From Pseudomonadota bacterium (GTDB lineage: Bacteria > Desulfobacterota > JADFVX01): 37,797 nt of DNA. The position numbers and the translations under genes were made by a program. Numbering within the stretch: the stretch's first letter is position 1; the number at the start of each line of letters is the position of its first letter. The notes beneath the pieces are model-generated. The model saw only the letters and a program-made list of their open reading frames with translations. It ran no database searches and was not told where the DNA came from. Location: assembly GCA_015222755.1 (NCBI GenBank), contig JADFVX010000075.1:1-37797 (forward strand). Reading direction: 5' to 3'. This document shows positions 1-37,797 of the stretch, in pieces.

Positions 1-90
1 ATCTAAGATGATGCCTGCAAGCAAGTGGAGAAAGGACCAGTGCTTAGCAATTACAATCAAAGAGATAACCGCATTTAGCCGGTTAATCAC
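1..90 (-). CDS. Possible 5' end of the next gene of the cluster (partial, runs off window)
   Basis: GTG at 88-90, just after the permease stop; frame open to the window edge (VINRLNAVISLIVIAKHWSFLHLLAGIILD). No motif; only 30 codons visible. Confidence 0.25.
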   Translation of the reverse strand, partial: MINRLNAVISLIVIAKHWSFLHLLAGIILD

Positions 91-98
91 TGCCTCTA

Positions 99-899
99 TC
101 AATACTGTCCAAGTGTTCCCGAAACCTTTGCACGCTGTGTGGCCACCGTAAAGGTCCACAGTCCCAATGGGAACAGAATCAGAGCAAAGAGCATCAAGGC
201 AGTTAGTTCTGGTAGGAGCTCCATAGGGCTTGCGCCCAAGAGGATCGCTTTGCGGATTCCGGCCAGTGCGTGCGTGAACGGGAAAAACTGGGCAACAGTT
301 TGCAATGGTGCCGGCAGAACACTTATCGGATACAGAACGCCACTTAAGACAACCGTTGCGCCTGTGAGGATCGTGGTTGCGATCTCGCCGCGCTTGATGG
401 TCAGTGTGAGACTTGCTGTCAGAATCCCGAGTGCTGCGAAACTCAGGATGGCAAGGGACATAGACAGTAAAAACGATAGAATGTTAGCGTGGCTCAAATC
501 GAGCCCGAAAAACAAGCCTGTTAACAAGTAGACCATGAACCGTAAGGATGTAAATACGTAACCCCAAAGGGAAGAATAGAGAAGGATGACTGAAACCGGC
601 GTCGGCGAAAGCATAACGATCTCAAGGGTACCCATCATCTGGTGTTCCCGGATGCTCGTGTTAAAAGAGGAGAGGCTGATCGTCGTATAGTCCTGGAATG
701 CTATGCCGAGCAGGAGAAACGGGAAATACACTCCGCCGTATGGCTTGAGGGAGGCAGATTCGGCACCTCCGAAGACCTGGGTGACATAGAAAAGAACCGG
801 CACAAAAAAGGCGATCCCGACCAGCTCTATCACTAAAGCGCCACGGTAGCTGATTTTCAGCAGGAAATCCCTACGTATAAAGGCCCAAGCCAAACGCAT
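99..899 (-). CDS. ABC-2 type transporter permease
   Basis: 266 aa with about 6 hydrophobic segments; 'REHQMMGTLEIVMLSP' and 'LSGVLYPISVLPAPLQTVAQFFPFTH' are typical ABC-2 membrane motifs; 1-bp overlap with the ATPase gene. Confidence 0.9.
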   Translation of the reverse strand: MRLAWAFIRRDFLLKISYRGALVIELVGIAFFVPVLFYVTQVFGGAESASLKPYGGVYFPFLLLGIAFQDYTTISLSSFNTSIREHQMMGTLEIVMLSPTPVSVILLYSSLWGYVFTSLRFMVYLLTGLFFGLDLSHANILSFLLSMSLAILSFAALGILTASLTLTIKRGEIATTILTGATVVLSGVLYPISVLPAPLQTVAQFFPFTHALAGIRKAILLGASPMELLPELTALMLFALILFPLGLWTFTVATQRAKVSGTLGQY

Positions 900-1909
900 T
901 ACAGCTTACCTCCAGTGGAAGATGAGATAATACGGCTGAATATCTCCTGTAGTGAAGCGGACACCTCACTACAGTGTGTGACCTCGCCACCACCGGAGAG
1001 TAAGGTGCGGAGGACATCCGATATAACACCGTTCCTACCGCTTAGCGTTATTTCAAGATGGGTAATCCCTTCGTGTCGTGAACTTTGGACCCCTACGATA
1101 TCTCTCATTCCCTCAATTACCTCCAGGCAACCTGGCTGAAGTTTGCTTACTATGAGCCTATACGACTTGTCCGTTGAGACGCTCTGACTGAGTTCATAAA
1201 TTGTTCCGCAGTGAAGGATCCTGGAGCGGCCCATAATGGCAACCTTGGTGCACAACTGCTCTATCTCCTTCATGTTGTGCGAGGTCATTATGACCGTGGG
1301 ACTCCATAAGGCCATGATCCGCTCCCGGATCAGGTGGATAAGTTCAGTTGATGCGAGTGGATCAAGCCCTTTGGTTGGCTCGTCCATAAAGATAACACTC
1401 GGCCGGTGCAGCAGCCCTCTGGCGAAAGCAAAACGTTGGCGGATACCGGTAGAGTAGCTATCGAACCTGCGATCAGCGTAGGGCCGGAGGTCTAAGACGT
1501 CAAGCAGCTCTTCTATCCAACTTTCGCTTTCCCGATGGGAAATATGATAAAGGTTGGAGAAGAAATGCAGGTTCTGTCTTCCCGTTAACCGCCAGTAAAA
1601 GCTGCGCTCGTTACTTGTTACAAGTCCGACAAACCGCCGGACATCTGAAGCCTCCGTCAACACATCCTTATCACCTACCCACGCCGAACCAGATGTGGGA
1701 ATAATGAGCGTACAGAGGATATTAATGAGGGTCGTCTTGCCGGCCCCGTTCGGCCCCACCAGTCCCAATATCTCGCCCTTATCTACAGTCAGTGATACAC
1801 GATCGAGCGCAACGACCTCTTCGGTGTTCTTCCGTTCTCTATGGAACGATGAGAAGAGGGCGGTATTGGGGTAGACCTTGACAACATCCTTTAACTCAAT
1901 AGCCTTCAT
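899..1909 (-). CDS. ABC transporter ATP-binding protein (ABC-2/DrrA-like exporter)
   Basis: Walker A GPNGAGKTT, signature YSTGIRQR, Walker B IFMDEP, H-loop TSH. Confidence 0.95.
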   Translation of the reverse strand: MKAIELKDVVKVYPNTALFSSFHRERKNTEEVVALDRVSLTVDKGEILGLVGPNGAGKTTLINILCTLIIPTSGSAWVGDKDVLTEASDVRRFVGLVTSNERSFYWRLTGRQNLHFFSNLYHISHRESESWIEELLDVLDLRPYADRRFDSYSTGIRQRFAFARGLLHRPSVIFMDEPTKGLDPLASTELIHLIRERIMALWSPTVIMTSHNMKEIEQLCTKVAIMGRSRILHCGTIYELSQSVSTDKSYRLIVSKLQPGCLEVIEGMRDIVGVQSSRHEGITHLEITLSGRNGVISDVLRTLLSGGGEVTHCSEVSASLQEIFSRIISSSTGGKL

Positions 1910-2047
1910 TAAACTCCCTTATATTCAACCTGTTTCACAATAACAGCTGTTCAACTTGGCGTCTGATGCCATCATCACATTTTGCGGTCTGTAAATAGCA
2001 TCGTTCACCGGCTATACCATGTGTATTTCTGTCACAATCCCTCAACT

Positions 2048-3238
2048 TCATGAGGAGGGTTCCGGTACGTAGCTGTCACTGCCGTTGACGACCTGCTCAT
2101 ACACCGCCTCTGTAAGCTCGGCATACCGGTCCCATGAGTACAGCTCGGCGGTCTCTCTACATCTTTTACCTATACTCTTACCCAACTCTGGATTCTCCAT
2201 GAGAGTGCGGATCCTCTCTGCCATCTCATTGACATCCCACGGGCAGCCAACGACAAAACCGTTATGGCCATCCCGTATCACCTCGTCTCCGAATGCGACA
2301 GTTCGCGCAGTAACAACGGGAAGCCCTGATGCCATAGCTTCCAAAACAACAAGCCCAAACGATTCATACAAACTTGGAAAAAGCAGCGCATCGACCGCAC
2401 CGTAGTAACGCCAAACCTCCCGGTCCTGGCCGACAAATACAACACGACGTGACAGCATTAGACCTTCAAGCAAATCCTGAGAACCGGGAATACTTTTGGG
2501 GTCTCCGGCCCCAACAACAACAAGGACTGCCTTCTCAGGAAGGCGGGCAATGGTCTCTATAGCATAACGGACGCCTTTATAACGGAAATCGTTCCCGATA
2601 AAGAGGAGAAGAAACTGGTCATCTCGAAATCCGAGATCGGCCCTTGTCCTCTTCCGCCACTGCTTAACCAACTGTGGATGGAAAAGATCAAGGTCAACCC
2701 CGTTGGGAATGACCGGAACCTCCTCTGGCTGCCGCCGACTAAAGCTGACGACTTCCTGCCGTACCCGCTCTGTTACGGCTGTAATCAATGTCTTTCGGTG
2801 CAAAATGTGATAACTAAACAGCAGTAGCTGTATGTAGTCGATAAGTATCCGCCGATACAAAACGTCCCTGCGCGGTCTGCTCGGGAAGCGCCGCATGCTC
2901 CGGAAGGCTGACAGAAAAACACCGTGAGAGGTAAGCACCTGCGCCGGTAACAACACAGGAGCATGAAGGTGGACCACGTCAAAGCACTCACGTTTCACCT
3001 CTGTGCGAACCCGTAGAATGAACTCACACTCAGCCGGATATTGTCGACGAAAGCGCAAATCTATCTTGTGAACGTTGACTCCTTCCGGAGGTGATTGCTC
3101 AAAGGCACTGGCAAATATATGAACCTCATGGCTGGAAACCAGACGGTTTGCCAACTCCACTACGCACCGACTGACGCCCTCATACGTATTATAGCTCCAT
3201 GTCACCAGTGCAATCTTCACCGGCGTTTTTCCCTGCAC
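2048..3238 (-). CDS. Glycosyltransferase family 4 (GT-B)
   Basis: EX7E motif ESFGLVVLEAMASGLPVV, 'VIPNGVD', 'KG' motif, C-terminal 'YSW...Y'; GTG start. Confidence 0.93.
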   Translation of the reverse strand: MQGKTPVKIALVTWSYNTYEGVSRCVVELANRLVSSHEVHIFASAFEQSPPEGVNVHKIDLRFRRQYPAECEFILRVRTEVKRECFDVVHLHAPVLLPAQVLTSHGVFLSAFRSMRRFPSRPRRDVLYRRILIDYIQLLLFSYHILHRKTLITAVTERVRQEVVSFSRRQPEEVPVIPNGVDLDLFHPQLVKQWRKRTRADLGFRDDQFLLLFIGNDFRYKGVRYAIETIARLPEKAVLVVVGAGDPKSIPGSQDLLEGLMLSRRVVFVGQDREVWRYYGAVDALLFPSLYESFGLVVLEAMASGLPVVTARTVAFGDEVIRDGHNGFVVGCPWDVNEMAERIRTLMENPELGKSIGKRCRETAELYSWDRYAELTEAVYEQVVNGSDSYVPEPSS

Positions 3239-4473
3239 TGAACAGATCCATCATCTCCACCAGATATTACGCGCTTTAGGCGATGGTAAACCAGTCGCAC
3301 CAAAGCCGTCAAACCGCCCTCTGACGCTACTGAGAGGGCCTTATGGACTCTTGGCAACCTTCGCTCCATCCACGGAAGCAAGACAAAAAAGAACCATCGT
3401 AAATAAAATGCATGCAAAGACCGTTTTGACACAACAAGTCGCGTGTTTTGCCGCGCATCCGTTGTCCAGTCGCCCTTATAGGTCTCATCGCCTCGGAGAA
3501 AATCTATTTCGTCATCCCCGGAAAGCCAGTAATGCTCGAGCATACGTAACATTAGAAGCTTCCCCACCCCTAATTCTCTAAACTCATCAAGATATGAAGA
3601 CATGTAAGTGTAATGTCGCCTGTTATACCGGAACCCGAGGTAATAGGCGACTGCCCTACCGTCACACTCCATGAGGGCTATATTCAGCCATCCAAGCATC
3701 GCAAATTGTGGAAAAACATCCTCGAAAAACTTCCTATATGCATCCGTATTGAGTTGTCCCGGACGACCTCGTTTGACATCCGGATGATGTCGTTCCATTT
3801 CTGCCATTATATCAAGTAACCCTGGTTCATCTTCAAGAGATGTCACGAACCGAAGGCGTATATCTCCTCCAGCTTTTAGATTGCGCCATTCACGTTTATG
3901 CTCTTTCCTCCTTCGGTTTTTGAAACGGCTTTTGTAGTAATCCTCCCAGTCACCCTCTATGTGAATAAATCTACAGATATTATCTAACCCCATAGATCGT
4001 GCGAAACCAGCATTTTCAATAAGCCCCTCAAGAACAGACCTATTTGGTGAAGCACCATAAAAATCTCTTAGCTCGATCATGTCCCACTCAACGGTGTAAC
4101 CGGCGAGATGCCGGACAATATTCTGAAGCATCGCGTCTCTGCTCTCTGCAATGATGAAATCAGAGTAGTCCGAGACCCCGTGTCCCAAAAACCGCACTAT
4201 GCGTGCCGATATACCTAAGAACCTTTCTTCTTCTATAAAGAAGGGGGCAATTCCACAGAGCCTTCCTCGTATGCGCAGCGCAAGCACAAAGAGTTCAGAT
4301 CGTTTAAGAGAACTCTGAGGGCGGCCGAAGTGGCGCCACCAGTACGCGACCCACTCATGAGTCATGAAGAGCATGTTGCTATCACTCCGCTCAAGCAGTT
4401 CGTTCCAATCGTTCTTAAGAGACAATAGATTCTCTTCGCTACGCACCTCTTCTACAACAATATCTTCCGCCAT
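3217..4473 (-). CDS. GNAT family N-acyltransferase (CelD/BcsL-like, Acetyltransf_6)
   Basis: N-terminal 'LKNDWNELL...FMTHEW..WW.HF', 'GIAPF', 'SDYSDFI', 'WEDY', C-terminal 'GVGKLL...IDFLRGDETYKGDW'. Confidence 0.85.
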   Translation of the reverse strand: MAEDIVVEEVRSEENLLSLKNDWNELLERSDSNMLFMTHEWVAYWWRHFGRPQSSLKRSELFVLALRIRGRLCGIAPFFIEEERFLGISARIVRFLGHGVSDYSDFIIAESRDAMLQNIVRHLAGYTVEWDMIELRDFYGASPNRSVLEGLIENAGFARSMGLDNICRFIHIEGDWEDYYKSRFKNRRRKEHKREWRNLKAGGDIRLRFVTSLEDEPGLLDIMAEMERHHPDVKRGRPGQLNTDAYRKFFEDVFPQFAMLGWLNIALMECDGRAVAYYLGFRYNRRHYTYMSSYLDEFRELGVGKLLMLRMLEHYWLSGDDEIDFLRGDETYKGDWTTDARQNTRLVVSKRSLHAFYLRWFFFVLLPWMERRLPRVHKALSVASEGGLTALVRLVYHRLKRVISGGDDGSVQCREKRR

Positions 4474-4570
4474 TATGGCCTCAAGCTCGTCGGTCCTGGA
4501 TCTCTACCTTTATCGGACAGCATATCGTTAGCAGCACATCTATATAAAATTGTCTTCCTATAGGAGATAG

Positions 4571-6538
4571 TCAAAGAGAGCACAGTATCTCCAGATTCCT
4601 ATCGTTTTGCTCAGGGCGGGCGATCGGGAATATAATATAGCGATCCTTTAACACCCCTCTGGATAAAAAGATTCCTTCTTCTTCAAATGCGCTATAGACC
4701 TTCTCCGGCGGTATCGGGGTCTCTACCAGCATGAAATGAATCTCGCTCGGAAGATAGTCAAGTCCCGCTGAGGCCAAGCGCTTCTGGATGCGCACCCTCT
4801 CCCGATTCGTATTCTCTAATATCCGGGTTGCATACTCCTTGTCTTCGAGAGCAAGAATGGCCGCCGACTCTGCAATAGGCGACAAGGCAAAAAGTGGCTC
4901 AAGCCGATTAAAAAGTTGTAACGCCTTTGGTGAAGCAAAAGCATAACCAATTCGCAAAGCAGCTAGTCCGTAAAATTTAGAGAATGTTCTTAATCCGATA
5001 ACAAGCCGGTCGGTTTCACCTATTATCTCATTAGTACGCAAGGTTTGTGGGTTTGTACTAAACTCGATATATGCCTCATCCACTACAACGGGGATATGCG
5101 CCGGAATGCGTTGAAGAAAATGCATAAATTCATCCCTGTCTATACCGACACCCAGCGGATTGCTGGGATTTATAAGATAGATTAGACGTGTATTAACAGT
5201 GATTTCCCCTGCCATAGTGTCAAGATCAAAATGAAACCTCCCATTGGTCTTTTTAAATGGGACACTGCGATTCACCACACCTAAAGCGGCACAGTATCGA
5301 TCAAACATGAACCATCCTGGGGCAGTAGTAAGAGCCTCTTTGCCTGGAGGAACAAAGGTCCGGACAGCACGTTCAACCAACTCTGAAGACCCGTTTCCAA
5401 AAGTAAAACAATCCTCTGAAATTTCAAGGTGTTCGCTCAGTTTTTTTCTGAGTGATGGATATCGCTCATCAGGATAACGCGCAAAGTTGGCATCATTTGC
5501 CATACGAGTCAAAAGACCACGAACACTTTCAGGCATCCCATAACAATTCTCAGCTCGGTCAAAGCAAACGATATCAGGATCAAGCCGATTTATGACTTTA
5601 TCGTCTTTCTTAAGAGGTGGAAAAACCATACGATCCAGCATTGTGAGAGGACTTGTCAATATTGTCTCTATTTCTCTATCTTTCTCTAACCCCCAAGCTG
5701 ACAGAATCCGTCCATGGATCTGGATTCCCGGTACTGAAGCCATATAGAGAAACAGAGGAACCACTGTCTCAGGTGGTGAAAGGGTCAGAAAATAATCCAG
5801 TGAAAAAAACGATTTTGACATTTCGGTTTGCAATGAGCCAAGCTCAATACCCGCTACAGTTATGTTGTTCCATCCTGCATCAAGCGCCGTAGTACTTGTC
5901 AAAGATTCAAGTCCACATTTACTCACAATGTAAGGGGACATTTTCGGCATTTGTGTATGAGTTGCTCCTGTAGAAACATTAATAATACGTCCTGAAACTC
6001 CATTGTTCATCATCCAGGTAGCAACTAATCTTGAGCAGAGAAAAGCCCCGGTAATGTTGACTGCCATTACTTCCCGCCACTCTTTGGGTGTTATCTCCCA
6101 TACATGGCTCTTGCATGGGCCCAGTAAAGCCGCATTGTTAATTAATATATCAATTCTGTCAAACTCTCTAATGGCCGTGTCAACCAACTGCTGTGCACCC
6201 GCATCTTCAGAAATGTCTGCACATATGCCGGTTGCAGTACCTCCTGCCTTTCTTATTTCCTGAACAGCCTGATCCACAGCACCTTTAGACCGTCCGTTCA
6301 CGACAACCTTGGCCTTTGCATCAGCAAAGGACTTGGCAACGGCCAAACCTACACCTCTGGTAGATCCCGTTATAACAACAACTTGCCCACTAATATCCTT
6401 CCGGGATGTATCTTCCTTAATATGTTTAAGTACCTTGGTAATTTCATCTGGTTCAATTAGACGCGTCCACAGATGTAGTACTCGGCTTACAACACGTCTT
6501 ATTATCCAGCTAAGCTTTCTAGTAATCCTATTACTCAT
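4571..6538 (-). CDS. Fusion: short-chain dehydrogenase/reductase + HisC-like PLP-dependent class I/II aminotransferase
   Basis: SDR: TGSTRGVG, NNAA, YIVSK (YxxxK). Aminotransferase: GNGSSE, NPSNP, DEAY, RTFSKFYGLAALRIGY with the PLP lysine. Single uninterrupted 655-aa frame. Confidence 0.88.
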   Translation of the reverse strand: MSNRITRKLSWIIRRVVSRVLHLWTRLIEPDEITKVLKHIKEDTSRKDISGQVVVITGSTRGVGLAVAKSFADAKAKVVVNGRSKGAVDQAVQEIRKAGGTATGICADISEDAGAQQLVDTAIREFDRIDILINNAALLGPCKSHVWEITPKEWREVMAVNITGAFLCSRLVATWMMNNGVSGRIINVSTGATHTQMPKMSPYIVSKCGLESLTSTTALDAGWNNITVAGIELGSLQTEMSKSFFSLDYFLTLSPPETVVPLFLYMASVPGIQIHGRILSAWGLEKDREIETILTSPLTMLDRMVFPPLKKDDKVINRLDPDIVCFDRAENCYGMPESVRGLLTRMANDANFARYPDERYPSLRKKLSEHLEISEDCFTFGNGSSELVERAVRTFVPPGKEALTTAPGWFMFDRYCAALGVVNRSVPFKKTNGRFHFDLDTMAGEITVNTRLIYLINPSNPLGVGIDRDEFMHFLQRIPAHIPVVVDEAYIEFSTNPQTLRTNEIIGETDRLVIGLRTFSKFYGLAALRIGYAFASPKALQLFNRLEPLFALSPIAESAAILALEDKEYATRILENTNRERVRIQKRLASAGLDYLPSEIHFMLVETPIPPEKVYSAFEEEGIFLSRGVLKDRYIIFPIARPEQNDRNLEILCSL

Positions 6539-6580
6539 AATACTTTTCCTTATTCTAATTTTGGGTAAAACCAGCCTTAC
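6490..6580. repeat. Copy A of a diverged ~90-bp direct repeat (GNAT 3' end / SDR-aminotransferase 5' end junction)
   Basis: Hand alignment to 10169-10257 gives about 70/90 identities with a 2-nt gap and a shared exact core TAGTAATCCTATTACTC. Confidence 0.8.
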
Positions 6581-7724
6581 GATAACCTTGTATTTTTCTT
6601 TTTATCTCTTCAAAACAGTTAATTATACTTGAATACAAATGATTGTTATAAACCACAAGCTGTTCAAACCCTCTTATCTCAGATGCCCATCTTTCAGAGA
6701 ACATGATACGCCCAACAAAATCCAAGCCGTTCAACTCACTTTCCCATATATCTTTAAAGATATGAGCAATGAGCGTTGAACCAGGTGAACAGGCATTTGA
6801 AGCAAACTTTTCTTTAGAAGATGTTTTAATCGTATATAAAGTCCTATCATCACGTAGGCATAGAAAAGCTGAAGCGGGTTCCCCTGAAACCCGCAGAACC
6901 CATATCTGACAGTGGCTCTTCTTAACACACTGCCTTGCCAGATCCGCATAGTAAGCGCCTATCGTTGTATTTAAGGCAAGGCTTTCTCCGGCCCTTGCTT
7001 TCCAACTTTCACCATCGATCTCCATGAACAGCCGTAATCCAATATCGATTGTCTCAGGCTTATCAAAACACTCCACCCTTAAAGCCCCCATAATTTCAAG
7101 AGAACGCTCCGAACGACGCATCTGCTGACGAAAATTCCTGCTCTTTTGTGCAAGATACTGTTCCCATGTTCCATCAAAAGCAATGTATGAATGATGCCAA
7201 GGTGAACTCTCGTAAGTCTTTAACCCCATTCGAGTAATTTCATTGCGAAATGCAGCTATAACTCCAGATCTTTGGGAAATACCATCCAGCAGCATGACAT
7301 CCCAAGCTTTGCTCTTTGATAAAAAGTTAACTATAGCAGCAATTGCTTCCTTGGGGTTACATGTCAGTACGATTCCACTACGCGGTGCATGACTGTTCAG
7401 TGGAGGCGCCAGTATCCGTGCCGGACATCTTCTCCATTGCCCCCTAAGCAAAATCAATGGAGCAATACCTATAAGCTCGCCTTTATCCCGCACCAATATA
7501 ACATGCAGGCGTGCATCCTTCCCACCGATGCCGATCAGATTGTGGTCGTCATGAAGCTCATGAGTGCTACGTTCTGTGCCATTCCCAAAGTGTTCCCACC
7601 AGTTCAGGAACCAATCAAAGCTTGTAAAGATATCAGCGGTAGAATCCTTTATCCAAAGAGTTTCCCAAGCCTCCTCCAAGGCCCGCAACCCATCCATGGT
7701 TTCGATCAACTCAACATTTAACAT
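6555..7724 (-). CDS. GNAT family N-acyltransferase (CelD/BcsL-like, Acetyltransf_6)
   Basis: 'LEEAWETLW..IFTSFDWFLNWWEHFG', 'GIAPL', 'WEQYLAQKSRNFRQQMRR', 'SWK', 'SPGSTL'; paralog of 3217..4473. Confidence 0.85.
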   Translation of the reverse strand: MLNVELIETMDGLRALEEAWETLWIKDSTADIFTSFDWFLNWWEHFGNGTERSTHELHDDHNLIGIGGKDARLHVILVRDKGELIGIAPLILLRGQWRRCPARILAPPLNSHAPRSGIVLTCNPKEAIAAIVNFLSKSKAWDVMLLDGISQRSGVIAAFRNEITRMGLKTYESSPWHHSYIAFDGTWEQYLAQKSRNFRQQMRRSERSLEIMGALRVECFDKPETIDIGLRLFMEIDGESWKARAGESLALNTTIGAYYADLARQCVKKSHCQIWVLRVSGEPASAFLCLRDDRTLYTIKTSSKEKFASNACSPGSTLIAHIFKDIWESELNGLDFVGRIMFSERWASEIRGFEQLVVYNNHLYSSIINCFEEIKRKIQGYRKAGFTQN

Positions 7725-7883
7725 ACTAATACCTTCCCGAATGCTGTGACCATAGCCAATGGTGAAGTTCTCAACTTAACCTTGTTTGAATCCTCGGAGC
7801 AAGTTTCAAAGAACCATTCTTCCTCTCACTACTAAACATACAATACGTCGCAGCGCATATGATCTTATAAATTGCACACCCCA

Positions 7884-9980
7884 TTAAAAGGCCGTTTCTT
7901 TTTTAACGTCATTTTCAACTTTATACAAGAGTCCTATAACGCACCAAAGTGTCTTTGTTAATAGAGCAGTTCCAAGAGATTCATATATATGGGAGACTTT
8001 CTCATATATTAAGGTCACCGCTGTCTTTAATAGACTTTTCGATTGAATAACCCTCTTTAAAAAGCTTCGTAATTTATTTGAATGCCTATACGTCAATGTT
8101 CCTGCCGGGCAAACTTGAAGAAAGTTCTTGTAAGCATTTGTTGGATAAACCGCTAAACTAAGGTACTTCCCACTAACATTCATTATAAGCCGCTTATCAA
8201 TAAGTCTTTGTATCGATAATTTGAGATCACTTTCTGCCACATCTGCCTTGAAATAATCAAGTATTTTAGAGAGTTTTTGTGCTTTGTCACAATATTCATA
8301 AATACTGCGGTCAATACCGGTTAAACGGATCCATATTTGTTGACGACAAGATCGAGTGTCTATTATGATCAAGCTTTTCTTTCTAGGGATGGCAACTAAA
8401 TGTGATCTAGGATAGGCCTTGCACCAATTGGAAGTAGTTTTTTTTAATCTCTTGAATATTTCACCTTTCAATTTTGCTTTCAAGAAATCAGATTGGTAAT
8501 AACAAGCAAGTTTTTTTAGCGATTTATATTCAAATGGATACACGTGTTTATAAGGTGTTGGTACGGAAACAGGTACTAAACCGTATTGCTCTGGGTCTTC
8601 AAAATATGGGCTGAAACGATCCAGGTGAATTACAGCTGTATTGGCAGGGGGTTGCAGGTGGTGAATCATCTCGCATATTTCGTCTATCTTTTCAGATTCG
8701 TTCTTTTCCTCAGGGAAGCCACAGAGGTGGTTCCACATAACGAAAACACCCAATTCAGTACTCCACTTAATCAATTGGATATTCTGAACAGCAGTAGTCC
8801 CTTTCTGCATAAGCTGCAGAGAATGATCACTAAGGCTTTCAATGCCCGGTTGAATCATCCTTATATTTGCCTCTGCCAACATTTTGACTTGCTCTTTAGT
8901 CAAATTAGCTTTAGTTTCACAAACAAGTTCAGCAATTGGGTTAGCTGCAAGCCGAGGAATGACTGTTTTAAAATAGTTCATATCAAGTATGCTATCAACC
9001 AACAAAACCCTGCCTATGCCATACTTTTTGACTAAATCATTCAATTCATCTAATATACGTTGCGGGGATTTACTTCTGAAGGCAATCCCTTCACCATTCA
9101 ATCCGCAAAAAGTACACTTCTTTTTTTCTCCCCACCAACAACCCCTGGAGCTTTCCATAACTAAACCAGGGACAATTTGATTTTTGAAACTGGCAGCATC
9201 AAGCTGATCAAAGTAGTCATCAAAATCTGGATAGGGCAGATCATCCAAAGTCTCACTACCGAGCGAAGTTGAAGAATCGGCAAGCGGTTGAGCCATTCTC
9301 GTAAGAATACCCGGCACGTATCGTTTACCGTCGTCATACTGTAATGACCTTAGTAGTTCCACAAATGATTTATCACCTTCACCCTGTCCAATGTAATCTA
9401 TATAGTTGAAGCATGAAAATAGTTCTTCCCCCATTTCAGACTCACAATTTCCGCCACCCATCATAGTAATGATGTTAGGATTTCTATCCTTGATCAGCTT
9501 GATTAGATAGACCGCTCCACAGTTCTGCTGAAAACTTGAGGTTACTCCAAGCACCCATGGTTGACGGGTTAATATTTTTTCAACTTCATTTTTGTAACAA
9601 TCATAAGCTTTTTTTATGAGATGAAGAACAATCTCTGAGAGACTTTTGTCGGGAAAATGTTCTATAAGTGAATGTATCTCATTATCCTCTTGAAGAACTT
9701 CCTTAACATACTGCTCCACAGCCCTTTCATTTCGTTCAAACAGCAAATGTGAAAATATAAACTCACCTAGCAACTGCCCCATAGGCTTATCAGTGATCCA
9801 TTCATGCAGGTAGGGACCAATATGCTCTGCAAAACGCAAATTCAGATAAATCAGTTCTGTCGGAAAACCTTCTTTTTCTGCCGCTGCCTTCAGCAGGCTT
9901 ACACCTAGAGATGGGCGATTTATCGAATGAAATGGCGGAATAACGAGAAAAACAGGTTTTATTTCTTCATTGTTACACAT
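7884..9980 (-). CDS. B12-binding radical SAM C-methyltransferase, RiPP-maturation family (TIGR03975/PoyC-like)
   Basis: N-terminal B12-binding region (PPF...RPSLGVSLLKA, GGGNCE, GEGD); ESSRGCWWGEKKKCTFCGLNG = CX7CX2C; ETKANL, QPGIESLS, WN..GFP.E, HLQPP, RFSPYF are family motifs recognised by eye. Confidence 0.9.
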   Translation of the reverse strand: MCNNEEIKPVFLVIPPFHSINRPSLGVSLLKAAAEKEGFPTELIYLNLRFAEHIGPYLHEWITDKPMGQLLGEFIFSHLLFERNERAVEQYVKEVLQEDNEIHSLIEHFPDKSLSEIVLHLIKKAYDCYKNEVEKILTRQPWVLGVTSSFQQNCGAVYLIKLIKDRNPNIITMMGGGNCESEMGEELFSCFNYIDYIGQGEGDKSFVELLRSLQYDDGKRYVPGILTRMAQPLADSSTSLGSETLDDLPYPDFDDYFDQLDAASFKNQIVPGLVMESSRGCWWGEKKKCTFCGLNGEGIAFRSKSPQRILDELNDLVKKYGIGRVLLVDSILDMNYFKTVIPRLAANPIAELVCETKANLTKEQVKMLAEANIRMIQPGIESLSDHSLQLMQKGTTAVQNIQLIKWSTELGVFVMWNHLCGFPEEKNESEKIDEICEMIHHLQPPANTAVIHLDRFSPYFEDPEQYGLVPVSVPTPYKHVYPFEYKSLKKLACYYQSDFLKAKLKGEIFKRLKKTTSNWCKAYPRSHLVAIPRKKSLIIIDTRSCRQQIWIRLTGIDRSIYEYCDKAQKLSKILDYFKADVAESDLKLSIQRLIDKRLIMNVSGKYLSLAVYPTNAYKNFLQVCPAGTLTYRHSNKLRSFLKRVIQSKSLLKTAVTLIYEKVSHIYESLGTALLTKTLWCVIGLLYKVENDVKKETAF

Positions 9981-10168
9981 AAATTTACTCCTTATCCCTC
10001 AGCATAAGTAGTTTGAGGCCTTTTAAACCTGAATTTACTTCACATTCACCTTAGCCCCAAACTCGTTCATCAAGGGTCCTGCTGAAAATGTCTCCTGAAT
10101 ATTTTTAATTATTTATACGACCTCACCAACTCCAGATAGGCATGATTACAGATGCCACAATCATTCAC

Positions 10169-10257
10169 CAATACGCTTCATTACCCAACGAAGTTTTATA
10201 GTAATCCTATTACTCGCAATATTTCCTTACTATAGTTTTGAGTAAAACTATCTTTAC
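10169..10257 (-). pseudogene. Copy B: relic of the GNAT 3' end / SDR-aminotransferase 5' end, start codon lost
   Basis: Translates (A)SNRITIKLRWVMKRIGE* versus MSNRITRKLSWIIRRVVS at 6538; ATG replaced by GCG. Confidence 0.7.
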
Positions 10258-10390
10258 CCTGAAGTCACGGATCCAGGATATTAATAGGAAAACTGCTTCA
10301 AGTGTACGGAAGTTATTGCTCCAGTGAGGATCGACCACTGAAGATGAAATATCCGCTTATTCAGTTTTAGAAGCCATAATGTAGCTATAT

Positions 10391-11185
10391 TCACGGCGTA
10401 ACTATGAAATTGGACCTACTGTCTTTGCCTGAGAGCACATCCTCTGCTTCCGGGTAAAGGATAATACCCGTTTCCAATGTTACTATCGGGTTGAGTACCG
10501 TCGCTAAATGATTGAAGAATCGATCAACCATAGCAACGTTACTGAGCGATACATAGAGAACATCACCTCTCTGAAGGTAGGCATTGTGCAATGCCAACTC
10601 ATTCTTTCCGGGTGCTTCCGATGTCAGGACTATCGGTTTTGATTGGCCATCCTTTTGTCTTCTCATAAGTACGACCTTCTGTTTTTTTGCATCGCGGTTA
10701 AATCCACCTGCAGAGCCAATTGCCTCCATTGCCGTCATCGGGCCATCGAGAAGGTAAACTCCCGGCCTGTTTACCTCCCCAAGGACATAAATCTTCTGCG
10801 ATCTTGCATTCTTCACCTGAACAGTCACCTGGGGATTGCGAAGATACTCAGATAATCCTTTGGTAAGCGCAGATTGAAACTCTGTTAGACTCATACCAGA
10901 CGCCTTAATTGCCCCAGCCAGTGGCAGCTGAACCGTCCCATTAGTTTGCACCTTGACTTCACGATTTATATCATCATGACGCCAAACTTGAATGTCCAAA
11001 GAATCGCCGGGGCCTATGATATATTCAGTTAACCGAATGGCTGGGATTTCGATTTGTTCCTGATGTTCCTGTACAATTGTTTGTTTTTGGCCCGGAGTTG
11101 TGCAACTCAGCAGGAAAGAAAAAAACAATATCCACAACTGGATGCTTTTCGATTTTATTATCTTTCCTTCCCGATTATTGTCCAT
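10391..11185 (-). CDS. Polysaccharide biosynthesis/export lipoprotein (Wza/OPX family)
   Basis: Lipobox LLSC; 'YIIGPGDSLDIQVW', 'GTVQLPLAGAI', 'YLRNPQVTV', SLBB 'VLGEVNRPG...AIGSAGG', 'LQRGDVLYV'; C-terminal amphipathic helix. Confidence 0.9.
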   Translation of the reverse strand: MDNNREGKIIKSKSIQLWILFFSFLLSCTTPGQKQTIVQEHQEQIEIPAIRLTEYIIGPGDSLDIQVWRHDDINREVKVQTNGTVQLPLAGAIKASGMSLTEFQSALTKGLSEYLRNPQVTVQVKNARSQKIYVLGEVNRPGVYLLDGPMTAMEAIGSAGGFNRDAKKQKVVLMRRQKDGQSKPIVLTSEAPGKNELALHNAYLQRGDVLYVSLSNVAMVDRFFNHLATVLNPIVTLETGIILYPEAEDVLSGKDSRSNFIVTP

Positions 11186-11259
11186 AGCTATATCACCATA
11201 TTTAGCAGATTTTAAGAATTAATAAGAGACTTGGTTTCCCATACTAAGCTAATATATCT

Positions 11260-13032
11260 CTATTTTGCCCCAACTCCCTTTATTACAGCCATTATTGTCT
11301 TTAAAAATATTTTCATATCCATTTTAAAGGACTGGCTCTTTACATAGGCGATATCGTATCTTATCCAGTCGTGGAACGATGTATCACTCCTGCCGTTTAC
11401 CTGCCATAGCCCAGTTATACCCGGCTTTACATTGAGCCTTATATCTCTCCAGCTGGGAGCAAATTTCATCTCCTCCATAACCAATGGTCTCGGTCCGATC
11501 AAGCTCATGTCGCCATTTAATACATTAAATAACTGTGGAAGTTCATCAAGACTTGTCTTCCTTAAGAACGTGCCCACCTTTGTGAGTCTTGGATCTCTAT
11601 CCATCTTGAACATTGGACCGTCGACATCATTCTCTTTCAAGAGTTTTCCTTGTATCTCGTCAGCATCTTCAATCATTGTTCTGAACTTATACATGGGGAA
11701 TTCCTGCCCGTCTTTACCGCACCTTCTCTGGCAGAAAAAAACATGTCCGCGCGAGTCCCTCTTTATAAGCAATGCGATAAAAGTAAACAGCGGCAGCAAA
11801 AAAAGCAATCCCAACAAGGAACAAATTATATCCAACAACCTTTTGGCAACAAAAAAGAGCTTGTGTTTCAATAGATTGCGTAATCTTGGCCCTGGAATAC
11901 TCATATTGAAAACGGTTTTTAAATCTTTATCATCATTAAGATTAGAAGAGACAAAGTTCAGAATACCATCACAGCTCTTATCCTGAACTACAACGGCATT
12001 TCTGACAGTTTCATCCTCTGAAACAACGCAGGACTCTCCAACAAGGCTATATTCGACACGGGACTTATTCATCAAACATGCATTTTCAAGTATTATGCTC
12101 TCGTGCACCAGAACATCATTTCCTATGTTTGATCCGCTGCCTATAGTTGAAGGCCCTATCACTTTCGAATTACCTTCTATGATACAATTGTCACCGATGA
12201 TAGCCGGCCCCAAAAGATAAGCATCCTGCGATATTTTGACATTCTTCCCAACCCAAATGCGATCACCGAACTTTTTCCAGGAACAAAATGTTTTATTGTG
12301 CTTATCCAGGCCATTCAAAAGGAGTTCCCGGTTCAGCTTAAAATAACCTGTAAGGCTATTGATTTTTATCGTCTTTGTTTCTGTCTTGTAAGTATGTACC
12401 GGAATCCCTTTAGCATTCAGGATCGGAACAAGCTGTTCCTTAATATCCATATAGCCTGTTTCCGGTATGTAGCCCAACATATCCGGCTCAAATACATATA
12501 TTCCAACGGGTCTTATATAGTGACGGTTGTCCCTTGAATGGTGGAGTATATGGAATCTTTTAACAGTTCCGTCTTCACCGACTTCAATGCGCTCAAGATC
12601 TCTCCTCCCTGGATTGTCTTCTTCTACAACTACTGTTGCCCCTGACTGCCTGCTTGTATGAAAATCTAGAATTTTAGATAAGTTCAGACCTTCAATGAAG
12701 ACATTGGAACAGATAACCCAGAATGGAGACCTTCCGAGAAAGTCTTTAAGTTCTTTTAATGACCCTGCTGTGCCTCTTGGGTAGTCCTCAAAAAAATAGG
12801 AGACCTTCACCCCTTTCGCCTCATAATTATTCAGTCTCTCGATTATATTGTCGATACTATCTATGTTACGTGGCAAGACGATGGCAACTTCCGTCACAGC
12901 ATTTTTTTTTAAAACATTTAAGTGGTGTACAAGTAAAGGAACATTACCCAAGGGCAAGGCTAACTTCGGGTAATAGTTCGCGAGAGGAAAGATTGCGCTT
13001 CCTGGACTTCCAGATAATATGACAGCCTTCAT
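11260..13032 (-). CDS. Fusion: sugar-phosphate nucleotidyltransferase-like domain + hexapeptide (LbH) repeats + monotopic phosphoglycosyl transferase (Bac_transf; PglC/WcaJ-like priming transferase)
   Basis: N-term MKAVIL..., PK..LP, PRGTAGSL; LbH repeats in the middle; C-term KRLLDI, GKDG..F.MYKFRTM, DPRLTKVGTFLRKTSLDELPQLFNVLNGDMSLIGPRP, KPGITGLWQVNGR. ATG at 13032 preferred over TTG at 13044. Confidence 0.88.
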   Translation of the reverse strand: MKAVILSGSPGSAIFPLANYYPKLALPLGNVPLLVHHLNVLKKNAVTEVAIVLPRNIDSIDNIIERLNNYEAKGVKVSYFFEDYPRGTAGSLKELKDFLGRSPFWVICSNVFIEGLNLSKILDFHTSRQSGATVVVEEDNPGRRDLERIEVGEDGTVKRFHILHHSRDNRHYIRPVGIYVFEPDMLGYIPETGYMDIKEQLVPILNAKGIPVHTYKTETKTIKINSLTGYFKLNRELLLNGLDKHNKTFCSWKKFGDRIWVGKNVKISQDAYLLGPAIIGDNCIIEGNSKVIGPSTIGSGSNIGNDVLVHESIILENACLMNKSRVEYSLVGESCVVSEDETVRNAVVVQDKSCDGILNFVSSNLNDDKDLKTVFNMSIPGPRLRNLLKHKLFFVAKRLLDIICSLLGLLFLLPLFTFIALLIKRDSRGHVFFCQRRCGKDGQEFPMYKFRTMIEDADEIQGKLLKENDVDGPMFKMDRDPRLTKVGTFLRKTSLDELPQLFNVLNGDMSLIGPRPLVMEEMKFAPSWRDIRLNVKPGITGLWQVNGRSDTSFHDWIRYDIAYVKSQSFKMDMKIFLKTIMAVIKGVGAK

Positions 13033-13062
13033 ACTACCACCCAATTTAGAGGAAAAACGTGT

Positions 13063-13090
13063 AATGTATTTTTCTCTACAATAAAGTCAA
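13063..13090 (-). promoter_or_regulatory. Possible sigma70-type promoter for the transferase operon
   Basis: TTGACT (13085-13090)-N16-TACATT (13063-13068) on the minus strand. Confidence 0.35.
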
Positions 13091-13119
13091 TATCAAAATA
13101 AGCTTAACAGCCTTATGCA

Positions 13120-13467
13120 CTATAACAGTCTCAGGCCTGATGCATTTACCGATCTATCAATTTTTTTCGTCCACACGGTCTTTGCAGCTCTATGGATATC
13201 GAGATCATCAACGCTGACATGGAGATCAGTGTCAATGATCAAAAGTTCTCCCATATAAACAATCATTGCTCCATCATCTGAGTAATCTTCCATTGTTCCT
13301 GACCGTTTTTTGTTTTCTATTGAAAACAGAAAGTCTATCCCTGCTCTTGTTCTTTCTTGATGTCTGCCAATAAAAATACAACCGCAGTGGGGGCAGGGTG
13401 GACAACCCGCCTCGGAGTGAATATAAAAAGCTTTAAAGCACTCTGGGCAAAGCCTGATTTCTACCAT
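13120..13467 (-). CDS. Zn-ribbon + PilZ domain protein (putative c-di-GMP receptor)
   Basis: CPEC...CPHC followed by RHQER (RxxxR) and DYSDDG (DxSxxG), ending in V.W...GL, the canonical PilZ pattern. Confidence 0.8.
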   Translation of the reverse strand: MVEIRLCPECFKAFYIHSEAGCPPCPHCGCIFIGRHQERTRAGIDFLFSIENKKRSGTMEDYSDDGAMIVYMGELLIIDTDLHVSVDDLDIHRAAKTVWTKKIDRSVNASGLRLL

Positions 13468-13517
13468 CTCTTTTTCAAAAATATCTTAAAAGATTGACAT
13501 TGGCACTGTTAAGCTTG

Positions 13518-13545
13518 AGTATATCTTCCGAATAGGGGAAGTCAA
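13518..13545 (-). promoter_or_regulatory. Sigma70-type promoter upstream of the PilZ gene
   Basis: TTGACT (13540-13545)-N16-TATACT (13518-13523) on the minus strand, ~50 nt before the ATG. Confidence 0.6.
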
Positions 13546-13597
13546 TACACCAAAGGGATAAAATTTACATCTTTTTGATGTAAACCTTATAGATGAA
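13546..13597. promoter_or_regulatory. Array of three palindromic operator-like boxes
   Basis: TACACC-N5-GATAAA (13546-62), TACATC-N5-GATGTA (13566-82; perfect 8-bp inverted repeat 13564-13584) and TAAACC-N5-GATGAA (13581-97), abutting the -35 box. Confidence 0.55.
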
Positions 13598-13769
13598 TAA
13601 TTTTTACAACTTTTCATCGATATGGTGGATAGAGTGAGAAGTGCTGAGGTTTGCAAGGTGTAGGATGGTGACTTGTGGCTTAAGTGTCCCGGTGTGGCCT
13701 TTTATAAAAATGGCATCTTGAACCTCAGGATGAAGAGATCAGGTGGCCAGAGCGAGATATAGTGATGCT

Positions 13770-13788
13770 CCCCGCTTACAGAGCGGGG
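13770..13788. terminator. GC-rich hairpin downstream of the LuxR gene
   Basis: CCCCGCT-TACAG-AGCGGGG; no clear U-tract. Confidence 0.3.
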
Positions 13789-13853
13789 CATGCTGTCAGC
13801 ACCTAGTCAATGGCCTGCCGGGTTTGAATATATTTCTATGGCGGTTTAACTTT

Positions 13854-14489
13854 TCATAAATTTTTCTGGTAAATATCATGGTTATTCAGTACATAAGTTA
13901 TCAATTGAGGCCTGTTTCTGACGTTCAGTTTCTGAAAGACACGGTGGAGGTGAGTCTTCACGGTAGGTTCACTGATATACAGTTTCTGGGCGATCTCTTT
14001 GTTCTTGAAGCCCTTACCGACTAGGGCCACAATCTCTTTCTCTCTTTTGGTAAGCATAGGGGATTTGCTGTTCTTCCTTATTGCGTTCATGCCGGTTATC
14101 AGATTTTTGACGGTTGACTTATCCAGCCACACCTCACCTCTTGCTACTGACCTGATGGACTTCATAAGGAGATCAGGTGGTGTGTTAGCCAGGATCAAAC
14201 CTTTTATTTCCTTTGAAATAACAGCAGAAATTATATTGTCTTCACCACAGCAGGTATCAAAGAGGATAAAATTAATACCGGGTGTTTCATCGAAATCAAC
14301 GAATACATTATAGAGAGCTGTAAGATCAACCAGAATTACATCCGGCTTCAAGGACTCTATGATTTTGCCAGGGCTGGCACCAACATCCAGGATTCCTACA
14401 ACCTCGATATCACCTACATCCTCAAACAGTCGGAGCACACCCTCTGAAAATAGTGAGTTACTGAAAACTATCAGCACTTTAATGGACAT
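13854..14489 (-). CDS. LuxR/NarL-family response regulator with atypical receiver (CsgD/VpsT-like architecture)
   Basis: C-terminal LTKREKEIVALVGKGFKNKEIAQKLYISEPTVKTHLHRVFQKL HTH; receiver 'PDVILVD'; ATG at 14489 preceded by a GGGAGG SD (ORF track start at 14540 less likely). Confidence 0.9.
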   Translation of the reverse strand: MSIKVLIVFSNSLFSEGVLRLFEDVGDIEVVGILDVGASPGKIIESLKPDVILVDLTALYNVFVDFDETPGINFILFDTCCGEDNIISAVISKEIKGLILANTPPDLLMKSIRSVARGEVWLDKSTVKNLITGMNAIRKNSKSPMLTKREKEIVALVGKGFKNKEIAQKLYISEPTVKTHLHRVFQKLNVRNRPQLITYVLNNHDIYQKNL

Positions 14490-14697
14490 ATACCTCCCCC
14501 TCTCCCGAAAAAGCAGTGTGAACTTGCAAAACTTCCACAATTCAAATCAAAAAAACAACTTTATATCATAAAAAATCCGTCGTTGCGAGATATATTGAGG
14601 GGATATTATTCTTATATCACTATTGTCTGATTAACTTTTAAACGACACTAGCTAACTCAGGGAAAACAGTTTTTTCACAATTACTTCAGCATCTAAC

Positions 14698-14730
14698 ACC
14701 TTATCAACCTTATCAACCTTATCAACCTTA
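14698..14730. repeat. 9-bp tandem repeat (ACCTTATCA)x3.7
   Basis: acc ttatca acc ttatca acc ttatca acctta read directly from the sequence. Confidence 0.9.
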
Positions 14731-14934
14731 ATAAATGCATTAATTGCTACTACCTTGGCCGATACCAACGAACTCCGGGATTACCGGATATATCAGGACT
14801 TCGGATACCATTTAATCGACTGCCACTGCTGCAATCACTGCCTGCCTCGCAGCGGTGCGCAGGAACTCATGGAAAGCTGGGGTTACGTGTGCAAATAGGG
14901 GAAGCCTTATTGCAAGGCGTATAAAAATGCTGCG

Positions 14935-15117
14935 TTAGGCTTTCTTCTTTGCTTCACGCAGTTCCCAGTGTTTACACCCTTTATCTACTACGTCCGGCGG
15001 GATCTCCTTATTATCACCCTTTTCATTCTCTTTAAACCAGGTGCATGTTCCCAAGAAGGTGCTATCCGTGTAGTTCTGGTACCTGCATTGCCAGCAGGAC
15101 CTCTCGTTATCTGCCAT
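14935..15117 (-). CDS. Small Cys-rich protein (CxxC-x13-C-x22-C), putative metal/Fe-S binding
   Basis: 60 aa, four cysteines, 15 bp downstream of the methyltransferase-like gene on the same strand. Confidence 0.65.
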   Translation of the reverse strand: MADNERSCWQCRYQNYTDSTFLGTCTWFKENEKGDNKEIPPDVVDKGCKHWELREAKKKA

Positions 15118-15132
15118 AAAACACCATATATT

Positions 15133-15891
15133 TTATTGTTTTGCGCCCCTGCCGCCACGTCTTCCTGCCTTAGTGCGTCCACTCCGGCCTGTCGCTTTTG
15201 CAGGTCCCGCCCTCTCAAGACGCGTTGCTATATATACAATATGCCTCAAACCGCCCTTGCCGGGCCTTTGTTTTTCAAAGGAGAACCCGGCATTTTTAAG
15301 GCGCCCTTCAAATGACTTGTCGGGGTCTTCAGACCATACGGCAAACACACCTCCCGGTGCAAGGGCCTCATGGGTAAGCTCCAGCGCGCCATCGCCGTAG
15401 AAGGCCTCACCTTTCCCCCCATCAGATTCAAATGGCCCTTCGTAGAGATCGAGTATTATTGCATCAAAGCGGCCAGAATCCTCTCCCACAGCCGCCTTCA
15501 TTATTAGTAAAGAAACGTCTTCAATCTCAACGGATACCCGGGGATCCGTCACGGCACTATCTGTAAGGGATGCCAGTGGCCCCTTGCACCATCTTGGCAT
15601 GATTTCGTTGAGCTCTGCCACCTTGATCGATGCGGCAGCAGGAAGGACATCAAGTGCTGCCTTCAGCGTACAGCCCATTCCAAGCCCACCGATCAGCACC
15701 CTGGGGGCCCGTCTCTTCCCCATAGCGTCACAGGCAAGTTCAGAAAGGACGCACTCGGAACGATTGGCAAGAGAGTTCATGAGAACGCGTCCGTCTATAG
15801 TGATAAGGAAATCTCCCTCACCACGCTTGCGCAGCTCAAGTAAGCCGTCAGGGCTTTCAGTACTTTCTATTGTCTCCCAGCGTTTTGCCAA
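15133..15891 (-). CDS. Spermidine synthase-like / MnmC-like SAM-dependent transferase
   Basis: VLMNS...SE..L, VLIGGLGMG, VAEL, FDAIILDLYEGP, GGVFAVWS; TTG start with GGAG SD. Confidence 0.8.
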   Translation of the reverse strand: MAKRWETIESTESPDGLLELRKRGEGDFLITIDGRVLMNSLANRSECVLSELACDAMGKRRAPRVLIGGLGMGCTLKAALDVLPAAASIKVAELNEIMPRWCKGPLASLTDSAVTDPRVSVEIEDVSLLIMKAAVGEDSGRFDAIILDLYEGPFESDGGKGEAFYGDGALELTHEALAPGGVFAVWSEDPDKSFEGRLKNAGFSFEKQRPGKGGLRHIVYIATRLERAGPAKATGRSGRTKAGRRGGRGAKQ

Positions 15892-16055
15892 TATACTCCC
15901 CTGCTTTCCCCTTTAAAGGCTCAGCATTCCAGCATAAAAGATTATAAATTAGTGAGTTCGGATAGCACCCGGGCTGCGGGTCTGGGAATGAGTGTCTGAG
16001 TCATATTGAAATAGACCTCTGATGAGGAGATGTTGTCAAATGACACGCCCATGCT

Positions 16056-16556
16056 CTATCTCCCTTCCCCCGCCTTGATGATTTTTTTCTCCTTGAGCCA
16101 GTCCCTGATAGCCTCACGCATGCCCTTATCGCAAAGATCGGCCCATCGCTCTTTTTCTTCAGGGTATTCAAAAAGGGCCTTTTCAAAGGCCTCTACAGGA
16201 CTACCATCTTCAAGTACTGCATGAAGTTCCTTCTTTAATGCATTATCGGGCAAGCTATTTATAAACTCGGCCATGAGATGCTTTATCATGAAGACAAGTA
16301 CTTTCGGGATGTCTAAGTAACGTTCCTTTTCATAGAACAGGATGTTCTCTGCCGTTTCGACGAGGTCTTTTTTCCACTCCGGCAAAGAGGCTATCTGCTC
16401 GACATCGCTTTCTTTAACGGCCTGCATGACATCATTTGAGACCACCACTATCTCATATTCCTGCCTATCGAAACACAGCCTGCTCCCGTCAAGATCCGGC
16501 CTTTCCAGCTGGTCTATCATGGCATCCATATCTATAACTTTGCCTTTAGTTGTCAT
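16056..16556 (-). CDS. UPF0158 family protein
   Basis: Pattern 'FDRQ.EIV...RYLDIP...LMAEFI...ALFEYPEEKERW...AIRDWL' resembles UPF0158; 4-bp overlap with ppnN. Confidence 0.65.
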   Translation of the reverse strand: MTTKGKVIDMDAMIDQLERPDLDGSRLCFDRQEYEIVVVSNDVMQAVKESDVEQIASLPEWKKDLVETAENILFYEKERYLDIPKVLVFMIKHLMAEFINSLPDNALKKELHAVLEDGSPVEAFEKALFEYPEEKERWADLCDKGMREAIRDWLKEKKIIKAGEGR

Positions 16557-17932
16557 TTTATGATCCTGTAGCAGGGGACATACTCTCCTGATAGCTTCAT
16601 CCGTCTCTGGGCTGCGAAGCCGGCAAGCATCTTATCCATAGACTCCATGATGGCCGCCTCTCCACTTATCTCGAATGGGCCATTGGCCTCTATGCTACGT
16701 ACCCCCTCGTCCTTCACGTTGCCTGAAACGATACCGGAGAAGGCCCTGCGTAAATTGGCAGCCAGGTGGTGCCTCTCCTGGTCTTTATGGAGATCAAGCG
16801 AGGCCATATTCTCATGTGTAGGTTCGAATGGATGCTGGAAGGGCTCATCTATCTTTAGCAGCCAGTTGTAGTAGAATGCGTCGCTTTTTGCCTTGCGAAA
16901 TTCATAGACCTGTTCTATGCCCGCCTTCATTTCGCGGGCAACGGAGTCGGGATCATTTATGATGATCTTATAGCGCTGCTGCGCCTCAAGGCCCAGCGTG
17001 TCACCGATAAACAGGTTTATCTCTCTGAAGTAGTCACGGGCAGATTCAGGGCCTGTAAAGATCAGAGGAAATGGTATCTCCTTATTGTCAGGGTGGAGAA
17101 GCACGCCCAGGATATAGAGGATCTCCTCTGCCGTTCCGGGCCCGCCGGGAAACACGATAACACCGTGGCCTGTGCGTACAAAGGCCTCCAGGCGCTTTTC
17201 TATGTCCGGAAGTATGACGAGGTCGTTTACGATTGGGTTTGGCGGTTCAGCGGCGATTATGCCAGGCTCGGACATCCCTATGTAGAGACCGCTCCTTATG
17301 CGCTGCTTGGCATGGGCGATTGTGGCCCCCTTCATTGGCCCTTTCATGGCACCGGGGCCGCATCCTGTGCAGATATCCAGGCCCCTGAGTCCCATGGCGT
17401 GCCCTACTTCACTGGTATATTTATATTCTTCTTCATTTATGGAGTGCCCTCCCCAGCATACGACAAGGTTCGGCACGGTGCGGGGTACCAGTATCCTTGC
17501 ATGGCGCAGTATATGGAACACTGTATTGGTTATCCCTTGCGATGTATTCAGGTCAAACTTGCAGGTGTTCCTGTATACCTCATCCTGAAGGAAGACAACG
17601 TCCCTCAGCACGGCAAAGAGATGCTCGTTTATACCCTTTATCAGTTCTCCGTCTACAAAGGCGCTTGCGGGGGCGTTTTTGAGTTCAAGCTTTATCCCCC
17701 TCTCCTGCTGCACGACCCTTATATCGAAGGATTCAAACTTTTCCAGCAGCTCCTTCCCGTCGTCTATATGGCTGCCGCAGTTGAGAACCGCCAGCGAGCA
17801 GTTGCGGAAGATGCTGTGCATCTCCCCTTCACTGGCATCCAGCAGCCTTGTCACTTCCGTCTTGGAGAGTACCTCCATCCGTCCCTGCGGAGTTATCCGC
17901 GCGTCAAGCACTCCATCTATATTGTTTGTCAT
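16553..17932 (-). CDS. ppnN: Nucleotide 5'-monophosphate nucleosidase PpnN (YgdH, LOG family)
   Basis: VVCWGGHSI, ICTGCGPGAMKGPMKGA, PDIEKRLEAFVR, FPGGPGTAEE, LAANLRRAFSGIV.GNVK, QRRMKL...YVPCY. Confidence 0.93.
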   Translation of the reverse strand: MTNNIDGVLDARITPQGRMEVLSKTEVTRLLDASEGEMHSIFRNCSLAVLNCGSHIDDGKELLEKFESFDIRVVQQERGIKLELKNAPASAFVDGELIKGINEHLFAVLRDVVFLQDEVYRNTCKFDLNTSQGITNTVFHILRHARILVPRTVPNLVVCWGGHSINEEEYKYTSEVGHAMGLRGLDICTGCGPGAMKGPMKGATIAHAKQRIRSGLYIGMSEPGIIAAEPPNPIVNDLVILPDIEKRLEAFVRTGHGVIVFPGGPGTAEEILYILGVLLHPDNKEIPFPLIFTGPESARDYFREINLFIGDTLGLEAQQRYKIIINDPDSVAREMKAGIEQVYEFRKAKSDAFYYNWLLKIDEPFQHPFEPTHENMASLDLHKDQERHHLAANLRRAFSGIVSGNVKDEGVRSIEANGPFEISGEAAIMESMDKMLAGFAAQRRMKLSGEYVPCYRIIK

Positions 17933-18034
17933 GGCTTCAAGCTTCCTTTTTTTTGGATTTCAAATAGTAGCAAAAAAAGGGAGCAAAAGAAATTCCTTTC
18001 TCCCTCTCCCGAGTAAGGTGAATGGCGGCTGCAA

Positions 18035-20479
18035 CTATCCCACAGTTGCAAACTCCAGGCGGCCCCTCCACCTCTCCTTAAGCACAGCACCCACTCTTTT
18101 GTTTTCCGGAGATGAAAGTTCCGGGTCGGCGGCTACAAGGGCAAAGGCATCTTCACGTGCCTCTTTGAGTATCTTTTCGTCTTTTATGATATTTCCTATG
18201 CGGAAATCCGGCATACCCGACTGGCGGGTACCAAGGAAATCGCCCGGCCCGCGTATCTTGAGATCCGCCTCGGAGATATCGAAGCCGCTGGTGTAGCGCT
18301 CCATTACTGAGAGCCTCTGCCTTGCCTCATCGGACTTTTGATACTGGGCAAGAAGAATGCAGAGGGATTTTTCGCTTCCCCGCCCCACCCTGCCCCTCAG
18401 CTGGTGAAGCTGGGAGAGGCCAAAACGCTCGGCATGCTCTACCACCATAATGCTTGCGTTGGGGACATCTATGCCCACCTCTATAACGGTGGTAGAAACA
18501 AGTATCGTGATATCCCCGGCCTTGAATGCCGACATGACGGCATCCTTATCGCCCGGCTTCATCTTTCCATGTATGAGGCCTACACTGAAGGAAGGGAAAT
18601 GCGTCTTGATCTCCTCTGCCATGCTTGTGGCATCGAGAAGGTCCATCTTCTCAGACTCTTCAACTAGCGGATAGACAATGTAGGCCTGCCTGCCCTTTCC
18701 AAGTTCATTATTTATTATAGAGTATACCTTCAGGCGGTCGCGCTCATGATAGACCCTGGTATTAATGGGCTGCCTTCCAGGCGGTAACTCGTCTATTACG
18801 GAAAGCTCCAGGTCACCGTATACTGTCATGGCAAGGGAGCGCGGTATGGGCGTTGCCGTCATGACAAGCATGTTGGGATAGCGGCCTCCGGCCCCCATCT
18901 TCTTGAGCTGGGCGCGCTGCATAACGCCAAAGCGGTGCTGCTCGTCTACAATTCCAAGGCCAAGATTTCTAAAGCTGACACCTTCCTGTATCAGGGCATG
19001 GGTACCTATGACGATATCGGCATCTCCGGCTGCTACCTGCTCTATGTACTCACGTTTTTCTTTGCCCTTCTGGCTTCCCTTTATGAGGGCCACCTTAATG
19101 CCCAGCTCTTCTGCAATACTGCCTATGCTCAGGTAGTGCTGCTCGGCAAGTATCTCCGTTGGCGCCATTATGGCAGCCTGATAACCTGCCTCAATGGCGG
19201 TCAGGGCGGAAGCTAAAGCCACCAGGGTCTTTCCGCAGCCAACATCCCCTTGTATGAGGCGATGCATGGGGAAAGGCGCTGCAAGGTCTGCGTCTATCTC
19301 TCCTATTACGCGTTGCTGGGCCGAGGTAAGCTTAAAGGGAAGTAAGGAGATGAGTTTCTTTCGCAATGCATTGGCAGATCTAAGCTCTATGCCCGGCTCG
19401 ATCTCCACACCATGCTGGCGCAGTGCTATGCCTGCCTCAAGAAAAAAGAACTCATCATAAACAAGGCGCCTGTGGGCCTGGGTGCTTTTATCATTCAATG
19501 CCTCTATGTCTGCATCAATTTCCGGGCGGTGTATTATCCTGAAAGCATCCCCCATTGGCATAAGCTTCCTCTGTCTGCGCAGTCTCTCAGGTATACCGTC
19601 GGGTATAGAGACTGCAAACTCATCTACAATGCGGGACATGATTTTGCGCATCCTCCTCTGTCCCAGCCCTTCTGTAAGGGGGTAGACGGGGAGTATCTGC
19701 TTAAAACTCTCAAGGGCATCCTCACCGGCCTTCAGGCGCTCTGCTTCAGGATGTATCATCTCCCTGCTGCCGCCGAAGGACTTTACATCTCCCGAGGCAA
19801 GTATCTGTTCACCTTCCTTGAAATTGGATTTTATATAACGGAGGTTGTAGTTGAACCACTTAAGGGTAAGGGTGCCAGTACCATCGCCTATGACTACCTC
19901 GAAGACCTTGCGCCTCCCCCTTCCCAGAGGCGCTTCCCCCATGGCAAGGACCTCTCCTGCGACCTGCTGAATCTCACCAGACACTAAATGGGCAATCTTT
20001 TTTAGGTTTCGCCTGTCATCATAGCGGTGAGGTACAAGGTAAAGCGCGTCTTCTACGGTATTTATCCCTTTCCTTGCCAGCAGAGAGGATATCTTTGGCC
20101 CTACCCCCTTTATGACTTGCAGCTCTGTAGACATAGCCCTGCAAGAGACCTCAGTATCTACTGAGGAAGCGTGTCTCTCATTACCTTGGGCATCTTGCGG
20201 TTGACCAGGAGTATTTAGGGAATTGATTGTATTAAGGGCTGTGGCAATGTTTTTTTGCCTGTCTTCAAGGGAGAGGCCGTCAAATCTTGCAAAGTCTTGC
20301 CTTAAGGCTTCGAGTTGTGCTTTCTGGATGTCAGATGCAAGGGGATTTGCGCTGTCTATAAGAGTGGGGATGAGACTTGCGAGATCTTTCACCTTGGCAA
20401 GGTTCGCAAAGCCCTTCTTTGATGCAAAGAGAAGCGGCTTTTGAATCGCCAGAAGCCTCTTTTCAAGTTCGCTTTCCAA
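18035..20479 (-). CDS. recG: ATP-dependent DNA helicase RecG
   Basis: Wedge/OB region; QGDVGCGKT, MAPTEILAEQH, DEQHRFG, MTATPIPRSL, HAERFGLSQLHQLRGRVGR, GFDISEADL.IRGPG, QSG. Confidence 0.97.
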   Translation of the reverse strand: MESELEKRLLAIQKPLLFASKKGFANLAKVKDLASLIPTLIDSANPLASDIQKAQLEALRQDFARFDGLSLEDRQKNIATALNTINSLNTPGQPQDAQGNERHASSVDTEVSCRAMSTELQVIKGVGPKISSLLARKGINTVEDALYLVPHRYDDRRNLKKIAHLVSGEIQQVAGEVLAMGEAPLGRGRRKVFEVVIGDGTGTLTLKWFNYNLRYIKSNFKEGEQILASGDVKSFGGSREMIHPEAERLKAGEDALESFKQILPVYPLTEGLGQRRMRKIMSRIVDEFAVSIPDGIPERLRRQRKLMPMGDAFRIIHRPEIDADIEALNDKSTQAHRRLVYDEFFFLEAGIALRQHGVEIEPGIELRSANALRKKLISLLPFKLTSAQQRVIGEIDADLAAPFPMHRLIQGDVGCGKTLVALASALTAIEAGYQAAIMAPTEILAEQHYLSIGSIAEELGIKVALIKGSQKGKEKREYIEQVAAGDADIVIGTHALIQEGVSFRNLGLGIVDEQHRFGVMQRAQLKKMGAGGRYPNMLVMTATPIPRSLAMTVYGDLELSVIDELPPGRQPINTRVYHERDRLKVYSIINNELGKGRQAYIVYPLVEESEKMDLLDATSMAEEIKTHFPSFSVGLIHGKMKPGDKDAVMSAFKAGDITILVSTTVIEVGIDVPNASIMVVEHAERFGLSQLHQLRGRVGRGSEKSLCILLAQYQKSDEARQRLSVMERYTSGFDISEADLKIRGPGDFLGTRQSGMPDFRIGNIIKDEKILKEAREDAFALVAADPELSSPENKRVGAVLKERWRGRLEFATVG

Positions 20480-20494
20480 AGATAGCTTACCCTG

Positions 20495-20695
20495 TCAGCC
20501 TGAAATCGCCTTATTCAGGTCTTTGACCAGTCTTTCAAGGTCAAGCCCGTGTGACCACGCGGCGTTTCTCACTGACTCCTGCTCGATGCCAAGGCATCCG
20601 AAACAGTCCAGTTTGTATTTTTTTACAACGTCTTTGGTTTCCGGGTATTTTTTAAACATCTCGCCTATCTTTGTTTCTTCCGTTATTTTAGCCAT
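20495..20695 (-). CDS. DUF1858 / redox disulfide domain protein
   Basis: IT..T.I.E..KKYP...CFGC...ESV..AA..HGLD...L..DLN pattern with CxxC; SD AGG. Confidence 0.85.
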   Translation of the reverse strand: MAKITEETKIGEMFKKYPETKDVVKKYKLDCFGCLGIEQESVRNAAWSHGLDLERLVKDLNKAISG

Positions 20696-20715
20696 AATCC
20701 TACCAAACCTTATTT

Positions 20716-22221
20716 TTATTTTTTACTAACTCTATTAATTATCTCTATTTCAATTTTTCCAATAAGTGCCATTATCCTAAGCTGTGCCTCAAAAGAGCCC
20801 TCAGCCAGCTTGATATGAGTAGCGTCGGCAGGAAAGCCGCCTAATATGGTATCAATGGCCAGCCATTTACCTACCCAGACTTCATTCCAGGCATGATACA
20901 TAAAGCCCTCATATTCTGTGGAATAGACTATCCCCGAGATGACTTTTGTCGGCAGGCCTGCAGCCCGGGCAAGGGCCGCATAAAGATTGGCATGTGCCTG
21001 GCACTCACCCTCCCCGCTTTTCAGTGTATCAAGAGCCGATACGGTATCTACAAGGCGCTTACCAATATTGCTGTCCATCCAGCTGTATATTTTCCGGGCC
21101 ACCTCTAAGGCAGAAGTCTCACTCCCTGCAATTTCCCTTGAAAGACCTAAAATCTTTTTATTATCCGAGTTAATTACATGGTCTGCCCCAAGGTAGATTT
21201 CGAAGCTGCCATCCCTGGCCGGCAGGCCGAGAACACGCTCAGGCACAGGCTGTGAAACTACGTTAAGTAAATAGTCCACGCTATCGTTTTTATTGACTGT
21301 TTCCACCACGCTTTGATGGATATCATCAATGAAAGGATAGTCACTGGGGACATTTTTAAGCATGACCCGCAGAGTCTTAATATCTCTGGGAGACTGAAGT
21401 TTTATGTTGCTTTTGACCCTCGTTGAAAGCAGCAGCTCAGCCATTGAAAGTGGTGCAGCAGGGGCAAGGGCATCGACTTTTTCGGCGCGAACAAGACGGA
21501 AGCCGTTGGGAGAGACCTCCTCCACAGTGTCCCCTTCTGCTGTGAGGATCAATTCACCTACAATGCCTTTGAAGCGTTCTTCAAAACGATAGAGCTTGGT
21601 CTTTTCACCTCTGAAAAAACCGCTCTCCTCGGCCATGAGCTTAACAGTCACTTTTTCTACTGCAAGTAGCGGCTCAAGGAGGACATCAAAAACAGCCTCT
21701 TCGCCGACCTTCAGCTTCCTGTCAAGGAGAGCCTGTTTCAAAAGGACCGATGTATAGAGATTCTTACTCCAGTCATATAGCTTGCTGCGCCTGTCACCTG
21801 CATTTATCTCTACAAAAAACTTGTCTCCCCTGCGCTCACCACGGACAGACATACGGTGTTCCATGATGTTCTGTCTATAGTCGAAGGCGAAAAGATGTCC
21901 ATCCTTATCAAGATAAGCGGTCTGTTCCAGCTGGGTGAAGGTTTTATCACCCTCTACTTCCATCTCAATATGGGCAAAACTTTTAACCTGCTGGACCTCT
22001 TTCCCGCCCAGAGTGCCACTTGAAGTCACTCCATGGACGTAACCGATCTTCTTTCCCTGAAAAAAAGCCTCCATCCATTCGTCCTGCAAGATAGACAAAG
22101 ACTTAAATTCGCCGTCAACGATTGCCGGTTTTCGTGACTCAGAGTGACAGGCAGGAAGAAATATCAGTAAAACCGCAAGTAAGGCAGCTTTCTTACTTAA
22201 AGGCGACATCCACGATTTCAT
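20716..22221 (-). CDS. Transglutaminase-like domain lipoprotein
   Basis: Lipobox LPAC; GECQAHA, HAWNEVW, D (Cys-His-Asp triad), 'ADATHI'. Start may be ATG 22209. Confidence 0.85.
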   Translation of the reverse strand: MKSWMSPLSKKAALLAVLLIFLPACHSESRKPAIVDGEFKSLSILQDEWMEAFFQGKKIGYVHGVTSSGTLGGKEVQQVKSFAHIEMEVEGDKTFTQLEQTAYLDKDGHLFAFDYRQNIMEHRMSVRGERRGDKFFVEINAGDRRSKLYDWSKNLYTSVLLKQALLDRKLKVGEEAVFDVLLEPLLAVEKVTVKLMAEESGFFRGEKTKLYRFEERFKGIVGELILTAEGDTVEEVSPNGFRLVRAEKVDALAPAAPLSMAELLLSTRVKSNIKLQSPRDIKTLRVMLKNVPSDYPFIDDIHQSVVETVNKNDSVDYLLNVVSQPVPERVLGLPARDGSFEIYLGADHVINSDNKKILGLSREIAGSETSALEVARKIYSWMDSNIGKRLVDTVSALDTLKSGEGECQAHANLYAALARAAGLPTKVISGIVYSTEYEGFMYHAWNEVWVGKWLAIDTILGGFPADATHIKLAEGSFEAQLRIMALIGKIEIEIINRVSKK

Positions 22222-22669
22222 ACTCTTTCGAACCGGCCGGTGTGGTGATAGTTACCTCGTCATCCACATTCCTGCCAATAAGCCCTCTGGCAATAGGGGA
22301 CTGCACGGATATTCTACCTGCATTCACATCGGCCTCATCAAGGCCTACTATCTTGTATGTCACCTTTTGATCTGTATCTATATCACAAATAGTAACGGTG
22401 GCCCCAAAGACCACCCTATCGCCTGAAAGTTTTGATATATCGATTATTTCACAGCAGGCAAGTTTAGTATTAATTTCCTTGATGCGTCCTTCGATAAAGC
22501 CCTGTTTTTCCTTTGCGGCATCGTATTCTGCATTTTCCGACAAGTCACCGTGGTCCCGCGCTACTGCAATCGCTTCTATGACCCTGGGGCGCTCTATTGT
22601 CTTTAATCTTTTCAATTCTTCCTGAAGTGCCTTGTGCCCGTCTACAGTAATAGGCTCTCTTCCTTCCAT
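22193..22669 (-). CDS. greA: Transcription elongation factor GreA
   Basis: ARDHGDLSENAEYDAAKEKQ, VVFGATV, ISVQSPIARGLIG. Confidence 0.97.
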   Translation of the reverse strand: MEGREPITVDGHKALQEELKRLKTIERPRVIEAIAVARDHGDLSENAEYDAAKEKQGFIEGRIKEINTKLACCEIIDISKLSGDRVVFGATVTICDIDTDQKVTYKIVGLDEADVNAGRISVQSPIARGLIGRNVDDEVTITTPAGSKEYEIVDVAFK

Positions 22670-25600
22670 TAATTTGTCTCCTGTTTTTTATGATATTCCT
22701 GTAAGGGCTTTACGCTAAGCCCTTCCTCAAGCTCTGCCTCTATACCCTTAACCGCCGCTTTTGCGCCTGCCACAGTCGTAAAATAAGGTATATTTTTCAA
22801 GAGAGAGGTTCGTCTTATAGAGTATGATGCGGCAATGGCCTCCTTGCCTATAGTCGTGTTTATAACCATGCCTATCTCTGAGCTCTTAAGCCTGTCTACA
22901 ATGTCGGGTCTGCCCTGGCCGACCTTATGTACGAATGTGACAGGAACGTCCCTCTCTATTAGATAGTCTGCCGTACCCTTTGTGGCAACGATCTCAAAAC
23001 TATTTTTGTGAAGGCGCTTAACTGCATCAAAGACGGCAGCCTTGTCCTCATCCCGGACACTGACAAAGATGCGCCCTTCCTTAGGCAACAGCACACCGGC
23101 CCCTTTCTGGGCCTTGGTAAATGCCCGACCGAACTCCTTGTCTATACCCATAACCTCACCGGTAGAGCGCATCTCAGGCCCTAGCAGGGTATCGACTCCC
23201 GGAAATTTCATAAATGGAAAAACGGCCTCCTTGACAGATATAAAATCTGTGCTGATCCTGCCTGAAATACCAAGTTCCTTAAGAGTCATGCCGGACATTA
23301 CTTTAGCCCCGATCTTGGCCAGCGCTACATTGGTGGCCTTGCTGACGAAGGGAACGGTCCTCGATGCCCGGGGATTGACCTCTATGATATAGACCTCGCC
23401 GTCCTTTATGGCGTACTGTATATTCATAAGGCCCTTCACATTAAGCTCCAGTGCCAGAGCCTCTGTCTGCCGGTGTATTTCGTCAAGCATATCCTCTCCT
23501 ACAGAATAAGGAGGGAGTGAACAGGCACTGTCACCGGAATGTATGCCCGCCTCTTCAATATGCTCCATAATGCCTCCCACTACCACGTCGGTGCCGTCCG
23601 ATATGGCATCAACATCAAGCTCTACGGCATCGCTCAGGAAACTGTCTATAAGCACAGGGTGTTCCGGTGAAGCCTTTACAGCGGTATGCATATAAGTTTC
23701 AAGCCCTGCAAGATCGTAGACTATCTCCATAGCCCTTCCGCCCAGCACGTACGAAGGCCTTACAACAACGGGATAGCCGATCTCATCAGCGATCTTTATC
23801 GCTTCGTCCACGGACCTTGCAGTACCATTCTCAGGCTGCTTCAGGCCAAGCTTCTGTAGCATTTCCTTAAAACGTTCCCTGTCTTCAGCCCTGTCTATGC
23901 TGTCAGGGGATGTTCCTATAATAGGCACGCCTTTTTCCCAAAGCGACAGGGCCAGCTTAAGCGGAGTTTGTCCGCCGAACTGCACTATAACGCCTACAGG
24001 CTTTTCTATTTCAACAATATTCAGGACGTCCTCATAGGTAAGAGGCTCGAAGTACAGCCTGTCAGAGGTATCATAGTCGGTACTGACCGTTTCAGGATTG
24101 CAGTTGACCATAATAGTCTCGTAGCCTTCCTCTGCAAGGGCAAAAGAACCGTGAACGCAGCAATAATCAAACTCAATTCCCTGCCCTATGCGGTTAGGCC
24201 CGCCTCCCAGGATAATAATCTTCTTTCTGTCCGTTACATCAGACTCGTCCTCACTCTCGTATGTAGAGTAAAGATAAGGGGTGTGGGCAACAAACTCGGC
24301 ACCGCAGGTATCGACCGTTTTATAGGTAACATTAATTCCGGCAGACAGGCGCTCTAAGCGGACTTCTTCTTCCGTCTTGCCTGAAAGGACGGCTATACGC
24401 CTGTCGGAAAAACCCATCTCCTTGGCCTTTCTAAATACGGCAACATCAATATTTCCACCCTTTGCAGATGCGGCTATTTTAACTTCAAAGGCCACGATCC
24501 GGCGTATATTTTCAAGGAACCAGCGGTCTATCATTGTCAGCTCGAAGACATCATCGATAGACATTCCCCCTCTCAGCGCATCAGCGACATACCATAGCCT
24601 GTCCCACCCGGGAATAGTAAGCTTTTCCCTGAGCTTTGCGCCTTTTTCCTCATCTATACGGCACTTTCCCGACCTGAGCTCTTCAATGCTGAAAAGCTCG
24701 CTTTCAAAGCCGTAGCTGTCGATCTCAAGGGAACGCAGAGACTTCTGAAGGGCCTCCTTGAAGGTACGGCCTATGGACATTGCTTCACCGACAGATTTCA
24801 TCTGCGTTGTCAGGGTCGCATCGGCCTGGGGGAACTTTTCAAAGGCAAACCTGGGGAATTTTACGACTACGTAATCTATAGTCGGTTCAAATGAAGCAGG
24901 CGTTTCCTTTGTTATATCATTCGGTATCTCATCAAGGCTGTAGCCTACGGCCAGCTTTGCAGCTATCTTTGCAATAGGGAAACCGGTTGCCTTGGAAGCA
25001 AGGGCTGAACTCCTTGAAACACGGGGGTTCATCTCTACTATGGCCAGCTTGCCGTTTTCAGGGTTGATTGCGAACTGGACATTTGAACCACCTGTATCGA
25101 CTCCTATTTCACGGATGATCTTTATTGCCGCATCCCTTAAGATCTGGTATTCCTTGTCTGTCAGTGTCTGGGCAGGGGCAACGGTAATACTGTCACCTGT
25201 ATGCACACCCATAGCATCTATATTCTCAATGGAACAGATGATGACGACGTTGTCTTTAGTATCACGCATCACCTCAAGTTCAAACTCCTTCCAGCCAATC
25301 ACCGACTCTTCAAGGAGAACCTCATTGACAGGGCTGGCCTCCAGACCTGCCTTTACCTTCTCTTCATATTCCTCGGCATTGTAGGCTATACTTCCCCCGC
25401 TTCCTCCCATAGTAAAGGAGGGCCTGATAATGACAGGGAAGCCTATTTCGGCAGCTATTGCAAGCGCCTCGTCTATTGTGTGGGCAAAGCCGCTTTTCGG
25501 GACTTCAAGGCCGACACGTTCCATTGCATCCTTAAACTCTTCCCTGTCTTCTGCCATCTTTATGGACTTAAGATTTGCACCGATAAGCTCAACGCCATAT

Positions 25601-25929
25601 TTCGCCAGGACCCCGTTTTCAGCCACTGCCACCGCTACATTGAGGGCCGTTTGTCCTCCCATCGTCGGAAGAATGGCGTCAGGGCGCTCCTTTTCTATTA
25701 TCATCTCCACTACATCCGGAGTTACAGGCTCTATGTAGGTCCTGTCGGCAAAATCGGGGTCGGTCATGATTGTTGCCGGGTTCGAGTTTACAAGCACAAC
25801 CTCAAAACCTTCCTCTTTCAGCGCTTTACAGGCCTGGGTCCCGGAGTAATCAAATTCGCATGCCTGGCCTATCACAATAGGGCCTGCACCGATTATCATT
25901 ATTTTTTTAATATCTGTCCTTTTTGGCAA
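22669..25929 (-). CDS. carB: Carbamoyl-phosphate synthase large subunit
   Basis: [28 protein letters not shown], duplicated ATP-grasp halves (NPRVSRSS / NPRASRT), C-terminal MGS domain; TTG start with AAGGAG SD. Confidence 0.99.
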
Positions 25930-25931
25930 AG

Positions 25932-26546
25932 TCAGTTCTCCTTAATCTTGTATATATCCTCTAAGTGATAATTTCTAAATCTCTCCCACTTGAGGCTCAT
26001 GTTGGCCAGCATCCTGAGTGCCGATCCCATGTCCTGCCTGTTCTCCGCATCTTTAATCATACGGACAATAAACTTTTTTGCCTTGAGGGGGTGAACAATG
26101 TTAGATCCCGTCAGGTAGTATTTGCCACCATAAGGCAATAGCCTGCCGTCAAGAAGATCTCCGCGATTCAAACCCGCCATGCAACAAGTAGGAGCGGCTA
26201 AATAACGCTTGCCATTACGAAGATCTACAAGATGTGCAAGTTTGTCATCCGCTTTTTTTAGTTCAAAGACAGTTCGCACTCCCTCTTTCAGGCTTTCATA
26301 TATTTCCTTTTCTTCACTGTCTTCAATGGAACCTACAAAATCCTCCAGGAGCGTTTTGCCGCCTGCAGTCCTGTCAAAGATATACCACTCCAGAAAATTG
26401 GCAATCCGCATATCATAGGTCGCCTCATCGCCATGCAAGGGCCCTGAATCCCTGAAATAGCTTGCCCTTGCAGCAGATATATCACCTTCCCGTCCACTTT
26501 CCGATATATAGGCCGTCAGCTTATCAAGAAGCTCCTCTACCTTCAC
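25932..26546 (-). CDS. Hypothetical protein between carA and carB
   Basis: 204-aa ORF, 4-bp overlap with the carA stop and 2 bp from the carB start; 'FLEWYIFDR' motif. Confidence 0.8.
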
Positions 26547-27655
26547 GATGACATCATGTCTGTGAAGCGTTTAAAAAGATAGGATGCATCATGAGGCCCC
26601 GGTGATGCCTCAGGGTGATACTGTACGGAAAATGCGGAATACTCTTTTGACGCAATCCCCTCTACAGTCTTATCATTCAGATTGATATGGGTAAGCTCCG
26701 CCCTGCCCTTGAGGGACTCAATATCTACGGCAAAACCGTGATTTTGAGATGTTATCTCCACCTTTCCAGATTGTAAATCCTTAACAGGCTGGTTTCCTCC
26801 CCGATGACCGAACTTAAGCTTGTAGGTCTTTCCTCCCAGTGCGATAGAAAGAAGCTGATGTCCGAGGCATATACCGAAGATCGGTTTTTTGCCCAGCAGA
26901 TTTTTTATGTTCTCCACGGCGTAAGTGACAGGCTCAGGATCGCCCGGGCCGTTTGAGAGGAAAATTCCGTCAGGAGACATTCCCAGCACATCTTTCCAGG
27001 AAGTTGCGGCAGGCACAACGGTAACTCTGCATCCATTTGATATCAGGTTGCGCAGAATATTGCGTTTTATGCCAAAATCATATGCAACAACGTGAAAACG
27101 GCTGTCTCCACCCGCAGTATATCCAGCGTCAAGATCCCAGCATCCTTCCGTCCATGTATAAGCCTCATCACATGTAACTTCTTTAACAAGGTCCCTTCCG
27201 GCAAGGCCGGGAAGTCCCTTGGCTTTGGTCTTGAGGCTGTCAATATCCAGATTTGATGATGATATGATAGCGGGTTGTGCGCCATTATCCCGTATGTGTC
27301 TTACCAGGGCTCGCGTATCTATGCCATGAATTCCTACAACATTATTTTCGGCAAGAAAATCCCCCAGACTGCCCTCTGCACGCCAGTTGCTCGGCATATC
27401 CATATATTCCTTAAGGATGAAGCCGCTGAGATGAGGCTCCTTTGACTCGTAATCTTCCTTATTTACGCCATAGTTCCCTATCTGCGTATAGGTCATAGTC
27501 ACAAGTTCACCCTTGTAGGAAGGGTCTGTAAGTATCTCTTGATAGCCCGTCATGGAGGTATTAAAACAGACCTCCCCCGTCGCCTCACCTGAGGCACCGA
27601 ACGACTCTCCACTAAAGACTGTCCCGTCAGCCAGGACCAAAACTGCATCAGTCAT
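26543..27655 (-). CDS. carA: Carbamoyl-phosphate synthase small subunit
   Basis: [51 protein letters not shown]. Confidence 0.99.
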
Positions 27656-28937
27656 AATTATCCTCTTTATAGACGACTTTACCGTCTACGATAGTATAAA
27701 CCGCCTTTCCCTTCATCTCCCATCCGTGAAAGGGCGTGTTCTTGCTTTTAGACTTCATCTTTTTCCTGTCAACTTTAAATTTCATCTCCGGATCTATTAT
27801 CGTAATGTCGGCAGGCATCCCTTTTTTAAGGCTCCCGCCCTCGACGCCTATAATGGCAGCAGGATTTACAGAAAGCTTTTCTACCATCTGCGTAAGGCTT
27901 AGCACTCCTTCATCGACAAGTCTTAAGGTCAGGGGTAGCAGCGTTTCCAGACCTATAATGCCATTGGCGGCGTGATCAAACTCTACGTCTTTTTCAATTG
28001 TGGAATGCGGCGCATGGTCTGTGGCGATAAGGTCTATCGTGCCGTCTTTCAGTCCCTCCTTGATCGCCTGAATATCACTACTTTCCCTTAAAGGGGGCGA
28101 CATCTTGGCATCTGTCCTGTAACCCTTTACTGCATCTTCTGTAAGGCTGAAGTGGTGAGGTGCAGCTTCGGCTGTCACCCTTATGCCGCGTCTTTTAGCC
28201 TCTCTAACGAGAGATACAATACCTGCCGTACTTATATGGGCTATATGAAGCTTTGCTCCAGTCAGCTGTGCCAGAGCTATATCGCGCATGACCATAACAT
28301 CTTCTGCTGCCCTTGGTATGCCCTTAAGTCCCATAATTGTGGAGAGGTAGCCCTCGTTCATGGAACCGCCGGCAGAAAGCCCCAGGTCTTCCGGGTGGGA
28401 TATGACGGTCAGATCAAGAGGACGGCAATACTCAAGTCCGACCCGCATCATCTCCGAACTTACAACGGGCATACCGTCATCGGAAACAGCTACAATTCCT
28501 GCTGACTTCATGGAGGCGATCTCCGCCAGCTCCTTGCCAGCCAAGCCCTTTGTCATGGCGCCTATGGGGTAGACCCTTACATGACCGGTATCTCCAGCTT
28601 TTTTGAGTATATCCTGAGTAATGGCGGCATTGTCATTAACCGGCTTTGTATTTGCCATACAGGCAACTGCCGTCACACCGCCTGCAGCGGCTGCCAATGT
28701 TCCGCTTTCTATGTCTTCCTTGTATTCATAACCTGGATCGCGGAGGTGGGTGTGGATATCTATTATACCGGGTATGACTAAAAGTCCATCGGCATCTATG
28801 ACTGTAGCGACATCTGATTTACCCTTCCCTGCGGGGCTTACATCTGCAACTTTCCCATCCTTAAGCAGAAGGTCATATAGCCCGTCAAGACCTTGTGCTG
28901 GGTCAATAAGTCTGCCGCCGCGAATCAGCACTTTCAT
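27648..28937 (-). CDS. pyrC: Dihydroorotase (long, type I)
   Basis: [52 protein letters not shown] 28937 or TTG 28940. Confidence 0.96.
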
Positions 28938-29866
28938 CAATTATCCCCCTGCTTGAGGCCTGCAAGCAGATATAAGAGAGCCATACGCACTGCAACACCG
29001 TTTTTCACCTGATCCAGAATAAGAGAATGCGAACCATCAGCCACCTCGGGCGCTATCTCAACACCACGGTTTATAGGCCCCGGATGCATTATGACTACAT
29101 CTTTTTTTGCAAGTTCCAGCCTCTTGCTGTTTAGTCCAAAGGCTATAGAATATTCACGCTCAGTGGGGAACAGAGGGTTAGACAGCCTTTCTTTCTGAAT
29201 GCGGAGCATCATGATAACATCGGCACCTTTTATGGCCGCATCTATTGAATAGGCAACATCAACGCCCATCTTTTCGATACCTGCAGGCATCATAGTCGGC
29301 AGGCCGGCGACAACAAGATCTGCACCCATAGTCTTAAGACCGTATATATTTGACCTTACTACCCTGCTATGCTCTATGTCCCCTATAATAGCAACACGGC
29401 ATCCTTCGATACTGCCCTTTGCCTGCCTGATAGTTAAGAGATCAAGCAATCCCTGACTGGGATGTTCGTGGCAGCCATCACCTGCATTTATAACCGATGC
29501 GTCTATAGCCTCCGCGATCATATGGGGCGCCCCGGAAGATGCGTGTCTTACAACTACGACATCGGGGCTCATAGCCTGGAGGTTCCTGGCAGTATCTATA
29601 AGTGTCTCACCCTTGACCGTACTGCTGGATGAGGCGGATATATTGATCACATCGGCACTCATACGTTTCCCGGCGATTTCAAAGGATGTGCGCGTACGTG
29701 TACTGGCCTCAAAGAAGAGGTTGATTATCGTCTTGCCACGCAAAGTGGGTACTTTTTTTATGTCTCTGTCAGAGACCTCCCTGAGCGATTCCGCTGTATC
29801 AAGGATAAGTTCAAGCTCTTCCTTTTTGAGATCGCTAAGGCCCAGTATGTCTTTTCTTTTCAGCAA
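28937..29866 (-). CDS. pyrB: Aspartate carbamoyltransferase catalytic subunit
   Basis: [51 protein letters not shown]. Confidence 0.98.
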
Positions 29867-29876
29867 TTTAAAAAGC

Positions 29877-30407
29877 CTAATCGTTAATTATTATATCAAC
29901 ACCGATATCGCCTTCAAGGGAAGCCTTGATCACATCGTTTGGCGAAGTAGGTATGTTCTTTCCAACAAAATCTGCCCTTATAGGCAGTTCCCTGTGGCCC
30001 CTGTCTATGAGCACGGCCAGTTTTATCATCTTGGGACGGCCGAAGTCTATGAGTGAATCCATGGCTGCCCTGACAGTCCTACCGGTGTAGAGTACGTCAT
30101 CTACTAAAACAAGCTTTTTATCGTCTACAGAAAAATCTATTTCCGTGCTTCGCAGGGCAGGATGGTGTGTGCCGGCAGAAAGATCGTCGCGGTAGAGGGT
30201 TATATCTACGATCCCCAGGGGAACGTCGAGGCCTTCTATCTTTTTTATCTCCCTGGCCAGCATCTGAGAAACTATGACGCCTCCACTTCTTATTCCAACA
30301 AGCGCAAGGTCACCGATGCCCATGTTTGCCTCAAGTATTTCATGAGCAACCCTTGTGACGGCCCGTTGAACGCCAAGGGCATCTAGAACCTGCTTTTGTT
30401 TAGCCAT
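29877..30407 (-). CDS. pyrR: Bifunctional pyr operon regulator / uracil phosphoribosyltransferase PyrR
   Basis: [43 protein letters not shown]. Confidence 0.97.
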
Positions 30408-30416
30408 AGTGTACCT

Positions 30417-30453
30417 AAAAAAAACCTCTCTGCCCGAAATAGGTAGAGAGGTT
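30417..30453 (-). terminator. Attenuator terminator of the pyr leader
   Basis: AACCUCUCUACC-UAUUUCG-GGCAGAGAGGUU hairpin (one mismatch) running into a U8 tract just before the pyrR SD. Confidence 0.85.
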
Positions 30454-30520
30454 CTGTGACAAATTTAGATTTGCTTGATCCATGAGTCCCTTATTAATCT
30501 CACAGGATTAATTTAAAGGT
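30417..30520 (-). ncRNA. PyrR-binding attenuator leader RNA
   Basis: CCUUUAAAUUAAUCCUGUGAGAUUAAUAAGG (30489-30519) matches the PyrR binding loop (CCUUUAA...ARUCCNGNGAG...AAGG), followed by the terminator. Confidence 0.85.
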
Positions 30521-30543
30521 AAATATTTGTGATTTCGTGAGTT

Positions 30544-30572
30544 ATTCTAGCCGAAGAGCCGGAGAAGGTCAA
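30544..30572 (-). promoter_or_regulatory. Sigma70 promoter of the pyr operon
   Basis: TTGACC (30567-72)-N17-TAGAAT (30544-49). Confidence 0.7.
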
Positions 30573-30575
30573 TTG

Positions 30576-31574
30576 TTAATTTGACGCTGACCCAGGCTTT
30601 CCCGGCATCTCTTCATAGTCTCTCATGGTTGCCTTTATAAGGCGTTCTATGCTGTTTTCAACAGGCCTGTTCCAAAGATGAACGACCCGCTTGCTTATCT
30701 CCTGGAGATTTTTAGCCGCAACAGAATCACGGCAATTAGACACAAGGGGCAGCCTTTTTTTAACTGCCCTCCGAACGCTAGGGTCTTCAAAGACAAAACC
30801 TATATAGTCAGCTTCTATGCTTAAACGCTCTCTTAGTGCCTTGTCAAAGGCATCCAGAACATTCAGTTCATCCGGGTGGTCACCCATGTTAAAGATAAAG
30901 CGCGGTCGACATTTATCACAGACATAGCGCATTTTTTCTGCCACTTCAGCATCTATGTCTCCAGCCTTTATTATAATTTCTTCAACATTAGGGACTTCGG
31001 CAGATATAGGCTGGTGATAGAGTTCCTCAAGCATCTCGCATATCCATTTATTATGACGTGAAACCTGCCTGAATAACCTGTAAATGAAGTTTCTAAGGAA
31101 ACCAAGCACGTTCATCATGGAAGAATAGTCAAAGGTGGCAACAATAATACCGCTGTGTGCAAGGCCGAAGTAATCCAGAACATTGTAAGAACTGCCGGCA
31201 CCGAGGTCGAGGATAATATAATCGGCAGGAAGTCGTTTTATCTCCTTTAAAAGTTTAATCTTCTGCACATATTGGATGTTCGCCATAAAGGGCGTATGCC
31301 CGTCTCCAGGCAAAAAATGCAGATTAGCATGGGCAGTTGGCACAAGCAGGGATTCAAGATCACCGGCTTTTGCTTTAAGATAATCACCTATACCCGGGTT
31401 TGTATTATGAAGGCCGAGATAGTTATGCAGGCTGGATCCACCAAGATCAAGATCTACTGCAATTGTGGATTTTCCGAGTTCGGCAAGGGATATAGCAATA
31501 TTGGCAGCAACAAGGCTTTTACCTACACCGCCCTTCCCTCCTGCCACAGGTATTATAGTTGGTTCAGCTTCCAT
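30576..31574 (-). CDS. MinD/FlhG-like ParA-family ATPase
   Basis: Deviant Walker A GGKGGVGKS, VDLDLGG, DYIILDLGAG, FIFNM, D..VRRAV. Confidence 0.88.
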   Translation of the reverse strand: MEAEPTIIPVAGGKGGVGKSLVAANIAISLAELGKSTIAVDLDLGGSSLHNYLGLHNTNPGIGDYLKAKAGDLESLLVPTAHANLHFLPGDGHTPFMANIQYVQKIKLLKEIKRLPADYIILDLGAGSSYNVLDYFGLAHSGIIVATFDYSSMMNVLGFLRNFIYRLFRQVSRHNKWICEMLEELYHQPISAEVPNVEEIIIKAGDIDAEVAEKMRYVCDKCRPRFIFNMGDHPDELNVLDAFDKALRERLSIEADYIGFVFEDPSVRRAVKKRLPLVSNCRDSVAAKNLQEISKRVVHLWNRPVENSIERLIKATMRDYEEMPGKPGSASN

Positions 31575-31619
31575 ACCGGTCTCATACTTCGGGTTGATTT
31601 ATATATAAGGAACCCGTGA

Positions 31620-31647
31620 ATTATAACTCCCTTCAATATCTTGTCAA
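31620..31647 (-). promoter_or_regulatory. Consensus sigma70 promoter for the MinD/FlhG-like gene
   Basis: TTGACA (31642-47)-N16-TATAAT (31620-25) on the minus strand. Confidence 0.75.
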
Positions 31648-31723
31648 AGAAAAACTTGCTTGCGCAGTCCACCGGATACCCTCTTTGTGTTATTATGCTT
31701 CCAAAAAATCAAGGAGAACTCCT

Positions 31724-32737
31724 TTGTTCCGTAATGATCCTGCCCGACAAGGCCTTTACAACTCAGCTCAAATATCCCTGGATGCAGACAAGAAATGGGT
31801 CTTTAAGACTACAGGCATAATACAGTCCTCAGCTGTGGTCCATAAAAAAACTGTATATTTTGGCTGTAATGATGAAAAAGTCTATGCTATAGATACAGAT
31901 ACAGGAAGTGAAGTATGGAGCTTTTCTGCTGAAGAAAGGGTAAAGGCTACGCCTGCAATAGTGGATAATATTCTCTACACTGGATGTCTTGCCGGCTACC
32001 TCTACGCGCTGGATGCAAATAATGGACAAGAGCTGTGGCGCTTCAAAACAGAAGGTGCCATCAAATCCTCAGCCCTTGTGTCCGAAGGCCGCGTATTTTT
32101 CGGAAGTACCGATGAGGCTGTCTATGCCATTGATGCAAAAACCGGTGATGAAATATGGTTCTTTGAGGCAGAAGGAGGGATAGATTCCTCACCTGCTCTT
32201 TATGGCGGGACACTCTTTGTCGCCAGCTGGGACAAGAAGCTTTACGCCTTATCAGTTGAAGATGGAAGGGAGCTATGGAGATTTGAAACTGAAGGCCCTG
32301 TCATGTCAACACCGGCCATAAAAGATGGAATTATTTATTTCGGCAGTAATGACAGTTATTTTTACGCACTCGACTGTAAAACGGGCCGGAAACTCTGGAG
32401 GTTTACGGCTGGCAGCAAGGTGACCTCTTCAGCAGCCATTAAGGACGATATTATTGTTTTTGGGGGGGGAGACGGTGACCTCCATGCATTAAACAGAAGT
32501 GATGGAAAAGAGATCTGGAGGGCAAAAGTTGGGAGCTGGGTATATTCATCACCTTCGATTGCAGGCGACCAGCTGTATGTAGGAGGTAATGACGGAAATC
32601 TCTACGCTTTTTTGCTTGAAACGGGGCAGGAGATTTGGCGTCTCAAGACAAGCGAGCCTATAGAATCCTCCCCGGCAATAGCTGAGGGGGTGCTCTATTT
32701 CGGAGGATGGGATGAGAACATGTATGCCATATCTTGA
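31724..32737 (+). CDS. PQQ-like beta-propeller repeat protein (BamB/YxaL-like), no signal peptide
   Basis: About 8 repeats of W.F.T.G.I.SSPA....VYFGS.D..LYALD..TG. In-frame TTG at 31724 follows AAGGAG and gives MFRNDP.R.G; the ORF-track start at 31616 overlaps the divergent promoter. Confidence 0.85.
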   Translation: MFRNDPARQGLYNSAQISLDADKKWVFKTTGIIQSSAVVHKKTVYFGCNDEKVYAIDTDTGSEVWSFSAEERVKATPAIVDNILYTGCLAGYLYALDANNGQELWRFKTEGAIKSSALVSEGRVFFGSTDEAVYAIDAKTGDEIWFFEAEGGIDSSPALYGGTLFVASWDKKLYALSVEDGRELWRFETEGPVMSTPAIKDGIIYFGSNDSYFYALDCKTGRKLWRFTAGSKVTSSAAIKDDIIVFGGGDGDLHALNRSDGKEIWRAKVGSWVYSSPSIAGDQLYVGGNDGNLYAFLLETGQEIWRLKTSEPIESSPAIAEGVLYFGGWDENMYAIS

Positions 32738-32792
32738 AATTCACCTTGTTGAGATCAGCAAGGGATCAGCTCTGAGCTTTTAACCCAAGGCT

Positions 32793-33425
32793 ATGGCAGA
32801 TGGCAAAAAAATATGCAGCTTGCTGTTTGAGCAATTCCCCTCTCCTGAAATTGCGCTCAACTTTTCAAGCCCACTGGAACTGCTTATAGCAACAATACTT
32901 TCGGCACAATGCACTGACAAGAGGGTCAATATAGTAACAAAGCCCCTTTTTGAAAGATACCGGACAGTAGATGATTATTCTGAGGCTGAGCTCTTAGAAA
33001 TTGAGCAATATATCCACTCAACGGGCTTTTACCGCAACAAGGCGAAGTCTATCAAGACCTGTTGCCAGATAATAAACAAACAATTTAAGGGCAGTGTCCC
33101 ATCCACAATGGAAGACCTTCTCACACTTCCCGGTGTGGGCCGTAAAACGGCAAATGTTGTACTGGGAGCTGCATTTGGAATACCTTCTTTGCCGGTAGAT
33201 ACCCATGTTATACGCGTCAGCAACAGGCTGGGACTTGCCGACAGCAAAGATCCTGATAAGATAGAACTGCAGCTTATGAAACAGGTGTCCAGAAATGACT
33301 GGATGCATTTTGCTACATCACTGATCCTTCATGGCCGGCAGATCTGTAAGGCAATAAAGCCGGAATGCGGGTCTTGCTACATATACAGCGAGTGCGAATG
33401 GAAAGAAAAACCTGACTACAGCTGA
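32793..33425 (+). CDS. nth: Endonuclease III
   Basis: LSAQCTDKRVN, HhH LPGVGRKTANVV, VDTHV.R, CX6CX2CX5C [4Fe-4S] motif. Confidence 0.97.
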   Translation: MADGKKICSLLFEQFPSPEIALNFSSPLELLIATILSAQCTDKRVNIVTKPLFERYRTVDDYSEAELLEIEQYIHSTGFYRNKAKSIKTCCQIINKQFKGSVPSTMEDLLTLPGVGRKTANVVLGAAFGIPSLPVDTHVIRVSNRLGLADSKDPDKIELQLMKQVSRNDWMHFATSLILHGRQICKAIKPECGSCYIYSECEWKEKPDYS

Positions 33426-33503
33426 AAAACTCTTTGGAAATATATAATGCGGGATGTTTCTTTCCCGTCCCAGGCGCTTCACCCTGAAGGAGGGTGTCCC
33501 TGT

Positions 33504-33947
33504 TTACTTCTTTCCTCTACCCTTCCCTTTCCTCTCTTTATTCTTCCCACCGCCCTTATCCGTGCCACCCTTAAGGTCGTGACCCGCCTTTAGGGCATGA
33601 AAGGCCCTGGAGCCCGGCTTTATTTCGAGACCTTTAGCAACGACACCCCATCCCTTCCCCTTGGACTTTTTGTACTCCCTCAGCACATCCTCTACAGGCT
33701 GGTTCGACAGCTCGCCCAGTCTGAGCACCATATAGGCGTCTGCCGGCCTGTCGACATTGCTGAACACGGCCTTAAGCTGCACGTCGCCTACCTTAAAGCG
33801 GGTCGTCAGTCTTGTCTTAAAACCCGATGAATCCCCTTTTACCTCGATGTTAAGCTCCTTTATCCATTCGAAATCACCAGCCGAAGCGGCAGGAGCAAAG
33901 AGGAAAAAGCCTGCCTGGACGAGGAAAAGATATTTTAGATACTTCAT
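33504..33947 (-). CDS. Secreted hypothetical protein with basic Gly/Lys-rich tail
   Basis: Signal peptide ending ASA; 'PADAYM...GKGWGVVAK.L.IKPGS.AFHALK'; strong GGGAGG SD. Confidence 0.85.
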   Translation of the reverse strand: MKYLKYLFLVQAGFFLFAPAASAGDFEWIKELNIEVKGDSSGFKTRLTTRFKVGDVQLKAVFSNVDRPADAYMVLRLGELSNQPVEDVLREYKKSKGKGWGVVAKGLEIKPGSRAFHALKAGHDLKGGTDKGGGKNKERKGKGRGKK

Positions 33948-34030
33948 TTGAGCCTCCCTTTATTTTTCACGATTGTTTTGAATTAAGTATGCCGTCCCCC
34001 GAATTCCCTGAGATCACAGTATACTCCCCT

Positions 34031-34061
34031 GCCTTAAGAAACAAAACCTCTATCACGCTAG
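34031..34061. repeat. 31-bp imperfect repeat, copy 1
   Basis: gccttaagaaacaaaacctctatcacgctag; 24/31 identical to 35466-35496. Confidence 0.5.
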
Positions 34062-34180
34062 TTACTGGCCGGTGCAGAGCAGAAAAGAAACTATTGTGAG
34101 GATAAGGGTCTAAGTCGCCTTATTAAGCTGAAAGGATCTGTCCTAGAGGGACAGAAAGTTGTAAGAGAAAGCGGGTAATG

Positions 34181-35386
34181 TCACTCCTCATTCCCGTATT
34201 TATATAGTACCATCTTGTTGATGGTATCCTCCATGCGGACCTTCAGATAGCGATTCAGAGTCTCTTCTATGTTGGGATATCTCTTCCCGTAGCCCTTTAG
34301 GTCATCCCTTTTAAGTTCCATAACCTCTACATCGCCCAGTGCCCGCACCGTTGCCGTCCGCGGCTTACCCGTGATGAGTGAGACCTCGCCGAAAAATCCC
34401 CCCTCCTTCAGCTCCGCGAGCCTAAGCTGCCCCTCATCCTTATTCGTAAGTACCTCTACATGGCCGCTCTTTATGATGAACAGGGAGTCCCCCTCATCAC
34501 CCTCCCTTGTCAGGATATCCCCCTTCTTGAAGCTCCTCAGGGTAAAGTGCTCAAGGAGCCCCAGCCTGTCCTCTCTCTTAAGGGTGTTGAAGAGTGGCGA
34601 TACGGCCAGGATCTTGTCCAGTACCCTCGTTCTGAAGTGGAAATCAAGGATCTCCAGTATTCTGGGATGCCCCTTTGCTATACTTTCCACATCAGCCCTT
34701 GTCATCTGGAGAACCTCCGTATCGTCAAGTGCCATGACAGATGCGTGGCGTTTGCCGTCGGTAAAGAAGCCCGTTTCACCGAAGAAGTCCCCCTCCTTCA
34801 GCTGGGCTATCTCCACCCTTTCACCTACAACCCCCTCTATAAAGAGCCGCACCGCACCTCTGCTTATTATGTTGATGGAGCGCCCCTCGTCACCCTCACG
34901 CCATATGATGCTCCCCATGGGGAATGTGAGCCTCTTGAATGTCTCCACAAGGGGCAGGAGGTCCTCCTTCTTAAGCTCCGTAAGTAAAAGGAGTGAAGGT
35001 CTCCCTCCACTGGCTGGCCCTTCGGCATCTTTCGATTCTGCAGCCTTTTTCTTCTCCTCTAACTCCTGGCGGGCACAGAGCTCCTCCATCTTCTCCTTGG
35101 GAGTGCCAAGAGAGGGGTCCATCTCCAGTATCTTCTTGTATAGGGACAGGGCATTGATAAAGAACCCCCCCTTTGCATAGCTCTCTGCAACATCCTCGTA
35201 GAGTTCTATAGCCCAGCCATCATCGCCCATCCTTTCTATAATCTCAGCTAGTTTCAGCTGAATATCGAGGTCGGCGGGAAACCTCCTATGCAGCTCCTGG
35301 CAGGCGGACTGACTCTTGCTCAACTCCCCCCTCCTGAAGGACTGGATCACAATTTCACGAAGTTCATCGACACTTAGTTCCTGCAT
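34181..35386 (-). CDS. TPR + tandem cyclic-nucleotide-binding domain protein
   Basis: N-terminal TPR-like helices (A..LYKKILEMDP); two CNB domains with GDFFGE...RHASV and GGFFGE...PRTATV. Confidence 0.9.
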   Translation of the reverse strand: MQELSVDELREIVIQSFRRGELSKSQSACQELHRRFPADLDIQLKLAEIIERMGDDGWAIELYEDVAESYAKGGFFINALSLYKKILEMDPSLGTPKEKMEELCARQELEEKKKAAESKDAEGPASGGRPSLLLLTELKKEDLLPLVETFKRLTFPMGSIIWREGDEGRSINIISRGAVRLFIEGVVGERVEIAQLKEGDFFGETGFFTDGKRHASVMALDDTEVLQMTRADVESIAKGHPRILEILDFHFRTRVLDKILAVSPLFNTLKREDRLGLLEHFTLRSFKKGDILTREGDEGDSLFIIKSGHVEVLTNKDEGQLRLAELKEGGFFGEVSLITGKPRTATVRALGDVEVMELKRDDLKGYGKRYPNIEETLNRYLKVRMEDTINKMVLYKYGNEE

Positions 35387-35465
35387 ATCAGTTTTTCCTT
35401 CTCTCTTTCATAATAGATATATACCTCATTATTCTGTGAATACAAGTTTAATTCTACAAGTCCCG

Positions 35466-35496
35466 GCCTTGAAACACAAAACCTCTGTCAGCTTAG
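35466..35496. repeat. 31-bp imperfect repeat, copy 2
   Basis: gccttgaaacacaaaacctctgtcagcttag; 24/31 identical to 34031-34061. Confidence 0.5.
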
Positions 35497-35498
35497 CA

Positions 35499-36389
35499 TT
35501 ATCCCGCTGCCAGCCAGGCGGTGATGACAATCAGAAGCGCAGCTGTGCCGAGTGCGGCCTGATAGACGGCCTTAAGTCTCACTCCACTGCCGAATCTCCC
35601 GTAGAAGGCGCCGATGGCTGCGCCTGAAATAAAGCCTGTAATATGAGACGTTACATCGATGCGCTCCCCCGGCCCTCCAAGAAGGCCGAGCAGCATCATA
35701 CCGCCGATGATAGGCATCCAGCGGCGCAGCCTCCGGTAAGGGCTCTTATGGCCTGTCCTCCATGTATGGGCTGCAACTATCCCCAGTGCGGCGAAGACGG
35801 CAGTTGAGGCCCCGATGGAGTTATGTGACGGTGAGTGGATGAAGGCGCTCACTATATTCCCCGCTGTGCCGGCAATGAGGATGCTGAGCCATGCGACGCC
35901 GCTGCCCAGGATCTGAGAGGCAAAGAGGCTAAAGACAAGGCCAAAACCGATATTTCCTATAAGGTGAGGAAAGTCGGCATGAAGCGTAAGTGCCGTTACG
36001 GCCCGCCAGCACTCACCCTGGCGGATCAAAGCGGCATTTGCGCTCCCGATCTCATTCAGATCAAGGCTGATAAGATTGTAATTTGGAACTGAATCGACAA
36101 GGAGCAGGATTGATACATAGGTGAGCGATCCCGGCAGACCCTTTAAGATACCCGGTCTTTCTGGTTTCTTTTTCCCCTCTTCCTCTCTATTTTCCAGAAA
36201 GTAGAGGCGGAGCTGCTCCCTGGACTCTGCAAGCTTGTCGGGACGCACTATAAGAAGGAAATGGCCCTCCCATGGAAGCACTTCAGAGGAGATTCCAAGT
36301 GATTCAAGTACAAGGGCAGCATCAAGGCAGGGCTTACGTTTTCTGCTCTGGTATACGATCCCCTTATTAAGATTGCTCGTATCAATCAA
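35499..36389 (-). CDS. Rhomboid family intramembrane serine protease
   Basis: WR..TALTLH....HLIGN, catalytic GAS (SIGASTAVF), D..SH..GF..G; soluble N-terminal domain. Confidence 0.92.
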   Translation of the reverse strand: MIDTSNLNKGIVYQSRKRKPCLDAALVLESLGISSEVLPWEGHFLLIVRPDKLAESREQLRLYFLENREEEGKKKPERPGILKGLPGSLTYVSILLLVDSVPNYNLISLDLNEIGSANAALIRQGECWRAVTALTLHADFPHLIGNIGFGLVFSLFASQILGSGVAWLSILIAGTAGNIVSAFIHSPSHNSIGASTAVFAALGIVAAHTWRTGHKSPYRRLRRWMPIIGGMMLLGLLGGPGERIDVTSHITGFISGAAIGAFYGRFGSGVRLKAVYQAALGTAALLIVITAWLAAG

Positions 36390-36453
36390 AAAAGTGCCCC
36401 TGTAATATAAGAGAGAAGATGCCCGGAAAAGAAGCCGGACATGACCCTTTTCT

Positions 36454-36975
36454 CTAGCCCTTGCCTTCCAGTATCTTTAGGTCATAAGCTGCCTTATCCT
36501 GCAATCTGACCCTCAGCTCTCTAACAACGATCCTCACATGCCCATCATATTGAATTGTAGAGAGTGTATCCCTTATAAGTTTCAGGACTACTTCCTGATT
36601 TGAACCACCTGTGCCAGCCCCTATGAGGGGAAAGGCAAGCGATGAGTATCCTTTAGCTTTTACTATCTCCATGGCGCTGTGTATGGAGTCGGTAATTGAT
36701 TTTTCTGTAGAAACCCAAAAGAAGTTTATTCCGGCAACATGGATGATCGCCTTATAGGGGAGCTGGCCGGACGATGTTTCTACGGCGCCGCCCAGAGGGA
36801 TGGGGCCCTTTTTTGCGAGCTCCCTGAAAGGTCCCAGGCCTCCTCTTTTCTTGATAGCGCCTGAAACTCCCTGTGGCAGCAAAAGCCACCAGGGGATAAT
36901 GTTCCTGTTCCAGGGATTTACGATTACCTCGACCTCCTGGTCCAGGAGATCACCTTCAACGATTTTAAGATCCAT
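36454..36975 (-). CDS. Macro domain (ADP-ribose binding/processing) protein
   Basis: VEGDL....EVIVN, GVSGAI, G.AV.T.SG.L..KAIIHVAG, SLAFPLIGAGTGG. Confidence 0.9.
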   Translation of the reverse strand: MDLKIVEGDLLDQEVEVIVNPWNRNIIPWWLLLPQGVSGAIKKRGGLGPFRELAKKGPIPLGGAVETSSGQLPYKAIIHVAGINFFWVSTEKSITDSIHSAMEIVKAKGYSSLAFPLIGAGTGGSNQEVVLKLIRDTLSTIQYDGHVRIVVRELRVRLQDKAAYDLKILEGKG

Positions 36976-37142
36976 TAAAAGCCTACCTTTTATACTCTCT
37001 TTAAAATGCCCCTGTCATACAGGAGAGAGTATGCCCGCAATTATCTCTCCCCGATTTTTAATGGAATATATCTCTATCTTTTCATAAACGGTCTCAGAAC
37101 TCCAGACAGTTTATCTCCTTCTGGCATATTTGCAGGAAAAGC

Positions 37143-37172
37143 TTGACACATTTGTAGCTTAGCACAAATAAT
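37143..37172 (+). promoter_or_regulatory. Sigma70-type promoter for fbp (possibly leaderless mRNA)
   Basis: TTGACA (37143-48)-N18-AATAAT (37167-72); ATG follows 7 nt later. Confidence 0.5.
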
Positions 37173-37179
37173 ACCGCCT

Positions 37180-37797
37180 ATGAATTATCTCCATCAAACT
37201 GAGCCCTCTCTGGATGAGCAGATAGATGAGCTTGAACAGGAAATCCTGAAGATCGACAGTCGCCTGGCCTCTCACATCCCTTCCACTCTATGGATTTCCG
37301 ACCTCCACGGTGAAGGTGAGCGTTTTAAGTCTATCCTGCGGGGACGTTTCGGACTGATCTACCAGACCTGCAGGGAGGTCCTGCATCAAAGCATATCAGA
37401 TCAGAGGATCCGGCATCTGGTGCAGATAATCCGCAAGCAATCCTACACGAGATCAGATCAGGATGAGTTCAGTGTTCATGAAATCATTGGATTATTGACT
37501 CAGGTCATCAAGTTCAAGATGGATCATGTGGAATATGAGGCAGAAAAAGCCATCCTGCCGGAGTACCGCCAGTATATCCTCAAGCTTATTGCAGGAGAGG
37601 AGATCCCGGGCGATCTGCTTAAGGTAGAGAGGGTTGCCAGGGCCCTAGTCCTTAACCTTTGCCACACCCTTAAGCATGTTCTTCTGGACAGGATTCTGGT
37701 GCTGGGAGACATCTGGGATCGGGGGCCTCAGCCGGATCAGATTATCCGCATCCTCTCTTCCAGGCAATATGCGCCCTTTGTGGATATAGTCCTGGGC
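37180..37797 (+). CDS. fbp: Fructose-1,6-bisphosphatase class 3 (metallophosphoesterase fold), 5' part
   Basis: Absent from the ORF track (no stop in window). Own translation: MNYLHQ...WISDLHGEGERFKSILRG...LDRILVLGDIWDRGPQPD...VDIVLG, matching the class III SDxHGE and GDIxDRGP motifs. Confidence 0.8.
   Translation, partial: MNYLHQTEPSLDEQIDELEQEILKIDSRLASHIPSTLWISDLHGEGERFKSILRGRFGLIYQTCREVLHQSISDQRIRHLVQIIRKQSYTRSDQDEFSVHEIIGLLTQVIKFKMDHVEYEAEKAILPEYRQYILKLIAGEEIPGDLLKVERVARALVLNLCHTLKHVLLDRILVLGDIWDRGPQPDQIIRILSSRQYAPFVDIVLG

Follow-up and report, generated by a model that had tools for sequence, protein, structure and literature searches.

Characterised relatives within the B12-type radical SAM family TIGR03975 C-methylate residues in ribosomal peptides, and the RRE-like winged-helix domain of such relatives is expected to bind leader peptides. 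PoyC is presumably a member of this family, an assignment that follows the name of the model. C-methylation of non-peptide substrates, sugars included, is carried out by GenK, GenD1/GntE, MoeK5 and Fom3. These enzymes are listed as class B members in Fig. 12 of PMC12931638, and PMC5682303 reports an unconventional Cx7Cx2C motif in PoyB/PoyC as well as in the bottromycin methyltransferases. Among polysaccharide systems, the XrtA/PEP-CTERM exopolysaccharide accessory set comprises an AMP-ligase (TIGR03098), two hydrolases (TIGR03100/03101), a FemAB-like protein, a deacetylase and the export protein TIGR03027. To our knowledge, a B12 radical SAM gene is no described part of this set. A literature search covering sources other than subscription journals and supplements returned no paper that places an enzyme of the TIGR03975 type within a polysaccharide locus.

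In the window, the whole stretch of 37,797 nucleotides analysed here, a radical SAM gene was identified as a real and intact reading frame of 698 residues (P0001; Table 1), with AAGGAG located 8 nt 5' of the ATG. P0001 scored 603.1 bits against TIGR03975 (cut-off 281.85), with residues 10-611 aligned to positions 1-606 of the 606-position profile, and the score was reproduced on the genome; the HMM search proposed in an initial annotation of this DNA thus returned a true member of the family. The segment RGCWWGEKKKCTFCG carries the Cx7Cx2C motif noted in that annotation, at C281/C289/C292, and the three cysteines were invariant across alignments of 21 and 104 sequences. NCBIfam models for other class B families gave 22-79 bits, far under their cut-offs, and the Protein Atlas returned the known family alone. 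Judged from its sequence, P0001 is an intact member of TIGR03975, a cytoplasmic radical SAM enzyme of the cobalamin type, and its putative methyl-transfer chemistry is assigned from the family name.

The full-length model of P0001 had a pLDDT of 94.1, and its best matches among solved structures were all cobalamin radical SAM enzymes. OxsB was the best match (E 6e-16), with TokK (E 1e-13), CysS (E 4.5e-12) and TsrM also returned; all four matches had a probability of 1.00, and AprD4 was found at E 1.5e-9. By phmmer, TokK alone was returned (E 4e-7, residues 157-315). Strands alternate with helices over approximately residues 10-250 of the model. As Pfam B12-binding scored 26.9 bits, under its cut-off of 32.1, the B12-binding N-terminus claimed initially was retained on family membership and the fold matches, and P0001 is predicted from the model to bind cobalamin.

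These data also bear on the possibility that the glycan or its precursor undergoes a radical reaction of another kind than methylation, such as epimerisation, dehydration, contraction of a ring or formation of a C-C bond, as is the case with other B12-domain radical SAM enzymes. Such chemistry would fit OxsB as the best structural match, the match to AprD4 (which dehydrates a diol on an aminoglycoside sugar) and the sub-threshold Pfam score, and PMC12931638 lists class members whose transformations are different or unknown. However, the family matched at twice its cut-off is named for C-methyltransferases, the models for other class B families scored far under theirs, and P0001 has its Cx7Cx2C motif in common with PoyB/PoyC and the bottromycin methyltransferases (PMC5682303). 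Chemistry of another kind is given a slim chance.

A family tree of 135 rows placed P0001-P0083 and six locus proteins together on one side of a branch of length 0.38 with SH-like support of 100, and 12/12 control loci fell outside it. Bit scores showed a gap between 488 and 453. The clade is rare, with ∼9 representatives at ≥ 476 bits among 3,001 with E ≤ 1e-30 (50% clustering). A search of 400 further genomes from the phylum to which the window belongs found no clade-level relative; the three matches were each of 35% identity. One further match was obtained from 166 other genomes of the phylum of L003, and 0/401 genomes of the phylum of G403 matched in a search run without its own positive control. 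The search for related genome loci gave at least one clade member, L003, among the matches listed, and a metagenome pattern scan returned 9 loci. L086, from the metagenome scan, had no tblastn match to P0001 and was treated as a chance match in GC-rich DNA. L087, L090 and L091 were near-copies and were counted once, and L092 was short and uninformative. The locus contexts cover clade members other than those of Planctomycetota.

The C-terminal winged-helix segment claimed initially was located at residues 526-608, where three strands, three helices and a hairpin were assigned by DSSP in both models. VIA-align of this domain against RRE-bearing proteins gave Z scores of 8.3 for TigE, 7.9 for TbiB1 with leader, 7.4 for lasso B1, 7.4 for MibB and 7.3 for CteB, a range (7.3-8.3) tied with generic winged helices. 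Pfam PqqD did not match the C-terminal domain of P0001; at E ≤ 0.5 it matched 0/18 clade proteins and 3/14 non-clade proteins. D541 and R543 of the winged-helix domain were invariant in clade and non-clade members alike. Beyond this domain the clade carries a tail with a median length of 85 aa, compared with 26 aa outside the clade, and a median net charge of +11. A membrane-span-like window was found in 2/82 clade tails, and the tail helices of P0001 (634-646 and 650-697) had a pLDDT of 75-96 in the full model. This basic tail may tether P0001 to the membrane or to an anionic intermediate.

The radical SAM gene is part of a low-GC polysaccharide operon (locus GC 37-44% vs ∼50%, a low-GC island), ordered from the head as regulator, PilZ-like protein, nucleotidyltransferase/priming fusion, Wza and radical SAM enzyme, followed by the downstream glycan genes (Table 1). 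It lies behind wza, as originally described, 410 nt downstream of a Wza-type gene whose product scored 119 bits against TIGR03027, under the cut-off of 180. Between 99 and 13044, the minus strand encodes a priming transferase, a GT4, ABC_tran + ABC2_membrane and Poly_export + SLBB, which together make up an OPX-dependent ABC polysaccharide export array. The sole transporter is the ABC-2 type pair, which has no peptidase domain, in agreement with the absence of a peptidase-ABC reported before, and Pfam/NCBIfam profiles found neither a peptidase or peptidase-ABC nor any further gene for RiPP tailoring in the visible operon. A solved-structure sequence search with the GNAT gave no match. No credible riboswitch or other RNA was found in the 410-nt gap 5' of the radical SAM gene, and an RNA scan of the whole window returned a PyrR site alone. 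Scanning of 7600-10500 gave promoter-like sites at chance level and no terminator. Because the window begins at a contig end, whatever follows downstream in the operon lies out of view; the source genome is 86% complete. A third PF13480 match, on contig C56, was considered as a continuation of the operon and rejected, being an arginyl-tRNA-protein transferase beside glycolysis genes.

Table 1. Positions in the window of the radical SAM gene, its predicted domains (residue numbers of P0001) and the surrounding operon
Feature	Position	Strand	Basis
LuxR/GerE-type regulator, operon head	13854-14540	-	GerE E 4e-20
PilZ-like small protein, operon head	13120-13467	-	PilZ 22.7 bits vs cut-off 22.5
Sugar-1-phosphate nucleotidyltransferase + LbH fused to priming polyprenyl-phosphate sugar-phosphate transferase	11260-13044	-	Bac_transf E 2e-68
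Wza/OPX-type outer-membrane polysaccharide export lipoprotein	10391-11185	-	Poly_export + SLBB; LLSC lipobox
B12-type radical SAM enzyme P0001, 698 aa	7884-9980	-	TIGR03975; glycan-associated clade
N-terminal Rossmann-type cobalamin-binding-like domain (∼residues 10-250)	9231-9953	-	Model + fold matches OxsB, TokK, TsrM
Cx7Cx2C iron-sulfur cluster motif (C281, C289, C292)	9105-9140	-	Invariant alignment columns
Radical SAM core (∼residues 270-470)	8571-9173	-	Pfam Radical_SAM E 8e-14, residues 276-431
RRE-like winged-helix domain (residues 526-608)	8157-8405	-	DSSP of two models, VIA-align
Basic C-terminal tail (residues 611-698; conserved aromatic...PGG motif, then two helices)	7887-8150	-	Clade comparison + model
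37-aa ATG ORF overlapping the radical SAM stop codon (TAATG)	7771-7884	-	ORF scan
FemAB-like GNAT (Acetyltransf_6), neighbour of radical SAM gene	6555-7724	-	Pfam E 8.5e-24
Classical SDR fused to HisC-type class I/II aminotransferase	4571-6538	-	Profile matches
Second FemAB-like GNAT (Acetyltransf_6)	3217-4473	-	Pfam E 3e-29; paralogue of 6555-7724
GT4 glycosyltransferase	2048-3238	-	Glycos_transf_1 E 5e-34
ABC-2 type exporter (ATPase 899-1909, permease 99-899)	99-1909	-	DrrA-like ATPase; weak KpsM match for permease

Within the DNA available, glycan genes were present at 8/9 distinct clade loci, namely the window, L003, L097, L089, L094, L088, L087 (with its near-copies L090 and L091) and L093; none were seen at the ninth, the short L092. 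A uniform test was carried out by phmmer with 20 glycan proteins, excluding matches to a protein's own locus, and gave glycan genes at 7/9 clade loci vs 7/78 other family loci (Fisher p = 1.8e-5). No glycosyltransferase lay within 3 kb at the 12 ordinary family loci scanned, several of which carried RiPP-type genes: NHLP precursors and LanM (L060), SagB (L057) or a second B12 radical SAM gene (L006, L032). The separate polysaccharide-associated group about which the initial annotation had asked is therefore a clade of its own, with full branch support and with neighbourhoods of glycan rather than RiPP type. In L094 the radical SAM gene is followed by a FemAB-like GNAT, the same order as in the window, and this GNAT is a full-length homologue of the 6555-7724 product (27% identity, E 4e-41). 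The two L094 genes overlap directly, stop to start, and so leave no room for a peptide gene. A homologue of the same GNAT lies near the radical SAM gene of L089. Over the clade loci, partners comprised GNATs (3), carrier-protein/adenylation/condensation enzymes (3), de-acetylases (4) and aminotransferases (2); since no one partner is common to all, the exact substrate may differ among loci.

If P0001 were instead an ordinary RiPP methyltransferase in an incidental polysaccharide context, its precursor would be the 37-aa ORF at 7771-7884, a gene past the contig end or one encoded elsewhere. The gaps around the gene had been described as holding peptides of 22 aa or less, which was incorrect: besides this ORF, GTG-started minus-strand ORFs of 42 aa (10210-10338) and 37 aa (10281-10394) were found 5' of the radical SAM gene. 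None of the three has a counterpart beside relatives, no small ORF was found to be common to the clade loci, and the ORF at 7771-7884 is probably not a gene. Searches with the Nif11 and NHLP models (TIGR03798, TIGR03793) gave no match in three clade-bearing genomes (G000, G401 and G465) and did detect precursors in the positive controls G572 and G402, in keeping with the original description of an enzyme lacking a recognisable precursor. This absence is weak evidence, because a model-recognised leader was present at 1/12 ordinary family loci and precursors are thus easily missed; one could also lie unseen, given an operon that runs off the contig and a genome of 86% completeness. Retention of the RRE-like domain, with D541/R543 invariant, and the coupling of the 37-aa ORF to the radical SAM stop codon count in favour of a peptide substrate and against a glycan role. 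Set against them are the contrast in glycan genes between clade loci and other family loci, the lack of a shared small ORF, the gene overlap in L094, an operon free of peptidase, peptidase-ABC and other RiPP tailoring genes, and the controlled search of the three genomes. An ordinary RiPP methyltransferase is considered decidedly improbable.

A further candidate substrate would be a carrier-bound amino acid or acyl group that is modified before transfer to the glycan, with the RRE-like domain docking the carrier protein. Directly upstream of the radical SAM gene, L089 encodes an enzyme for amino-acid adenylation (380 bits on TIGR01733, above cut-off) together with a carrier protein of 81 aa that has an IDSMG motif. 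L003 carries a C-A-MT-PCP module one gene away, and in L087 and L091 a free-standing condensation domain occurs with an ACP and two ketosynthases. CysS and TokK act on pantetheine-linked substrates and would offer a parallel; by their entry titles, their solved structures contain pantetheinylated ligands. Carrier-protein or adenylation genes were, however, not visible in the window, where the operon is cut, or in L094, L097 and L093. A tethered substrate is a serious but rather unlikely alternative.

The reading that we favour, at slightly better than even confidence from the genomic context, is that a rare clade of TIGR03975 has been recruited to cell-surface glycan biosynthesis and C-methylates an (amino)acyl or amino-sugar part. 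P0001 probably decorates a polysaccharide, because its clade lies inside sugar-polymer clusters without a peptide partner. Of the substrates first put forward (a sugar, an amino acid attached to a glycan, or a protein whose gene lies elsewhere), the first two are favoured by this context, and the RRE-like domain, the cut operon and the 37-aa ORF keep a peptide or protein in play.

In the proposed pathway, a sugar would be activated and then placed on polyprenyl phosphate by the fused nucleotidyltransferase/priming transferase, and the polyprenyl-linked sugar would be extended by the GT4. An amino function would be provided by the SDR-aminotransferase, a role that de-N-acetylases may fill in other clade loci. 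The amine would be N-acylated or aminoacylated by the FemAB-like GNATs, or elsewhere by adenylation, carrier-protein or condensation enzymes. Utilizing a 5'-deoxyadenosyl radical and methylcobalamin, the radical SAM enzyme would then methylate an unactivated carbon of the (amino)acyl substituent or amino sugar, presumably before the unit leaves the cytoplasmic face of the membrane. The polymer would finally be exported by the ABC-2 transporter and then Wza. A broader proposal, held tentatively and with somewhat more doubt than confidence, is that the whole clade has left ribosomal peptides and installs C-methyl branches on (amino)acyl/amino-sugar decorations of exported glycans in several phyla, the leader-binding domain being repurposed or blocked by the basic tail.

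Should the glycan role be correct, surface polysaccharides exported by bacteria would join antibiotics and ribosomal peptides as targets of radical SAM/cobalamin C-methylation. The polymers would be predicted to bear unusual decorations, either branched (amino)acyl groups or C-methyl sugars, which could alter recognition by phage, the immune system or enzymes. Genome mining keyed on TIGR03975 would mislabel the clade loci as RiPP clusters; such antiSMASH calls were left out of one metagenome study as likely false positives following manual inspection (PMC9426513). The clade would also serve as a natural experiment in the change of substrate class by an RRE-bearing peptide enzyme.

Compared with known systems, the locus has features of several. 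Around its radical SAM gene, L089 has look-alikes of several members of the XrtA/PEP-CTERM set (the ligase, the two hydrolases, the deacetylase and the FemAB-like GNAT), with scores under the equivalog cut-offs, and the window's Wza likewise resembles TIGR03027 (119 bits) below the equivalog level; no exosortase (PF09721) was found in the window's genome, which is 86% complete. TokK/ThnK and CysS are solved cobalamin radical SAM methylases with a fold like that of the P0001 model and, by title, pantetheinylated ligands, but TokK and CysS share 12-17% identity with P0001 and differ in their C-terminal domains. With PoyC/PoyB of the polytheonamide proteusin pathway, P0001 shares the Cx7Cx2C motif (PMC5682303) and, putatively, an N-terminal domain of B12 type and an RRE-like winged helix at the C-terminus, and its expected chemistry would likewise be methylation of an unactivated sp3 carbon with release of 5'-deoxyadenosine and SAH. 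Unlike PoyC/PoyB, it belongs to a separate clade with an extra basic tail of ∼85 aa, and its neighbours are of a glycan pathway in place of precursor, protease and RiPP partner genes. By analogy, P0001 probably works like the class B sugar/small-molecule methyltransferases GenK, GenD1/GntE, MoeK5 and Fom3, which are of other sequence families and act in antibiotic pathways rather than on exported cell-surface polysaccharides.

The gene for rSAM, a B12-type radical SAM enzyme (protein P0001), is an intact ORF encoding 698 residues, with its ATG preceded by AAGGAG at 8 nt. An NCBIfam search with TIGR03975, the family to which the initial annotation had pointed, gave 603.1 bits (cut-off 281.85) and covered the entire profile. 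Radical_SAM was matched in Pfam with an E value of 8e-14. The proposed B12-binding N-terminus was sub-threshold in Pfam (26.9 versus 32.1 bits), and its support comes from family membership and from the structural model, which matches cobalamin radical SAM folds. The CX7CX2C motif that had been noticed was located at C281-x7-C289-x2-C292, within RGCWWGEKKKCTFCG, and the three cysteine columns were invariant in alignments of 21 and of 104 sequences. In a review, this unconventional motif is described from PoyB/PoyC and bottromycin methyltransferases, and PoyC is given as B12-dependent, methylating valine at C-beta with 5'-deoxyadenosine and SAH as products (PMC5682303).

The AlphaFold2 model, generated from the 104-sequence alignment, had a mean pLDDT of 94.1 and a pTM of 0.93. 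Its top matches among solved structures were OxsB (E 6e-16, TM 0.50), TokK, TsrM, CysS and MgmA, all cobalamin radical SAM enzymes; a PDB sequence search returned TokK only (E 4e-7). Residues 526-608 were modelled as three strands, three helices and a hairpin. Residues 490-698 were modelled separately (pLDDT 82) and aligned against 48,161 chains, giving winged helices at Z 7-9. The C-terminal winged-helix-like segment recorded earlier thus holds, through its topology and these matches. Proteins bearing an RRE, the leader-binding winged helix of RiPP enzymes (TigE Z 8.3, TbiB1 with leader peptide 7.9, lasso B1 7.4, MibB 7.4, CteB 7.3), were on a par with generic winged-helix regulators, MecI (Z 8.8) among them. 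Pfam PqqD matched the aligned region at E <= 0.5 in 3 of 14 relatives outside the clade and in none of 18 clade members. D541 and R543 of the domain are invariant family-wide. On the model, an RRE origin is likely, and retention of an RRE-like domain counts against a glycan substrate.

The family search of a 90%-clustered database returned 7,949 matches, with a score gap separating a clade (P0002-P0082, 488-729 bits, mostly 680-735 aa) from the matches next below (<= 453 bits, mostly 620-650 aa). In a FastTree of 135 rows, from which rows < 600 aa were excluded, P0001-P0083 and six locus-encoded proteins lay on one side of a branch of length 0.38 with SH-like support of 100, and all 12 comparison loci lay on the far side; polysaccharide-associated members therefore form their own clade, a question raised by the initial annotation. 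At 50% clustering about 9 representatives scored >= 476 bits among 3,001 with E <= 1e-30. Residues following the winged helix had a median of 85 in the clade versus 26 outside. Clade tails had a median net charge of +11, with membrane-span-like hydrophobicity in only 2 of 82; the rSAM tail was modelled as two helices (pLDDT 75-96). Named clade sources were two Planctomycetota MAGs, one Phycisphaeraceae MAG and one KSB1 MAG. A search of the window's phylum, covering 400 other genomes, found no clade-level rSAM, the three matches all having 35% identity.

Every gene from 14540 down to 99 lies on the minus strand. The operon is incomplete since the window starts at a contig end, and this truncation also counts against the glycan reading.

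Features of the window and gene orders at compared loci
Locus	Feature	Coordinates	Strand	Order or remark
Window	LuxR/GerE regulator	within 13120-14540	-	first; operon head
Window	PilZ-like ORF, 115 aa	within 13120-14540	-	second; borderline
Window	GlmU-like sugar-1-phosphate nucleotidyltransferase + LbH, fused to Bac_transf priming phosphoglycosyl transferase	11260-13044	-	third; one 594-aa ORF
Window	Wza-type lipoprotein		-	fourth
Window	rSAM	7884-9980	-	fifth
Window	37-aa candidate ORF	7771-7884	-	cysteines at positions 3, 10, 15
Window	FemAB-like GNAT		-	sixth; Acetyltransf_6
Window	classical SDR fused to HisC-type aminotransferase	4571-6538	-	seventh
Window	second Acetyltransf_6		-	eighth
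Window	GT4		-	ninth
Window	ABC-2 ATPase + permease		-	last
Window	PyrR-binding RNA, RF00515	30417-30523	-	56.9 bits; gathering score 54
Window	phosphoribosyltransferase-type pyrR-like gene	29877-30407		RNA just upstream of it and of pyrB, pyrC, carA, carB
L003 (KSB1)	GT4, methyltransferase, PIG-L deacetylase, GT4, C-A-MT-PCP module, sulfatase-family gene, rSAM, phosphodiesterase, second sulfatase-family gene, UbiA-HAD, FAD oxidase, SDR, arylsulfotransferase
L003	sulfatase-like gene beside rSAM	7979-9838	+	weak STM4013-family match
L097 (second KSB1 genome)	GT2-sulfotransferase, two GFO oxidoreductases, DegT aminotransferase, hexapeptide-GT2, PMT_2, rSAM
L089	polysaccharide deacetylase, Acetyltransf_6, acyl-CoA dehydrogenase, amino-acid adenylation enzyme, 81-aa carrier protein, rSAM, GT4, hexapeptide transferase, phosphodiesterase, two hydrolases resembling exosortase-A-associated ones			carrier directly precedes rSAM
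L094	GT4, rSAM, Acetyltransf_6
L088	PIG-L adjoining rSAM
L087/L091	free condensation domain, GDSL hydrolase upstream; deacetylase, ACP, two ketosynthases, GT2 downstream
L087	second radical SAM gene, STM4011 family	4603-5667	+	2 kb from clade rSAM; likewise L090/L091
L093	GT2, WbuX-like N-acetyl-sugar amidotransferase			133 bits, under cut-off
L060 (G402, contig C6)	three tandem TIGR03975 paralogues, two NHLP precursors, LanM-type synthetase	227.9-235.1 kb
L101 (window's genome, contig C56)	arginyl-tRNA-protein transferase (ATE_N/ATE_C)	328-1023	-	genome's third Acetyltransf_6 match

In the GlmU-like/Bac_transf fusion, sugar activation and lipid priming would be in a single protein. The SDR half of the second fusion is FabG/glucose-dehydrogenase-like and the aminotransferase half is of class I/II; amino-sugar aminotransferases are usually of DegT type, unlike this half. 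Its domains suggest oxidation followed by transamination of an unusual substrate. The regulatory genes at the operon head hint at c-di-GMP control of the polymer. Domain searches of the window genes found no peptidase or peptidase-ABC, as had been reported. The 410-nt gap upstream of rSAM gave no Rfam match of note and no terminator in a scan. GC was 37-44% over 5-15 kb versus about 50% in the flanks, which, with the lack of clade-level relatives in the 400 other genomes, is consistent with the polysaccharide locus being an acquired island. Elsewhere the window carries housekeeping genes (recG, ppnN, greA, carAB, pyrBC). As the third Acetyltransf_6 match of this genome shows, the Pfam model also picks up an aminoacyl-tRNA-dependent transferase.

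Besides the window and the two KSB1 loci, metagenomes were scanned with a pattern specific to the clade (present in 56 of 82 clade proteins, absent from 38 others), yielding 9 loci. L086 was rejected as a chance match, as tblastn with P0001 found nothing there; L087, L090 and L091 are near-copies of one another, and L092 was too short to be informative. Glycan genes were present at 8 of 9 distinct clade loci. In L094 the Acetyltransf_6 is homologous to that of the window over its full length (27% identity, E 4e-41). From gene content, the recurring theme appears to be an amino sugar that is made (deacetylase in 4 loci, aminotransferase in 2) and then acylated on its amine (GNAT in 3, hexapeptide transferase in 2, adenylation/carrier/condensation genes in 3). 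No single partner is common to all clade loci, which again weighs against the glycan reading. STM4011/STM4013-type genes may form a set that recurs alongside the clade enzyme.

At 12 ordinary family loci (NCBIfam scan, 81 ORFs) no glycosyltransferase was found within 3 kb of the gene. These loci carried two NHLP precursors with LanM (L060), a SagB dehydrogenase (L057), subtilisin-like proteases, kinase-TPR proteins, an M16-type peptidase and second B12 radical SAM genes. L060 looks like a proteusin/lanthipeptide-type hybrid cluster of a Kiritimatiellae MAG. Twenty glycan-pathway proteins of clade loci also served as phmmer queries on the six-frame ORFs of every locus, with own-locus matches disregarded; they matched 7 of the 9 clade loci and 7 of the 78 others (Fisher p = 1.8e-5, a guide only because related loci are not fully independent).

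Nif11 and NHLP models gave no match in the window's genome or in two other clade-bearing genomes (G401, G465), and two matches in each positive control (G572, G402), in line with the earlier report of no recognisable precursor. Even at ordinary family loci a model-recognised precursor is rare (1 of 12), which lessens the case for a glycan. The earlier statement that nearby gaps hold only peptides of 22 aa or less was incorrect: the gap upstream of rSAM holds two GTG-started minus-strand ORFs (42 and 37 aa), and the 37-aa candidate starts with an ATG overlapping the rSAM stop codon (TAATG), a coupling that also counts against a glycan substrate. The candidate had no counterpart at other clade loci, and among small ORFs of 20-130 aa lying up to 900 nt from the gene, none was common to different clade loci at E <= 0.01.

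Family, intactness, fold, clade and context of rSAM are matters of observation; as to its reaction, we infer methylation at an unactivated carbon, belonging either to an (amino)acyl substituent or to the amino sugar of a cell-surface polymer. Methylation would occur while the polymer is being assembled in the cytoplasm, perhaps on a lipid-linked unit or a carrier-tethered precursor, and the basic tail may serve to retain rSAM at the membrane.

No description of a TIGR03975-type enzyme in a polysaccharide locus was found in the literature searched. One metagenome study dropped TIGR03975-rule clusters, which it judged likely to be false positives, and gave no reason (PMC9426513); another takes a TIGR03975 match as a RiPP marker (PMC12350317). 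By sequence rSAM is a member of TIGR03975, yet it lacks the contextual hallmark of that family, a neighbouring precursor. By analogy, its mode of action is probably that of class B methylases acting on sugars and small molecules (named in the Fig. 12 legend of PMC12931638), and the carrier-dependent TokK and CysS may offer an alternative model of its action.
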